A DNA stretch of 64,000 nucleotides from Acidilobaceae archaeon (GTDB lineage Archaea; Thermoproteota; Thermoprotei_A; Sulfolobales; Acidilobaceae). The position numbers and the translations under genes are program-made. The notes beneath the pieces are model-generated. The model had not been told where the DNA came from and made no database searches. It saw only the letters and a list, made by a program, of their open reading frames with translations. The stretch's first letter is position 1, and each line of letters begins with the position of its first letter. This document shows, piece by piece, positions 1 through 64,000 of this stretch. The stretch is taken from NCBI GenBank assembly GCA_038897215.1, contig JAWAWX010000001.1, positions 224,001 to 288,000 of the forward strand, in the 5' to 3' direction.

Positions 1-1
1 G

Positions 2-2149
2 GTGGCTAGGATCAGCTATAGTAACATGGAGAAGCTGGGAGTAGACCCGGGAGACGTTATAGTGATAGAGAGTAACGGTAGAGAAGCCGTGGCTAGAGTC
101 TTGCCTCTCAGGAGTAGCGAGGCTGACAGGCATGACATAATCAGGATCGACGGCTACGTTAGAGAGTTCCTGCAAGCACCCACGGGGTCTCTCGTGAGAG
201 TACGCAAGGCAGAGAAGGTCGAGCAAGCCACGAGAGTCGTTCTGGCTCCAGCGGATAGAGATGTAGAGGCCTACGTTCGCTCAGTTGGAGAGAGCTTCCA
301 GCAGTATGTTAGAGACGTGCTGAAAGACAAGCCTTTGAGTAGAGGCGAGATAGTCGCTATCCCTATGCTCTCCTACGCTCTCCCCTTCGTCGTCATCTCA
401 ACACACCCCACTCAGATGGTTGTAGTCACATCAGACACAGAAGTCGTGGTCAGAGAAGAGCCCGTGCCTAGGAGAGAGCTCGAGAGACTCAAGGGAATCC
501 CTAAGGTCACGTGGGAGGACGTGGGCGACCTGGAGGAGGCTAAGGAGAGGCTGAGAGAGATGGTAGAGCTACCGATGAAGCACCCAGAAGTCTTCAAGCA
601 CTTGGGCATAGAGCCCCCGAAGGGAGTCCTCCTCTACGGCCCGCCGGGCACTGGAAAGACTCTCTTAGCTAAGGCTCTCGCTAACGAGGTTGGAGCCTAC
701 TTTATATCCATAAACGGCCCCGAGATCATGAGCAAGTTCTATGGTGAGAGCGAGCAGAGGCTTAGAGAGATATTCGAGGAGGCTAGGAAGAACGCTCCAG
801 CTATAATATTCATAGACGAGATAGACGCTATAGCCCCCAAGAGAGAGGAGGTAGTGGGGGAGGTTGAGAAGAGAGTAGTGGCTCAGCTCCTAGCCCTCAT
901 GGATGGACTCACTGAGAGAGGCCAAGTCATAGTGATAGCTGCCACGAATAGACCGGATGCTTTAGACCCAGCTCTCAGGAGGCCGGGCAGGTTCGACAGA
1001 GAGATCGAGATCAGGCCTCCGAACAAGCAGGGGAGGCTGGAGATACTGCAGATACACACGAGACACATGCCGCTAGCCGAGGACGTGGACCTAGAGAAGA
1101 TAGCCGATATGACCTACGGCTATACTGGAGCAGACCTAGCGGCTCTAGCTAGAGAGGCGGCTATGAACGCTCTCAGGAGATTCGTCAAGAGCGGCTCCAT
1201 AGACTTATCCAAGGGAGGCCCCATACCCGTAGACGTACTGAGGAACCTCAAGGTAACCATGGCTGACTTCGTTGACGCCATGAGGTTCGTCAGACCTTCT
1301 CTGATGAGAGAAGTCTATGTAGAAATCCCGACAACCAGGTGGGATGACATAGGTGGCTACGAGGAGGTCAAGCAGGAGCTCAGAGAGGCTGTAGAGTGGC
1401 CTCTCAAGTACCCCCAGGTCTTCGAGAAGATGGGCATCAGGCCTCCTAAAGGCATACTTCTCTACGGCCCGCCCGGAACTGGGAAGACTCTCCTGGCTAG
1501 AGCGGTAGCCACGGAGAGCGGGGCTAACTTCATATCCATCAAGGGCCCGGAGGTCTTGAGCAAGTGGGTTGGGGAGAGCGAGAGAGCGGTGAGAGAGATA
1601 TTCAAGAGAGCCAGGCAGGTCGCCCCCGCTGTCGTCTTCTTCGACGAGATAGACGCGATAGCTCCCGCTAGAGGCTACAGGTTCGACTCCTCGGGTGTCA
1701 CGGACAGAGTCGTGAACCAGCTACTCACGGAGATGGACGGGATCCAGCCTCTCCAGAACATAGTCGTGATAGCGGCCACCAATAGAGCGGAGCTCCTCGA
1801 TCCCGCTCTCCTGAGACCCGGGAGGTTCGATAGGATAATCTTCGTGCCCCCGCCAGACAGAGCGGCTAGGAGGGAGATACTGAGAGTTCACGTGAGGAGA
1901 GTCCCGCTAGCTAAAGACGTCGACCTAGACAAGCTGGCGGAGCTGACAGAGGGCTACACAGGGGCAGACATAGAGGCTCTCGTCAGAGAAGCTGCTATGA
2001 TAAAGCTCAGAGAGAGCCTAGAGCCCGGCCCCGTGGAGATGAGGCACTTCCTCAAAGCCATGGAGAAGGTGAGACCGAGCCTAACAAGGGAGATCGTGGA
2101 GAGATACAGGCACATATACCTGGAGCTCAAGAGGCTGACGGGAGGCTGA
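2..2149 (+). CDS. cdc48: CDC48/VCP family AAA+ ATPase (probably 5'-truncated by the window edge)
   Basis: Two AAA modules (GPPGTGKT twice; FIDEID and FFDEID Walker B; RPGRFDR arginine fingers) after an N-domain. Confidence 0.95.
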
Positions 2150-2158
2150 GGAGAGCTC

Positions 2159-2701
2159 TTGATCGAGGTAGAGGCGAAGTACAGAGTCGGCTGCGAGCGC
2201 TTCGCCTCAATAGCCTCGACTCTCGAGTCTATGGGCTTCGAGAACAGAGGGGACTCACTAGAGGTAGACGAGTACTACCAGCACCCCTGTAGAGACTTCG
2301 CCGCCACAGACGAGGCCCTACGAGTCAGAAGGAGAGGAGATGGCGCTGTAGAGCTGACCTACAAGGGGCCTAGAGAGAGCTCTCTCAACTACAAGGGGCG
2401 CTTAGAGCTAACAGCTAGAGTCGCTGACTCAGAGCAACTCTCCAAAGTCCTCGAGGCTCTAGGCTTCAAGAAAGCCGTAGTCGTAGTCAAGCAGAGAAGA
2501 GTCTACGAGAAGAGCGGGGTCTCAGTAGCTCTAGACGAGGTGCGCGGTCTCGGCTGCTTTGTCGAGATAGAGGGGGGGCTGGAGTCTATAGAGTCTGTGG
2601 CCGAGAAGCTGGGGCTGAAGAGAGAGGACTACGTGGCTGAGACTTATGCGGAGCTCCTGCTAGCCCTTGGTGACACCTATAGGTCTCATTCTAGCCACTA
2701 G
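2159..2701 (+). CDS. cyaB: CYTH-domain protein (class IV adenylate cyclase-like)
   Basis: N-terminal ExExK (EVEAK), DEALRVR, LTYKGP and GCFVEIE motifs. Confidence 0.85.
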   Translation: MIEVEAKYRVGCERFASIASTLESMGFENRGDSLEVDEYYQHPCRDFAATDEALRVRRRGDGAVELTYKGPRESSLNYKGRLELTARVADSEQLSKVLEALGFKKAVVVVKQRRVYEKSGVSVALDEVRGLGCFVEIEGGLESIESVAEKLGLKREDYVAETYAELLLALGDTYRSHSSH

Positions 2702-4108
2702 CTTAGATATCCCGGCTCCGTGAGCTACCTCTACTACCTTGTCTACGTCCTTGTAGGCCTCCGGAGCCTCCTCCACCACTGTCTCCACCGACGTCGCCTT
2801 GAGGTATATCCCTCTGCTCTGGAGCTCACTGAGTATCTCTCTATACGACCTGGTTCTCTTAGCTCCAGCTCTGCTCATCCACCTGCCTGCTCCGTGGGGA
2901 GCAGTGTACCAGACCTTGGCTCCCTCGGGGATCCCGGCGAGTATGTAGCTGGCTGTACCCATGCTACCAGGTATCAGGACGGGCTGTCCGACCTCTCTAT
3001 ACTTAGCCGGTATCTCGGAGTGTCCCGGCGGGAAGGCTCTAGTGGCCCCCTTTCTGTGCACTAGAACCTTTACTCTCCTCCCGTCTACTACGTGCTCCTC
3101 GAGCTTAGCTATGTTGTGCGCCACGTCGTAGATCACGCTTAGGTCTAGCTTGTCGGGGTCTTCGCGGAAGACGGACTTGAAGCTCTCTCTAACCCAGTGG
3201 GATATCATCTGCCTGTTAGCCCAGGCGAAGTTGGCTGCTGCGGCCATGGCCTTGAAGTACTTCTGGCCCTCCTCGCTGTAGAAGGGTACTGCAGCGAGCT
3301 CTCTATCGGGAACGCTTATCCCGTACTTCCTCATAGCCCTCTCCATGATCACCAGGTAGTCGCTAGCTACCTGGTGGCCCAGCCCTCTGCTCCCCGTGTG
3401 AACCATGAGGAGAACCTGCCCCTCGAAGAGCCCGTAGACCTTGGCTATCTTCTCGTCGAAGATCTTGTCTACCACCTGGACCTCGAGGAAGTGGTTGCCG
3501 CTACCTAGTGTTCCTAGTTGCTCAGCACCCCTCCTCTTAGCCGTGTCGCTTACAGCGCTAGCATCAGCGTCCCTCATGCCGCCCTTCTCCTCTAGGAACT
3601 CTAGGTCTTCGGGCCACCCGTAGCCCTTCTCTACGGCCCACCGCGCTCCCTCCTCTAGGACTCTGTTGAGCTCTCCCACGCTCAGCTTGACCTTCCCCGT
3701 GCTCCCGACCCCGCTCGGCACGTTTCTAAAGAGCGTGTCAACGAGCTCTTTTATCCTGGGTTTCACCTCTTTCTCAGTCATGTTAGTCCTCATCACTCTG
3801 ACCCCGCAGTTGATATCGTAGCCTATCCCTCCAGGGCTTATGACGCCCCCGTTCTCTACATCCATGGCGGCGACTCCGCCGATGGGGAAGCCGTATCCCT
3901 GGTGGCCATCAGGCATCACTATACTGTACTTCAGCACTCCTGGGAGACAGGCCACGTTAGCAGCCTGCTCTAGAGTAAGGTCTTCTCTCATCTTGGAGAC
4001 CAGGAAGTCGTCAGCGTAGATCATAGCGGGGAGCTTCATGCAAGGCTTTGCTCCAGCAGGGATCATCCACAGGAATCTGTCTACTCGCTTCAGCTCCACG
4101 AGGCTCAC
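2660..4108 (-). CDS. rtcB: RtcB tRNA-splicing/RNA repair ligase
   Basis: PDGHQGYGFPIGG, DINCG, GSGNHFLE, HRKGAT and HGAGR motifs; no intein. Confidence 0.97.
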   Translation of the reverse strand: MSLVELKRVDRFLWMIPAGAKPCMKLPAMIYADDFLVSKMREDLTLEQAANVACLPGVLKYSIVMPDGHQGYGFPIGGVAAMDVENGGVISPGGIGYDINCGVRVMRTNMTEKEVKPRIKELVDTLFRNVPSGVGSTGKVKLSVGELNRVLEEGARWAVEKGYGWPEDLEFLEEKGGMRDADASAVSDTAKRRGAEQLGTLGSGNHFLEVQVVDKIFDEKIAKVYGLFEGQVLLMVHTGSRGLGHQVASDYLVIMERAMRKYGISVPDRELAAVPFYSEEGQKYFKAMAAAANFAWANRQMISHWVRESFKSVFREDPDKLDLSVIYDVAHNIAKLEEHVVDGRRVKVLVHRKGATRAFPPGHSEIPAKYREVGQPVLIPGSMGTASYILAGIPEGAKVWYTAPHGAGRWMSRAGAKRTRSYREILSELQSRGIYLKATSVETVVEEAPEAYKDVDKVVEVAHGAGISKLVARMRPIGVTKG

Positions 4109-4251
4109 CTAGATAATCCCTGATGAGACCGAGCTTAAATTGGTTCCTCATAACTCTCAGTCTATCAAGAGTACTAGCGGCTCGGTCTCGCGGAGACTAG
4201 ATAGAGCCTAGACGCGCTACTCTACAGTGGGGAGCAGCTGTAGAGGTAGGA

Positions 4252-5406
4252 GTGGCAGACCTCCCTCTCCACGACGGCAGAGTCCCCTCTTGGATGCTCA
4301 GACTCATGGAGAGAATGGCTGGAGCGATAGCTCGAGCCATAGTAGAGACCCGGGGAGCAGACGCTCTCCTCAAAGGCCTCTCCGACCCTCTCTGGTTCCA
4401 AGCTTTCAACAACGTGATAGGCATGGATTGGGATAGTAGCGGGAGCACTACAGTGCTGACTGGTGTGCTCAAGTCCGTGACCTGGAGGTCGAGAGACCTC
4501 GGAGTCCTAGTTCTCGGAGGCAAGGGGGGCAGGATGCGGTCGATAGCCGATGAGGCCCGTGTGGCTGAGAGGCTACTAGGGGTCTCCTCGGAGGACGTGG
4601 TTAGATTCAGCAAGCTAGCTGCTAGAGCGGACTCCGTGTTCCTCCAGGACGGCTACACTCTATACCACCACGCTGTCATCGTGTCGAACTCTGGGCGCAT
4701 GATCGTAGTCCAGCAGGGGATGAGCGCTGAGAAGAGGCTAGCCAGAAGGTACCACGTCGACAAGGCCTCGCTAGAAGAGCCTCACAGTGGAGTAGCTGGA
4801 GCTCTCTCCCCAGTCGTGCTCAACGCTACAGCAACTGAGAGTAGAGAAGCGAGGAGAGCCTACGCCGACATACTAGCGGAAGGCGCTAGGCGGGTAGAGA
4901 GGATGATAGCAGAGGCCAACGCTATCCTCAGAGGGCAGTTGAGCCTCGGAGAGTACATCGGCGAGAGAGATGGGAGCTCTAGGAGAAGCGGGCTCCTCGG
5001 AGCGAAGCCCTACTACTACCCCGTTGAGATCACGCCAGGGCTTAGGAGAGCTCTCGAGGACCTCGAGAGATTCAGCGTCTCAAGCGAGACCGAGCTAGCT
5101 CTAGCCCCCTCGCTAGGGCCTAGGGTTCTGAGAGCTCTAGCTCTGGTAGCAGACTTGATCCTAGGGGTTCCTACGAGCACGAGAGACGTAGTCACTCTAA
5201 CTCTAGACCCCTACGCTTACTCCTACGCTGTCGGAGGCAAAGACGGAGTCCCATACCCCTACGATAGGGCGACAGCCGAGAAGGTTGTGGCGACTCTGGA
5301 GGAGGCGATCGAGTTAGCCAAGCTAGGCGATAGGGAGAAGCTCAGAGCACTACTCAAGCTCAAGAGGCTCATAGAGAGAGTTCCTCACAGGCCTCCACAC
5401 CTCTAG
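4252..5406 (+). CDS. DUF763 family protein
   Basis: ADLPLHxGxVP start, GMDWDSSGSTT, QDGYxLYHH and GGKDGVPYP motifs. Confidence 0.85.
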   Translation: MADLPLHDGRVPSWMLRLMERMAGAIARAIVETRGADALLKGLSDPLWFQAFNNVIGMDWDSSGSTTVLTGVLKSVTWRSRDLGVLVLGGKGGRMRSIADEARVAERLLGVSSEDVVRFSKLAARADSVFLQDGYTLYHHAVIVSNSGRMIVVQQGMSAEKRLARRYHVDKASLEEPHSGVAGALSPVVLNATATESREARRAYADILAEGARRVERMIAEANAILRGQLSLGEYIGERDGSSRRSGLLGAKPYYYPVEITPGLRRALEDLERFSVSSETELALAPSLGPRVLRALALVADLILGVPTSTRDVVTLTLDPYAYSYAVGGKDGVPYPYDRATAEKVVATLEEAIELAKLGDREKLRALLKLKRLIERVPHRPPHL

Positions 5407-6554
5407 ACAGCAATACTCCCGAGAAGCGAGAGGACCACTATGCCCGTCACGTCTACCACTGTTGTCAGGAGCGGTAGTAGCACGTTCTCCGGCATGACTC
5501 CGAGCGCGAAGGAGGCCCTGACTAGCAGGTAGGCTATGGGGACTGCTAGGAGGAGCACGGATACTAGGGAGGCGACAAGGACGGCTATCGTGGTGGCGAG
5601 AGGAGCCTTGTATATATCGCCTCCCGCTGTCACATAGCCTATCAAGCCTAGGGGGATCATCGAGAGCCCCCCTACTGCTAGAGCGTCTAGCAGAGACGCT
5701 AAGGCTACGCGCTCCACTCCCCGGTACCCGTTTACGTACACGTGGAGAGCTATCTTCAACCCGGCTATGCTGGCTAGAGCTCCCGAGACTCCTATGAAAG
5801 CGGGAGTGACATGGATCAAGCCTGATGTAGCGAGCCTATCCTCGAAGCCTGCTAGGAAGACGCCGGCCACGGCTTGCCCAGCTATGACTAGAGTGACTAT
5901 TCCAGTCCTCTCCTTGAAGACTCTAGCCTGGACTCCACCTAAGAGCATCACGGCTACAGCTACGGCCACAGAGGAGGTCGCAGAGGCGAGAGCTAGTAGA
6001 GCTATGAAGCTGTGAGAGCTCTTGGCGAGAGCTATATAGGCTAGCGCTAGCGAGGGAATAGCCATCAAGTCTATGGAGACCGTGATCAGAGTAGGCATAA
6101 CGTTACCCGGGTCGAAGCCTCGAGCAAAGAGCCTGGCTGTGGCTATCGCTACACTAGGGAGAGCGATTAGGGTTATAGCGAGAGAGGCTAGAATACTAGT
6201 CGAGACCAGCATGTTTATATCGAGCATCTCAGAGTACGCTACAGCATACCATCCGGCTACGAAGAGAGATATGAGGATACTCGTCGTCACAACCGCTGCA
6301 GCCACGTTGAGAGCCTCTGCTCTCAAGAGCTCTAAAGGAGAGGGCTTCAAGACGCCCAGGTGGAGAGACGTGATCATCCTGGAGGCAGAAGACCCCATTA
6401 TGTCCCCCCTGATATCGCTTATTACTGGAAGAAGAGCCAGAACCTCCTTAGCCCCCCTGATGGCCGGGTAGAAGTACGCGAATACAGCAATGCTAGCTAG
6501 ATACGTGAGCAGAGCGCCCAGCATCCCTAGAGCTATCTCGAACTCAGTCCTCAC
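5403..6554 (-). CDS. MgtE-type divalent cation transporter (membrane domains)
   Basis: Multiple TM helices with repeated MgtE-like motifs (DPGNVMPTLIT..D; PENVLLPLLTTVVD). Confidence 0.7.
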   Translation of the reverse strand: MRTEFEIALGMLGALLTYLASIAVFAYFYPAIRGAKEVLALLPVISDIRGDIMGSSASRMITSLHLGVLKPSPLELLRAEALNVAAAVVTTSILISLFVAGWYAVAYSEMLDINMLVSTSILASLAITLIALPSVAIATARLFARGFDPGNVMPTLITVSIDLMAIPSLALAYIALAKSSHSFIALLALASATSSVAVAVAVMLLGGVQARVFKERTGIVTLVIAGQAVAGVFLAGFEDRLATSGLIHVTPAFIGVSGALASIAGLKIALHVYVNGYRGVERVALASLLDALAVGGLSMIPLGLIGYVTAGGDIYKAPLATTIAVLVASLVSVLLLAVPIAYLLVRASFALGVMPENVLLPLLTTVVDVTGIVVLSLLGSIAV

Positions 6555-6679
6555 TCTCTCCTTGACCGCTGTCTTCAGCTGCTCGAGCGTCTCCCCAAAG
6601 CGAGCGGCACCTAGTGCTCGCTACAAAGCACTAAACTAATATGGCTGGGTTAGAGTAACAGCTCTAGCCCTGCTCTAGT

Positions 6680-6717
6680 GGGAAGTGTTGAGGTACTACT
6701 CTTCTCAGCACTCTCCC
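6680..6717. other. Intergenic stem-loop downstream of argS
   Basis: GGGA-AGTGTTGAG...CTCAGCACT-C-TCCC imperfect inverted repeat. Confidence 0.35.
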
Positions 6718-6727
6718 CGTGCTAGAC

Positions 6728-8680
6728 TCACATTCTCTCAATTGGGGGGATTCCGAGAGCTTCAAGCCCTGCTCTCAGCGCGTCTCTCACAGCCTCGACT
6801 AGGAGAGCCTTGGCTTCTCTGAACTCGTACCTGGGCTCCTTTATCACTGGGTCTCTCTCGTACCACTTGTTGAAGTAGTCTGCTAGCTTTAGGAGGAATG
6901 ATGCTAGGTCTTCTGGTCTCAGCTCGTCAGCAGCCTTGGCTGCCACCAGCGGTAGAGTGAGAGCCAGGATTAGGAGCTCTCTCCTAGCCTCGTCTCTGAA
7001 AGCTGAGGCGTCTACGCTAGCGTAGTCTACGGGGCCGTGCTTAGCTAGAATACTGCAGGCTCTCGCGTGAGAGTACTGCAGGTATGGGCCGCTGTTCGCC
7101 TCGAAGTCTAGAGCTTTCTCTACATCGAAGACTATGGGCTTAGTGGCTCCAGCCTGGATTAGAGCGAACCTTATGGCTCCCACAGCCACTCTCTCGGCTA
7201 TCTTCTCTGCCTCGTTCTCGCTCAGAGCGGGGTTTCTGGAGCGCACTTCTCTCAGAGCTCTGGCTCTAACTTCCTCGATTACAGCGTCTAGAGTCACGTA
7301 CTCCCCCCTCCTCCCGCTCATCCTGGCTCCCGGTAGCCTCACTATCTCGTAGTCGTAGTGGATCATGCTGAAGGCTTCTCTAAGCCTCCCCATAGCGGCC
7401 AGAGCCAGCCTTATCTGGAGCTGAGGTAGCCTTTGCTCAGCTCCGACTACGTTGACTACCAGGTCGGCGTTGCTGGACTCGAACTTGTATATGCTGTAGG
7501 CGATATCACGAGTCCAGTAGAGAGTAGTCCCGTCGCTCCTCGTCAGTATCATAGGGGGGACCTCTAGCCTAGCCGGGGCTCTCAGCTTCTCGAAGACCCC
7601 CGGGTCTTCTCTAGCCAGGTCTCTGAGAACAGCGCTCGCGTCTACCGCTATAGCGTCCTTGTAGACTACCAGGTATCTGCTTGACTTCAGCTCGCTCAAG
7701 ACAGCTGAGAGTAGCCCGCTCCACACGATGTCGCTCTCCCAGTCCCAGTAGTCGAAGCCGACTTCTAGCCTCGCTAGAGTGTCTTTGAAGCCCTCTATGA
7801 CAGCACCAGCTATCCTTCTCACTAGGCTCTTCTCGGGCTCTAGGCCTCTCTCGTAGCGCCACACTATCTCCAGTATCTCTCTCTCGGGGTCGTCTAGGGA
7901 CATCACGTAGTCTATCACTCTGTCTGCTATGCTCTCGTCTCCTCTCGACCTCAGCGATGCGAGAGCAGAGCCTAGCTTAGCCGCCTCCTCCTCGTCCCCT
8001 CTTCTCGACGCCTCCTTGAGATCTATCGCTGTGTGTGTCACAGCGTAAAGCCATCCAGCAGCGTGGTCTACCTTCATCTTGAGCTTCTCGCTGAGCTCCT
8101 GAGGGCTGAGCCCGGCTATCTTGAAGCCTAGCGCTAGGACTGCTACCTGCCTCCCCATATCGTTCACGTAGAACCTTCTCGTGACGCTGTGCCCTCTTGC
8201 TGTCAGCATTCGCGCGAGAGAGTCTCCAAGGCAGGCGTTTCTAGCGTGCCCCATGTGTAGCGGGTGCACGGGGTTAGCGCTAGTGTGCTCCACCACTACT
8301 CTCCTAGGCTTATCGGTCTTCGCAACGGCCACTCTCCAGCCTCTCGAGTATAGGCGAGCCAGCTCCTCTCCCACTCTGACCTCGTCGAAGACAATGTTGA
8401 GAAACCCTCCCTCGAGCTTCAGCCTGACTTGCGGAGCTCTAGTAGCCACGCACTCGGACAGTTGCTCTAGAGAGGGGCTCTTAGCGAACCTCAGCAGAGG
8501 GAAGCCCAGGTCTCCCAGCTCTCTCCTAGGAGGCTCGGATAAGAGCTTGAGGAAAGTGCTCGCCTCCACTCCATAGGCTAGCCTCAAGCACTCAGCTACA
8601 GCGCTAAGCCCCTCTAGCAGAGGCCCTCCACTCGACCCCAGCAACCCCCATCCCAGATTTCGTGCTCTCAGAGCACTCAT
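6728..8680 (-). CDS. argS: Arginine--tRNA ligase
   Basis: EHTSANPVHPLHMGH (HIGH-like), MSGRRG (KMSKS-like), GPYLQYSHAR and C-terminal DALR domain ending ERM. Confidence 0.96.
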   Translation of the reverse strand: MSALRARNLGWGLLGSSGGPLLEGLSAVAECLRLAYGVEASTFLKLLSEPPRRELGDLGFPLLRFAKSPSLEQLSECVATRAPQVRLKLEGGFLNIVFDEVRVGEELARLYSRGWRVAVAKTDKPRRVVVEHTSANPVHPLHMGHARNACLGDSLARMLTARGHSVTRRFYVNDMGRQVAVLALGFKIAGLSPQELSEKLKMKVDHAAGWLYAVTHTAIDLKEASRRGDEEEAAKLGSALASLRSRGDESIADRVIDYVMSLDDPEREILEIVWRYERGLEPEKSLVRRIAGAVIEGFKDTLARLEVGFDYWDWESDIVWSGLLSAVLSELKSSRYLVVYKDAIAVDASAVLRDLAREDPGVFEKLRAPARLEVPPMILTRSDGTTLYWTRDIAYSIYKFESSNADLVVNVVGAEQRLPQLQIRLALAAMGRLREAFSMIHYDYEIVRLPGARMSGRRGEYVTLDAVIEEVRARALREVRSRNPALSENEAEKIAERVAVGAIRFALIQAGATKPIVFDVEKALDFEANSGPYLQYSHARACSILAKHGPVDYASVDASAFRDEARRELLILALTLPLVAAKAADELRPEDLASFLLKLADYFNKWYERDPVIKEPRYEFREAKALLVEAVRDALRAGLEALGIPPIERM

Positions 8681-8759
8681 AGCTTATATACGGCTCGGGA
8701 AGAGGTGCTTCTAGCGCTAGAGATATACCTAGCGACGCTTTACGAGTGGGGGTGCTCGA

Positions 8760-9506
8760 TTGTTGGAGGTTGTAGTGATCTCAGCGGTAGTGCTTGCTCT
8801 CAATCTGCTAGCGCTGGTGGTAGTGGCTCTAAACATGAGACCGTCCCCTTCGGCTAGCGAGGTCGCTTTCGGTTACGTCTCTGGAGTCATGATCTCAGTG
8901 AGCTTCCTCTCTCTCCTAGGGAACGCTATAAACCAGGGCTCGCTGATAGCCGTGCTCGCAGGCCTGAGTGTGGGTGTGGTAACGCTCTGGCTTATCGACC
9001 ACGCGCTCCCCCACGTGCACCCAGGCGGCTTCTCGGAGACTCCTGGAGCTCGAGGAGCTAGAAGGTCGTGGCTGATAGCGTTAGCTATGGGTATACACAA
9101 TATCCCGGAGGGCTTGGCTACTGGTGTGGCTCTAGCGTACAATATCGCTCTAGGAGTGTCCACAGGGCTCGCTATAGGTCTACACGATTTCGTAGAGACA
9201 TCGACTCTAGCAGCGTCTCTAGTCTTGGCCGGCATCAGGAGGAGAATAGTAGCCTATGTAGTGATAGCGGCTTCTATCATAGAGGTGGCTGGAATAGCGC
9301 CAGGCTATCTGCTACCCTCAGCTATCCCCTGGACTCTACCGCTACTCCTCGCAGCGGCAGCTGGGGGCATGATATATGTCGTCGTTGATGAGCTAATCCC
9401 AGACGTTATGAGAGAAGCCTCAGAGTACAGAGGAGTAGCCTTCGTAGGATTCATCGCGGGAGTCTTCACAGTAGTAGTCCTCGAGAAGGCTCTAGCTGGG
9501 CTGTAG
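8760..9506 (+). CDS. ZIP family metal transporter
   Basis: HNIPEG and GLHDFVE motifs, PHVH loop, ELIP motif, about 8 TM helices. Confidence 0.88.
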   Translation: MLEVVVISAVVLALNLLALVVVALNMRPSPSASEVAFGYVSGVMISVSFLSLLGNAINQGSLIAVLAGLSVGVVTLWLIDHALPHVHPGGFSETPGARGARRSWLIALAMGIHNIPEGLATGVALAYNIALGVSTGLAIGLHDFVETSTLAASLVLAGIRRRIVAYVVIAASIIEVAGIAPGYLLPSAIPWTLPLLLAAAAGGMIYVVVDELIPDVMREASEYRGVAFVGFIAGVFTVVVLEKALAGL

Positions 9507-9546
9507 CAAGCAGCCCCCCGGGAGGGTCTAGGCAGTCGAGCCTGCT

Positions 9547-10515
9547 CTAGTCTGGTAGGAGCTCCTCGAGGAGGTCTCCCGGTAGCTGAGCAGTCTCTAC
9601 CGCCTGCCTTAGGCACAGGGGTATTGCTTCTCTGTCTACGAGCTCAGGGCACCTCGGTATGGTTAAGCAGTCTCTGCACCTCATCGCCTCAGCTACAGTG
9701 ATTGGCTCCCGCCTAACCGAGTTCTCTGCTAGGATACACCTAGGGCCAGCCCACTTGAAGAGTCTCGGGTGCACTTTGCTGAGCTCTCTCCACATGAGCC
9801 AAGCTATGTGCCTGAGCTCCCACTGCGTCTTAGTACACATCCTGAGAGGGAGGAGTACCTGGACTAGCTCTCTAGCGTTCACTGTCACCACTATCCTCGT
9901 CCTAACCGAGTTAGGTACAGCGTAGCGAGCATCCTCCATCCTGACTCCTCGAGATAGCAGCTCGTAGTAGACTGCTGTAGCTAGGAGAACACTCCTAGCC
10001 CATGTCTCAGCGTCCTCCCCCGCTAGAGCAGGCGGCTTCACGTACGCCACCTCAGCTGTCTCGACGGCCTCGAGCCCGCCTCTATCGGCTAGCTCTCTGA
10101 GAGCTCTAGCATAGCACCTGTAAGTCTCAGTCTTCGGAGCGTCGGGCCCGCTCCGGCAACTCGCTCCCACGAGCTCAGCCGCTCTTAGAGCAGCGGCTCT
10201 AAGGTAGCCGTCGGTATACCTGTGGCTCTGCTGAGTGTAGCTCGCCAGCCTATGCCTGACCAGCTGGTGGCTCGCTACTCTGCTGAGCCCGTCGACCACG
10301 AAGGTGTACACGGAGTGCTCCCAGGGGCTGAAGTGCTGCCTTCTGAAGGTCTCGAGGATCCACTCTCCCACCTCATCCTCGCTGAGAGCGAACAGCTCGT
10401 CCACAGGCTTTCTAGACAAGCTAGCTCTAGCAGCGCCAGCAACAAGCCTCTCCCCTTGAGCAGTGAACGAGACGAGCTTGACTGAGACTCCCAGCCCGCG
10501 CACTCGCGAGCACAC
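9547..10515 (-). CDS. thyX: FAD-dependent thymidylate synthase
   Basis: HFSPWEH, RHRLASYTQQSHRY ThyX motif, EDARY, QWELR; true start may be slightly downstream. Confidence 0.93.
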   Translation of the reverse strand: MCSRVRGLGVSVKLVSFTAQGERLVAGAARASLSRKPVDELFALSEDEVGEWILETFRRQHFSPWEHSVYTFVVDGLSRVASHQLVRHRLASYTQQSHRYTDGYLRAAALRAAELVGASCRSGPDAPKTETYRCYARALRELADRGGLEAVETAEVAYVKPPALAGEDAETWARSVLLATAVYYELLSRGVRMEDARYAVPNSVRTRIVVTVNARELVQVLLPLRMCTKTQWELRHIAWLMWRELSKVHPRLFKWAGPRCILAENSVRREPITVAEAMRCRDCLTIPRCPELVDREAIPLCLRQAVETAQLPGDLLEELLPD

Positions 10516-10547
10516 CCCCTAGGCGCTTGCGCAGCGGAGCGCAAAGA

Positions 10548-10620
10548 GGGTTCCAGCCCTCGGGGCTCGCGTCAGGTGTCTCTCGTCAGCGGTCGGCAAT
10601 ACCGGCCTCGCTCATCGCCC
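10548..10620 (-). ncRNA. Candidate structured RNA or 5' leader of thyX
   Basis: GGG...CCC termini, two hairpins, GATGA and two CTGA box-like motifs, upstream TTAA TATA-like element; strand inferred from that element. Confidence 0.5.
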
Positions 10621-10784
10621 AAGGAGATAGATGCGGCTAGCGCCTGTATCTCTTAATCCCTATAGGCTAGGCGGGCTTCCCGGCTACTCAAAGTTTAGAG
10701 TGTGTAGGAGTAGTGGAGGGGTTCGTGGTAAAGAAATCATCGGGTTTGCTGTTAGAGAGAGCTAGTGTGGCTTGAGTTAGGCGA

Positions 10785-11081
10785 TTACTTAGACAGGCAG
10801 ATCTCTATGCCGCTTACTCTCCTGACTCGCTCTTCGCCAGTCTGCGGGTTCTTGACTGTGATCTCCTGGCTGCTGATGTTTATGCCCTCGATCTTCACGT
10901 TTCTAGCGAACCTGGTCCTGACGATCTCGACTGCGTCGACAGCCTTGGTTATGTTTCTGCCTCTAGCCTTGACTACGACCTTGCCCGTGCCCTGCTCCAT
11001 GAGGGTTGTTAGCACTGCTAGAACGTAGTTCATTACGGGCTTGGCTCCGACTCTAACCTCGGGTGCTCCCTCGCAGACCAT
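10785..11081 (-). CDS. albA: Chromatin protein Alba
   Basis: VGAKPVMNYVLA, KARGRNITKAVD and VSGIEI motifs. Confidence 0.95.
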   Translation of the reverse strand: MVCEGAPEVRVGAKPVMNYVLAVLTTLMEQGTGKVVVKARGRNITKAVDAVEIVRTRFARNVKIEGINISSQEITVKNPQTGEERVRRVSGIEICLSK

Positions 11082-11185
11082 TTCTGACCCTCCTCTCTTT
11101 CCTGGAGTCTGGGTAGCCTTAGGATAGAGTTGCCGCTATTTAAGCTTTTCTCTAGTGGGCAAGCGTATAGACGGGCTGAGAGCGA

Positions 11186-11797
11186 GTGGTTGAGGCCATA
11201 GTCGTAGACAACATGGAGACCGTGGCCTCAAGATGGCTGAGAGTAGAGCTAGAGGAGGTAGCTAGAGTCGCTAGAGAGAGGGGGCTCGCCGTCATACTGA
11301 CGGGCTTCGTGAGCCCCGAGGTCGAGGCTGTTGCAGTCAAGCTAGGCTACGAGGTGGAGAGAGACGCCGGCAGATTCAACAGACCAGACTCCATCCTCCT
11401 CGACCTCTGGGCCAGCGAGAAGCTGAAGCCTCACGAAGCGCGGACAGCCAAGTACCTGATAGTAGGCGGGATCCTCGGCGACCACCCTCCGAGAGGGAGG
11501 ACTCGGCTCCTCTACGACCGCTACTGCTACGCTGCTCGAAGAAGCCTCGGCGAGCAACAGCTCAGCATAGACGGGGCAGTCAAGACAGCTCTCCGCGTAG
11601 CCGAAGGAGTCCCCCTCGAGGAGATCAAGATGGTAGCCCCCCTGGAGGTCGAGGTAGCGAGAGGGAAGCTAAGGTTCACGGTAACGCTACCCTACGCCTA
11701 CCCTCTCAGGCCAGACGGCTCTCCCGACGTCTCCCCAAAGCTGGTAGAACTCCTCGAGAGAGGACTGACCTGGGAGGAGCTAGCTTATACCTACTGA
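11186..11797 (+). CDS. SPOUT-class methyltransferase (Sfm1/Trm10-like)
   Basis: IVGGILGDHPPRGRT, QLSIDGA and LPYAYP motifs. Confidence 0.8.
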   Translation: MVEAIVVDNMETVASRWLRVELEEVARVARERGLAVILTGFVSPEVEAVAVKLGYEVERDAGRFNRPDSILLDLWASEKLKPHEARTAKYLIVGGILGDHPPRGRTRLLYDRYCYAARRSLGEQQLSIDGAVKTALRVAEGVPLEEIKMVAPLEVEVARGKLRFTVTLPYAYPLRPDGSPDVSPKLVELLERGLTWEELAYTY

Positions 11798-11827
11798 GAG
11801 CTTATAGAGCCACGCTAGAGCTAAGCT

Positions 11828-12280
11828 GTGGCAAGGAGGGAGAGACTCTTGGCTAGAGTGCTCGTGGTGAGAGCGGAGTACGGTGAGGTCAAGGAGTCGA
11901 GAGTAGTCGAGGGAGACTTCGAGAGAGTGGTTAGAGATGTTGTGAGCAGAGCTCTCGAGGAGTGGAATCCCGCCAAGAGCGACTTCATAGTTCTCAGAGA
12001 CGAGCGAGTAGTCGAGGTCGAGTCTCTAGACCAGGCTCTAGCGGAGTCTCTTAGGTCAGCTGGAGCTCTCAGAGAGCTCGAGAGAGGACTCTCGGTCAGA
12101 GTGCCCGTGGTTACTGTGAGCTTCGATAACGAGATGGTATCCGAGGAGAGATACGAGGAGCACAAGATATACATAGTGACGCTCTACGTGAGCGATGACT
12201 TCAAAACAGAGATAGAAGCTGAAGCAGCAGAGATCACCAGCGCTCCGGAGGAGCCTGAGGGCATTCAGAGGGTTGGTTAG
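11828..12280 (+). CDS. Conserved crenarchaeal protein (DUF2286-like)
   Basis: ALEEWNPAKSDFIVLR and VSFDN motifs; operon context. Confidence 0.65.
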   Translation: MARRERLLARVLVVRAEYGEVKESRVVEGDFERVVRDVVSRALEEWNPAKSDFIVLRDERVVEVESLDQALAESLRSAGALRELERGLSVRVPVVTVSFDNEMVSEERYEEHKIYIVTLYVSDDFKTEIEAEAAEITSAPEEPEGIQRVG

Positions 12281-12282
12281 AG

Positions 12283-12942
12283 ATGACTAGAGTTCTCGCA
12301 GTCTCCGATATACACGGCAGGCTGGATGTCTACAAGAAGATAGCCTCAGCGGAGAGAGACGCTGAGGTGATAATGATAGCGGGCGACGTGACCCCCTATG
12401 GTGGAGGCAACGCTAGAGAACTCCTGGAAGCGATAGCCGAAGAGGCTGAGGGCAGGCTTGTGCTAGCTGTTCCAGGCAATGTAGACGACCCCTACGACTT
12501 CGATGGAGTAGCTGGAGTCGTTAACCTCCACGGCAGGTCGGCTAAGCTGAAGGACTTAACCGTAGTTGGTGTAGGAGGCTCTCCCCCAACCCCCTTCTTC
12601 ACCATCAACGAGATCCCCGAGGACGAGATAGAGACTCTTCTCAGAAACGCCATAATGGCTGCTGGGCCTATCGAGAAGCTCGTAGTGCTAAGCCACGCTC
12701 CGCCATACGGGACCAGAGTTGACGTTATATCGAGCGGGGACAACGTGGGCTCGCACGCTGTCAGAGCTGTGATCGAGGAGTTCAAGCCAGTGCTGTGCAT
12801 ATGCGGCCACATACACGAAGCTAGAGGAGTCGATACTCTAGGCTCCACAGTCATCGTGAACCCAGGTCCAGCAGCTAGAGGGTACTATGCGGTGATAAAG
12901 CTAGCGGGAGACTCAATCACCCCTAAGCTCAAGAGAGTGTGA
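12283..12942 (+). CDS. Icc-like metallophosphoesterase
   Basis: DIHG, GD, GNVD, SHAPP, GHIHE and NPG motifs. Confidence 0.9.
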   Translation: MTRVLAVSDIHGRLDVYKKIASAERDAEVIMIAGDVTPYGGGNARELLEAIAEEAEGRLVLAVPGNVDDPYDFDGVAGVVNLHGRSAKLKDLTVVGVGGSPPTPFFTINEIPEDEIETLLRNAIMAAGPIEKLVVLSHAPPYGTRVDVISSGDNVGSHAVRAVIEEFKPVLCICGHIHEARGVDTLGSTVIVNPGPAARGYYAVIKLAGDSITPKLKRV

Positions 12943-12956
12943 GGCGGCGCTACTAG

Positions 12957-13670
12957 TTGAAGAGGCAGGTCGTAGACGTTACTGAGGGCTCTGCTCTCGC
13001 TGCTGTAGCCTCCTCTCTAGTCTACGCTATAGAAGACTCTCTGCTCGAAGCGGAGATAGACTCCTCAGCTATACACGTCTACCCTCCTCCGTGGGAGGCT
13101 CTAGCCAGCGGGGAGTCCTCGTTCAGCTTCGAGGTCTACGGAGTGAGAGAGCTGGAGCAGCGAGAGGCGCGCGTCGAGGGCCTCGAGCTCACTGTATCCG
13201 TCCGGAGAGCGAGAGGAAGCCCTCCCCCGGGCTCAGCTCCACTGAGAGAAGTGTACTTGAGTGTAGCCAGGCTAGTTCCCCGCCTCGACGCGGGGCTACT
13301 CAAGAGCCTCTCTAGAGAGACCTGGGAGACCGGCGTTGAGCACCTAGTCCTCTACGCTCTAGACGGTAGAGTCTACGTGCTCGAGGGGGAGAAGGGTTCT
13401 GCTCTCATCCTCCCAGTGAGGGCAGCCTCGGTGATCCATACTCACCCCGGGGGAGCCTGCGGGCTCTCGTCGAGAGACGTGAGGATAGCGGCTAGACTCC
13501 TAGACTCCTACGTTATAGCTAGCTCAGCGGTTTCCGAGAACTGCCTCTACTACCTAGTCAGGCTCGGGCCTATCTCGCTCGACGACTACACGCTTCTCCT
13601 AAACTACTCCAGCGACCTGCTTGAAGAGCTCTCCCTTAGGACAGTGAGAGGCGGGAGGCTATACCTATAG
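12957..13670 (+). CDS. Hypothetical protein with C-terminal JAB/JAMM-like metal motif
   Basis: Upstream Glu (GVEH) plus HTHPGGACGLSSRD, which fits HxHx7SxxD. Confidence 0.6.
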   Translation: MKRQVVDVTEGSALAAVASSLVYAIEDSLLEAEIDSSAIHVYPPPWEALASGESSFSFEVYGVRELEQREARVEGLELTVSVRRARGSPPPGSAPLREVYLSVARLVPRLDAGLLKSLSRETWETGVEHLVLYALDGRVYVLEGEKGSALILPVRAASVIHTHPGGACGLSSRDVRIAARLLDSYVIASSAVSENCLYYLVRLGPISLDDYTLLLNYSSDLLEELSLRTVRGGRLYL

Positions 13671-13707
13671 GCTCTCCGAGCGGGCTAACGCAAGCCCGGA
13701 GGGGAGC
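13671..13707 (+). terminator. GC-rich hairpin right after the stop codon (possible terminator or processing element)
   Basis: GCTCTCC-gag-CGGGCT-aacgca-AGCCCG-ga-GGGGAGC. Confidence 0.3.
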
Positions 13708-13763
13708 TCTCAGCAATCCTAAATAGAGCCTGGGCTGAGTGAGCAGAGCTAGGATGAGAGGCT

Positions 13764-14264
13764 TTGGCTGAGCCAGTGTACGGCGAGGGGCTGTTCCTAG
13801 TCTCGAAGAGCGGAACCATATGGTACATCATTGTTTTCGAGTACGCTGATGACGAGGAGTACGCTGAGATAGCTAGAGACAGAGAGCGCAAGAGAGCAGA
13901 GGAGGAGAGACTGAGGCTAGAGATGCAGAAGCTCATGGATGAGGAGCGCGTGATCGTTAACGGTATCGAGACGAGGTGCAATGTCTTGAGAGCATCTATA
14001 TCGGTTTCAGGGAATAGAAGCTATGTTACGTTCATCTCCAAGATACCCTTCGAGCCTAGGAGAGGGCTCAACATATACGAGAACATGTACGAGCCAACGG
14101 TAGCAGAGTACGACTACACTGTCTACTGGATAGTCGAGGATGGGAGAGTAGAGGAGGTGGAGTCGCCCGGAGACGTGGAGATACTCGAAGGCGTAGCCGT
14201 GATATCTGTACGCAAGGGGGCTAGGATAGACGGGTACGAGAGCGTAGTCTTCAAGCTAGGCTAG
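13764..14264 (+). CDS. Conserved hypothetical protein
   Basis: Host-like codon usage, beta-rich (NIYENMYE, YDYTVYW), in operon with the rhomboid gene. Confidence 0.7.
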   Translation: MAEPVYGEGLFLVSKSGTIWYIIVFEYADDEEYAEIARDRERKRAEEERLRLEMQKLMDEERVIVNGIETRCNVLRASISVSGNRSYVTFISKIPFEPRRGLNIYENMYEPTVAEYDYTVYWIVEDGRVEEVESPGDVEILEGVAVISVRKGARIDGYESVVFKLG

Positions 14265-14277
14265 TCTCGGAGACACT

Positions 14278-15669
14278 ATGCTCTTTACCGCTCTCAGCTC
14301 TCTCGAGTCTCGAGGAGTGAAGCTCGTGGTGCTAAGAGCTCTAACTAGGGCTCCAGTCACGCTAGCTCTGGTCGCTATCAATGTGGCTGTCTACGCTCTA
14401 GCCTCCTACGAATCGCTCTTCCTCGTTGCTTCTAGCGAGTGGATCGACGCTTTCGCCTTCACTCCCACTATGCTAATGTATCCTAGCGATTGGTATAGGG
14501 TCTTCACGTCTATGTTCATGCACGCCAGCTTGTTCCACATACTCTTCAACATGTACTTCCTGATAGTCTTCGGCAGAGACGTCGAGGAGAGGCTAGGCTC
14601 ATTCAGGTACCTGCTCCTCTACCTGGCTAGCGGAATTCTAGCCTCGGTCTTCCACTCAGGGCTAGTCCCGATAACGGGGTCTCTCGCTCTAGTGGTCCCG
14701 GCTGTAGGAGCGTCTGGAGCCATAAGCGGCGTACTGGGAGCCTACCTGATCATGTTTCCCAGAAGGTCTATGACGCTATGCCTCTTCATCCCCGTGCCTA
14801 TCTGTGCTCGCATGTACGCTGGGCACTTCCTCCTCTTCTGGCTCTCTCTCCAGGTAGCCTTCGGCCTCCTATCCTACGGGACTGGGGGAGGCGGGATAGC
14901 CTTCTTCGCTCACGTGGGGGGCTTCCTCGCGGGAGTGCTTCTAGCCTTCCTCCTAGCGCCGAGACAGCCCGCGGTAGTCAGGCTTGACCAGCTAGCTCTA
15001 GAGGCTCCCGTTGTCGCAGTAGCTCGCAAGACGGGGCTCCCCCTATTGCTGAAAGCAGTTCTAGCAGTCATAGCCGCGGTCATGGCAGCGAGCGCAGCCT
15101 ACTCCGCATACGTGGCGGAGAGCATCTCGGGAGTCTATGTGATCGAACTCAAGACAGAAGGCATGGGGCTAGTGGAGCAGGATAAGGCTATCTACTCGCT
15201 CTCAGACAACATGGTCATATCTCCGAGCTCGAGCGGGCCTCGAGTGGTGTTCAATAGGCTGTTGTGGGCCGGGCTCCTGTCCTCTAGCGAGCTAGCCGGG
15301 AGGACTCTCACGGGCGTCATATTCGATGGAGTAATCAGAGGCGTCGCCCCCGGGGTAGACATCAAAGTCGTGGTGGTGGGGAGCGCTAGCTACGACGAGA
15401 GAGGAGTGCTCAGTAGTCTCGAGGGAGTAGTGGTCACAGACGTTCTGCTGATGAGGATGGGGAGAGTAGTCGGGGTAGAAGAGGGAGTCAGCTACAAGGT
15501 CTCGGTCTCATCAGAAGACCTAGGCGTAGAGGCTGGCAGAACCGTGGTTAGGCTCTCGGCCATAGCCTCAGCGATCGTCACTCTAGCAGCGCTAGCAGTC
15601 GCTCTAGTCAAGGACAGAGACTTAGCCGAAGAGGAGGTAGAGTACGTACTGCAACCCGGCTCCTACTGA
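14278..15669 (+). CDS. Rhomboid intramembrane serine protease with C-terminal extension
   Basis: HILFNM, GASGAISG catalytic Ser and AHVGG catalytic His. Confidence 0.9.
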   Translation: MLFTALSSLESRGVKLVVLRALTRAPVTLALVAINVAVYALASYESLFLVASSEWIDAFAFTPTMLMYPSDWYRVFTSMFMHASLFHILFNMYFLIVFGRDVEERLGSFRYLLLYLASGILASVFHSGLVPITGSLALVVPAVGASGAISGVLGAYLIMFPRRSMTLCLFIPVPICARMYAGHFLLFWLSLQVAFGLLSYGTGGGGIAFFAHVGGFLAGVLLAFLLAPRQPAVVRLDQLALEAPVVAVARKTGLPLLLKAVLAVIAAVMAASAAYSAYVAESISGVYVIELKTEGMGLVEQDKAIYSLSDNMVISPSSSGPRVVFNRLLWAGLLSSSELAGRTLTGVIFDGVIRGVAPGVDIKVVVVGSASYDERGVLSSLEGVVVTDVLLMRMGRVVGVEEGVSYKVSVSSEDLGVEAGRTVVRLSAIASAIVTLAALAVALVKDRDLAEEEVEYVLQPGSY

Positions 15670-15755
15670 GCGGAGATGCGTGCTCAAGCCTAGCCTGTGC
15701 TCTCCTCCCCGCTCAGCGAGAGAGCCCTGTCTCCGGGGAGAGACGGGGGAGGAGT

Positions 15756-15815
15756 GGTCTCAGTCTTGCCGAGGTCTCGCATCACTCGAGTCAGCTAACC
15801 CTGACTTCAGCACCG
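15756..15815 (-). ncRNA. Candidate C/D-box guide sRNA
   Basis: Minus strand reads GTGCTGA(C)-AGTCAGGGTTAG-CTGA(D')-CTCGA-GTGATGC(C')-GAGACCTCGGCAAGA-CTGA(D); intergenic. Confidence 0.6.
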
Positions 15816-15848
15816 AGATAGCTGGAGTGGCTCCAGGGCTATTCAGCT

Positions 15849-16472
15849 CTACTCGAACCTTATCCCGTCAACGCTCCTCACTACCAGCCCTCTGTAGAGG
15901 TAGCTGATCTGCCTGAGTGCAGCGTAGTAATCGAAGTCGTTGAGAGCGCTCACTCCATCCATGGGGACTACTACCTTGAATCCTCTGAGAGCAGCGCTCC
16001 CGGCTGTGTGGAGAACGCATATGTTCGCCACGGTCCCCACGATCACAGTGTACTTCACCCCGTAGACTCTGAGCAGGTCTTCGAGCGGAGTCCCGTAGAA
16101 CCCGTCGTATCGAGTCTTGACTACGACTATGTCTCCCTTCTCTGGCTTCAGCTCATCCACTATCTGCCAGCCCCAGGACCCGTGGAGAACGTGCTCACCC
16201 CAGATCTCGTACTCGGGGTCTCCCGGCCAGTGAGTGTCCTGAGTGTAGAATACTCTCACTCCTCTAGACCTAGCGCTCGCCAGGAGCCTGCTTATAGAGG
16301 GTATCGTGGCCTCAGCTGTAGGCACTCTCAGCCTCCCGCCCGGCTTGACGAAGTCGTTCTGCATGTCTACAACTATCACGGCGGATTCTCTGGCAGGTAG
16401 AGTGACGCTATCTAGGACCTCGAGGCCTGGGAACTCTAGGAGTAGCTTTGAGCGCGCGGCCACACAGCGCAC
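15849..16472 (-). CDS. Isochorismatase/nicotinamidase family cysteine hydrolase
   Basis: VDMQNDF, KTRYDGF and GTVANICV motifs (Asp-Lys-Cys triad). Confidence 0.9.
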   Translation of the reverse strand: MRCVAARSKLLLEFPGLEVLDSVTLPARESAVIVVDMQNDFVKPGGRLRVPTAEATIPSISRLLASARSRGVRVFYTQDTHWPGDPEYEIWGEHVLHGSWGWQIVDELKPEKGDIVVVKTRYDGFYGTPLEDLLRVYGVKYTVIVGTVANICVLHTAGSAALRGFKVVVPMDGVSALNDFDYYAALRQISYLYRGLVVRSVDGIRFE

Positions 16473-16539
16473 CCGGTTATCTTACCGCTAGCCGGCTCTC
16501 GCAGGATATAAATCTTGATATTATGCGACCCGATACTCG

Positions 16540-18096
16540 GTGTATCGAGTGGAGGGTCTCGCGACACTATTCAAGAAAGCTGAGGAGAGTGAGGCCATAG
16601 CCTCTGAGGAGATGTCGGTGATAGAGGCTAACAGCGCCTGGTGGGGGGTTTCTCAGGAGCTTCTTATGGAGAACGCGGGGAGAGCTCTCGCGGACTTTGT
16701 CAGCGCCATCCTGAGAGCTCCGAGAGACGCTAGGATAGCTGTGGTAGCCGGGAGAGGAGGCAATGGGGGCGACGGGCTTGTCGCTGCTAGATTCCTCGCT
16801 GCTAGAGGAGCAAGAGTAGAGATCCACTTGACTCACGAGCCGTCACTAGTCGAGCATAGAGCTGCTCGGAGAGCACTAGACTACGCTATCAAGTCTAGAA
16901 GCGTCAAGGTTAAGAAGCCCTGGTCTGAAGGCTGGCTCGACTTATCGAGTGCTGACCTAGTCATAGACGCTGTTCTGGGAACAGGGCTCAGAGGAGAGCC
17001 CCGGGGGACCGTTAGAGACGCCATAGTAGCAATCAACTCCTCTAGAGCGGTCAAGGTCGCAGCCGACATCCCTTCAGGTCTCGACCCAGACACTGGCAGA
17101 GCAGTGCTAGCAGTTAGAGCAGACTACACTCTAAGCTTCCACAAGCCCAAGAGGGGGCTCTTCTTGAACGAGGGGCCCAGGCACGCTGGAGAAGTCTACG
17201 TGGCGGACATCGGAGTACCAGCTGAGGCAGAGGAATACGCTGGACCCGGGGACCTGCTGAGAGTCCCTGAGAGGCCGAGAGACGCCAGGAAGGGCGACGG
17301 GGGGAGGGTCCTAGTAGTGGGGGGCTCAGAGAGATTCGTGGGAGCCCCCGTGCTAGCAGCTAAGGCAGCCTACCTAGCTGGAGCAGACCTCGTCTACGCC
17401 TACCTGCCTAGAGAGTACGCTTACACAGTGGCTTCATGCCACCCCGAGGTGATCCCCGTTCCTAGAGAGAGCCCCGGGGGGCTCGAGGAGGCTCTAGAGA
17501 GAGCTCACGCTGTGGTCCTAGGGCCGGGGCTCGGGCTGAGCGATGAGTCCAGGAGGATCGTGAAGACAGTCATCGAGAGATACAGAGGCAGGCCTCTCGT
17601 CGTGGACGCTGACGCGTTGAAGATAATAGCCGAGGAGGGGGCAGAGCTCTGGAGCCACGCCGTGATGACCCCCCACAGAGGGGAGGCGCTCGCTCTCTCG
17701 AAGAAACCCGAGGCGAGCCTGGTAGAGCAGGCTAGAGTCATAGCGGCCAGGTACGGGGCTACTGTCATAGTGAAGGCCCCGGAGGACGTTGTGTGCGAGC
17801 CCCGTGGGAGGTGTAGGAGGAACCTCACGGGCCACCAGGCCATGGCTGTAGGCGGCACTGGCGACATCCTCGCCGGGATCATCGGAGGATTTCTGGCTAG
17901 GCGGGCGGCTCTATCGACTATATCGAGCCCCCTGGACCTCGTGGCGGCAGCAGCTTACGTGACCGGGAGAGCTGGAGAGCTCGCTGTAGAGGAGAAGGGG
18001 GAGAACCTGACTCCTCAAGACGTGCTGTCGAAGATCCCTGTGGCGATGGCGGAGGCCAGGAGGTACTCTGAGACCCGGGAGGTCGCGCGGGCTTGA
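16540..18096 (+). CDS. nnr: Bifunctional NAD(P)HX epimerase/dehydratase
   Basis: LMENAG, GRGGNGGDG, DAVLGTG, DIPSG (YjeF_N); GPGLG, DADAL, TPHxGE, GGTGD (YjeF_C). Confidence 0.92.
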   Translation: MYRVEGLATLFKKAEESEAIASEEMSVIEANSAWWGVSQELLMENAGRALADFVSAILRAPRDARIAVVAGRGGNGGDGLVAARFLAARGARVEIHLTHEPSLVEHRAARRALDYAIKSRSVKVKKPWSEGWLDLSSADLVIDAVLGTGLRGEPRGTVRDAIVAINSSRAVKVAADIPSGLDPDTGRAVLAVRADYTLSFHKPKRGLFLNEGPRHAGEVYVADIGVPAEAEEYAGPGDLLRVPERPRDARKGDGGRVLVVGGSERFVGAPVLAAKAAYLAGADLVYAYLPREYAYTVASCHPEVIPVPRESPGGLEEALERAHAVVLGPGLGLSDESRRIVKTVIERYRGRPLVVDADALKIIAEEGAELWSHAVMTPHRGEALALSKKPEASLVEQARVIAARYGATVIVKAPEDVVCEPRGRCRRNLTGHQAMAVGGTGDILAGIIGGFLARRAALSTISSPLDLVAAAAYVTGRAGELAVEEKGENLTPQDVLSKIPVAMAEARRYSETREVARA

Positions 18097-18632
18097 GCGA
18101 TGCCGTGGAGCGCTCTCGCTCGCTAGCGGTCAGAGAGAGGTACGAGGTAGCGTGCGATAGCTACGACGAACTCTACAAAGAGGAGCAAGCGGAGAAGTAC
18201 TACGTGGCTCTGAAGTACAGCAAGCCAGAGGGGGTTGTGCTCGACGCGGGCTGCGGCACCGGGCTCTTGGCCGAGTACCTGGAGAGCGTCGGGGCCTCCG
18301 GCAGGATCGCTCTCTACATATGCCTGGACTACAGCTCTTGCATGATCAGAGAAGCCAGGAGGAGGCTCGAGACCCTCGGGCTCCACTACGCTCTACTAGA
18401 GGCTTCTCTCGAGAGCCTACCGCTAGCCTCGGGGTCAGTCGACACGGTCTACTCTATCACAGTCCTCAACCTGCTAGACGACCCCGTAGAGGGCCTCAGA
18501 GAGCTGAGGAGAGTATCGAGAGGGCCCGTTCTAGTCACTGTGCTCAGAGAGTCCGGGGCCACGGGGCCCCTCCTAGAGGAGGGCTGCAGGCTGCTGGAGT
18601 CGACTAGCAAGGATGACGTGCTCGCGTGCTAG
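18093..18632 (+). CDS. Class I SAM-dependent methyltransferase
   Basis: VLDAGCGTG motif I. Confidence 0.85.
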   Translation: MSDAVERSRSLAVRERYEVACDSYDELYKEEQAEKYYVALKYSKPEGVVLDAGCGTGLLAEYLESVGASGRIALYICLDYSSCMIREARRRLETLGLHYALLEASLESLPLASGSVDTVYSITVLNLLDDPVEGLRELRRVSRGPVLVTVLRESGATGPLLEEGCRLLESTSKDDVLAC

Positions 18633-18634
18633 AG

Positions 18635-18686
18635 ATCGCTGGGGCGATTCTCATCACTCGTCAGCCGATGGCGTACCGCTCACGAG
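18635..18686 (-). ncRNA. Possible C/D-box-like sRNA
   Basis: Minus strand carries CTGA-CGA-GTGATGA (perfect D'/C' pair) with guide-length flanks, but the outer C and D boxes are degenerate. Confidence 0.3.
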
Positions 18687-18723
18687 CTCCACGCTACCCA
18701 CTCTTCTGGAAGAGGTAAAGACT

Positions 18724-18990
18724 CTACCGGCCACCCCTCGAGAGCTGAGACGAAGGGGAAACCTTGCCCGGCTCCTCTGGCGGTTCTTGCAGCAGAGCTC
18801 TATCCAGGTCTCCCTCCTCTACCTCAGGCACGTTCTTCTTAACAGTCTCCGCTGCTTCGGCTTTGCTCCCAGCTTTACAGACGGCAACTAATCCCTTGAA
18901 GCCGGGAGGAGACGCTGTAACCTCAGCTCCCTGAAGTGTCTCCGTGGCTACGACGCGTGTGCTCTCATAGAGACGACCGCGTGGTTCTCT
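18724..18990 (-). pseudogene. Probable degraded THUMP-domain RNA-modification gene fragment
   Basis: EVTASPPGFKGLVAV...AETVKKNVPEVE resembles the N-terminus of crenarchaeal THUMP proteins, then the sequence degenerates; no clear start. Confidence 0.4.
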
Positions 18991-19027
18991 AACCTTGAGA
19001 GAGTGCCGTAATCTAGCTTGATTCGCG

Positions 19028-19522
19028 CTAGTCTTCAACTGGGGTGTTCTCGAGCATCTCAATGTAATATCTCGGGAAGGAGTATCTCCTAGCTGCCTCG
19101 ATTAACAAGTTTAAATAGTATCTGCTCGGAGGCACGTGCTCTCTTCGCTGGAGTTCTTCAGAGACCATGAAGGTCTTCGCTTTGACCGCCCTGCCTTCAC
19201 TACGAGTGACGACTGTGACCTCTATCTCCTTATACACTCTACAGCAGCCTTCTTTCTCCTTGATCTTCTCGTAGTCACTGGGTGAAAGCCTCATCAGGAG
19301 ACCCCAGACTTCTCCTCCCTTATGTGGGATTATGTTAGCGACTCCGCACCCCCTGCTTTCAGATTTATAGTTGAAGACTAGCTTGAAGTCTCTGAGCACG
19401 GCTACCTCGACTTCTAGAGGCTTGATGGGGGGGTAGCCGTGTCTCTTACACCATTTACTGAGGTCTTCTTCGCTCATATTAGAGCCGTAGGCGAAATAGT
19501 CGACGTAATCCCGACCCTGCAT
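19028..19522 (-). CDS. Gamma-glutamylcyclotransferase (GGCT/AIG2-like)
   Basis: YFAYGSNM, VWG, KEG catalytic Glu and PPSxYY motifs. Confidence 0.88.
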   Translation of the reverse strand: MQGRDYVDYFAYGSNMSEEDLSKWCKRHGYPPIKPLEVEVAVLRDFKLVFNYKSESRGCGVANIIPHKGGEVWGLLMRLSPSDYEKIKEKEGCCRVYKEIEVTVVTRSEGRAVKAKTFMVSEELQRREHVPPSRYYLNLLIEAARRYSFPRYYIEMLENTPVED

Positions 19523-19684
19523 TTCAACCCCCCGCTCTGCTCGCTTTCACAGCGCTCTCTTAGCTTCTCGAAGCGCTATTAAGTTAATGATGCAACAGTA
19601 GAAGTCTTCGACATCTAGAGGCTAGAGGTATTTAAATGCGGCTCGGCTGGTAACTGTGTCTCAGCTGTCCTCGGTGAGAGCCTC

Positions 19685-20353
19685 TTGAGCGAGAGCGCCA
19701 GCGGGGCTCTCGAGAAGCGGGGCGGCGGGAGGCCTGGCTGGAGGCGGAGAGCGGGGAGAGTAGTCTACCTGGGGAGGCACTTGATGCTAAAGGGGGTCTT
19801 CGCAGACCTGCTCCTAGAAGGCAGGAAGAAGACCACGATCAGGCTGGGCAGAGTGGTCCCGAAGTACAGAGAGGTGATAGTGCACGGGCACGGGAGGCCT
19901 CTCGCTAAAGCCGAGATCGCGAGCGTCAAGTACAAGAGAGTAGGGGAGCTCACCGAGGAGGATGCTTTGAGAGATGGCTTCAGCTCTCTCGGAGCTCTTC
20001 TCAGAGCTCTCAGAGAAGCCTATCCATCGGAGAGAGTAAGCGATGACGACATAGTGACCATAATAGAGTTGAGGGTAATCCAGAAGCTGAGCGAGCTCGA
20101 CTACAAGCACCCATACTACGGCCTAAACCCTGTAGATGTAGCTAGGATAGCCTTAAGGTATCTCAGAGAAGAGCTAAGCGAAGAAGACCTGAGAGTGCTC
20201 GAGGTAATAGCTCAAGAAGGGAGCTTGAGGAGAGCAGCGATGAGACTACACGGGAGCATCGAGGCTAGAAGAGCCATAAGGCCTCTCCTAAGGAGGCTAG
20301 CGAAGCTCCTAGAGAGCAGGGGGGTCATCGGGGAGAGAGCGGCGGAGAGCTGA
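19685..20353 (+). CDS. ASCH-domain protein with C-terminal HTH
   Basis: GRKKTTIR and EDALRDGF ASCH motifs; EGSLRRAAMRL HTH-like segment. Confidence 0.8.
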   Translation: MSESASGALEKRGGGRPGWRRRAGRVVYLGRHLMLKGVFADLLLEGRKKTTIRLGRVVPKYREVIVHGHGRPLAKAEIASVKYKRVGELTEEDALRDGFSSLGALLRALREAYPSERVSDDDIVTIIELRVIQKLSELDYKHPYYGLNPVDVARIALRYLREELSEEDLRVLEVIAQEGSLRRAAMRLHGSIEARRAIRPLLRRLAKLLESRGVIGERAAES

Positions 20354-20402
20354 GCTATCCCCCCTTTAAGAGCGAGAGATAGGAGGAAGGGAGGGCGTAG
20401 CT

Positions 20403-20702
20403 TTGAGTACATTGCGCCACGAGGTGAGAGAGTACGGGCTCTGCCCAAACTGCTCGACGCCAGCCGAGTACAGGTACGCGCTGAGCGGCCCCGAGGGGGG
20501 AGGCGTCAGAGTCCAGTACTCGGTCTCCTGCGAGATCTGCGGTTTCAGCGAGCAGAAAGTCATGGTCTTCCCCCTAGACGCTCTCTACTCTATCAGGATG
20601 CTACTAGAGCCCTCTACGAGAGTCTTCGTGGAGAAGGTCAAGATAGCGAGCGAGATTAAGGCTAGAGTCCGCTCAGCTGGAGCACAGGGCTCTGAGTCTT
20701 GA
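20403..20702 (+). CDS. Small Zn-finger protein
   Basis: CPNC...CEIC. Confidence 0.65.
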   Translation: MSTLRHEVREYGLCPNCSTPAEYRYALSGPEGGGVRVQYSVSCEICGFSEQKVMVFPLDALYSIRMLLEPSTRVFVEKVKIASEIKARVRSAGAQGSES

Positions 20703-20848
20703 CGGGCTGGAGGCTCAAGTGTACTGTCTGCTCAAGAGAGTGGACTCTAGAGGTGAGCTACGACCTCTCAGACTTCAAGAAGATATACCTCTACTGTAGC
20801 GAGTGCAAGAAGAACACGATGCACGAAGTCCTAGGCAGAGAGAGCTAG
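20699..20848 (+). CDS. 49-aa Zn-ribbon protein (missed by ORF track)
   Basis: TTG start overlaps the upstream TGA; MTGWRLKCTVCSREWTLEVSYDLSDFKKIYLYCSECKKNTMHEVLGRES has two CxxC pairs. Confidence 0.75.
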   Translation: MTGWRLKCTVCSREWTLEVSYDLSDFKKIYLYCSECKKNTMHEVLGRES

Positions 20849-20946
20849 AGAAGCCCTCCGGGGAGCCGACGAGCAGTTCCGGAGAGCTCCCCCCTAGCTT
20901 CTATTAAGGCTTCTCTGAGAGTAGTGTGATAAGGGGGGAGTAGAGC

Positions 20947-21906
20947 GTGGGAGAGTCTAGGAGAGTGGTGAGAGACCTCACAGACCTCCCTGGAGTAGGC
21001 CCGGCTACAGCTCAGAAGCTGATCGAGGCGGGCTACGCTACGATCGAGGCTATCGCTGTAGCTACCCCCCACGAGATCTCGCTAGCCGCGAACATCCCTC
21101 TAGCCACGGCTCAGAAGATAGTAGAGGAGGCTAGGAAGGCTCTAGATATAACGGTGAAGACGGCTCTAGACCTTAAGAGGGAGAGAATGGGGGCTAAGAA
21201 GATAACGACGGGGAGCAGGAATCTCGATGAGCTCTTGGGAGGAGGCGTTGAGACGAGGACTATAACCGAGTTCTACGGAGAGTACGGCTCCGGGAAGACT
21301 CAGATATGCCACCAGCTCGCGGTCAACGTGCAGCTACCCGAGGACAGAGGAGGGCTCTCCGCTAGAGCCATCTACATAGACACGGAGGGGACGTTCAGAT
21401 GGGAGAGGATAGAGCAGATGGCTAGAGCGGTAGGCCTAGACCCTGATAGAGCGATGGAGAACATCCTGTGGATAAGAGCGATCAACAGCCACCACCAGAT
21501 GGCGGTAGTCGAGAAGCTATACGAGATAATCCCCAAGAACGGAGTCAGGCTAGTAGTCTTAGACTCTCTAACGGGCCACTTCAGAGCAGAGTACCCAGGC
21601 CGAGAGAACCTAGCTCTAAGACAGCAGCTACTAAACAAGCACCTACACCAGCTCATGAGGCTAGCTGAGGTCTTCGATGTAGCAGTCGTTGTAACCAATC
21701 AGGTGATGGCGAGACCAGACATATTCTTCGGAGACCCCACAGCAGCCGTGGGAGGCCACGTGGTCGCTCACGCTCCAGGGATCAGAGTCTACTTGAAGAA
21801 GAGTAAGGGCAACAGGAGGATCGCTCGAGTAGTCGATGCTCCACACCTGCCGGAAGCGGAGACCACGTTCGCTATAACAGAGTACGGGATAAGAGACGCC
21901 GACTAG
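20947..21906 (+). CDS. radA: DNA repair and recombination protein RadA
   Basis: N-terminal Hh[18 protein letters not shown] and VTNQV motifs; no intein. Confidence 0.97.
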
Positions 21907-21988
21907 ACAGGCTTCAGGGAGCTCTCCAAGCTGGTCTCGAGCCCCGAAACGTAGATAGCCTCTCTTAGCCTAGACTGATTCCTCTACG

Positions 21989-23470
21989 GTGTTCGCTATT
22001 GTTCTGGTAGTAAGCGAGGGAGAGTACAGAGTACTAAAGCTGATGGCTGAGAGAGGGTTCAGCGAGGGGAGTCTGGAGGAGGCCTCGAGAATCCTAGGTC
22101 TCGACGTCTCGAGCTTAGCGAGCTACGTTATGCTACTGAGAGAGAGGGGATTGCTTGAGGTCTACGATGTCGAGAGAGAGGTCTACGAAGTAACGGAGAG
22201 AGGAGAGGAGGCTCTTAGAGAAGGGCTCCCCGAGAGGAGGCTCGTCGAGCTCCTTGCTTTCTCGAGCGGAGTAGCGGACATGAGTAGAGTAGCGGCAACT
22301 CTAGGCAGGCTAGCTGGGGTAGCAGTGGGCAAGGCTAGAGAGAAGGGCTTAGTCATAGTAGACCGCAACGTAGTCAAGCTAGCGGTCAGCCCGGAGGAGG
22401 CTGTGGAGTCAGTAGAGGCTCTAGAGAGAGCTCTCGCAGAAGTGGCTAGAGGGCGGTATAGCGAGGTTAGAGGAGAGCTCCTCGAAGAGCTATCTAGGAG
22501 AGGCTTGGTTAAGAAGAGTGTGGAGACTAGGCGGTACATTAGGCTGAAGAGAGACCCCAGGCTGGTCCTCGAAGAGGCTAGAGTAGAGGTAGCTAAGCTA
22601 ACGCACGACTTGGTAAAGACGGGAGCGTGGAGAAGCTGTGCTCTCAAGAGCTACGATGTGAGAGCAGAGCCTTACTCAGTGCTCCCCGCTAGGCCACACT
22701 TCCTCCAGGAGTTCATAGAGATGCTTAGAGACGTCATGGTAGAGCTAGGCTTTAGAGAAGTGAGGGGGCCTCTCGTCGAGGTAGAGCTATTCAACTTCGA
22801 CCTCCTATTCCAGGCTCAAGACCATCCAGCTAGAGAGATCCACGACTCTCTCTGGCTCGACGCGGAGCCTCTGGACGTCGAGGAGGCCTACGGGAGAGAG
22901 CTAGTGTCGAGAGTAGCAAGAGTCCACGAGGAGGGCTGGGGCTACAGGTGGAGTAAGAGCATAGCCTCGAGGGTCATGCTGAGAAGCCAGACCACATCGG
23001 TATCCGTTAGAGTCCTAGCGCTCCTCAAGCCGAAGCCCCCCATCAGGTTCTTCACGCTAGGCAGAGTCTTCAGGCACGACGCGGTAGACGCTACGCACCT
23101 ACCGGAGTTCCACCAGCTAGATGGGATCGAGGGGTGGCATGGCTACACGTTCAGAGACCTGCTATTGACGCTCAAGGAGGTGTTCGAGAGACTAGGGCTC
23201 GAGGTCAAGTTCAAGCCTGCGTACTTCCCCTTCACGGAGCCAAGCGTGGAGGGCTACGTGAAGCTACCGAGCGGCAGGTGGCTAGAGCTATTCGGAGCCG
23301 GCCTCTTCAGACCCGAGGTTCTAGAGATGGCTGGAGTCGACTACCCGGTTGGAGCCTGGGGCTTCGGCATAGAGCGCTTGGCAGCAGCCTTCTACGGGCT
23401 CTCCGACATAAGGATGCTCTACACTAGCGACACCGGCTTCGTGAAGAGCTTCCCGGCTAGGTGGCGGTAG
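21989..23470 (+). CDS. pheS: Phenylalanine--tRNA ligase alpha subunit
   Basis: QDHPARE, FHQLDG, YFPFTEPS and WGFGIERL motifs. Confidence 0.96.
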   Translation: MFAIVLVVSEGEYRVLKLMAERGFSEGSLEEASRILGLDVSSLASYVMLLRERGLLEVYDVEREVYEVTERGEEALREGLPERRLVELLAFSSGVADMSRVAATLGRLAGVAVGKAREKGLVIVDRNVVKLAVSPEEAVESVEALERALAEVARGRYSEVRGELLEELSRRGLVKKSVETRRYIRLKRDPRLVLEEARVEVAKLTHDLVKTGAWRSCALKSYDVRAEPYSVLPARPHFLQEFIEMLRDVMVELGFREVRGPLVEVELFNFDLLFQAQDHPAREIHDSLWLDAEPLDVEEAYGRELVSRVARVHEEGWGYRWSKSIASRVMLRSQTTSVSVRVLALLKPKPPIRFFTLGRVFRHDAVDATHLPEFHQLDGIEGWHGYTFRDLLLTLKEVFERLGLEVKFKPAYFPFTEPSVEGYVKLPSGRWLELFGAGLFRPEVLEMAGVDYPVGAWGFGIERLAAAFYGLSDIRMLYTSDTGFVKSFPARWR

Positions 23471-25129
23471 ATGCCGGTAGTCAGAGTCAAGAGGTGGAGG
23501 CTTGAGGAGCTCACTGGCTTCGCTCCCAGAGAGCTCGAGGAGCTACTATTCAGGCTGAAGTGCGAGCTGGAGGTTAGAGAAGACTACGCCTACATCGAGG
23601 TAAACAGCGATAGACCCGACATGCTGATAGGAGAAGGCATAGCTAGAGCAGTGAAGGGGCTCTTGGGAGAGAGGAGAGGCTGGAGGCTGCCGGAGACAGC
23701 TCGCTCGAGAGTCTCTCTCAGAGCGAGCAGCGTCCCCTCCAGGCCCTACGTTGCCTGCGCTGTGATCAAGAACGTCGACATCGACTCAGAGGACTTCCTC
23801 GAGGAGCTCATACAGTTCCAGGAGAAGCTCCACGACGGGCTCGGCAGGAGGAGGAGGAAGGCGGCCATAGGGCTTCACGACTTGAGCAAGCTACCCTCGG
23901 AGAGCGTAGAGTACACTCTAGTAAGCCTCGGCAGCAGATTCAAGCCCCTCGGGGGTAGCGGGGAGCTCACCGTAGAAGAGGTCTTGGAGAGCACGGAGAA
24001 GGGTAGAGCGTACGGGGGCATAGCTCTCTACGGCGGAGCACACCCGGCTCTCGTATCCGGAGGGGAGATCATAGCGATACCCCCGGTGCTCAACTCAGAG
24101 GTCACTAGAGTAGAGGTTGGGACTAGGCACCTCTTCGTGGACGTGACGGGCACAGACGAGAGGCTAGTCGAGACCATACTAGACATCATAGCATCCACGC
24201 TCTCGGAGAGACGGGGAGCAGTAGTGGAGCTAGTTGAGGTCAAGAGGGGAGAGTCGAGTAGAGTCTACCCCGTCTTCCGCTCCAAGAGGCTGACTGTTGC
24301 CTCGAGCTTCTTCACTCAAACGCTAGGAGTAGAGCTCAGCCCCGGGGAGGTGGTGGACGGCTTGGAGAGAATGCTCCACAATGCTAGCGCCAGCGGGGAG
24401 GAGGTCGTAGTAGACGTGGCTCCATTCAGAGTAGACGTGCTAAAGCCCGTGGACCTCGCTGAAGACCTGGCTATATCTCTGGGCTACGATAGGATCGCTG
24501 AGGGCTCGAGAAGCCATAGAGTCTACACGGTGGGCTCTCTCCTCGAGGAGACGAGGCTAGCTAGGAGGGTCAGAGAGCTCATGGTCGGCTACGGCTTCGT
24601 AGAAGTCTCTAGGCTGATGCTGACAAGCCCTCGGCTTCTCGAAGCCCTGAAGGTAGCTGAGGTAGCTCTCAGAGTAAGCAACCCCGTCCAGCTAGAGTAC
24701 AGCGTCCTGAGGCCAACGCTGGCAGCGAGCTTGCTCGACGTCTTGAGAGAAGAGCAGCATAAAGAGAAGCCGCTGAAGCTCTTCGAGCTAGGCCCCGTAG
24801 CCTCGAGGCTGAAGCGCCCCGCTGAGGAAGACATCAGGCTAGGAGCAGCTATACTCGACTACTCCGTAGGCTACGAGGACATCCAGGCAGTAGTCTACTC
24901 TCTCCTAAGACTCCTAGGCGTGAGCTTCACAACAGAGCCCTCCAGGATACCATTCCTGATAGAGGGGAGGCAAGCGCTCCTCCGAGCAGGAGGCACAGCA
25001 ATAGGGTGGCTGGGCGAAGTGCGCCCAGACATCCTAGAAGCGACGGGAATAGAGTACCCCACAGCTATAGCGGAGATATCGCTAGACGCTCTACTCGAGA
25101 CTCTGAGGAGAGCACTCAGCACTCCATAG
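23471..25129 (+). CDS. pheT: Phenylalanine--tRNA ligase beta subunit
   Basis: DRPDML, QEKLH, AIGLHD, DLAED and GEVRP motifs; follows pheS directly. Confidence 0.95.
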   Translation: MPVVRVKRWRLEELTGFAPRELEELLFRLKCELEVREDYAYIEVNSDRPDMLIGEGIARAVKGLLGERRGWRLPETARSRVSLRASSVPSRPYVACAVIKNVDIDSEDFLEELIQFQEKLHDGLGRRRRKAAIGLHDLSKLPSESVEYTLVSLGSRFKPLGGSGELTVEEVLESTEKGRAYGGIALYGGAHPALVSGGEIIAIPPVLNSEVTRVEVGTRHLFVDVTGTDERLVETILDIIASTLSERRGAVVELVEVKRGESSRVYPVFRSKRLTVASSFFTQTLGVELSPGEVVDGLERMLHNASASGEEVVVDVAPFRVDVLKPVDLAEDLAISLGYDRIAEGSRSHRVYTVGSLLEETRLARRVRELMVGYGFVEVSRLMLTSPRLLEALKVAEVALRVSNPVQLEYSVLRPTLAASLLDVLREEQHKEKPLKLFELGPVASRLKRPAEEDIRLGAAILDYSVGYEDIQAVVYSLLRLLGVSFTTEPSRIPFLIEGRQALLRAGGTAIGWLGEVRPDILEATGIEYPTAIAEISLDALLETLRRALSTP

Positions 25130-25246
25130 CTCCTCAGCGCTCCTAGAGCCGGCCTCGAGACCAGGGCCTTCTCGCATTGCTCTGGAGAGCTTAGCGTTTA
25201 TAGCCCTAGCTCGGCTTCGCTGTGACTTGGAGGACTAGGGTAGCGT

Positions 25247-25987
25247 ATGGCTAAGGAGTCTGGCGACGAGTCTAGGCATAGCGAGGCTAGGAGGGAGGCT
25301 GTGAGGGTCCTCCAGATCCTCTCGAGGTTCTACAGCTATAGGGTTCTTGAGCGCATATACGGGATCCACTTCCAGAACCTCTGGAGGTACGCGAGCCTCC
25401 TCAGCGTCCCCGAGAGGGAGACTGCTGAGAGGATACTCGAGAAGACGAGAGAGCTGGGGCTACTGGAGAGAGCTCTCAGAGAGAGAGCAGCAGGGTCTCT
25501 GGCCAACGGGGGGCTTCACGTGCTCGCTAGAGACACGGGCTTCCTCCAGCTAGCCTCGTATCTCGTGTCTAGGAGGCTGAGAGAAGAGAGGGAGGAGCGC
25601 GTAGACTCAGTGATAGCTGTGTCGCACGAGGCTCTCACTCTAGCGACAGCACTGGCTCTCGAGCTAGAAGCGGAGGTCTGCGTAGCGTCTGAGAGAGCTA
25701 GAGCAGAGCCTAGGGGCGTTCTGCTAGCTCACTTCAGGTCCAGGTTTAGCGGTGAGGTCTTCTCCCTAATGGTCCCCAAGCAGTGTCTCGATAGCGGAGA
25801 CTCGGTGGTGCTCGTTGACGTGGAGCTGAGAGAGGCTGATAGAGTGTCGGCGCTCGCTTCTCTAGCGAGGAAAGCGGGAGCTAGAGTAGAGGCTATCGTA
25901 GTCCTTAGAGCGAGCAGAGAAGCGCTAGCCGAGGTGGAGAGAGATCTCGAGAAATCCAGAGTGATAGAGGTCCTCCCCGAATTATAG
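25247..25987 (+). CDS. PurR-like HTH plus degenerate phosphoribosyltransferase-fold regulator
   Basis: N-terminal HTH (YSYRVL...LWRY..P); PRT fold with degenerate PRPP loop VVLVDVELREADRV. Confidence 0.65.
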   Translation: MAKESGDESRHSEARREAVRVLQILSRFYSYRVLERIYGIHFQNLWRYASLLSVPERETAERILEKTRELGLLERALRERAAGSLANGGLHVLARDTGFLQLASYLVSRRLREEREERVDSVIAVSHEALTLATALALELEAEVCVASERARAEPRGVLLAHFRSRFSGEVFSLMVPKQCLDSGDSVVLVDVELREADRVSALASLARKAGARVEAIVVLRASREALAEVERDLEKSRVIEVLPEL

Positions 25988-26050
25988 CCGAGAGCAGTCA
26001 GGCAATACCTATTAGCTTCAACCTCCAAGACGAGCTAGGGGCTAGAAGGC

Positions 26051-27277
26051 TTGCCTAGCTACACGGTAAGGCTTCTCCACGTCTCGGACACTCATCTAGG
26101 CATCAAGCCCTACGGGTTGCTGGATAGGGAGAAGGATGTCTACGATGCGTTCATGGAGGTAGTCGAGATCGCTAAGAGCGAGAGAGTAGACGCTGTTCTA
26201 CACGCTGGAGACATGTTCGATAAGAGCACTCCCCGACCGGCTACGCTCATGGTGGCAGTCAAGGGGCTCCGAGAGCTCGCAGAGAGAGAAGTCAAGGTCT
26301 ACGTGTCTCCAGGCAATCACGAGCACCCCAGAGCTGTGGACGAGGGCTCTCCCGTGAGGCTCCTAGAGCTCGTAGGCTTACTCAAAGGCCCCGACCCCAG
26401 GGTTCAGAGCGCTCCCACAGTCTACAGGCTGGGGTCTGAGGGAAGAGTGATTCTAGCGGTATTCCCGCCAACGGCTACTCACGCTCTCAGAGGCTTCAGC
26501 ATGGAGAAAAAGCGGGGAGAATTCCTGATAGCCTTGGCTCACGTTAGGCTCTGCGATGCTCTCAGAGACGCTGAGGGAGTCCCCCTAGAGAAGTGTAGCT
26601 CCACAACGCCCATCTTCTCTTCAGACATAGCGGGCAACGTGGACTACGCTGCTCTAGGAGACCTCCACGAGACCTGGGAGGGCAGGCTACCCGGGGGCGG
26701 GAAAGCAGTGTACCCTGGAGCCACCGAGCACTTCGCTGTAGACGAGTACGAGAGGAGCCAGGGGAGGAGGCTCGTCTACCTGCTGAGAGTAGAAGACGGG
26801 GTCTTAGCTGAGCTGAAGAGAGTAGAGTTGAAGAGCGTGAGGCCTTGGGTTGTTCTGCGTGCTCCCTACTCTGAGGTGGTTAGAGCTCTAGACGGCTTCA
26901 GGAGGAGCGGGGGCAAGCCCCCCTTGCTCTACGTCGAGATATCCGACCCAGTGGATAGAGCTAAGAGAGAGAGGCTAGTTCAGAGGCTGAAGGCTCTAGC
27001 GATGAGCGGAGAGATACTAGACTACGTGCTCCACGCTAGGCAGCACTCTCCAGAGGAGGTTGAAGCCTTCCGGAGAAGCGGAGAGCAACGCGTAGACGTG
27101 TCGCAACTCATAGCAGAGGCTCTCAGAACACTGGCTAGAAGGCACTCTATCAGAGAGGAGTGCGTTAACGCAGTGGGGCTAGCTGAGAAGCTGAGAGACT
27201 TCGTGCTCTCTCCCTCGGATGAGAAGGCTAGGCAGCTCGTGAGAGACCTTGAGAACGCTGTGTCTCAGTGTGGGTGA
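26051..27277 (+). CDS. mre11: Mre11/SbcD nuclease
   Basis: SDTHLG, GDMFD, GNHE, LGDLH and YPG motifs; directly upstream of rad50. Confidence 0.85.
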   Translation: MPSYTVRLLHVSDTHLGIKPYGLLDREKDVYDAFMEVVEIAKSERVDAVLHAGDMFDKSTPRPATLMVAVKGLRELAEREVKVYVSPGNHEHPRAVDEGSPVRLLELVGLLKGPDPRVQSAPTVYRLGSEGRVILAVFPPTATHALRGFSMEKKRGEFLIALAHVRLCDALRDAEGVPLEKCSSTTPIFSSDIAGNVDYAALGDLHETWEGRLPGGGKAVYPGATEHFAVDEYERSQGRRLVYLLRVEDGVLAELKRVELKSVRPWVVLRAPYSEVVRALDGFRRSGGKPPLLYVEISDPVDRAKRERLVQRLKALAMSGEILDYVLHARQHSPEEVEAFRRSGEQRVDVSQLIAEALRTLARRHSIREECVNAVGLAEKLRDFVLSPSDEKARQLVRDLENAVSQCG

Positions 27278-27286
27278 GCCTCCTCC

Positions 27287-29563
27287 TTGATGATCAAGAG
27301 GGTAGAGCTAGACAAGGTGATGTCTCACGAGCACACTGTAGTAGAGTTCGGTAGAGGAGTGAACGCCATAGTGGGCCCCAACGGGAGCGGCAAGAGCGCG
27401 ATCATAGACTCCATAGTCTTCGCTCTGATAGGTGGATGCGTTAGAGGAGAGGAGGCTGTTAGAGCAGAGCTCTCGAACATGGTGAGAGTAGGCTCGAGAA
27501 GAGCATCGATAACAGTAGAGTTCGAGATAGGCGGCAAATGCTACAGAGCCGAGAGAGTCATAGCTCTAGGGGGCGACGCTCAGAGCCAGGTCTCTCTCAG
27601 AGAGTGCTCTGGAGCCCTGGTAGCCCATGGGAGAGAGAGCTTCTGCAACAAGATGCGAGAGCTGCTGGGGCTAGACAACCTCAAAGCGCTCACCTACACT
27701 CTAGTAGCCAGACAGGGGCACCTCTCAGACTTCATCGATAGCGAGCCATCGAAGAGAGCAGAGATGACTCTAGAACTCCTAGGCCTAGCCTGGCTCGATA
27801 AGGCTAAGGAGGCTCTGGGGAGAGCTCTGAAGAGTCTCGACGTCGAGGTCGCTGTTCTATCCAGAGAAGAGGAGAGAGCGAGAGCTCTCGAGACTGAGTG
27901 CTCTAGCTTGAGGAAGAGGCTGGAGAAGCTCTCGGAACTCGAGAAGAAGCTCTCCGAGGAAGTCGGGGAGCTCGAGGCTAGAGTAGAGGCCGCCAGGAGG
28001 GAGGTAGAAGAGCTGGGGAGCGTCCTGCCATCTCTAGAGAAGCTGAGAGCCTACGAGCGGTACAAGAGAGAGGCTGAGGCTCTAGAGAGGGAGGTGGGGG
28101 AGCTCAGGGAGAGAGCGGAGAAGCTATCCCCATACAGGGAGGCAGCCAGTCTAGCTCGCGAAGAGCTCGCCTACTACACTGCTCTAGAGAACAAGGCTAG
28201 AAGGCTGGAGAGAGAGCTAGCAGAGCTGGAGAAGCGCCTGGAGAGACTTCTGGGAGGCTCTACGCTAGAAGAGCTGGAGGCGAGGCTCGAAGAGCAGAAG
28301 AGAGTAGAAGAGGAGCTTCTACGCAGATACAAGGAGCTAGAGGCAGAGGAGAAGATAGTCTCGGCTGTTCTGCAAGCAGGGCTCTCGAGCGATAAGTGCC
28401 CTCTCTGCGGTAGCCCTCTGGATGAGAGCCGCAGAAGGCACATAGAGGAGTCTCACGGAGCTAGGCTCGAGGAGCTCAAGAGAGAAGTCCCTAGGCTCAA
28501 GCGGTTGCTAGACGAGGCCACGGCTAGGAGGAGAGAGCTAGAGGACTCGATCAAGAAGGCTAGAGAAGTAGTCGCTGAGCTAGAGAGAGCGAGGAGAGAG
28601 CTAGAGGAGTCTCGCGCGGAGCTAGAGTCTCTCCTCGAGAAGTACAATAGGCTAGCGGAGAGGCTGGGCTTGCCTAGAGCTGAGAGCTTCGAGGAGTGCA
28701 AGCTGAGACTCAGAGACGTAGAGAGCAGTCTAGCAGAGCTAGAGAAAGTCGAGAAGACGCTGGAGAGAAAGCTGGGCTCTCTCAGCGCCATCAAGTCGGC
28801 TCTAGCTCAGTTCGACGAGACCGAGATCGAGAGAGCTCGCGCTGTAGCGAGAGCTCTAGGAGCCCCCATCGAGGAAGCTGAGAGAGTGTATAGAGAGCGC
28901 TCCGCTAAGCTCGAGGAGCTCCGCTCAAGCCTCGAGAAGACTAGAGGGAGGCTGGCTGAAGTCAGGGGGGAGATGAGCGCTCTAGAGTCGCAGCTAGCCT
29001 CCAGAGAGGCGGAGCTAGCTAAGCTGAGAGAGTCTCTCAAGAGCCTAGCGGCTAAGAAGAAGGCTCTAGCGGTAGCGGAGAAGCTCTACGGAGAGTATCT
29101 AGGCAAGAGCGGCTATATCAGCGTGAAGGCTCTAGAGAGCTTCAGGAAGAGCTTCTCCATAGTGGTCAACGACGTCCTAGCGAGACTAGGGAGAGACTTC
29201 GCTATAGAGCTCACAGACAACCTCGACGTCAGGGTTAGGAGAGAGGGTCAGGAGCTTTCAGTGAACTCTCTTAGCGGAGGGGAGAAGACCATGCTCTCGA
29301 TAGTCTCTAGGATAGCGCTAGCATCCATGGTCTCGAATAAGAGAGTGTCAGTCCTCATCCTAGACGAGCCTACAGAGTATCTTGATGCCGAGGCTAGGAA
29401 GACAGTCTTCGAGACCATAAGAGAGGTAGCGGGCTACATAGACCAGATAATAGTGGTGACGCACGACCCCGAGGTCGAGGACATAGCGGACACTCTGGTC
29501 CACGTGGAGAAGAGAGGAGGCTCTAGCAGAGTAGTCGTTGAGAAGGTGGCGGGCTCCAGCTAG
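27287..29563 (+). CDS. rad50: Rad50/SbcC ATPase
   Basis: GPNGSGKS, coiled coil with CPLCG zinc hook, LSGGE, LDEPT and VTHD motifs. Confidence 0.9.
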   Translation: MMIKRVELDKVMSHEHTVVEFGRGVNAIVGPNGSGKSAIIDSIVFALIGGCVRGEEAVRAELSNMVRVGSRRASITVEFEIGGKCYRAERVIALGGDAQSQVSLRECSGALVAHGRESFCNKMRELLGLDNLKALTYTLVARQGHLSDFIDSEPSKRAEMTLELLGLAWLDKAKEALGRALKSLDVEVAVLSREEERARALETECSSLRKRLEKLSELEKKLSEEVGELEARVEAARREVEELGSVLPSLEKLRAYERYKREAEALEREVGELRERAEKLSPYREAASLAREELAYYTALENKARRLERELAELEKRLERLLGGSTLEELEARLEEQKRVEEELLRRYKELEAEEKIVSAVLQAGLSSDKCPLCGSPLDESRRRHIEESHGARLEELKREVPRLKRLLDEATARRRELEDSIKKAREVVAELERARRELEESRAELESLLEKYNRLAERLGLPRAESFEECKLRLRDVESSLAELEKVEKTLERKLGSLSAIKSALAQFDETEIERARAVARALGAPIEEAERVYRERSAKLEELRSSLEKTRGRLAEVRGEMSALESQLASREAELAKLRESLKSLAAKKKALAVAEKLYGEYLGKSGYISVKALESFRKSFSIVVNDVLARLGRDFAIELTDNLDVRVRREGQELSVNSLSGGEKTMLSIVSRIALASMVSNKRVSVLILDEPTEYLDAEARKTVFETIREVAGYIDQIIVVTHDPEVEDIADTLVHVEKRGGSSRVVVEKVAGSS

Positions 29564-29642
29564 CCAGGTATGACTCTAGACTCTAGAGCGAGCACGCTCT
29601 AGCCTCTTGAGTCCAGCGTAACGCTTATTAGCTCAGGCTGCT

Positions 29643-30953
29643 GTGGAGAGCCTTTCGAGCGAGGAGAGAAGGGGATGTCTTTTAAACAGTCTGCCTAGGA
29701 TACTCCCGTCTCGTCCTCTCAGAGGAGAGCCATACCTAACCGACGCCACCTTGAGAGAAGGCCAGCAGGCCTGGAGGCCCTTCTCGGAGGCTGAGGCTCT
29801 GAGGGTATACGAGGCTCTAGCTGAGCTCAACGGAGGAGGCAGAGCTATCAGGTACACGGAGGTCTTCGTCTACAGCGAAAAGGATAGGAGGCTAGCTAGG
29901 AGGCTCTTGGAGGCCGGCTACGAGTACCCCAGAGTGAGGGGCTGGATTAGAGCAACAAAGCAGGACGTGAGGCTCCTAGCTGAGAGCGGCTTAGAGGAGA
30001 CAGTAGTCCTCACATCGATATCCGATTACCACATACACTTCAAGCTAGGAGTGAACAGAGAGGAGGCTCTAGAGTCCTACCTCGAGGCGGTAGAGGAGGC
30101 GTATAGGAGGGGCGTCGTGGTCGAGTGCGCTCTAGAAGACGTTACCAGAGCCGACCCGAGGCTCGTGAGAGAGTTCCTCGAGAGGCTAGTCAGGCTAGCT
30201 GAGCGCTACGGAGTAGAGCCTAAGGCCAGACTCTCGGATACTCTAGGCTTAGGGCTCCCCTTCAGAGAAGCTGAGCTACCGAGAAGCGTCCCTAGGCTCG
30301 TAGAGCTAGCTCTAGACGCTGGACTCAAACCCGAGAACCTGGGCTTCCACGGGCACAACGACTTCGGGCTAGCCACTGCGAACCACCTAGCGGCTTGGCT
30401 CAGCGGAGCCATGGAGGCTAACTGCACTCTACTCGGGGTAGGCGAGAGGACGGGGAACTGCCCCCTTGAGCTCATGCTACTCCACTACGTCTCGCTGACC
30501 GGTAACAGCGCTAACCTCCGAGCAGTCACGAGAGCAGCTCAACTGCTAGCAGGCATGGGCTGGAGGATTCCGGAGAACCAGCCTCTAGTCGGAGCGAAGG
30601 CTTTCACTCAGAAGTCCGGCATACACATAGACGGGTTGCTGAAGAACCCTCTCGTCTACCTACCCATGGACGTGGAGGAGGTTCTAGGCAGGAGCTTCGA
30701 GGTAGAGATAACCCCGTACTCGGGGAGAGCCGGGATCCTCTACTGGCTCCGGAGCAGGCTGGGAGTGACTCTAGACAAGAGCCACCCGGGCGTTGAGAGA
30801 GCAGCTGCGTTGATGAGAGAAGTCTTCAATGGCAGAGAGAGCCTGACAGACGAGGAGCTAGCGTCTATAGTGGCTTCAGCGATCCCAGAGCTCGCGAGCG
30901 TCATATGCTCGAAGCTAGGCTCTAGTACTCTACAGCAGTGCTCCAGCAGATAA
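29643..30953 (+). CDS. DRE-TIM metallolyase, Re-citrate synthase/homocitrate synthase-like
   Basis: DATLREGQQ, GWIRA, SISDYHI, HGHNDFG and GERTGN motifs; no LeuA regulatory domain. Confidence 0.8.
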   Translation: MESLSSEERRGCLLNSLPRILPSRPLRGEPYLTDATLREGQQAWRPFSEAEALRVYEALAELNGGGRAIRYTEVFVYSEKDRRLARRLLEAGYEYPRVRGWIRATKQDVRLLAESGLEETVVLTSISDYHIHFKLGVNREEALESYLEAVEEAYRRGVVVECALEDVTRADPRLVREFLERLVRLAERYGVEPKARLSDTLGLGLPFREAELPRSVPRLVELALDAGLKPENLGFHGHNDFGLATANHLAAWLSGAMEANCTLLGVGERTGNCPLELMLLHYVSLTGNSANLRAVTRAAQLLAGMGWRIPENQPLVGAKAFTQKSGIHIDGLLKNPLVYLPMDVEEVLGRSFEVEITPYSGRAGILYWLRSRLGVTLDKSHPGVERAAALMREVFNGRESLTDEELASIVASAIPELASVICSKLGSSTLQQCSSR

Positions 30954-30996
30954 AGCCTCGGTAGCCCCGAGACTCCAGGAGGGGAGCTAGCGGAGA

Positions 30997-31044
30997 GTGA
31001 TGATAGCCACGGCTCGGATGGATGAAGAGGGCTTGTGTTTCTGA
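30997..31044 (+). ncRNA. Candidate C/D-box guide sRNA
   Basis: GTGATGA(C)-TAGCCACGGCT-CGGA(D')-TGGATGA(C')-AGAGGGCTTGTGTTT-CTGA(D); intergenic. Confidence 0.7.
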
Positions 31045-31109
31045 CCTTCAGGCTCTCCCCTCGAGACGCTAAATAGGCTCGAGCGCTTCACGCGATGAGG
31101 TAGCGTGAG

Positions 31110-32276
31110 GTGAGAGGGCTCTCAACTATAGCTATCCACGGTCACGAATGCGTTGACTCTCAGGGCTCTCACATTCCTCCCATCTACGTGGGTAACGTTT
31201 ACGAGTACGTGGATGAAGACCTGGGCTTAGCAGTCTTCAGCGATAGAGGCGACGTGGTCAGATACGGGAGAGAAGAGAACCCGACTGTTCGCTGCCTAGA
31301 GAGAGTCTTAGCTAAGCTGGAGCAAGTAGAGGACTCTCTCGCGTTCAACAGCGGGATGGCGGCTATATCGTCTACCCTCATCTCGAAGCTAGAGCCCGGA
31401 GATGAGGTCGTAGTCTCTATGGAGGTCTACAGTACAGTCCTCTATCTCCTCGAGCAACTAGCCAGAAAGATGGGCTTGAGGGTAGTCAAAGCCTGGCCTT
31501 CTGCTGAAGCAATCGCTGAAGCCGTGACCCGCAGGACTAAGCTCGTCTTCCTAGAGGTTCAGTCAAACCCCACCAATAAGGTCGTAGACTTGAGGAGTCT
31601 AGCCTCGTCTATAGACTTGGAGTCGGTAGCGCTCGTAGTCGACAACACGACCACAACGCCAGTGCTTGTGAAGCCCGCTAAGTACGGGGCTAGACTGGTT
31701 GTCCACAGTATGACGAAGTACCTGAGCGGTCACAACGACTCAATCGGGGGAGCTGTCTGCGGGAGCTCGCGAGAGGTCAGAGAGCTCTGGGACTGGAGGA
31801 GAGCTCTCGGAGGCATACTACAGCCTCTAGACGCCTACATGATTATGAGGGGGCTGAAGACTCTCGAGGCTAGATTCGAGAAAGCAAGCAAGACCGCTCT
31901 AGAGGTGGCGGAGTTCCTCGAAGACCACCCGAGAGTAAGCGAGGTCCTCTACCCGGGGCTACCCGGCAACCCGTATCACGATATTGCTGTCAAGTTATTC
32001 GAGAGGAGGCTTTTCGGAGCAGTGGTATCCTTCAAGCTGAGAGGCTCGCATAGCGACGCGGTAGAGTTCCTCAGAAGACTCAGGATCATCAAAAGAGCTC
32101 CCAGCTTCGGGGGCACGGAGTCTCTAGCAGTGCTCCCAGCCAAGTCGGCCTCTAGATTCATAGACGCTGAGTCCCGCTCTAAGCTGGGGATAACGGAGAA
32201 CCTAGTCAGGCTCTCAGTGGGTCTCGAGGACCCACAAGACTTGATAGAGGACTTGTCTAGAGCTCTCGAGACATGA
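31110..32276 (+). CDS. Cystathionine gamma-synthase/lyase family PLP enzyme
   Basis: YGREENPT, SGMAAI, DNT, HSMTKYLSGH (PLP Lys) and RLSVGLED motifs. Confidence 0.92.
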   Translation: MRGLSTIAIHGHECVDSQGSHIPPIYVGNVYEYVDEDLGLAVFSDRGDVVRYGREENPTVRCLERVLAKLEQVEDSLAFNSGMAAISSTLISKLEPGDEVVVSMEVYSTVLYLLEQLARKMGLRVVKAWPSAEAIAEAVTRRTKLVFLEVQSNPTNKVVDLRSLASSIDLESVALVVDNTTTTPVLVKPAKYGARLVVHSMTKYLSGHNDSIGGAVCGSSREVRELWDWRRALGGILQPLDAYMIMRGLKTLEARFEKASKTALEVAEFLEDHPRVSEVLYPGLPGNPYHDIAVKLFERRLFGAVVSFKLRGSHSDAVEFLRRLRIIKRAPSFGGTESLAVLPAKSASRFIDAESRSKLGITENLVRLSVGLEDPQDLIEDLSRALET

Positions 32277-32779
32277 GGATGCGGGTCTTGGAGTGTAGAG
32301 TATACGCTGTGATAGTAGCGTACGCTAGTAGCTCGAAGCCTCTGCCAACGTTCATCAGAAAGCTGTCAGAGGCTGGAGCTAGAGTAGTCGGGCTTAACGA
32401 GGAGCTCAGGAGAGTCGTAGCCATGGCTCCGGCTGAGTCAGCGAGCGCTACTAGCAGAGTCTGCGAGGAGTTCGCTACGAGCAGTAGCTGGACGGTTAAA
32501 GCTGTCTGCAGCGGTGTGGATGTAGCTTGTGTGAGAGAGAGGCTGCTCAAGACCCTGAAGGCTAGAGCCTGGAGTAGAGTCTACTACCTAACACTACCCG
32601 GCTCTATGGTAGCTCAGGTAGAGGTTAAGAGTGAGAGAGTAGTCGTCAAGCTGGGGAGAGGGTCTCTAGTGCTGCCTCCCCCGCCATCTCTATTCACTCT
32701 ATCCTATGCCGAGTCCGAGAAGCTCTTGAGTAGAGCGGAGGACGTCTTGAAGCTCGTGGTGAACAACTGCTCTCTCTAG
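32273..32779 (+). CDS. Hypothetical protein
   Basis: ATGA overlap with the upstream gene; host-like codon usage. Confidence 0.6.
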   Translation: MRMRVLECRVYAVIVAYASSSKPLPTFIRKLSEAGARVVGLNEELRRVVAMAPAESASATSRVCEEFATSSSWTVKAVCSGVDVACVRERLLKTLKARAWSRVYYLTLPGSMVAQVEVKSERVVVKLGRGSLVLPPPPSLFTLSYAESEKLLSRAEDVLKLVVNNCSL

Positions 32780-35700
32780 CTGCTCGTCTTCGCTACAATC
32801 GCTGAAACGCTTGTCACACTGAGAGGCAGAGACAATAGGCTTCTCAGAGTGTTCTCTAGGAGCTCTACAGGGCTCAGCTCTCCTCTCTCCACTAAGTCTA
32901 GTTGTTCTTCGAGAGTTCTAGTGTAATCCTCGCTAGCGGCCTCGGGGAACACTTCAGCTACTCTGCTGTAAACCTCTACGCCTAGCCTCGTGGGCACCAA
33001 GACTCTAGCTCTCCTAGTCTCGACTAGGTAGCCGTGCCTCTTGTTAGCCTCGATAGCCTTATGGTAGGTGCTCGGCCTCCCTATCCCCTTTTCTCTCATC
33101 ATCTTAACCACGTCTCCGCTAGTGAGGAGGCTTACAAGACTCCCTCTGTAGACTCTAGCGGATACAGCCTCGACCACGGAGCCCGGCTCGACTCTGCTCA
33201 GCCACTTCTCCACTCTTGCTTCCAGCATTTTCAAGAACCCCTCTTTCTCGACCGACGCTATGCCCTCCACGACGCAAGCCGAGCCAGCAGCTCTGAGAAC
33301 GACTCGGGCTTTCGTGACCTCGGCTTCAGCCATCTGGCTCGCTATGAATCTCCTGAAGATCATGTCGTAGAGAGCTCTGTGAGCCCAGGTGAGCTTTATC
33401 GAGACTCTGAGAGAGCCGTCGAGGATCGCTTTCTCCAACTCGTCAGCATCCAGAGGTCTCGTGGGCCTTATCGCCTCATGGGCTCCCTCGCTACTCCAAG
33501 CTCTAGGCTTGTAGAGGTCTCCTAGGCCTCTCCTAGCCAGATACTCTCTAGCTACAGCCATGCCGTTGCTCGAGACTCTCGTGGAGTCCGTTCTGTGATA
33601 GGTTATCAGCCCCGCTTCGAATAGGTCTTGGGCTATCCTCATCGCCTGCTCAGCGCTAAGCTTCAGCACTCTCGAGGCATCAGCTAGGAGAGAGTCCGTG
33701 GTGTAGGGCGGCGGGGGGGCTAGCGTAGCGCGTTCTCTCGATGCCTCTACTACCTCGAGGCTCTTCGATGACGCGAGCTCCTCGGCAGAGCTCCGAGTCG
33801 GGGTGTAGACGCATACTCTCGAGCCCTCTCCTAGCTCGAAGCACACTCTGTAGCCTCTCGTCTTCTTCCACTCGCTGTACCTCGCTATGACCCAGCCCAA
33901 GACGGGAGTCTGGACTCTGCCTGCTCCAAGCCAGCTCTTAGCGTACTCTGTCTTCAGGTAGAGGCTTAGATGGAAGCCGAGCCAGCGGTCCACTACTCTC
34001 CTAGCGATCTGAGAGTAGACTAGCTTCTCGTCCACAGAGCTCAGGCTTCTTAGAGCCTCGAGGACAGCGCTCCTGGTCACCTCGTAGAACCTGGCTCTGT
34101 AGACTCTACCATTGTAGGGAGCCACGGCTAGAGCCACGTCCCACGCTATCTTCTCCCCCTCTCTATCCGGGTCCGTCGCTACTACAACGTAGTCCGAGTA
34201 GATCGAGAGTCTTCTGAGAGCCTCCACGACGCTCATAGAGTCTCTGACACTCCTCGAGCCGCACCTCGGGCATGCCTGACTCTCGACGAAGCTGGCTCCG
34301 CATTCTCTACACCTCTTTATCGTAGAGTAGACTGGGCTCACGCGGTCTCCGCTAAGCCTAACGCCGTAGACGCTAGCGGGGTCTCCATCGCTCTCCACTA
34401 GGTCGAAGATGTGGCCTCTCGTGGCGACGACTGTGAGCAGGTATACTCTCCCAGTCTCCGGGTCGAAGGCTGCTGTCTCGTAGGCCACCACGTCGCCGAG
34501 CCTCCTCCTAGCAGGCTTCCCCCAGAACCACGCTATCGTCTTAGCCTTAGTGGGGGACTCTACGACTAGCAGAACGCTGTCCACTCTAACCTCGGCCTCG
34601 CTCGCAGAGCTCTCAGCCGACCTCGACTCTTCTATCCGCCTCGCTGCCTCGCTCAAGTCTATGGAGTCTAGAGGCTTGAAGTCTATCCTAGCGACCCAGG
34701 AGGCTTTGGCTTCGAGAGCTCTCACCAGCTCCTCCTCCGGCTCTACTACAATGCTGAGACCGAAGGTCATCCTCCCCCCGAGCATTCTGCTCGCTCTACC
34801 GCTAGCCTGTATGTAGGTGAGAGCGTCTGGCACGTATGCGTAGACAGCGCCGTCTTCGAGAGAGTATACCGTGGACCCTACTCTAACCACTCTAGACCTC
34901 GCTGTAGCCGAGGAGAGCCAGGATAGAGCCTTGGAGAGAGCTCTCTCAAACCTCTCCGCTAGAGCCGCCAGAACCCCGCTCCCTGAGCTGGCTTTCTTGA
35001 GAGCGAGCTGGACTAGAGACGGGTCGTCTACCTTATCGAGGACTTCTCTCAGCTCTCTAGCCAGACCGAGAGCCTCCTCGTCTCCGCTCTCAGCTATGTG
35101 TATGAGGAGCCTGAGGAGCCTGGAGGGGCTCAGCAGAGCCTTAGCCGCTTCTACTCTCCTAGCCGGGGCTCTCGCGAAGACAGTATAGCGTACTCTCCTA
35201 GGGGCATCGAGCCCCCTGACCGCTACCCCGTATCTGCTCGCTATCGTGACTAGAACGTCTACCTCGCCTTTCTCTAGCTTGATGATGCTCCTCCAGGACC
35301 CCGCTAGAGCCTTCTCCGCTCTGAACCCCCTCTTCTTCAGCTCTTCTGCTATTAACCCCACGTACTCTCTGCCGAGAGCCTGGCTCACGAACACTATGCA
35401 GCCTCCTCCGAGAGCCTCTACTACTCTCGCTACCGAGCCCACTATGTCCCCGCTCACCACCACAGTGTCCTCCACGTTTCTCAGGTAGTCCGATGAGCCT
35501 CCTGCCTCGAAGCCCAGGACCTCCCTGACGACCAGGTGCTTGATGCCGCGAGGCCTCCCGGTAGCGGAGGCCACGACCAGCTGCCCTACTCTAGCGCTTG
35601 AGAGAGCTCTCCTCAGCGAGCTCTCTAGCTCCAGCACTTCTACCTCGAGCTCTCTCGTCTCTCTACCCGAGCGGAGCGCGGTGAGTAGCCTCCGCTTAGC

Positions 35701-36423
35701 TCTAACGAGCCTCCCAGCTGTCTCCACGGCCTCCCGGGGGACTCCGAGTAGCTCTAGTAGCCTCTCGACGTTACCGCTGTCTCTGAGAAGGCTGTCCACG
35801 TCGTCGACTACAGCTAAGTCGAAGGGAGCTAGTGCTGAGAGCTCTCCGAATCTCTTCCTCAGGAACGCTGGAGTCGCTACGAGCACTCCGAAGTCTCCGG
35901 AGGCTATCCTAGCTAGAGCCTCCTCTCTAGCTCTCTTGCTCATGCTAGAGTAGTAGGCTACAGCTCTATCGGTCAGCCTAGAGAGCCTCTCGTAGACCTG
36001 CCTGACCAGATTCTCGGTCGGGGCTAGGTAGAGAACCCTCCACCCATCCCTCTCGACTCTGTAGCAGGAGTAGAGCTGGAGTAGCGTAGTCTTCCCGACG
36101 CCCGTGGGAGCCACTATAGCGAAGCTCTCCCCGCCGAGGAGCCTCCTAGCCCAGCTCTTCTGAGCACTCCAGAGCTCTAGCCCGAGCTTTCTCCTAGCGT
36201 AATCCGAGAACTCTCTGTAAGCCTTGTCGGACTCGTGGACCCAGAGGTAGCCAGCCAGCCTCCCGGTTGTAGCAAGCTTCTCCACGACTGCCTCCCTATC
36301 GGTGGAGGCATCGCTCGAAGCAAGGCAGTTCTCGCAAGGCAGCCCTCTAGCGAGCCTCTCGCTATCGATCTCTCCTCCGCAGTTAGGGCAGAGCCCCTTG
36401 AAGACTGCTCTCAGCTCTGCCAC
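32776..36423 (-). CDS. rgy: Reverse gyrase
   Basis: N-terminal Zn finger, APTGVGKT, DDVD, QASGRASR, VESPTKA, DPDREGE and ITYHRTD topoisomerase IA motifs. Confidence 0.97.
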   Translation of the reverse strand: MAELRAVFKGLCPNCGGEIDSERLARGLPCENCLASSDASTDREAVVEKLATTGRLAGYLWVHESDKAYREFSDYARRKLGLELWSAQKSWARRLLGGESFAIVAPTGVGKTTLLQLYSCYRVERDGWRVLYLAPTENLVRQVYERLSRLTDRAVAYYSSMSKRAREEALARIASGDFGVLVATPAFLRKRFGELSALAPFDLAVVDDVDSLLRDSGNVERLLELLGVPREAVETAGRLVRAKRRLLTALRSGRETRELEVEVLELESSLRRALSSARVGQLVVASATGRPRGIKHLVVREVLGFEAGGSSDYLRNVEDTVVVSGDIVGSVARVVEALGGGCIVFVSQALGREYVGLIAEELKKRGFRAEKALAGSWRSIIKLEKGEVDVLVTIASRYGVAVRGLDAPRRVRYTVFARAPARRVEAAKALLSPSRLLRLLIHIAESGDEEALGLARELREVLDKVDDPSLVQLALKKASSGSGVLAALAERFERALSKALSWLSSATARSRVVRVGSTVYSLEDGAVYAYVPDALTYIQASGRASRMLGGRMTFGLSIVVEPEEELVRALEAKASWVARIDFKPLDSIDLSEAARRIEESRSAESSASEAEVRVDSVLLVVESPTKAKTIAWFWGKPARRRLGDVVAYETAAFDPETGRVYLLTVVATRGHIFDLVESDGDPASVYGVRLSGDRVSPVYSTIKRCRECGASFVESQACPRCGSRSVRDSMSVVEALRRLSIYSDYVVVATDPDREGEKIAWDVALAVAPYNGRVYRARFYEVTRSAVLEALRSLSSVDEKLVYSQIARRVVDRWLGFHLSLYLKTEYAKSWLGAGRVQTPVLGWVIARYSEWKKTRGYRVCFELGEGSRVCVYTPTRSSAEELASSKSLEVVEASRERATLAPPPPYTTDSLLADASRVLKLSAEQAMRIAQDLFEAGLITYHRTDSTRVSSNGMAVAREYLARRGLGDLYKPRAWSSEGAHEAIRPTRPLDADELEKAILDGSLRVSIKLTWAHRALYDMIFRRFIASQMAEAEVTKARVVLRAAGSACVVEGIASVEKEGFLKMLEARVEKWLSRVEPGSVVEAVSARVYRGSLVSLLTSGDVVKMMREKGIGRPSTYHKAIEANKRHGYLVETRRARVLVPTRLGVEVYSRVAEVFPEAASEDYTRTLEEQLDLVERGELSPVELLENTLRSLLSLPLSVTSVSAIVAKTSS

Positions 36424-36550
36424 GACTCTAGTGCCCTCGAAGAGCTTGACTAGACCGGGATTGAGTATGGTGATGCTTAGTCACACCAGCGTCTTACACT
36501 ATTTCTAGCATATAGGCTCGCCTTCGCTTAGCACTGCTGGGGGCTTCGCC

Positions 36551-37240
36551 ATGACTGATCGCCGCATAACAGACTCTATCAGCTGCAGCGAGGTCTACGA
36601 GGTGCTCTCGAAGAGCCTGGAGGTGAACCCAGAGGACTACACTGTCCTCGTAGCTCTAGCTGTAGGCGGGGGGTCTCCTTTCTCTGTCCTAGTGGGAGCA
36701 GTCTTGAGCCAGAATACTAGCGACAAGAACTCGATCAGAGCGCTGAAGAGTCTAGCGGAGAGAGTAGGGCTCTCCCCCGAGAAGATCCTGGAGGCCGGCT
36801 TGAGCGAGGTAGAGGAGGCGATCAAGACAGCGGGGCTCTGGAAGAGCAAGGCTAGAGCTATAGTTGAGCTAGCTAGACTGGTTTTGAGTAGAGGAGGAGA
36901 AGAGTACCTCCTCAGAGAAGACCCGCTAGTGTTGAGAGAAGAGCTTCTACGAGTGAGAGGAGTAGGCCCAAAGACCGTAGACGTCTTCCTCTCTGTAGCT
37001 CGCAGAGCTCCAGTGTTCCCAGTAGACACTCACGCCGCGCGCGTAGCTCTAAGGTGGGGTCTCGCTTCGAGTAGGAGGTACAGCGAGGTGTCTAGAGCTC
37101 TCCTCGAGTGCTTTGGCGCTGAGAGGAGCGAGGAAGCACACAGGCTAGTCATAGCTCTGGGGAGAGCGTACTGTAGAGCTAGGAGGCCTAGGTGTAAAGA
37201 GTGCCCTCTGAGAGCACACTGCCCCAGCTCAGAGGCCTAG
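36551..37240 (+). CDS. nth: Endonuclease III
   Basis: LSQNT, HhH GVGPKT, VDTH and 4Fe-4S motif CRARRPRCKECPLRAHC. Confidence 0.9.
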   Translation: MTDRRITDSISCSEVYEVLSKSLEVNPEDYTVLVALAVGGGSPFSVLVGAVLSQNTSDKNSIRALKSLAERVGLSPEKILEAGLSEVEEAIKTAGLWKSKARAIVELARLVLSRGGEEYLLREDPLVLREELLRVRGVGPKTVDVFLSVARRAPVFPVDTHAARVALRWGLASSRRYSEVSRALLECFGAERSEEAHRLVIALGRAYCRARRPRCKECPLRAHCPSSEA

Positions 37241-37725
37241 CTGTCTCGAAGCCGGGTAGGGAGGCGTGGCTGTATGAGGAGCTCTACGATGCTCTAGTAG
37301 CGGCGAGTCTCTCCTCGAGAGTAGAGTCTACGAGATTCAAGGGAGTCTTCTTGATCTACTCCGATGCATCTCCTAGAGAGATAGCTGAGTCGATAGCAGA
37401 GTACAAGACTCACACAGCTACCAGAGTCCTGCTGGCATCCATGACTCTAGCTAGACCTCGAAGAGAAGAGCTTGAGAGAGCTGTGAGAGAGCTCCTCGAA
37501 GCCTCTAGAGTAGCGAGAGTAAGACTCATACTCAAACCAAGAGGGCTGGGAGAGGGGCTTGTCTCCGAGAGAGATATCGCTAGCATGCTCGAGCTCCTAG
37601 GGGCTCGAGTAGACCCCGGCTCTAGAGCAGTTCTAGCCGTCGAGTCCGTGGACGACCTCTTCCTAATCACGCTAGGTACTACGCGGTCATGCGGCTTCAA
37701 GTGCATTCTAGTGTCTCCGAGCTAG
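37201..37725 (+). CDS. THUMP-like domain protein (start uncertain)
   Basis: KPGRE N-terminal motif, FKGVFL, RG and VLAVE pattern typical of THUMP proteins. Confidence 0.5.
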   Translation: MPSESTLPQLRGLAVSKPGREAWLYEELYDALVAASLSSRVESTRFKGVFLIYSDASPREIAESIAEYKTHTATRVLLASMTLARPRREELERAVRELLEASRVARVRLILKPRGLGEGLVSERDIASMLELLGARVDPGSRAVLAVESVDDLFLITLGTTRSCGFKCILVSPS

Positions 37726-37782
37726 GAGCACGCTTTTTTAGTTTCGATCCACTCTAGAACCCGGTACTCTAGGTGAGCGTCT

Positions 37783-39027
37783 GTGAGCAGGATCTTCAGA
37801 GACAGGTTTGTATTCGAGGAGTCCTACAAGCCCTCTAAGCTAGTTGTTAGGAGCGCTGAGGCAGAGCTCTTGATCAGAAGGTATCTCTCGAAGCTCTCCG
37901 AGGCTCCCGGCTTCTCCGACGTGAGCTTAATCTATGGTAGCATAGGGAGAGTGGGCATAGGGAAGACTACTCTAGCCTGGTATGTGGGCAGGAGAGTAGA
38001 GGAGCTCTCTAGGCAGAGAGGGGTTAACGCTAAGTTCGTCTACGTCAACGCTTTCGGAGCTCCAGCATTGCACCAGATACTCCAAGTCATGGTGGACCAG
38101 CTGGGGCTAGCTGTCAGCGTCAGGGGGAGCTCAGCAGTAGAGGTCTTGAAGGCTATAGTTGACCACCTCTACCTCAGAGACAGAGTTCTACTCGTAGCGA
38201 TCGACGAGTTCCAGAGTCTTCTCCTAAGCCCGAGGATGACTGAAGACGACCTCTACCTCCTCATGAGAGTCTACGAGGAGATCCCGAGTAGAGACGGGCT
38301 CAGCAGGATAGCCTACCTCCTCGTAGCCTCAGACCATAGAGTCTTATCGTATCTGAGAGAGAGGATCCCCCAGGTCGAGAGCCAGATAGGCTTCAGGATG
38401 CACTTGAGACCCTACACATCGCAAGAGCTGAAGGCTATACTCTTGCAGAGAGCCGAGGAGGGCCTCCAGCCCGGAGCTTGGGAGGAGTACCATCTAGACT
38501 TGATCAGCGAGTACTTCGGAGACGACAGGGGAGGAGATGGTAGCGCTAGGAGAGCCATAATGGCGCTGAGGATGGCGGCTGAGCTAGCTGAAGCCGAGGA
38601 GTCTCCAGCCATAACCGAGGCTCACGTGAGGAGAGCTCTCTCCGAGCAGGCTCTCTCAACACTATCGATCTCAGAGCTTAGAGGACTCAGCACTCACGAG
38701 CTCCTAGTTCTCTACTCCGTGGCGAGAGCCACGGCGGCGAAGGGAGGCTGGTCTACGACAGGAGAGGTCAAGAAGCTCTACGAGGACACCTGTCAGAGAT
38801 ACGGGGAGACCCCCCGGGGTCACACTCAGTTCCACACCTACCTGAAGAGCTTGAGCGTAGCTGGGCTCATAGAGGTCAGGCTCTCGAGTAAGGGGATGAG
38901 GGGCAGGACTTCTCTGATAAGGCTAGCAGCACACCTGCCCCCCGATAGAGTCATGGAGACTCTCGACTCGATCCTCCTAGATAGGCTTGGTGAAGCCAGT
39001 GAGCTTAGAGGACGTGGTCTCGTCTAA
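37783..39027 (+). CDS. cdc6: Orc1/Cdc6 replication initiator (Aeropyrum ORC2-like)
   Basis: YGSIGRVGIGKTT Walker A, DEFQ, G.ARRA and C-terminal winged helix with GRT. Confidence 0.93.
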   Translation: MSRIFRDRFVFEESYKPSKLVVRSAEAELLIRRYLSKLSEAPGFSDVSLIYGSIGRVGIGKTTLAWYVGRRVEELSRQRGVNAKFVYVNAFGAPALHQILQVMVDQLGLAVSVRGSSAVEVLKAIVDHLYLRDRVLLVAIDEFQSLLLSPRMTEDDLYLLMRVYEEIPSRDGLSRIAYLLVASDHRVLSYLRERIPQVESQIGFRMHLRPYTSQELKAILLQRAEEGLQPGAWEEYHLDLISEYFGDDRGGDGSARRAIMALRMAAELAEAEESPAITEAHVRRALSEQALSTLSISELRGLSTHELLVLYSVARATAAKGGWSTTGEVKKLYEDTCQRYGETPRGHTQFHTYLKSLSVAGLIEVRLSSKGMRGRTSLIRLAAHLPPDRVMETLDSILLDRLGEASELRGRGLV

Positions 39028-39262
39028 GGGCAAGCTCAAGATACTCAAGATACTCATGAAGAGAAGCCAGGCCAACATAACCAGGATAGTGAGAGAAACG
39101 GGGCTACGATACGAGCTAGCACTAAGGCACCTAGAGGAGCTCAAGAAGATGGGCTTAGTCGAGGAGAGGAGGTACGGGAGGCTCAGGATATTCGAGATAA
39201 ACCACAGAAACCCGAGAGTAGGGCTCCTCAAGGAGGTCATAGACATCCTGGAGAAGGTCTAG
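38987..39262 (+). CDS. Winged-helix (ArsR-like) protein
   Basis: NITRIVRETGL...HLEEL...G wHTH pattern. Confidence 0.8.
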   Translation: MVKPVSLEDVVSSKGKLKILKILMKRSQANITRIVRETGLRYELALRHLEELKKMGLVEERRYGRLRIFEINHRNPRVGLLKEVIDILEKV

Positions 39263-39265
39263 ACT

Positions 39266-39340
39266 TGGTGCCGCCGGGGGGATTCGAACCCCCGACCCCC
39301 CGGTCTTCAGCCGGGCGCTCTCCCGCTGAGCTACGGCGGC
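39266..39340 (-). tRNA. tRNA-Phe(GAA), intronless, CCA encoded
   Basis: GCCGCCGTAGCTCAGCGGGAGAGCGCCCGGCTGAAGACCGGGGGGTCGGGGGTTCGAATCCCCCCGGCGGCACCA folds as a cloverleaf. Confidence 0.97.
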
Positions 39341-39416
39341 TCCCGCTCCAGGTACTCGAGGCTCCGGGAATTTAAAACTCTTGTGAGCACGGCTAGAGCC
39401 CCCCGGGTGGGAGCGA

Positions 39417-40679
39417 GTGGCGTCTATTGAGGTGCTGGGGAGCGGGAGGGAGGTCGGTAGAGCGGCTATAGCTGTGTGGAGTAGGAGTGGGAGAGCTCTC
39501 CTCCTAGACTACGGGGTCAACTTCACTGAGAGAGACGAGCCAGTGTTCCCTGAGCACGTGAGGCCAGCCGACCTGGCTGGAGTCGTCCTAACTCACAGCC
39601 ACCTAGACCACGTTGGAGCAGCCCCCATGCTCTTCGTTAGCATCAAGCCCCGGCTTTTCGCCACGCGCCTCACTCTAGACGTCTCGAGGATCCTGTACAA
39701 CGATATGCTGAAGCTCTCTGGAGACAAGCTCACCTACGACTCAGCAGTTGTCGATGAGATGCTCTCGGTAGCAGAGCCTCTCAACTACAGAGAGGAGGTA
39801 GAGCTCGGAGACTTCCACTTCAAGCTCCTCTACTCGGGGCACATACCCGGCTCAGCCTCAGTCTACGTCGAGGTAGACGGGAGAAGAGTGCTCTACACTA
39901 GCGATATGAACGTGCTAGAGACCAAGCTCGTGGGCCCAGCCGACTTCACAGGCGTGGACCCCGAGGTTGTCATCATAGAGTCTACCTACGGGTCTACGCT
40001 ACACCCCCCAAGGAGGCTGGTCGAGGAGAGGCTCTACGAGACTGTCAGAGAGGTCGTCGAGAACGGGGGCGTCGTGCTCATCCCAGCGTTCAGCGTTAGC
40101 AGAGGCCAGGAGATAATGTGTGTTCTAGCCGAGAGAGACCCGGGGTTCCCAGTGTGGGTCGACGGGATGATAAGAGACGTGGCGGAGATATACTTGAGGC
40201 ACAAGGGCTACATCAGGCTAGAGGGTCTCATGATGAAGTCTATGGTGGAGTTCAACATAGTCAGAGGCTGGCAAGACAGGAAGAGAGCAATCAGAGAGCC
40301 GGGAGTCATAATAGCGAGCTCGGGCATGATGAAGGGAGGGCCTAGCCTACACTACCTCAAGAAGCTCGGAGAGAACCCGGATAACGCGATAGTCCTGGTC
40401 AGTTACCAGGGCAGAGGGACTCCCGGCAGGCAGATACTGGAGACAGGCTTCGCTCTCCCCGAGGAGATGCCGGTCAGAGCTAGAGTCTACTGGTTCGACT
40501 TCTCCAGCCACGTAGACCAGAGAGGCATCCTCGGAGTCCTCAAGTCCTTCAAGAGCTTGGAGAAAGTGATCCTAGTCCACGGAACCCCTCAGGCTCAAGA
40601 GGTCCTAGCTGGGAGAGTGGAGAGCGAGATAGGAGTCGAGGTCTACGCTCCAGCAGTCGGGGAGAAGCTCGAAGTCTAG
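39417..40679 (+). CDS. Beta-CASP MBL-fold ribonuclease (aCPSF2-like)
   Basis: EVGR, HSHLDH, GHIPGS, ESTYG, SSHVD and VHG motifs; no KH domains. Confidence 0.88.
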   Translation: MASIEVLGSGREVGRAAIAVWSRSGRALLLDYGVNFTERDEPVFPEHVRPADLAGVVLTHSHLDHVGAAPMLFVSIKPRLFATRLTLDVSRILYNDMLKLSGDKLTYDSAVVDEMLSVAEPLNYREEVELGDFHFKLLYSGHIPGSASVYVEVDGRRVLYTSDMNVLETKLVGPADFTGVDPEVVIIESTYGSTLHPPRRLVEERLYETVREVVENGGVVLIPAFSVSRGQEIMCVLAERDPGFPVWVDGMIRDVAEIYLRHKGYIRLEGLMMKSMVEFNIVRGWQDRKRAIREPGVIIASSGMMKGGPSLHYLKKLGENPDNAIVLVSYQGRGTPGRQILETGFALPEEMPVRARVYWFDFSSHVDQRGILGVLKSFKSLEKVILVHGTPQAQEVLAGRVESEIGVEVYAPAVGEKLEV

Positions 40680-40903
40680 GTCTTGCTCTTCTCAGTCTTG
40701 TCTACGTCGATCACGTTCTTGCAGTGAAGCTGTTTGAGAACGTTGTCTAGCTCGCTCTCAGTAGTCTTGAACGTGTAGAGGTAGCGCTTAGTCCTAGCCT
40801 TTATCTTGACTACGCTAGTCTTCTTCACGCGCTTAATCCTACACTCTACAGCCCTCTTTGTTATCTCAGCGAACTCCGAGAGGTCTGTGACCTCTAAGGG
40901 CAT
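40676..40903 (-). CDS. rpl38e: 50S ribosomal protein L38e
   Basis: MP start and KIKARTKRYLYT motif; start placed at the internal ATG. Confidence 0.85.
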   Translation of the reverse strand: MPLEVTDLSEFAEITKRAVECRIKRVKKTSVVKIKARTKRYLYTFKTTESELDNVLKQLHCKNVIDVDKTEKSKT

Positions 40904-40939
40904 CTCTATCGCCTTCACGTCTACCTCGATACTCGGCTT

Positions 40940-41590
40940 TTATACTTTGCTCGTAGCGCGGCCGAGAACCCGGGCTTTCGCGGAGCTCTCGAGCTCTCCG
41001 GCTATGTAGCTTAGCCACGGCTTGTAGCAGCGAGAGACCCAGATCTTGGCTATGTCTCTCGAGCTGGTTCTCGAGAGAGCTCTCGAGAGGCTCTTCACAG
41101 TCGGCTTCACCATAAGGACATCGTCGTCCTCCATGCACGCCAGCTTCTCAACCTTGCCGGCTAGACTCGGGCTCTTCTCCTCCAGAGACTCTATGGGGAT
41201 GAGCGTGTAGCCCAGGCTATCGAACATCCTCATGCTACTCTTGTTCCAGAAAGCCGTCGACGCCACGAACACCTCAGCTCCGTCGCTTTCGAGAAGCTCC
41301 TCTAGAGAGAGGACGAGAGTCTTCCCTACACCGGAGCCTCTGTAAGCCTCCTCAACGTACACGTAGTACACAACCCCTACTCTGAAAGCCGTGAAGCCGA
41401 TAGCCGCTCCTACCGGAGTCTCGCCTGATACAGCTAGCAGAGCTCTAGCTCCGTGAGCCAAGCTACTCTCAACGAATCTATAGTGGTACTCTCCGAAGCC
41501 TCTAGCCAAGAGCCGTAGCGCGAGCCTAGGCTCCTCGACTACGACTAGCCTAGGGCTACTATCGTCTTCAGAGTCCGAAGACTCCTCCAC
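40940..41590 (-). CDS. GNAT family acetyltransferase
   Basis: VEEAYRGSGVGK acetyl-CoA motif; N...FDSLGY. Confidence 0.8.
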   Translation of the reverse strand: MEESSDSEDDSSPRLVVVEEPRLALRLLARGFGEYHYRFVESSLAHGARALLAVSGETPVGAAIGFTAFRVGVVYYVYVEEAYRGSGVGKTLVLSLEELLESDGAEVFVASTAFWNKSSMRMFDSLGYTLIPIESLEEKSPSLAGKVEKLACMEDDDVLMVKPTVKSLSRALSRTSSRDIAKIWVSRCYKPWLSYIAGELESSAKARVLGRATSKV

Positions 41591-41663
41591 AGTCTCAGCC
41601 TACACCATTTCTAGAGGAGTAGGATGGCAGAGCCTAATAAAGCAAGCTGTGGATAGCCGTGGC

Positions 41664-41912
41664 TCAGCTCTTCTCCAGGTACTTCTTGGCTATAGTCTTC
41701 CACATCGAGGGGTCTACGTCCATCACCCAGGCTGGCACTTTCTTCACGAACTCGTATGCCTCCTCCCAGCTGTCTAGACCTAGGGCTGCTGCTAGCTCCT
41801 CTAGAGTCATCCTCGTTCTCTTGTACCTTCTGAGTATCTCGACTACCTTCTCGTCTATCTCTATCACCTTGTCTCCAACAGCTACCACGAGACCCCCCTT
41901 CTCCTCACTCAA
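41664..41912 (-). CDS. Small conserved HTH-like protein
   Basis: MTLEELAAALGLDSWEEAYEFVKKVPAW. Confidence 0.7.
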   Translation of the reverse strand: MSEEKGGLVVAVGDKVIEIDEKVVEILRRYKRTRMTLEELAAALGLDSWEEAYEFVKKVPAWVMDVDPSMWKTIAKKYLEKS

Positions 41913-41981
41913 GGTCTCAGCCTCTCTCCGGGAAGCCTAGACCTCAGCCTTTAAGCTTCCCGCTCACTGAGCGAGAGCCCG

Positions 41982-43262
41982 GTGCTCTCGTTGAGCAAGA
42001 CTTCGAGAATACAGGGGTTCTACAAGTTGCCTATAAGCGAGAGGATAAGGGTTCTCAAAGAGTTCGCTGATTTAACTGACGAGGAGGTAGGTCTCCTCAC
42101 GAGAACAGGCAGGCTGACTCTAGACGTGGCGGATAAGATGATAGAAAACGTTGTTGGCACCTTCGAGCTCCCCTTCGCTGTAGCAGTCAACTTTTTGATC
42201 AACGGGAGAGACTACATGGTCCCCATGGTGATAGAAGAGCCCTCTGTGGTGGCTGCAGCCTCGAATGCTGCTAGGTGGTGCCGCGAGGGCGGCGGTATAT
42301 GGGCTAGAGCCTCCGAGCCCCTCATGATCGGGCAGGTCCAGGTAGTCAAAGCCCCCTCGCCTCACCGCGCTGTCATGAGGATACTGGAGAGGAGAGAGGA
42401 GATACTGGAGGCTGCTAACTCCACGAACGAGTTCCTAGTCAAGATAGGAGGGGGCGCTAGAGACATAGAGGTTAGAGTCGTGAACAGCCCCGTAGGCGAG
42501 ATGGTCGTAGTCCACCTCATAGTAGACGTGAGGGACGCCATGGGCGCTAATATAGTGAACACTATGGTTGAGAAGATAGCACCGATAATAGAGGAGGCTA
42601 GCGGAGGCAAGGTATTGCTGAGAATAGTCTCCAATCTAGCAGATAAGAGGATAGCTAGAGCGTGGACCAGAATCCCCAAAGACGCCATAGGCGGAGACGA
42701 GGTAGTCGAGAGGATAATCTACGCCTGGGCTCTAGCAGCCTCAGACCCCTACAGAGCGGCTACGCACAACAAGGGCATAATGAACGGGATAGTGGCTGTA
42801 GCTCTAGCAACAGGGCAGGATACGAGAGCCATAGAGGCTGGAGCTCACGCCTATGCTGCTAGAAGAGGCAGATACGAGCCTCTGAGCGTCTGGGAGAGAG
42901 ACGAGAATGGAGACCTAGTAGGCTACATAGAGCTCCCCCTAGCTGTCGGCACGGTTGGCGGCTCGATCAAATCCAACCCCATGGCTAGACTAGCGTTGAA
43001 GATACTCGGGGTCAAGACCTCTAGAGAGCTAGCTGAGGTGATGGCAGCGGTCGGGCTAGCTCAGAACCTGGCAGCGCTCAGAGCACTAGTCACAGAGGGG
43101 ATCCAGAGGGGGCACATGAAGCTCCACGCTAGGCAGCTAGCTCTAGCTGCTGGAGCGTCGCCCGAGGAGGTAGACGCTGTAGTAGAGGAGATGGTGAAAT
43201 CGGGGACTATAAGCTTAGAGAAGGCTAAAGAGGTGCTAGCCAGCCTCAGGTCTAGAGTGTGA
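41982..43262 (+). CDS. mvaA: HMG-CoA reductase, class II
   Basis: ENVVG, EEPSVVAA, DAMGAN, THNKGIMNG and GHMKLH motifs. Confidence 0.93.
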   Translation: MLSLSKTSRIQGFYKLPISERIRVLKEFADLTDEEVGLLTRTGRLTLDVADKMIENVVGTFELPFAVAVNFLINGRDYMVPMVIEEPSVVAAASNAARWCREGGGIWARASEPLMIGQVQVVKAPSPHRAVMRILERREEILEAANSTNEFLVKIGGGARDIEVRVVNSPVGEMVVVHLIVDVRDAMGANIVNTMVEKIAPIIEEASGGKVLLRIVSNLADKRIARAWTRIPKDAIGGDEVVERIIYAWALAASDPYRAATHNKGIMNGIVAVALATGQDTRAIEAGAHAYAARRGRYEPLSVWERDENGDLVGYIELPLAVGTVGGSIKSNPMARLALKILGVKTSRELAEVMAAVGLAQNLAALRALVTEGIQRGHMKLHARQLALAAGASPEEVDAVVEEMVKSGTISLEKAKEVLASLRSRV

Positions 43263-43607
43263 CTGCTGAAGCCTCCTCTGGAGAAGCCCCCCATACCTCC
43301 CCGTGACCACAGCCTCCTCTAGGCTCTCTAGCCTCTCGATGAGGAACCTTACTGTCTCCTCTAGCTCTCTAACCTTGCCCTCGAGCATCGTCGACTTAAG
43401 CCTGAACTCTCTCTCGAGCCTGTCTGCTTTGAGGGAGAGAGAGGCTAGAGCCTCCTCGCTCACTCTAGGAGGCTGGCTTAGAGCACCCTCCAGTCCCAGC
43501 CTGATATAAAGCTTGATCAGGTCGGTAATCTGGATCCCCATGTCGCTTGCTCTCTTCTTAAGCTCGTTGTACAAGCTCTCTGGGAGAGCTAGGTGCACTG
43601 TCGGCAT
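43236..43607 (-). CDS. Ribbon-helix-helix regulator with C-terminal coiled coil
   Basis: MPTVHLALPESLYNELKKRA...ITDLIKLYI RHH pattern. Confidence 0.75.
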   Translation of the reverse strand: MPTVHLALPESLYNELKKRASDMGIQITDLIKLYIRLGLEGALSQPPRVSEEALASLSLKADRLEREFRLKSTMLEGKVRELEETVRFLIERLESLEEAVVTGRYGGLLQRRLQQSHSRPEAG

Positions 43608-43612
43608 ATGTA

Positions 43613-43689
43613 TACTCCCATATACGGGAGTACTGGTGAGAGCTTATATCTTATAGTGAGTCGTGTACTCTCATCAAACAGAGAGTACA
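43613..43689. promoter_or_regulatory. Two related palindromic operator candidates
   Basis: TACTCCC-N6-GGGAGTA (43613-43632) and TGTACTCTC-N8-GAGAGTACA (43664-43689) between divergent RHH genes. Confidence 0.6.
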
Positions 43690-43760
43690 TTTCGCCATAT
43701 AGGGGTCATGTTGAAAATCTCTAGTAGACATAGGTATTAAGACTCGGGGCGCGAGGAGAG

Positions 43761-43931
43761 ATGAGAGTAGTTAGCTTCAAGGCAGACGAGGACCTACTCT
43801 TCTTGCTAGAAGAGTACTCTAGGAGGAAGAATATGAGCAAGAGCGAGATTATAAGGAGAGCTCTAAAGCTCTACATCTCTAAAGACATGTCTGAGACAGC
43901 TACCACGAAGAGGATTAGAGTGATCCAGTGA
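43761..43931 (+). CDS. 56-aa RHH protein, aCcr1-like cell-cycle regulator (missed by ORF track)
   Basis: MRVVSFKADEDLLFLLEEYSRRKNMSKSEIIRRALKLYISKDMSETATTKRIRVIQ; GAGGAG SD; closely resembles Sulfolobales aCcr1 (MRVVTFK..EDLL). Confidence 0.8.
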   Translation: MRVVSFKADEDLLFLLEEYSRRKNMSKSEIIRRALKLYISKDMSETATTKRIRVIQ

Positions 43932-44908
43932 CGAGTACTGCTCTAGCGCTGTATCGTAGCCCCTCTCTCCTCTCCCCACGTCTCTCCCGCAATCAAGCGT
44001 TATCTAGCCTCTCTCCTCTCGCTGGCTCGGATGAGAGAGCTGTGCTCATAGTTGCTGGCGCCGGAGTAGGCCCCAATAGCGTCACTCTAGAGGTCGTGGA
44101 GGCTTTGAGGAGAGCAGATAAAGTGTACGTTGAGACGTACACTTCTCCGGCTTCACGCTGGCTTCTAGACCTAGCGTATAGGCATAGCGGGAGAGTCGTT
44201 GAAGCCTCTAGGAGAGTTCTCGAGGAGGAGAGCTGGAGAGTAGTCGAGGAGGCTAGAGAGAAGACTGTGGTCGTGCTGTCGCCCGGCGACCCTCTCATAG
44301 CTACCACTCACCAAGCTCTTCTAGCCGAGGCGTCGGCTAGAGGCGTCGAAGCCAAGTACGTTCCCGGAGTCTCTGGAGTCACTGCTGCTAAAGCGTACTC
44401 GGGGCTCTCCTACTACAGGTTCGGGCGGGCTGCGACAGCTCCCGGGCCCTGGAGGCAAGCGAAGCCCTTCTCGGTCATCCTGACACTCTACGGCAATCTC
44501 TGTATCGATGCTCACACTCTAATCCTCCTCGATGTGAGCGACGAGGGGGAGATGCTGAGCCCCGCTACAGCAGCGTCTCTACTCCTAGAGCACGAGAGAG
44601 TGGTTTCGAGAGAGCTGAAGACCCCCCTCATACTCCACCAGACTCCCCTAATCCTGGTGGTAGCAGCGGGGAGAGAGAGTGCGAGAATAGAGCTCTACGA
44701 CTCAGCGCTAGACCTGACCGCTTCAGAGAGCAGTGTTGAAGAGCCCTCTAGCCTGATCGCTCCAGCTCCTCTCAGCGGGTCTGAAGCGTGGGTACTCGAG
44801 TCTAGAACGAGGCGGAGACTGCTGGAGGTGTGGGTGAAGAGAGGGTACTCGAGGAGAGACGCTTGCTCGAGCTACGAGGCTCTCCTAGACTGGCTCTCGA
44901 GAGACTGA
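43928..44908 (+). CDS. dph5: Diphthine synthase (start probably further downstream)
   Basis: ETYTS, GDPLIATTH, GLSYYRFG and HTLILLD motifs. Confidence 0.85.
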   Translation: MTSTALALYRSPSLLSPRLSRNQALSSLSPLAGSDERAVLIVAGAGVGPNSVTLEVVEALRRADKVYVETYTSPASRWLLDLAYRHSGRVVEASRRVLEEESWRVVEEAREKTVVVLSPGDPLIATTHQALLAEASARGVEAKYVPGVSGVTAAKAYSGLSYYRFGRAATAPGPWRQAKPFSVILTLYGNLCIDAHTLILLDVSDEGEMLSPATAASLLLEHERVVSRELKTPLILHQTPLILVVAAGRESARIELYDSALDLTASESSVEEPSSLIAPAPLSGSEAWVLESRTRRRLLEVWVKRGYSRRDACSSYEALLDWLSRD

Positions 44909-46953
44909 GAGGGAGCACGCGATACCAGCACTATCCTCACGTCTTCAGGCATGCTTATTGGAGTGAACGGGATCCCCGTCCCCCTATAGAACTTGGAGAA
45001 CCACTCGTAGAAGTGCAGCCTTAGAGTCTGAGCGAAGGCTATTATCGCCTCTATAGCTATAGCTATCAGGTTCCCGAACACGTAGAGGACGAAGCCCACG
45101 GCTAAGCCTAGAGCTCCCCCATGGCTCATCTCGTGGTATATGTAGTAGAAGCCGAGCATTATGCTAGAGTGGGCTAGAGCTAGAGCTAGTATTCTCAGAA
45201 AGCTCGGGATATTGCCTAGAGCCATGAGTATAGAGTCGAAAGCCTCCATGAAGGAAGAGATCAGAGCAGAGCCTACCCCGTGCCCGTGCTTGAGCGCAAA
45301 GAAAGGCTCTCCGAGAAGCATCCACAGCAAGCCTACTAGAGCCCCCAGTAGGACTACCGTGGCCTTCACGTCGCCCCCTCCTAGCTCGAAGACTGCTCTC
45401 TGGATAGTCGAGGCGGCGTCGCTCACGCTGAGGCTAGTGAGGAAGGGTAGAGCTATCGAGGTAAAGAAGATGAATCTAGGTAGCCTCATAGCCAGGAGCT
45501 CTTCAGAATCCCTTCTGATCCACGCGTTGAGAACCCCTAGCAGAGTGCCGAATGAGAGCATGAATGCCCCTATCCACAAGCATATAGTCACAGCTCTGTA
45601 GAGGAGTGCGTTCACCAGCTCCCACTTGCCCTTCTCTATAGCGTACGTTGGGAGAGCTAGAGGAGGCAGGGGGCTAATCCAGCCGAAGAGCTTCTCCAAG
45701 ACCAGGTGGCCGCCCAGAGGGCCGAAGAACTCTCCGGCTAGAAGCCCCGTGATCATAGAGGCTGCTCCCAGGACTAGGAGCACGTCTCTCCACGCCGGGT
45801 TCCTCTTGCCGAAGAAGAGGAGACCGAAGAGAGCCAGGACGAGACCGTGGCCAGCATCGGGGAACATTAGAGCAAACGCTATCGGGAAGGTTACTGCCAG
45901 GAAGAGTGTGGGAACTACCTCACCCGTCTCTGGCTCTCCATACATCTGCGTTATCTTGTGGAAGGAGCGCACCACGGGAGGTAGCGCTACCTTAGTGGGA
46001 GCTCTAGCCTCGCCTCTAACGAGGCCCATGTCTAGAAGCACGTAGGAAGCACCCGCCTCCTCGTCTAGAGTCTTCTTGAGCCTATCGTAGTCGTAATCGT
46101 CTATGTATCCCTCCACGAAGAACATGCTTGAAGACTCGAGACCCGATGAGAGAGCCCTAAACACCTCTCTGAAAGCAACGAGGTGAGTGTAGTAGCGCGT
46201 TAGCTCCGGTAGCCTAGACTTAAGCTCCCCTCTTATCTTCTCAGCTTCGGTCTCGAGCCCTTCGAGACTCCTTTTGAGTATCTCATACGCCTCCTTCGGG
46301 CTTCCGGGGAGCTCTTTCGGCACTACTAGGAGACTCATGCCTGCTCTAGACAGGTTAGCGACAACTCCCCTCATGACTTCAGGCTTGCCGACTACGGCTA
46401 CGCGCGTCCTCCCGTCCTCCATAGTCTCGCAGACTACTACAGCACCCGCTCTAGATGCTTCCTCGCACTCTCTCTCAAAGCCCGGGGGCGCTATTCCTAG
46501 AGCGAACTGCAGAGTTACCGCCTCGTAGGCTCTCTTAATGTCGCTCTCTATATCAGTCATGGGGGCTAGCTGCTCTAGAGTCTTCTTTATCTCGTCGGCT
46601 CTCCTCTCTAAATCGGAGAGTCTCGATATCCTAGAGTCGTAGAACTCCTCGAGATCAGCGTAGAACTTCAGGACATTGCTGAACGTGCTCTCCCAATCGC
46701 TAACCTCTATAACCAAGCCTCTCTCCGTCGCGGGCTCCAGGTTTAGGTAGTGGAAGAAGCTCGCAACCTTGCTCGCTCTCTCTGAAGCTTGAGTATACAG
46801 CTTCCTGTAGGTAGGAGAGGGGGAGCCTGGTAGCTCGCGGCTAGGCTCCTCGATGTGGAGAACGCCCTCGTTAGCTATGCGAGTAAGAACTCTGTCATAC
46901 GAGCTCTTAGGGAGAGCGATCAAGACGTACCTAAGCCTACGTGGCACTAGCAA
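44872..46953 (-). CDS. atpI: A/V-type ATP synthase subunit I
   Basis: FALMFPDAGHG, SFLRILALALAH and LRLHFYEWFSKFY motifs. Confidence 0.93.
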   Translation of the reverse strand: MLVPRRLRYVLIALPKSSYDRVLTRIANEGVLHIEEPSRELPGSPSPTYRKLYTQASERASKVASFFHYLNLEPATERGLVIEVSDWESTFSNVLKFYADLEEFYDSRISRLSDLERRADEIKKTLEQLAPMTDIESDIKRAYEAVTLQFALGIAPPGFERECEEASRAGAVVVCETMEDGRTRVAVVGKPEVMRGVVANLSRAGMSLLVVPKELPGSPKEAYEILKRSLEGLETEAEKIRGELKSRLPELTRYYTHLVAFREVFRALSSGLESSSMFFVEGYIDDYDYDRLKKTLDEEAGASYVLLDMGLVRGEARAPTKVALPPVVRSFHKITQMYGEPETGEVVPTLFLAVTFPIAFALMFPDAGHGLVLALFGLLFFGKRNPAWRDVLLVLGAASMITGLLAGEFFGPLGGHLVLEKLFGWISPLPPLALPTYAIEKGKWELVNALLYRAVTICLWIGAFMLSFGTLLGVLNAWIRRDSEELLAMRLPRFIFFTSIALPFLTSLSVSDAASTIQRAVFELGGGDVKATVVLLGALVGLLWMLLGEPFFALKHGHGVGSALISSFMEAFDSILMALGNIPSFLRILALALAHSSIMLGFYYIYHEMSHGGALGLAVGFVLYVFGNLIAIAIEAIIAFAQTLRLHFYEWFSKFYRGTGIPFTPISMPEDVRIVLVSRAPSQSLESQSRRAS

Positions 46954-47188
46954 GTCGTGACTAGCCCTCCGCTTAGAATCGCTTCAAACCAAATTTAAAT
47001 ATCTAAGCGTTTTTTCCCAATCTAAATACCAAGCGTTCTCTCGTTCTCGTTAATCGATACAGTCGAGAGCAGGTAGCTCTACTTATCGAGGCCAACGCGT
47101 TACCCATATCTAGAGAGTAACGAAGTCGGCTAAAAGATAAATACTTTGGTGAAAAGTCTACGCTTTCGCGGATTCTAATGACTGGTGG

Positions 47189-47515
47189 GTGCTAGTATTG
47201 TCTTCGAGCACGTTACCGAAGGGGGTCGTCTACGTGATCGGCGATAGGGAGAGCATACAGTTATTCAAAGGCGCGGGCTTCCACGTAATCGAGGCTTATA
47301 CTCAAGAGCAAGTCATAGACTATATAAGCAGAATAGATGTTCTTGGAAACGCTGCTCTCATAATAGTCTTGAGGGACTTGGTGAGCGATGAGGAGGCTTT
47401 CAGGAAGAAGACGGCTAAGTTCTCGACACCGATATACATCATGCCTACGCTCAAGTCTCCCGGAAAGCCCGTAGACCCTAGCAAGCTCCTATATCAAGCA
47501 CTAGGCTTTAAGTGA
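47189..47515 (+). CDS. atpF: A/V-type ATP synthase subunit F
   Basis: VIGDRESIQLFKGAG motif; size and position. Confidence 0.8.
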   Translation: MLVLSSSTLPKGVVYVIGDRESIQLFKGAGFHVIEAYTQEQVIDYISRIDVLGNAALIIVLRDLVSDEEAFRKKTAKFSTPIYIMPTLKSPGKPVDPSKLLYQALGFK

Positions 47516-48150
47516 GTGAGGTTGCGAGAGCGTTGTCGGCTAGAAGCAGGCTAGCAGGTGACCCCGTAGGCCTCGCTAGAGACTCGGGGGTATTCGAGCT
47601 AAGGAGGAGCAAGAAGAATCTCGAGGACGCGCTGGTAGCAAGCGAGGCTCTTATCGCTGACGCTTTCAAGAACATTCTGGCAGAGTATGAGCGAAGACTC
47701 CAGCTGGAATACTCGAGTCTACAGGACTCCCTAAAGGGCGTTAGAGCCAGGCTAGAGGCTGAAGCTCGAGCAGCAATAGCGGAGAAAGAGAGAGAGTTCA
47801 TCGAGAAAGTCCTGGCAGCGCTTAGAGCTAGGATTGCTCGAAGCAAGAGCGAGGAGTGGTACAAAGAGTTCATGAGCAGAGTCTTAGCTAAGCTAGCTGA
47901 GGAAGCAAGAGCAGTCGGGAAGCTGACAGTATGGGTTTCTCGAGACGACCAGAGCCTAGCTAGAGAACTCGTGGAGAAGATGAGATACGACTTGATCGAG
48001 ATAGCTCCAGAGCCAGCTGAGATAATCGGTGGAGCCGTGGCCAGAGACGAGTCAGGAGCAGTCAGCATAGACTACAGCGTTGACACTATAATCAAGTCGG
48101 CTACGTTAAAGCTACAAGCTCTCATACTCAAGAGCCTCAGAGAGAGCTGA
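47512..48150 (+). CDS. atpE: A/V-type ATP synthase subunit E
   Basis: Coiled N-terminus; IIGG...IDYS C-terminal motif; lies between F and A. Confidence 0.75.
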
Positions 48151-48167
48151 GCGGAGGGCGGGCTAGA

Positions 48168-49973
48168 GTGGGAGTCAAGGGGCGAATAGTCAGGATAAGC
48201 GGTCCCCTAGTGGTAGCTGAGGGCATGACAGGAGTCCAGATGTACGAGATGGTTAGAGTAGGCCTAGAAGGCCTAGTGGGAGAAGTCACTCTGATAAGAG
48301 GAGATAGAGCATACATCCAGGTATACGAGTCTACAAGCGGTCTGAGACCAGGAGAGCCCGTGGAGGGCACTGGCGGGCCTCTGAGTGTAGAGCTAGGCCC
48401 AGGCCTCCTAGGGAATATCTACGACGGGATCCAGAGACCGCTACCCGTGATAAGCCGAGTGCTCTCCAGAAAGAGCCCGAGGAGAAGTATATTCGTCGAG
48501 AGAGGGATCACGGTCTCTCCTCTCGATAGAAGCAAGTTCTACTACTTCACGCCAGCCAAGGATGTTAGAGTGGGCGATAAGGTATCGCCGGGCGACGTTC
48601 TCGGCACTGTCCCCGAAACCAGCATAATAACCCACAAGATACTAGTGCCTCCTGGTGTTAGAGGCAGGCTCAAGTGGGTCGCTCCCGAGGGAGACTACAG
48701 GATCGACGACTCGATAGCCGAGGTTGAGACTGAGGAGGGGAGGACTGTAAGCCTAACGATGACGCACAAGTGGCCTGTTAGAGTGCCTAGACCCTACAAG
48801 TACAAGCTGGAGCCAACGGAGCCTCTCGTCACCGGGATGAGGATCCTGGATACTCTATTCCCTATGGCTAAAGGCGGGACTGGAGCAATACCCGGAGGCT
48901 TCGGCACAGGGAAGACTGTGACTCTACACTCTCTAGCCAGATGGTCTGCCGCCAACGTGGTCGTCTACATAGGCTGCGGTGAGAGAGGTAACGAGATGAC
49001 GGAGGTCCTAGAGAGGTTCCCCAAGTCCACGGACCCGTGGACCGGGAAGCCTCTAATGGATAGAACGATACTGATAGCCAATACTAGCAACATGCCGGTA
49101 GCCGCTAGAGAAGCCAGCATCTACGTCGGGATAACGCTAGCAGAGTACTATAGAGACATGGGCTTCGACGTGCTCCTAGTAGCCGACTCTACTAGCAGGT
49201 GGGCTGAGGCTCTCAGAGAGATAAGCGGGAGACTCGAGGAGATGCCGGCTGAGGAGGGCTACCCGAGCTATCTCGCCTCCAGGCTAGCTGAGTTCTACGA
49301 GAGAGCAGGCAGAGTGGTAGCACTAGGCAGGCCCGAGAGGCTTGGGAGCGTCACCGTGGTCGGAGCAGTGAGCCCGCCTGGAGGAGACTTCAGCGAGCCC
49401 GTCACGAGCCACACCTCTAGATTCATCAGAGTCTTCTGGGCTCTAGACACGAGGCTAGCCTACAGCAGGCACTACCCTGCTATAAACTGGCTCCTGAGCT
49501 ACAGCGCCTACGTCGACACCGTGGCTGGCTGGTGGCACGACGCTGTAGACAGGGAGTGGAGAGAGTACAGAGAGGAGGCTATGAGGATACTGATGAGGGA
49601 GGCCGAGTTGCAGGAGATAGTCAGGCTAGTCGGCACAGAAGCTCTAAGCGAGAGAGACAAGCTGGTTCTCGAGACCGCGAGGATGATCAAAGACGGGTTC
49701 CTCAAGCAGAACGCCTACGACCCCATAGACGCCTTCTCCACGCCACAAAAGCAAGTGAAGCTCCTCAAGATGTTCATAGACTTCTACAGGAGAGCCGACG
49801 AGCTAGTCAGGCACGGGCTAACAGTGGCCAGGATAAGAGAGGCCGTAGGCAGGCTCTACGTGGAGGCTGTGAAGGCGAAGTTCACGATACCGAACGACGA
49901 GCTAGACAAGATAGACGAGCTGAGCAAGAAGCTGCAGGAGGCGCTAGAAGGGCTGAGAGCAGAGATCAGGTGA
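48168..49973 (+). CDS. atpA: A/V-type ATP synthase subunit A
   Basis: [25 protein letters not shown] and [11 protein letters not shown] motifs; no intein. Confidence 0.97.
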
Positions 49974-49979
49974 GGGGGG

Positions 49980-50225
49980 CTAGAGCTCCCCCAGAGCGAG
50001 AAGCCCTCTTCTCGCAGCCTCTCTCAAAACCCTCTCAGCCAGGCTCCTAGACCTCACTCTAGCGAGAACAACGCCCCCCGCCTCGACGAGCGAGACGCCG
50101 CTAGACGAGAGAACGCTGGCTAGAGCTCTCTCAGCCCCCCTCTTCAGAGGCACGACGTAAAAGCCCTGAGGGTCTCTCCTCCTAAGCACCTCTAGCTCGA
50201 GCCTATCCAGCGAAGAGCCGCTCAC
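49980..50225 (-). CDS. Small hypothetical protein
   Basis: Plausible ORF following the kinase gene; SRSLA...RRGLL. Confidence 0.55.
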   Translation of the reverse strand: MSGSSLDRLELEVLRRRDPQGFYVVPLKRGAERALASVLSSSGVSLVEAGGVVLARVRSRSLAERVLREAARRGLLALGEL

Positions 50226-50262
50226 GCCAGCCCAGCCCTCGGGCCTGACGGGAGGCTCTCTC

Positions 50263-50754
50263 CTACCTCTTGTACCCTATCTTCCTCAGGAACTCTCTCC
50301 TCTCTCGCGCGTCCTCCTCCGTCTCTACCCCAAGCGGCTTGAAGCCGTCTGCTACCCCCAGGAGGGCTCTCTGGTCTCCCAGGTCTGCTACTATGACCTT
50401 GACGGGGTTCGCTGTGGCAGCGTCTACCGACACTACCTCCTGGACGTGCTTTATAGCGTTCAGCACGTTTATCGGCCACCCTTCTCTCAGGTATATCACG
50501 AAGGTGTGCCCCGCTCCTATCTTGAGGCACGCCTCTACTGCTAGCTTCCTTAGCTCCTCGTCGTTCCCATCGCTTCTAACCAGTCTCTTCCCCGAGGCCT
50601 CGTTGAAGCAGAGGCCGAACCTGAGGTGGGGGTGGCTCGTCGCTAGAGCCTCGTAGAGGTCCTCCACGGTCTTGATGAAGTGAGACCTACCGATTATGAC
50701 GTTGACTCCGTGGGGCACGGGGATCTCCACTACTTCAATCCTTATCTCAGCCAC
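50263..50754 (-). CDS. Adenosine-specific kinase (DUF355 family)
   Basis: [25 protein letters not shown] and IGYKR motifs. Confidence 0.88.
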
Positions 50755-50803
50755 TCCCAGGCACCGCTTCCCGAGGTTGCAGCCGAGAGCCTTATCCTCT
50801 AGC

Positions 50804-53041
50804 CTAGGCTACAGGCTTACCCTCGGGAGCTGCCTCGACTCTAGCCGTCTCTCCCCTCATGACCGCTTCTAGTATTCTGAGCGCTCCCCTCCTCGAGAGC
50901 ATCTTGTTGTTGTTACCGCAGTAGGGCGAGTAGACGCACCTAGGGCAGCCGTCTTCGCACGCGCACTCAGCAAGTATCCTCGCGGCTAGAGCGGCGGCTT
51001 TGTCTAGCCTCTCGAATAGAGTCCTCGAGGCCCCATTGCCTCCTGGGGAGGAGTCGTAGATGACTATGAGACCCGATGGGTAGCTTACTCCGCCCACATC
51101 TGTGTCGGAGTACCCGGCTACGGGCTTCCCCGCTGCTATCAGAACGTGCTCTATTGCGTGGAAAGAGCTGGAAGCATCGAGAGGATGCATGCCGAGCGAG
51201 GGGAAGCTAGCGTAGAGTCCTTTCGTCGTGAACCTCCACTTGAGCGGGGTCTCTAGCATGACCTCGCTCAGAGTCTGCCCGGAGGCCTCGTCTATTACCA
51301 CGTAGCCCTCAACGTAGACCTCAGCCTTAACGCTCCCATAGGACACGACTACGGAGCCCAGGAGTCTCGCGCTCTCCTCGGAGACGGGGACAGCGTAGGT
51401 GGTGTGCAGTGCTCTAGTGTAGACGGATATAGTGTCCGGGACTCTTCTCACTCTAGCCTCGAGCTTTGCCAGGTCGAGAGACACGGACATGTACGGCCGG
51501 CCCATGTGGTAGTATATCGCTCCCGGGTGGAGCTCGTAGAGAGCCTGAGGCAGCTCCCTGTACCCTATGGTCTTCCCCCGCTCGTCTACAATCGAGACAA
51601 CGGGGCCCGAGGACCTGAGCCCCGAGCTTCTGAGAAGCCTCAGGATCCCTTCGCGCGACCCTACTATCCTGCCTCCGGAGAGTCTGACGACGCCGGCTCT
51701 AGCGAGGTCCTCTACCGCTCCCCGAGCGAAATCAGGGATTTCCGAGTCTCTGAGAGACCCGTACTCGGCCAGCATAGCCGCCACGTGGGTCTTGGCTACC
51801 TCGACGTTCCCCGGCTCCATGAAGACAGGCGGCACGCTTTGAGCGAAGTACTCGCCCGGTCTCCTGGAGAAGTAGGACTCCAGGGGGCTCGCTCCCAGGA
51901 GCGTGATCACGTAGCCCGGTCTCTCTCTCCTCCCGACTCTCCCGGCTCTCTGTATGTAGCTCGCGTAGCTGCTAGGCAGCCCGACCATGATTGCCACGTC
52001 CAGAGTCCCCACGTCTATGCCGAGCTCTAGAGTAGGCGTGGCTACCACTACGTCGACTCTCCCCTCTCTCATAGCCTCCTCCACCATAGCCCTGTACTCT
52101 GGAGGGAGCCCTGCTCTGTGGACGAAGGACTTGACCCCCTTCTTGGCTATGTCTCTCGCTAGCCATTCCGCTCTCTGCTGCGAGTCTATGAAGACTAGAG
52201 TCTTGAGCCCCATCTTGGCGAGAGCAGCCGCCAGAGTAGAGGCTACGACACGCCTACTGGCTCTACCGCAGTCCGCCATGTAGTGGACCGCTGTCCCCCT
52301 CCTCCTCCTGGGGCCCTCGACGACGACGGGCTTCCTCCCGAAGAGCCTCTCTCCGTGCTCCCCGGGGTTGCCTATCGTCGCCCCCGAGCCGACCATCACA
52401 GCGTCTCTAGCGTATCGCAACAGCCTGTACACGACCCACTTGACGTGGCTCCCGAAGACTCCACCATATAGGTGTAGCTCGTCGAGCACGACGTAGGAGG
52501 CTTCTCTCACGACCTCTCTCAAGCCTCTCGCCATGGCTAGACTGTAGTGGAGCATATCCGGGTTCGTTACGAGCACGTGGGGAGGGCTCGTGAGAACCCT
52601 CCTGCGGACGCTCTCAGGGCTGTCCCCATCGTAGACTTCAGCCTCCAGCCCTAGAGCCTCCAGGTAGCCTCTGATCCTCGAGAGCTGGTCTCTAGCCAGG
52701 GCCTTCGTGGGATAGACCAGGATAGCCGTGGGCCTCCTCCCTAGTCTCAGAGCCTTATCGAGAACGGGGACCAGGAACGCTTCAGTCTTCCCCGTGCCAG
52801 TCCCGGCCACGATGACTGTATCGTTGCCAGCCGCTATGCTCGCAGCCGCCTCAGCCTGGAACCTGTAGAGGCGCCTTATCCCCCGCGACCTCAGAGCCTC
52901 GACAAGCTTCTCGCTAACCCCGAGCTCCTCGACCAGAGGGCCCGGCTCTGGCTCGCCGCTCTCCTCTACATGCTTGTATACAACCCTCCCCCCATGCCTC
53001 GCTAGAGTCTCCTCCAAGACTCTCTCGACGCCGCCCTCCAA
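50804..53041 (-). CDS. SF2 DEAH helicase with DUF1998 (Hrq1/SftH-like)
   Basis: [28 protein letters not shown] and C-terminal [10 protein letters not shown] motifs. Confidence 0.9.
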
Positions 53042-53200
53042 GCCTCAGACCCGCTCAATCAACCACACTCTCCTACACTCCCCGAGGAGCCCTTAAAGAG
53101 AGACTCTCGGAGGCCAGCTCTAGCTCCTCGAGCCTGAGAAGCCGCTGCGGGAGTCCGAGGGCGCGCCCGCCGGCTAGAGGCTTCGGCGCGGAGCGGGCAC

Positions 53201-54904
53201 TCAGCCAGAGAGCCTCTCGGCTAGACCCCTCCCGGGCATCGCTCTGTCGGGCCAGAGTTCGACGAAGAACCTTATCGGGTCCCTCTTCGTCATCACTATC
53301 GCTTTCCTCCCCTCCAATATCGTGCAGTACTCTTCTCCTCTATTCAGCTTGATGTCGAACGAGTGCTCTACGAGTCCAACTTCTCGACCTATTGAGGAGA
53401 TGAACCCGAAGGAGCCCGACCCGACGGCGAAGAGCCGCCCGCTCATCCGGTCCTCGCTATAGCCTCCTCTCTCGACCCAGTGCTCAGCTCTAGCTAGGCC
53501 AAGCCAGGCTCTACCACGATCCCCTGCTATGTAGTAGGGACCGTGGGGTTCTACGACACCTACCCCGTACGTTACTGTCGCGGTTATCGAAACACCTACT
53601 CCTGGTAGGGTTCCTGCATATACTTGATAGAATATGGTTCTACCGCCTGCGACGTTTTTAGGCCCCCAGTCTCTCAAGATTTGGCCAGTCTGGTCTGAGA
53701 GCCAGTGAGTCGAGGTCTCGAAGAGCCTCGGGTAGTGGTGCACGATTTTGCAGATATGCCCGGATAGCGTGCAGCACCTCACACTGTATCCTATAGCAGC
53801 GTGTTTAGTGTAGACAAACCAAGCCGGGTGCGACAGAGCGCCTACCTGATATCCGCTGAAATAGTATTCAGAGTAGACGAATTGAATCCCGATGAGGCAA
53901 TTGTCGTATATATACACGGGGCCTTTGACTTTATCGCATACCGTGGAGGGGCATTCGTTCGCAGAGCCTTTGACTTTACTGCACACCGTGACATGGCTCC
54001 TGATCCAGCCGATGTAGCCTATGAGGGAGGGCTCTCGAGGACTAAAGTCTACGGAGAAGTGAGACACTCCGGTCCTCGAGATGGTCTTGCTCTCTTCTAG
54101 CAACCTCGTCCACTCTAGCACCGCTCTTAGAACACGTTTTGAGTTGTGGGATGTGAGGCTCTCGACGACTATGACTCCCGGCGGGTCTATCGAGTAGACC
54201 ACCATGTCGGCTGTGAGGACAGCTGGGTGAAGCCTCGGCTTCTTCAGCTCTCCTCTCTCCTCCCTCTCTATCGGCTGATTTGGGTCGAGAGGTACGGGCG
54301 GGTAGACTCCAGCGTTCTCTAAGGCCTCGAGCACGAGAACGTGTGGAGTGATGTCCGCTCTTCTCGGGAAGCCGTTCAGCAAGGCTATAGCGCACCCTCT
54401 GCAAGAGTCCACGAGTCTCGAGAACAGCCTAGAGTACTCTGAGGCATTCTCTAGCACTTCGTCGACGTGAGCCACTACTAGGGCTCGCTCTAGAGCCTCC
54501 GCCTCGAGATCGAGAGGTCTGGGAGCTAGCCCCACTCTATTGAATATGATTCTATGGTATGAAGGTAGCTCGCCGACATAGTATACCGGGACTCCCGTTC
54601 TCTCGAGGAGCTCTCTCGAGCTCTCGTCCTCAGGGATGATTTCACACGACCACGCGTCAACACAGTGCCACACCGACAGAGCATAGTAAAGGGCTTTGGC
54701 GGCTCCGGCGAGCGCGATGGCTATCGGCAGGATGACTAGAGCGATTACTAGCGCGATTATTGCGGCGATTATCGCGATGGCGGCCAAGGAGGTCGCTCGA
54801 CGGCTCGCCCTGCGCTTCACAGCTCGCCCCTCAAGCCCGATCCCTGCTTTGAAATCCTTTAAGGCTAGCGATGCAACGACCGTGCCAGCCTCGCTGAGCA
54901 GCAC
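53201..54904 (-). CDS. Membrane-anchored or secreted hypothetical protein
   Basis: Basic n-region KRRASRRA plus a long hydrophobic helix; Cys/aromatic-rich C-terminal half. Confidence 0.65.
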   Translation of the reverse strand: MLLSEAGTVVASLALKDFKAGIGLEGRAVKRRASRRATSLAAIAIIAAIIALVIALVILPIAIALAGAAKALYYALSVWHCVDAWSCEIIPEDESSRELLERTGVPVYYVGELPSYHRIIFNRVGLAPRPLDLEAEALERALVVAHVDEVLENASEYSRLFSRLVDSCRGCAIALLNGFPRRADITPHVLVLEALENAGVYPPVPLDPNQPIEREERGELKKPRLHPAVLTADMVVYSIDPPGVIVVESLTSHNSKRVLRAVLEWTRLLEESKTISRTGVSHFSVDFSPREPSLIGYIGWIRSHVTVCSKVKGSANECPSTVCDKVKGPVYIYDNCLIGIQFVYSEYYFSGYQVGALSHPAWFVYTKHAAIGYSVRCCTLSGHICKIVHHYPRLFETSTHWLSDQTGQILRDWGPKNVAGGRTIFYQVYAGTLPGVGVSITATVTYGVGVVEPHGPYYIAGDRGRAWLGLARAEHWVERGGYSEDRMSGRLFAVGSGSFGFISSIGREVGLVEHSFDIKLNRGEEYCTILEGRKAIVMTKRDPIRFFVELWPDRAMPGRGLAERLSG

Positions 54905-55150
54905 TGAGAGACCCGCAGACCGTAGAGCTGCAGCGAAGTTGTGGACCGCGGGCTCGCAGAGCGTAGCGAGGAGCTAACAGCTACGAGGAGGCGCGGCGCG
55001 ATGCATGCGGCGCGTTAAGCCGTAGCTTCCGCAATCCCGCGGGGGCTACGCGCTGGCTCTCGAGGGAGCAGTGAGAAGCGGAGCCCTCCAGTCTCCTCGA
55101 ATCCCGCGTCTTCGAGCATTGGCTCTCTGCGAGCAATATAGCTTCTCGGC

Positions 55151-55828
55151 GTGCGAGCGTCTGGTAGCGGGTCATGGCGATTGCTCGACGCCGCTAGAGA
55201 ACTCGGGCTAGCGCTGTGTAGAGACTTCAAGCCGGAGGCGTTGAGAGAGCTGGAGGGCTCTAGGAGGACTAAGAGGGGGGTCCACTGCGCGGACTTGTTG
55301 AAGCTGGCCGCCAGAGTCTTGCGCGAGCACGGAGAAGGCGGCTTGTGCGCGGTCGCGCTAGCTCTCTACCTCGAGAGAGCCCGCTTGCTAGTAGACTGCG
55401 CTATGAGGAAGGCTATAGAGCGAGAGCCGGGAGAGGTCGTGGCTAGACCGAGCGAGCCCCCCGGCGCGGCCAGGCTCTCCTCCTCTCTCGTGGAGTGCGT
55501 CGAGGAAGAGGTCTCTGCGATCAACGTGGTCAGGCTGCTAGACCCCTGCGAGAGGATCCAGGCGGTCTCCTTCATCAAGAGCGTGTCGAGGAGGAGCGTT
55601 GCGAGAAGAGCGTCGGGGAGGCTCGCCGCTCTGCTAGAAGAGTGCTCCCCCATCTGCTTGAGCGAGCAGGAAAGAGCTACGCTGAGCACCGCTAGAGCCA
55701 GGCTAGCCGAGGAGGCGGAGAGAGTGCTCGAAGCCATGAGGAGGAGTAGCATCGATGTGGCTAGAGCTCTCTGCAGAGCGGGGCTCGAGAGAGAGAACAG
55801 GGTCTTCTGCGAGACAGTGGGGGAGTAA
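55151..55828 (+). CDS. Cys-rich helical hypothetical protein
   Basis: 225-aa ORF with host-like codon usage; no recognised motif. Confidence 0.5.
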   Translation: MRASGSGSWRLLDAARELGLALCRDFKPEALRELEGSRRTKRGVHCADLLKLAARVLREHGEGGLCAVALALYLERARLLVDCAMRKAIEREPGEVVARPSEPPGAARLSSSLVECVEEEVSAINVVRLLDPCERIQAVSFIKSVSRRSVARRASGRLAALLEECSPICLSEQERATLSTARARLAEEAERVLEAMRRSSIDVARALCRAGLERENRVFCETVGE

Positions 55829-55877
55829 GAAACCGGGGAAAGAGAGCAACTGGGGGAGGAGCTTAGGCTAGAGCCGT

Positions 55878-56582
55878 CTACTTGGGGAGAGTCTTCTTGG
55901 AGGCTATCAGCTGCTTTGCCTCCTCTACGTCTGCCTTATCTACTTTCTCGTCGTAGCAGAACCACCAGTCGAAGCACTTGAACTTCTTGACTCTCTCCTC
56001 GGCCTCCTGGACTGTCGAGGCTGGGGGCACTATCACGTTCTCGCCCACGATCTCGTTCTCGGGCCAGTTGGCGGGGATCGCTCTGCCCAGCTTGTCGCTC
56101 ACCTGGAGAGCCTTCACCATCCTCAGTATCTCGTTTATGTTCCTGCCGAGCTCTAGCGGGTAGTAGAGTATCGCTCTGATCACTCCGTTGGCGTCGACTA
56201 TGAAGACCGCTCTCACGGTCTTAGTCCCGCTCTGAGCGTGGAGAAGACCCAGAGTCTGGGAGACTTTGCCAGCGGGGTCGGCGATGATCGGGAACGGTAG
56301 CTTGACGTTGAACGTGTTCTTTATCCACTCCTCCCACTTGATGTGAGAGAACGTCTGGTCGACGCTGAGCCCAATCAGCTCGGTGTTCAGCTTCTTGAAC
56401 TCCTCGTAGTGCAAAGCGAAGGAGACGAACTCAGTGGTGCAGACGGGGGTGAAGTCAGCTGGGTGAGTGAACAGCACGAACCACTTGCCAGCATAGTCGT
56501 CAGGCAGGACTTTAACGCCGTGAGTAGTCTCTACTACCATCTGAGGGAACTTCTCCCCAATACTGGGAACACTTATGGGCAT
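55878..56582 (-). CDS. Peroxiredoxin (archaeal Prx6-type)
   Basis: [18 protein letters not shown] and CFDWWFC motifs. Confidence 0.95.
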
Positions 56583-56750
56583 GCCTCACACACCCCTAGC
56601 ATCGAGAACACAGAAAGCCCCCGAGGGTAATAAAGCTTAACCAGTATTCTAGCTAGAAAGCTGTTCGAGAAGCTTATAGTAAAGCGTTTAGCTCTTAAGC
56701 CTACATAATGAGTCTAGACATAAGTTCTCCGGAAGCCTCTGACATTGATA

Positions 56751-57674
56751 CTATGAAGGTCTAGGGCGAGAAGCCACATCCTTACCTCTCAGCTTCTCGT
56801 TTATCTTCTCTCTCAGCTTTGTTCTCAGTCTTCTGGCGTCTTCTCTGACCGTTATCTCTACTCTCGTCTCCTCTTCTAGCCCTAGGTGGCTTAGTACCGT
56901 CTTCTTCTTCAGCCTCTTCTCTATGGCTTCTGCTAGCTCTAGGTCTATCTCGTAGCCCACGCAGTTTCTGCCGAGTCTGCTGGCTACAGCGCACGTCGTT
57001 CCCGTCCCTAGGAACGGGTCTAGTACTGTCTCTCCTGCGTAGCTGTAGAGCGTTATGAGCCTCTCTGCTAGCTCCTCTGGGAAGACCGCGGTGTACTTGC
57101 TCCACTCCTCTGATGGGAGCACGTTCGTTATGTCCCACACTGAGAGATACCACTTCTCCGACTGGAATCTCCTCAAGTCTACTCTGCTCTTCTCCCTCAC
57201 GTCTCTCGGCACAGAGGACCTATCGAACTCCCCGGGCTTCCTGAATACTACTATCTCCTCGTATATGTTGTCGGGGTAGAAGTACATGGGGTACGGGTTC
57301 TGGACGAGGACACCGCTCCTCCTGCTTATCCTGATGTAGCCCTCCGGCTTCCTCCACACGATCTTCTCCTGGTACTCGAAGCCAACCTCGTAGACCATGA
57401 TGTGGATGAGGTCGGCCACGATCGGGTAGAGCCTGCCTCCGACTCTGACGTCCTGAGTCACGAAGCACGCAACCCTGCCGTCAGCGAGAACCCTGAAGAC
57501 CTCCCCTCCAACCCTTCTGAGGAGACCCAGGTAGTCGTCGTAGCTGGGGAACAAGTCCGGGAAGTCGAAGGGAGCGTTGTAGTACGGAGGAGAGGTCACA
57601 ACCAGGTGGACGCTACCGTCTCCCAGCTCCCTCATGCTCTCAGAGCTACCGAATACCACCTTAACTGAGACCAT
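56751..57674 (-). CDS. Beta-class N4-cytosine/N6-adenine DNA methyltransferase
   Basis: VTSPPY motif IV at the N-terminus, then FPEEL and DPFLGTGTT motif I toward the C-terminus. Confidence 0.92.
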   Translation of the reverse strand: MVSVKVVFGSSESMRELGDGSVHLVVTSPPYYNAPFDFPDLFPSYDDYLGLLRRVGGEVFRVLADGRVACFVTQDVRVGGRLYPIVADLIHIMVYEVGFEYQEKIVWRKPEGYIRISRRSGVLVQNPYPMYFYPDNIYEEIVVFRKPGEFDRSSVPRDVREKSRVDLRRFQSEKWYLSVWDITNVLPSEEWSKYTAVFPEELAERLITLYSYAGETVLDPFLGTGTTCAVASRLGRNCVGYEIDLELAEAIEKRLKKKTVLSHLGLEEETRVEITVREDARRLRTKLREKINEKLRGKDVASRPRPS

Positions 57675-57700
57675 CTAAGCCACCCCCAGTATTTTTTACA

Positions 57701-58100
57701 TCACTTAGTAAAGATTTTATGTACATTTTTATCTATCCCCGCAGACCGTTCTATCGATAGATCTTCTAACATCACGTAGTGCAGAGCTACCAACGATTAA
57801 GAAGTGCTAGGGGAAACTTCTACTATGCGTGATTGCATTTTTACCGGGTTATCCCTTTATAATAAACCATTAGATATCCGAGAGACTGCTAGAGTTTCAG
57901 CAGTAAAGTTATTACAGTCATATTCATTAATTTCGCTTGAATAAGTGATATCTTCAACGTTTCAGACTTCATTTATCAACCATACAAGTTCACCTGCATC
58001 TCTTAATCTCACACTCTACTCCCGCAACTGCTTTTGGTGTGTTGTTTAAATTCCGCTATCGCTATCAAATCCTTTACAATGCCCGTCTAAGGTCTCATAT
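57701..58100 (-). pseudogene. AT-rich possible gene remnant upstream of the methyltransferase
   Basis: 104-codon frame 58012-57701 with three internal stops, preceded in another frame by KDLIAIAEFK; weak. Confidence 0.3.
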
Positions 58101-58186
58101 CTCATAAGTCGCAAAGGGTTGAAGAAAGCTTAGAGATGCTTATAGGCTCTAAGCTAGGTTTTAGATAGCTTGACTGCAGTTATGGT

Positions 58187-59086
58187 GTGAGCATCGTGCC
58201 GAAGGTAGATGTTCCAAACAGGCTCTCACTTAGCGATAAACGAAAGCTCTTAGAGAGGCTTGAGTACATTGGATTGTCGAACTTTACTCACTATATGAAC
58301 CAGAGATTGCTAAATGTCTTGGATAACAAGCATCTTCGGCACAGAGAGTTTTTGTCACGTTATCTGTTATTAGTAGCCGCGTTGGACCAGCAAGCGGATT
58401 CAGATAGCGCGAGAAAAACAGTGGTCAGTCTTTATCTAAGATACGGGGCGGACCTCTTTCTAAATCCTCATCAATATGTTGGAAATCTTTACGAAGTTGT
58501 AGAGTTAGCGGCTAGTCTCTACAGACCTCGCACAAGAGTTTTAAGGCTAAAAAACAACGCCGCCTTGCTTCTGAGGATAGGCGGCTTCTTGCTGGCTCTC
58601 GTTAATATCACAGAAAGATATGGGGGATTACTTAACTATCTAAGCTTGGCAACGAGTCCGCGAGGGCTACTCGATTTGATATTAAAAGACTTGCTACTAT
58701 CTGGTCTTCTCTACGAAAAAGCGGCTAGGATGTATGTAGGATGGGTTTCACATCCTAAGCTATGGATAAACATATCTAACGGTAAGTGGAAGCCTTCCGA
58801 GGTACCTATGGCCGTGAATGGACACGTGTGCAAAGTATTAGCGAGAACGGGATTTTTATCGAGCGCAATGGTTGAGGACGTGAAGACCTATATTGTTGAA
58901 GCTGAAAACGAGAGAAAGAACATCGAGAAAGAGATAGACTTAGCCTACCCGGAAGGAGATCGCTTATTCATAGATTTCGGTGCGTTCTATATAGGGATTA
59001 CATATTGTTACGAGACAAACCCGAGATGTAGTCAATGTCCTATTTCTCACCTTTGTAAAAAGAATATCGTTTTTAGGGCTTACTGA
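58187..59086 (+). CDS. Divergent HhH-GPD superfamily protein with 4Fe-4S (FCL) motif
   Basis: LDQQAD (like EndoIII LSQxT), EKAARMY HhH-like Lys, AVNGHVCKV (like VDTHV.R), CYETNPRCSQCPISHLC; AT-rich. Confidence 0.75.
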   Translation: MSIVPKVDVPNRLSLSDKRKLLERLEYIGLSNFTHYMNQRLLNVLDNKHLRHREFLSRYLLLVAALDQQADSDSARKTVVSLYLRYGADLFLNPHQYVGNLYEVVELAASLYRPRTRVLRLKNNAALLLRIGGFLLALVNITERYGGLLNYLSLATSPRGLLDLILKDLLLSGLLYEKAARMYVGWVSHPKLWINISNGKWKPSEVPMAVNGHVCKVLARTGFLSSAMVEDVKTYIVEAENERKNIEKEIDLAYPEGDRLFIDFGAFYIGITYCYETNPRCSQCPISHLCKKNIVFRAY

Positions 59087-59223
59087 TGCGCTATATTATG
59101 CAAGCCTATGGATATAGTTCAAGGGGGAACATCATGCCAGGTGATGTGTATTCAAGCTGAGCGCGCTGAGTGTCTGTGTGTGCGCACGCTCGAGATTTTC
59201 GGTTTTTTGGCTGTTGTTGCTGT

Positions 59224-59733
59224 CTAGCTCTTGCCTTTTAGGCACTTCATCATCGTCATGAATGCTTTGAGTGCTGCTGCCATCTCGGGGCTCCTCATTA
59301 TCTTTATGAGCTCCAGTAGCCCTAGGCCTTTCTCCGTCTTGGCCGCCTCGGCTGCAGCTGCTTCCGTGCATCTTGGTATCGTTTCCGCTGCCTTGAGTAG
59401 GGCTTCGTGGTTGAGCTGTGAGAGCATGTATACTAGCATCATCGTGTTCCCCAGGGTCTTCATTAGCTCCTGTCTGACTGCAGCGCTGAATGTCTCGTCT
59501 GCTGTCTCTAGTAGCCCTAGTAGCGCTGCCGTGGTCCCGCTTTCTTTAAGTGCTCTCGCTAGCTCTATCATGCCAGCTATCGAGTCCGCGTTCTCGGAGA
59601 GCTCTCTGAGCAGTAGCGCCACCTTCTTCAGGTCGACTGTCCTCAGCACCTCCTCTATCTCTCTCAACTCCTCGTCGCTAAGAGACTCGAGTAGAGAGAG
59701 GAGAGCGCTCGCCCTGCTCTTCTTCTCGGCCAC
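59224..59733 (-). CDS. DUF1641-like protein
   Basis: Helical protein with C-terminal GLLELIKIMRSPEM motif, downstream of the SQR-like gene. Confidence 0.75.
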   Translation of the reverse strand: MAEKKSRASALLSLLESLSDEELREIEEVLRTVDLKKVALLLRELSENADSIAGMIELARALKESGTTAALLGLLETADETFSAAVRQELMKTLGNTMMLVYMLSQLNHEALLKAAETIPRCTEAAAAEAAKTEKGLGLLELIKIMRSPEMAAALKAFMTMMKCLKGKS

Positions 59734-59745
59734 CGCGTCTCACCT

Positions 59746-60912
59746 CTAGAACCATCTCGAGAGCCAGAACTTCTCGAAGGCGTACTTTAGAGCTCTGAAG
59801 ACCTTCATCCCGCCTAGTATGACGCAGTCCGGGTACTCTCCCATCGCTATCCTCTTGGTGAAGTCGCAGTAGACCGCTGCACCCACGTAGCCCATGTCCA
59901 TGACGCAGACCCCGCTCTTGTTGTAGTGCGCGCCCATGTAGACTCCCTTGATCTCATCCACGATCCTGCTGGCAACGTACTCTGCCTGGAAGTGAGCGAA
60001 GACACCGGCCATGCCTAGATTCAGGCTGGGAGCTACCACGTCGCCGACCCCGTAGACGTTATCGTACTTGGGGGCTCTCAGAGAGACCTTGTCTACCCTC
60101 ATGTAGCCCCATATGCTCTCATCTCCTAGCTCGGACTCAGCGACAGGCTTCGGGGGGCTGTGAGGAGGCACTACTATAGCCAGGTCGTACTTTAGCCTCT
60201 CTCCGCTTCGAGACACCAGGATGCCGTCTTGGAAGCTGTCTACCTCTACGCCTCCAGCGTAGCCTACCCCGTACTGGTCTAGGAACTTCTTGAAGGCGTT
60301 GACGAGCATGGAGCCGAAGGGGTCCATTGGCTCCTTCCAGAAGTGAGCTACAGTGATGTCAGCGTTCACTCCCCGCTGCTCAGCCAGATACTTGACCATG
60401 AAGGCTACCTCGAATGGAGCCGGGGGGCACTTGTAGGGCCACGAGACCGGGGTTACTACGACGGAGCCTCCCTTGAAGCCCGCTAGTAGCTTCCTGCACT
60501 CGAGAGCCCCCTCTAGAGTCCAGGGGGTGCAGACTCTCCTCGTGTCCCCGGGGATCTTCTCGGGCTCCGGGATGCTTCCAAGAGCTACCACTAGGTAGTC
60601 GTAGTCTAGCCTCCTCGAGCTCGTCTGAACGGAGTGCTCCTCGGGCTTTATGCTCTCAACCTCCTCGACTAGGACTCTCACGCCCTTCCTCTCGAGTAGT
60701 CTGAGAGGTCTCCTGATATCGTCGGGCTCTCTCTGCCCCATCATAACCCAAGGCTGGCTCGGCTGGAATACGTGGTAGCTACTCTTATCCACTAGGGTTA
60801 TCTCTGCTTCTCCTCTAAGCTTGCTCGCCAAGATGTTAGCCGCCACGACTCCTCCAGCGCCTCCCCCGAGAATCAATACCTTCTTCCCGCCAGCCACAGC
60901 GTAGCGCACCAC
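59746..60912 (-). CDS. sqr: Sulfide:quinone oxidoreductase-like flavoprotein (type III-like)
   Basis: GGGAGG, YDYLVVALG, CPPAPFE, VYGVGD and CVMDMG motifs. Confidence 0.8.
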   Translation of the reverse strand: MVRYAVAGGKKVLILGGGAGGVVAANILASKLRGEAEITLVDKSSYHVFQPSQPWVMMGQREPDDIRRPLRLLERKGVRVLVEEVESIKPEEHSVQTSSRRLDYDYLVVALGSIPEPEKIPGDTRRVCTPWTLEGALECRKLLAGFKGGSVVVTPVSWPYKCPPAPFEVAFMVKYLAEQRGVNADITVAHFWKEPMDPFGSMLVNAFKKFLDQYGVGYAGGVEVDSFQDGILVSRSGERLKYDLAIVVPPHSPPKPVAESELGDESIWGYMRVDKVSLRAPKYDNVYGVGDVVAPSLNLGMAGVFAHFQAEYVASRIVDEIKGVYMGAHYNKSGVCVMDMGYVGAAVYCDFTKRIAMGEYPDCVILGGMKVFRALKYAFEKFWLSRWF

Positions 60913-60938
60913 TACGCTATTGCCGAGTCGAGGATAAT

Positions 60939-60955
60939 ATTTTACAGTATAAAAT
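60939..60955. promoter_or_regulatory. AT-rich palindrome in the sqr promoter
   Basis: ATTTTA-CAGTA-TAAAAT about 27-43 bp upstream of the annotated start. Confidence 0.35.
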
Positions 60956-61097
60956 TAGCGTTTTTAGGAGGAAGCTGAGGCTAGGAGAGCAATGCGAGCT
61001 TGCATCACGAAAAGCCAGCTCTAGAGCCTCTCCAGGTTAGGGTTATAGGGGGGAGCTGGGCTAGCTAGCTCTCCGGAGAGAGAGGGGCTCGGCTGGG

Positions 61098-61775
61098 TTG
61101 AGGATTAGGCTTGCTGTCTTCGACGTGGACGGAGTGCTCGTAGACGTTGAGAGTAGCTGGAGAGCTGTCCACGAGTACTTCGGGGTCTACGAGAAGGCTA
61201 GAGAGGCGGCTAGGCTCTTCTCTGAGAGCAGGCTGCCCTACGTTAAGTGGATGGAGCTAGATACAAGGCTCTGGGTTGAGGCTAGAGGCGGTAGGCTTCA
61301 CAAGAGCGAGCTCCTAGAGGCTTTCTCGCGTCTACGCGTAGACCCAGAGGCGAGGCCTCTCTTCGACTGGCTGAGAGCGAGGGGAGTCAAGACTGCTCTC
61401 GTCAGCGGGGGGATCGACCTGTGGGTAGAGAGAGTAGCTGAGGCTGTTGGAGCGGACTACTGGCTAGCTAACAAGCTCTCATTCGACAAAGACGGCTACC
61501 TGGTCCCCGGAGGGGTCCCTGTTGTTGGCGTCTGGAAGGATGAAGCTGTCAGGAGGATAGCCTCGCACCTTGGAGTAGACCTCTCTCAGGTCATGTTTGT
61601 CGGGGATAGCGAGTGGGACGCTCCAGCCATGAGGATAGTAGGCTACCCCGTCGGCTACGGTCCGCGAGCTAGAGAGGCTTTGAGAGGCGTAGCGAGATAC
61701 TTCGTAGACAGGCTCTCCCAGATAAGGGAGCTAGTCGAAGCCATAGAGAGGGGGGAGAGCCCGCTTCTCGAGTAG
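61098..61775 (+). CDS. HAD-IB phosphatase (phosphoserine phosphatase-like)
   Basis: FDVDGVL, VSGG, K and GDSEWD motifs. Confidence 0.88.
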   Translation: MRIRLAVFDVDGVLVDVESSWRAVHEYFGVYEKAREAARLFSESRLPYVKWMELDTRLWVEARGGRLHKSELLEAFSRLRVDPEARPLFDWLRARGVKTALVSGGIDLWVERVAEAVGADYWLANKLSFDKDGYLVPGGVPVVGVWKDEAVRRIASHLGVDLSQVMFVGDSEWDAPAMRIVGYPVGYGPRAREALRGVARYFVDRLSQIRELVEAIERGESPLLE

Positions 61776-61784
61776 AGCCCGGCG

Positions 61785-62171
61785 CTAGAGCTCTACGGGG
61801 AGCTCTTCTAGAACGCCGTCTCTTAGAGTCCACGCTTTGACCTCGCTAGGGCAGGCTATCACCCAGGGGATCGGCCATCTCTTCATCCCCTCTACGTCTA
61901 GAGGGCTGGGCTCGGGAGGGCAGGAGGAGTGAGTGTGGAAGAGAGCCACGACCTCGAGGCCGTAGGCTTCAGCCGCTAGGTGTGCTTGAACAACATGCCA
62001 TGGGTTAGCCTCGAAGAGGCTCCCCGACTTCAGCTCGTTGTCTGCGCGGAAGAGAGCCCGGCACTCTACAGCGTCTTCTCTCCTAGAGCCTAGGAGGAGC
62101 CCTACGGCCTCGACCCCTCCTCTCGCCATCAGCTTGAGTGTCTTCTCCAACCCCCCTATCTTAACCCTCAA
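61785..62171 (-). CDS. JAMM/MPN+ (M67) metalloprotease
   Basis: EAVGLL plus HTHSSCPPEPSPLD. Confidence 0.88.
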   Translation of the reverse strand: MRVKIGGLEKTLKLMARGGVEAVGLLLGSRREDAVECRALFRADNELKSGSLFEANPWHVVQAHLAAEAYGLEVVALFHTHSSCPPEPSPLDVEGMKRWPIPWVIACPSEVKAWTLRDGVLEELPVEL

Positions 62172-62703
62172 GAGGCACCAGCCTCGCCTTCATGCTCTTA
62201 GTGTCTAGGAGAGCAACGCTGGGCTTGCCTAGGTACCCGCTGGCGTCGCCGGGGTTGAGTACGAGGACTCTCCTAACGTAGTCTAGGTGCGCTACGTGGG
62301 TATGACCGTAGAGCACTGCATCCCACCTCTTTGACTCGGCTAGCGCCACGACTAACTCCAGCGTCTCCCCATAGCCTCCGAGACCGTGTAGGAGCAGTAG
62401 CCTCCTCCCGTCTACCACTATGGAGCGAGGAGGCTCGCCTAAGCCTACTCCCAGCTCTCCCGCGACTCTGTGTAGGAGGCTCTTCTCTCCGTCGTTGTTC
62501 CCGAAGACCGCCTCTACTCTGGCTCCTCCGAGCTCGGCAACAAGCCTCCTGAGAGTGAAGGGTGAGACTATGTCGCCTAGGTGCACGACTAGGCTCACGC
62601 CGTGGCTCTTGAATAGCCTAGCTGCTCTCACCACGTTAGCCTGGTTGTCGTGGGTATCGCTGATAACGCCTACCAGCAAGACCTTCGCACCAGCTAGGCT
62701 CAC
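62161..62703 (-). CDS. YfcE/MJ0936-type metallophosphoesterase
   Basis: SDTHD, HLGD, GNND, HG, GHTH and NPG motifs. Confidence 0.9.
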   Translation of the reverse strand: MSLAGAKVLLVGVISDTHDNQANVVRAARLFKSHGVSLVVHLGDIVSPFTLRRLVAELGGARVEAVFGNNDGEKSLLHRVAGELGVGLGEPPRSIVVDGRRLLLLHGLGGYGETLELVVALAESKRWDAVLYGHTHVAHLDYVRRVLVLNPGDASGYLGKPSVALLDTKSMKARLVPLEG

Positions 62704-62723
62704 AGTGGAGGCTAGAGGCTAAA

Positions 62724-62885
62724 CTAGCTTAGCTTCGAGAAAGCCCGCGCTGAGGCCCCGCTGTAGCCCGCCTCCTCTCTGCAGACCTCCTCTCTGCTCC
62801 CCAAGTATACTAGAATCGCTATGACGACTACGGCTATAGTGACGGCAGCGACTCCAGCGGCGAGCATCTCCTCTAGGCTCGCCAA
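62724..62885 (-). CDS. 53-aa single-pass membrane protein (missed by ORF track)
   Basis: TTG start after GAGGGTG SD; MASLEEMLAAGVAAVTIAVVVIAILVYLGSREEVCREEAGYSGASARAFSKLS fills an operon gap. Confidence 0.55.
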   Translation of the reverse strand: MASLEEMLAAGVAAVTIAVVVIAILVYLGSREEVCREEAGYSGASARAFSKLS

Positions 62886-62898
62886 GCGCTGGCACCCT

Positions 62899-63999
62899 CT
62901 AGGGCACTAGTCTAAGCGGTTGGAGCGTGATCACCGAGATGACTAGGAGGAGTGTGGCGAGCCCTAGAGCCGATGTCACTATGCTCGAGTTCTTCTCACC
63001 GACCAGTATTGACAGCGTCTCTCTAACCATCTGGGCTCCGTCTGTGGCTAGAGAGCCCCAGGGGCTCGGGACTACGAGGGGAGCAGCGTTGACAGCAGCT
63101 AGAGCTAGGTTTATCAGGAAGACTCCGTTCAAGAAGGCTAGAGCGTAGAAGAGAGCCTCGCCTAGCCCAGAGTACTCGTGAGCCAGCCTTACTCCCAGCC
63201 TCTTCTCGCCCACGGGCTTGTATACTGTGACCTCTACTTCTCCGCCTTCTCTCAGAAGAGTGATCGAGAAGAATGCCTCAGCGCTCTCGTCGAAGACCCC
63301 GAGCTCCTCGAGAGCTCTCCTGAAGCTCGCGATATCCCTGACCTCAGTGCTCTCAACTCTGATAACCACGTCGCCAGGCCGGAGCCCCGAGCGCTCGGCT
63401 GGAGTGCCTGGGTCTACGCTCTCGATCACCACAGCTTCGGGTTGCGGTGCTGGAGCTAGAGCTAGAGCGCCTAGAGAGAAGATGGCTAGCAGGACGTTGC
63501 CCAGAATGCCTGCAGTCAAGACTCTAGCCTTAGCGCTCCATGATGCTCTCTTGTAGGATTCCTCGTCTATCTCGACGAACGCAGCCGGTATGAATGCTAG
63601 TAGTATGAGCCCGCTATCCTTCACTCTAAGCCCCAGAGAGACTGCTGAGAGAGCGTGAGCAACCTCGTGGACAAGAACGGCTACCCCCACGGAGAACGCT
63701 ATCAAGACTAGGTTGACGTCTATGGGTATAGTGACCCCGGGCAGTAAGGGCACGACTCCCCGCTGGAGCCCGTCTGCTGGAGGCTCGGGGCTGAAGTACC
63801 TGTAGTATACTGCCTCGCCTACAGCGTAGTAGAATAGAGCGGCTGCCAGGACGGCTACAGGGACCCCTAGCCATGCAAAACTCCTCAAGACTCTGTAGAG
63901 CCTCCTCTCGCTCCCCCCAGCCTCGATGACGCGCCCGGTTCTGTATATCAGGAGGAGCGGCTTGACCTCAACTCTCTCAAGCCTCCTCAGCCTAGACAG
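62899..63999 (-). CDS. Site-2 protease (M50) with PDZ domain, 5'-partial
   Basis: HEVAH, AFVE, PDZ segment (TPAERSGLRPGDVV), NAAP...DG; frame stays open to the window edge. Confidence 0.9.
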   Translation of the reverse strand: MSRLRRLERVEVKPLLLIYRTGRVIEAGGSERRLYRVLRSFAWLGVPVAVLAAALFYYAVGEAVYYRYFSPEPPADGLQRGVVPLLPGVTIPIDVNLVLIAFSVGVAVLVHEVAHALSAVSLGLRVKDSGLILLAFIPAAFVEIDEESYKRASWSAKARVLTAGILGNVLLAIFSLGALALAPAPQPEAVVIESVDPGTPAERSGLRPGDVVIRVESTEVRDIASFRRALEELGVFDESAEAFFSITLLREGGEVEVTVYKPVGEKRLGVRLAHEYSGLGEALFYALAFLNGVFLINLALAAVNAAPLVVPSPWGSLATDGAQMVRETLSILVGEKNSSIVTSALGLATLLLVISVITLQPLRLVP

Positions 64000-64000
64000 A

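Follow-up and report, generated by a model that had tools for sequence, protein, structure and literature searches.

A methylase-linked protein of the EndoIII/MutY fold as candidate restriction partner for GGCC in an Acidilobaceae archaeon

Introduction

To our knowledge, restriction by base excision is known from one fold only, the half-pipe of the PabI family. The literature found on 'restriction glycosylases' deals with this family throughout, no HhH/EndoIII-type restriction enzyme was found in the literature searched, and a 2023 review of restriction glycosylases makes no mention of one (PMC10273834). The R.PabI family (HALFPIPE), together with M.PabI, offers the closest concept for the locus described here, that of a methylase-linked restriction partner from hyperthermophiles. 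R.PabI and the glycosylase-like protein of this locus (GL) are alike in the proposed excision of a base and AP-lyase action at unmethylated palindromes, as a homodimer. They differ in that R.PabI has the half-pipe fold and excises adenine at GTAC next to an m6A methylase, whereas GL has by its model the unrelated HhH-GPD fold with 4Fe-4S-type cysteines and is joined to a putative GGCC m4C methylase.

Proteins that resemble GL in fold, in partner or in genetic arrangement differ from it in other respects. EndoIII (Nth; PDB 2abk, and a copy in the DNA studied here) has in common with GL the fold, an LxQQ-type motif, the HhH lysine, the VxGH motif and the Cx6Cx2Cx5C cysteines; GL, though, is longer, has Asn at the position of D138 and a predicted homodimeric form, and is methylase-bound, rare and mobile rather than housekeeping. 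Mig.MthI (PDB 1kea), an HhH/Fe-S glycosylase whose gene accompanies a GGCC restriction-modification (R-M) system, is like GL in having this fold in a GGCC R-M context in a thermophilic archaeon (plasmid pFV1, MthTI). The methylase with which Mig is paired produces m5C, whereas the partner of GL is presumably an m4C enzyme; the mismatches that Mig repairs are T:G. MIG has the catalytic Asp. Where GL carries its HhH lysine, Lys178, the residue in MIG is Tyr126 (PMC9945173). The Dcm-Vsr pair is similar in that a methylase is accompanied by a tightly linked, often overlapping, repair-type gene that persists without a nuclease; Vsr differs in being a T:G nicking endonuclease for m5C-derived mismatches, and m4C has no equivalent lesion logic. 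DME and ROS1 are likewise bifunctional HhH and Fe-S glycosylase/lyases whose action depends on cytosine methylation state, but these eukaryotic proteins are much bigger, remove the methylated base and have no methylase linkage. Finally, R.PhoI and R.SuaI, type II enzymes cutting GG^CC, share with GL the methylase family, the genomic slot and presumably the recognition site; PhoI is nevertheless unrelated to GL, being a conventional phosphodiesterase-type restriction enzyme, and is absent from the source genome.

Organization of the locus

The window, i.e. the whole stretch of 64,000 nucleotides analysed, comes from an Acidilobaceae archaeon. A sequence-only reading of this DNA had described a beta-class SPPY methyltransferase and a divergently transcribed, AT-rich ORF of 299 aa lying between prx and DUF1641-sqr, with no recognisable intact endonuclease and with a normal EndoIII elsewhere in the window, and on all these points it proved accurate by coordinates, GC content and Pfam matches (Table 1). 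The cassette is a stretch of 38–44% GC within surroundings of 55–62% GC, and the spacer between the two divergent genes presumably holds both promoters. No recognisable endonuclease, PhoI-type or other, was found within the island, and a PhoI profile search across the entire 1.16 Mb genome returned zero matches. When window positions 54000-62000 were compared by blastn and tblastx with G001:C1:374000-384000, a region of a genome of the same genus (G001), a segment comprising the methylase, GL, DUF1641 and sqr was found to be absent from G001, in which prx is followed directly by a HAD hydrolase gene.

A decayed gene in the spacer was considered and excluded, as tblastn with PhoI and with accessory proteins of 110 aa and 72 aa from related loci came out empty. 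The spacer likewise had no tblastx or blastn similarity to any related locus, including their accessory genes of 52-72 aa, or to the whole genome, and no small conserved ORF was detected in it. Among the listed sequencing runs that contain this DNA, none is recorded as RNA, and two metatranscriptome runs from a study that also supplied such a DNA run gave zero reads for the region in the roughly 3% of each run examined.

Table 1. Positions of the features of the island and its surroundings within the window.
Feature	Position	Strand	Remarks
EndoIII, ordinary copy	36551-37240	+	
Peroxiredoxin gene (prx)	55878-56582		flank of island, methylase side
Segment absent from same-genus genome G001	56670..61090		boundaries approximate; blastn and tblastx
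Beta-class amino-methyltransferase, M.PhoI orthologue	56751..57674	-	307 aa
Methylase motif FxGxG	56994-57014		
Methylase motif SPPY	57582-57593		
Divergent intergenic spacer	57675..58186		512 nt; AT-rich, 38% GC
GL, divergent EndoIII/MutY-fold HhH and [4Fe-4S] protein	58187..59086	+	299 aa
Family-specific insertion region and HhH start, predicted dimer interface	58469..58714	+	residues 95-176
Lys178 codon	58718..58720	+	HhH lysine aligned with EndoIII Schiff-base nucleophile Lys120
Asn211 codon (AAT)	58817..58819	+	at catalytic Asp position (EndoIII D138, MutY D138/D144)
Putative [4Fe-4S] ligands, Cx6Cx2Cx5C	59006..59056	+	C274, C281, C284, C290
DUF1641 gene	59224-59733		flank of island, GL side
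Type III SQR-like gene (sqr)	59746-60912		beyond DUF1641, GL side

The methylase

The methylase matches Pfam N6_N4_Mtase (PF01555, 2.7e-47) and PADLOC MTase_II (1e-82), and the order of its motifs, with SPPY (residue 28) preceding FLGTGTT (residue 221), confirms the beta class. It is an orthologue of M.PhoI of P. horikoshii, to which it is 72% identical over 300 aa, and the solved structure nearest to it is TTHA0409 (2zie, 1.6e-33). M.PhoI is a GGCC m4C methylase and M.SuaI produces GGm4CC (PMC11033074, PMC3425538). Judged by orthology, the enzyme of the island would be of the M.PhoI/M.SuaI type, probably methylating the inner cytosine of GGCC at N4. No tetramer of the source genome is more under-represented than GGCC (O/E 0.62). 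Its avoidance was dropped as a sign of GL activity, for the cassette-free G001 has an equal value (0.635, from a 400 kb sample).

Fold and conserved residues of GL

The true start of GL is probably the GTG at 58196, as indicated by homologues and an Atlas record, which would give a protein of 296 aa. Sequence searches (PDB, Pfam, NCBIfam and PADLOC) returned sub-threshold C-terminal matches only; Pfam PF10576 (EndIII_4Fe-2S) scored 19.1 bits, below its cut-off of 20.5, HhH-GPD (PF00730) did not match, and comparison with 1kea gave no meaningful match (E = 8.4), while GL could be aligned by hhalign to the window's own EndoIII. The AlphaFold model (pLDDT 96) is all-helical and superimposes on EndoIII 2abk with Z 16.7 and an rmsd of 2.5 A over 208 of 211 residues, and the top Foldseek matches are all EndoIII, MutY, MIG or ROS1, with Z 14.8 for MIG 1kea and 14.9 for ROS1. 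By its modelled fold, GL is a member of the HhH-GPD / EndoIII-MutY superfamily with cluster-type cysteines. The EndoIII-like landmarks noticed at first sight in the ORF (DQQ, the HhH Lys and Cx6Cx2Cx5C) are genuine, and can be specified as LDQQ at residues 66-69, K178 in the HhH, a VxGH motif and four cysteines that align with the cluster loops of MutY and EndoIII. GL is about 90 residues longer than EndoIII owing to an N-terminal helix and insertions at residues ~95-150 and 186-210. Among 97 family members, the cluster cysteines are kept in 93-96 and Lys178 is invariant (97/97); other invariant residues are E54, Q68, Q69, H213, K216, R220, E230 and D263.

Linkage to the methylase

The sequence-only reading had proposed that the island is either a methylation-gated base-excision restriction system or a cassette for modification plus repair, and recurrent linkage of GL homologues to methylases, whose lack it had named as a refutation, is strongly upheld. 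Of 86 loci with GL homologues, 70 have an M.PhoI-type methylase next to GL, as do all 23 whose flanks reach at least 2.2 kb on each side; each of the 16 loci without a methylase has less than 1.13 kb of flank upstream of GL. Linkage to an orthologous methylase is therefore effectively obligatory. All four possible arrangements of the two genes are found, in Archaea and in Bacteria, and the genes overlap in the operons of clade A. The divergence of GL is correlated with that of the methylase (r = 0.77), and its evolutionary rate is above that of the methylase and about equal to that of PhoI. The distribution is sparse: of 401 genomes from the phylum, three yielded GL, neither the methylase nor GL nor PhoI was found in 40 relatives, and no GL relatives were found among IMG/VR viral contigs. 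None of the other gene families flanking the pair is seen in more than four of the ~60 loci of clades A and B, and therefore these clades have no hidden nuclease.

Two explanations stand in the foreground. The explanation preferred here, at roughly even chances, is that GL is a candidate methylation-blocked base-excision/AP-lyase restriction partner for GGCC. Alternatively, and appreciably less probably though it deserves serious weight, GL might be a repair helper in the manner of Mig or Vsr, i.e. a context-specific glycosylase/lyase for a lesion or mispair made by the methylase at GGCC, such as the products of deamination, off-target N3-methylation or a wrong nucleotide inserted opposite m4C; methylase and helper would then make up the cassette, with or without PhoI, like dcm-vsr or the MthTI-Mig pair of pFV1. 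The overlap of the methylase and GL genes in clade A, as for dcm and vsr, favours the repair explanation, as do the precedent of Mig.MthI with its fold match to the GL model, and two contigs (L029 and L031) in which GL is intact beside a methylase carrying a different 1-nt deletion in each. These frameshifts are either real or assembly errors; if they are real, cells can tolerate GL when the methylase is lost, which counts against restriction. Several observations, on the other hand, sit poorly with repair. The partner is an amino-methylase, putatively for m4C, not a C5-methylase, and the Lys178/Asn211 combination is not a Mig-type active site, Lys standing where MIG has Tyr126, in a protein that lacks any meaningful sequence match to 1kea. 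m4C does not deaminate to thymine, and because of this no dedicated helper would be expected. The use of m4C in thermophiles has been explained by the absence of deamination to thymine (Grogan 2003, as cited in PMC11033074 and PMC3425538). The ~60 cassettes of GL and methylase that have no nuclease and wholly variable flanks also argue against a helper.

GL and PhoI as alternative partners

A methylase-anchored scan of 80 species-representative genomes was used as a census of loci, of which 36 have GL, 18 have R.PhoI, one has both and 27 have neither. GL occupies the same genomic slot as PhoI, and in the single locus, out of 53 bearing a partner, that holds both, GL is broken. From this near-exclusive distribution at the species level, GL and PhoI are read as alternative partners of the methylase, a relation that a repair helper would not be expected to have with the nuclease. 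GL also decays as restriction genes do: of its 36 loci, 13 have a split or truncated GL, 12 of them with an intact methylase, and PhoI is degraded at a similar rate (4 of 18).

In several clade-C lineages, though, an intact GL and an intact PhoI stand beside a single methylase: L006 (Thermogladius calderae), L030/33/36, L023 and L034/44/46. Two restriction enzymes with one methylase are unusual, whereas a restriction enzyme, a methylase and a repair helper form a known layout, so that these lineages count against restriction by GL and in favour of repair. They could also be accounted for as two complementary barriers if GL were a modification-dependent glycosylase acting in the manner of DME/ROS1, removing a foreign modified base and sparing the m4C of the host; the target might be, for example, the m5C that HaeIII-type methylases, used by phages or plasmids to evade PhoI or SuaI, introduce at GGCC. 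This proposal, which is in line with the structural match of GL to ROS1 and with the observation that SuaI is only partly blocked by m5C at GGCC (PMC3425538), is distinctly improbable, since type IV-like enzymes need no linked methylase and yet the linkage of GL is obligatory.

A predicted homodimer

A symmetric homodimer of GL is predicted with a score of 0.81, against 0.00 for the best of three controls; in calibration, the mark was reached by 20 of 30 true homodimers and by 1 of 23 single chains. Three runs agreed in at least 98% of contacts, with a partner pLDDT of at least 91, and the interface has two-fold symmetry, residues 129, 132, 133 and 136 each contacting their own counterpart in the other chain. 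These residues lie in the family-specific insertion region, which includes a long helix (123-145) and is mostly gapped or unaligned against EndoIII in hhalign. Conservation at the predicted interface does not exceed that elsewhere in GL (mean entropy 2.02 vs 1.72, p = 0.16), which counts against the restriction explanation. Canonical HhH-GPD repair glycosylases are monomeric, unlike R.PabI and the type II enzymes that cut palindromes, which act as dimers, and a symmetric homodimer would be unnecessary for the repair of single lesions.

Asparagine at the catalytic position

A further difficulty for restriction by GL, beside the co-occurrence with PhoI, is that the catalytic Asp is absent from the GL of the window, which has Asn211 followed by the invariant Gly212 (V-N-G-H). 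Across the 97 family members, position 211 is occupied by D (54 members) or N (43) and never by anything else. The two residues, which differ by one transition, have been swapped at least ~7 times on the GL tree, even between near-identical sequences (N in L030, D in L040), and the N form is nearly restricted to a hot-spring clade of Thermoproteota. In MutY, AlkA and DME/ROS1, changing this Asp to Asn abolishes or strongly impairs activity, and several of the MutY structures matched by GL are D144N substrate traps of this kind.

It may be asked whether GL, at least in its Asn211 form, excises bases at all. It might instead be a GGCC-directed binder or an AP-lyase only, whose pocket and Lys178 read the methylation state or process abasic sites. 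It would serve, for instance, in regulation, or represent a weakened descendant of an ancestral restriction enzyme of the Asp type. Support for such a role comes from the frequency of Asn at this position, from the MIG mutant Y126K, in which an HhH Lys alone confers AP-lyase without glycosylase activity (PMC9945173), and from the fact that both contigs with a frameshifted methylase carry an Asn-type GL. It is unlikely all the same: it leaves the replacement of PhoI and the R-gene-like decay of GL unexplained, and the repeated interchange restricted to D and N, with all remaining invariant residues kept in both forms, suggests that the D-form and N-form share one job.

No dipeptide deamidates more readily than Asn-Gly. 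A very long shot would be a heat-timed restriction glycosylase in which Asn211 deamidates at 80-95 C and so converts the inactive protein into the active Asp form, an idea that fits the D/N-only position, the repeated one-transition swaps and the N form of the hot-spring clade. It is just as far-fetched that this slow activation would let the methylase act first when the cassette enters a new cell, a task performed in other R-M systems by controller proteins.

Proposed mechanism and significance

Between the two possibilities raised by the sequence-only reading, restriction is favoured over repair, though weakened by Asn211, by the lineages with intact PhoI and by the two frameshifted contigs. 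As a restriction system, the island would be a self-contained, horizontally acquired two-gene R-M-like module, in which the methylase modifies N4 of the inner cytosine in GGCC and GL has taken over the role of restriction partner that otherwise belongs to the PhoI nuclease. Two GL molecules, joined by the family-specific insertion beside the HhH, would bind the palindrome GGCC as a homodimer and flip one nucleotide per strand into an EndoIII-type pocket, the simplest choice being the cytosine that the methylase modifies. GL, presumably also in its Asn211 form, would excise the base and nick the strand by Schiff-base formation of Lys178 and beta-elimination, and closely spaced nicks in both strands would break foreign DNA, while in host DNA the N4-methyl group would block recognition.

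If GL does restrict unmethylated GGCC, the Fe-S fold of the housekeeping EndoIII/MutY enzymes would have been turned independently into a weapon, and many supposedly orphan M.PhoI-type methylases of Archaea and Bacteria would turn out to belong to complete R-M systems. GL would also be a thermostable reader of the N4-methylation state of cytosine, and its family a natural experiment on the replaceability of the 'essential' Asp of HhH glycosylases. If GL is a repair helper, m4C methylation would carry a previously unrecognised mutagenic cost.

Accessory genes at related loci

Small accessory genes, encoding proteins of 110 aa and of 52-72 aa, are present at related loci. Their products have no Pfam or PDB sequence match, and a Foldseek search with the 52-aa core yielded nothing significant, its weak rows including ribbon-helix-helix proteins; that they act as regulators is a guess. 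The 52-aa core is modelled (pLDDT 73) with an extended N-terminus and two helices.

Layout and setting of the island

The sequence-only reading had described a DNA amino-methyltransferase and a divergent EndoIII-like ORF that is additional to the normal EndoIII of the window, with no recognisable intact endonuclease. All of this was borne out. The methylase carries SPPY at residue 28 and then FLGTGTT at residue 221, the beta-class order, and the glycosylase-like protein (GL), which likely starts at a GTG at 58196 judging from the homologue alignment and the Atlas record, has 43% GC against 55–62% in the surrounding genome region. The two genes are separated by a 512-nt spacer of 38% GC, and the island is flanked by a peroxiredoxin gene (prx) on one side and by DUF1641 and a type III SQR-like gene (sqr) on the other. 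The canonical EndoIII is encoded elsewhere in the window, beside reverse gyrase, the marker that identifies the organism as a hyperthermophile; public sequencing runs containing the stretch are hot-spring metagenomes. No homologue of the restriction endonuclease PhoI is present anywhere in the 1.16 Mb genome.

Neither methylase, GL nor PhoI was found in the 40 relatives searched, and of 401 genomes sampled from the phylum, 3 carry GL. In a genome of the same genus (G001), a HAD hydrolase gene directly follows prx, so that about 4.4 kb of the window represents an indel; it holds methylase, GL, DUF1641 and sqr, all four of which are missing from G001, and combines a low-GC cassette with sulfur genes of normal GC.

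Coordinates of the features in the window, its genome and homologous loci
Feature	Location	Strand	Remarks
Methylase	56751-57674	-	307-aa amino-methyltransferase; Pfam N6_N4_Mtase 2.7e-47; PADLOC MTase_II 1e-82
GL	58187-59086	+	divergent from methylase
Canonical EndoIII	36551-37240	+	adjoins reverse gyrase gene
Reverse gyrase ORF	32776-36423	-	1215 aa; immediate neighbour of canonical EndoIII gene
567-aa ORF	53201-54904	-	GC 52-57% (lower); two genes upstream of prx; no match in Pfam or PADLOC
Indel	~56670-61090		window ~54-62 kb compared with G001:C1:374000-384000 (L184)
~335-aa ORF (stop-to-stop frame)	G000:C1:486684-487688	+	same genome; weak match to GL family profile, 8.5e-05; may be another HhH/Fe-S-type protein
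Loci with methylase deletions	L029:530-1428, L031:5027-5926 (~97% identical to L032)		different 1-nt deletions; adjacent Asn-type GL intact
R.PhoI-family genes	L030:1549-2559, L006:7230-8228, L050:4932-5936	-	beside GL and methylase
~110-aa protein	L030:296-634, L006:5977-6300	+	also at 24 other loci; no Pfam/PDB match
52-aa-core protein	L063:6991-7146 / L007:4773-4988	+ / -	also at ~16 other loci; begins with an invariant MPM-Y, followed by two predicted helices

Fold and active site

Sequence searches with GL matched only the EndoIII and MutY Fe-S loop, at scores below threshold. The AlphaFold model, built with 36 homologues as input, reached a pLDDT of 96 and has an EndoIII-type fold; its best Foldseek matches were all EndoIII, MutY, MIG or ROS1, and VIA-align superposed it on 208 of 211 residues of E. 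coli EndoIII (Z 16.7, rmsd 2.5 Å). The landmarks originally claimed from the sequence (DQQ, the HhH lysine and four cysteines) all aligned, by profile, with the window's own EndoIII: LDQQ with LSQN, K178 with the HhH lysine, V-N211-G-H with the V-D-T-H that holds the catalytic Asp, and C274, C281, C284 and C290 with the four cluster ligands. The nucleophile of bifunctional enzymes is thus present, but Asn replaces the catalytic Asp.

Among 97 intact family members E54, Q68, Q69, K178, G212, H213, K216, R220, E230 and D263 are invariant, while position 211 is D in 54, N in 43 and nothing else. Every member of the bacterial clade A has D, as does clade B (Bathyarchaeia/Nitrososphaeria/Jordarchaeia) except L059; N is almost limited to clade C, the hot-spring Thermoproteota that include the window. 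The residue has switched at least about seven times on the tree, mostly inside clade C and even among near-identical sequences. Such a pattern indicates that both forms share the same constraint, and from these alignments residue 211 would have to be D or N, with the carboxylate dispensable. That GL is a non-excising binder, or an AP-lyase only, is considered improbable.

A probable GGCC methylase and its alternating partners

Over 300 residues, the methylase shares 72% identity with M.PhoI of Pyrococcus horikoshii, and this orthology points to GGCC/m4C as its probable target. SMRT data underlie the tabulated assignment of M.PhoI as GGCC m4C, the modification reported for M.SuaI is GGm4CC, on the inner cytosine, and both enzymes are described as beta-class GGCC N4-methylases of hyperthermophiles (PMC11033074, PMC3425538).

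Tabulating the neighbours of GL, as had been proposed, revealed recurrent linkage. Across 86 GL loci from assemblies and metagenomes, an orthologous methylase (E-values 1e-93 to 1e-160) adjoins GL in 70, and it is present in all 23 whose flanks reach 2.2 kb or more in both directions; wherever it is missing (16 loci), the sequence upstream of GL is shorter than 1.13 kb. All four relative arrangements of the two genes occur. The two proteins co-diverge (r = 0.77), and GL evolves faster, at roughly the rate of PhoI relative to the methylase. Among the roughly 60 loci of clades A and B, no further flanking gene family was found in more than four. The module there consists of GL and methylase, with a 52–72-aa protein added in clade B.

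Some clade C loci have a recurrent third gene beside the pair, encoding a protein of roughly 336 aa. It has no Pfam match; its homologues, the P. horikoshii protein among them, carry the name PhoI, and from the database names and what is established about the enzyme we take it to be the conventional GG^CC restriction endonuclease. In P. horikoshii the PhoI gene is convergent to M.PhoI, and no GL lies nearby. A methylase-anchored census of 80 species-representative genomes gave GL as partner at 36 loci (19 intact, 13 split or truncated, 4 at contig ends) and PhoI at 18 (10 intact, 4 degraded, 4 at contig ends); one locus, included in both counts, has both with GL broken, and 27 have neither. 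Of the 13 loci with a degraded GL, 12 retain an intact methylase. Hosts of GL-partnered methylases include Thermodesulfobacteriaceae, Saccharibacteria, Kryptonium, Nitrospirae, Dehalococcoidia and Bathyarchaeia. These counts and decay states indicate that GL fills the PhoI slot at the species level and decays like PhoI. In the metagenome set, several clade C lineages (Thermogladius calderae L006, L030/33/36, L023 and L034/44/46) have GL and PhoI both intact, and in L050/51 the PhoI gene is split beside intact GL and methylase.

Such triple cassettes would be accounted for if GL were a Mig/Vsr-like repair helper, for which the GGCC system of plasmid pFV1 is a striking precedent. This reading seems unlikely, and three points weaken it: deamination of the m4C made by the partner does not yield thymine, the GL residue at the position of MIG Tyr126 is Lys, and some 60 cassettes that lack a nuclease would each need to be a mobile unit of orphan methylase and helper.

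A predicted symmetric dimer

GL was predicted to form a homodimer with a score of 0.81, versus 0.00 for the best of three controls, and thereby passed the test; of the 30 known homodimers used for calibration 20 attained its mark, as did 1 of 23 single chains. Three runs share at least 98% of contacts, with partner pLDDT of at least 91. The predicted interface has two-fold symmetry, residues 129, 132, 133 and 136 making self-contacts, and comprises residues 95–144 and 169–176, that is, a family-specific insertion with helix 123–145 plus the start of the HhH. Its conserved core is R120, G132 and G133; as a whole it is no more conserved than the rest of GL. A dimer with dyad symmetry would suit a palindromic target. 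HhH repair glycosylases act as monomers, and such a dimer is atypical among them.

A candidate restriction partner

The restriction-or-repair module first proposed stands as regards its methylase linkage. A restriction role for GL, the favoured reading although judged only about as likely as not, is supported by the obligatory linkage, the self-contained mobile cassette, the alternation with PhoI, the R-like decay, the invariant Schiff-base lysine and the predicted symmetric dimer. It is weakened by Asn211 in the window's copy, by intact PhoI beside GL in some lineages and by the L029 and L031 methylase deletions beside intact GL, which may be assembly errors. That GL is instead a modification-dependent glycosylase is very doubtful. 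Full-text literature on 'restriction glycosylase' returned the PabI family only, while a restriction enzyme of HhH or EndoIII type did not turn up; like PabI, GL would be a methylase-linked partner, of candidate base-excision type, but it has a different fold.

Accessory proteins and other methylation loci

The ~110-aa protein, always directly upstream of the methylase and often overlapping its start, belongs to one subclade and is absent from the window. The 52-aa-core protein is encoded between GL and methylase in the operons of clade B and in some members of the subclade that includes the window; no significant match to the protein was found, although a ribbon-helix-helix regulator would fit its topology. 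In the window's genome only one tetramer is more under-represented than GATC (O/E 0.63), which is not avoided in a 400 kb sample of G001 (1.03); the difference is a hint of a GATC-directed system peculiar to the window's genome. Two more N6_N4_Mtase loci lie on contig C1 of the same genome, at ~42 kb and ~787 kb.
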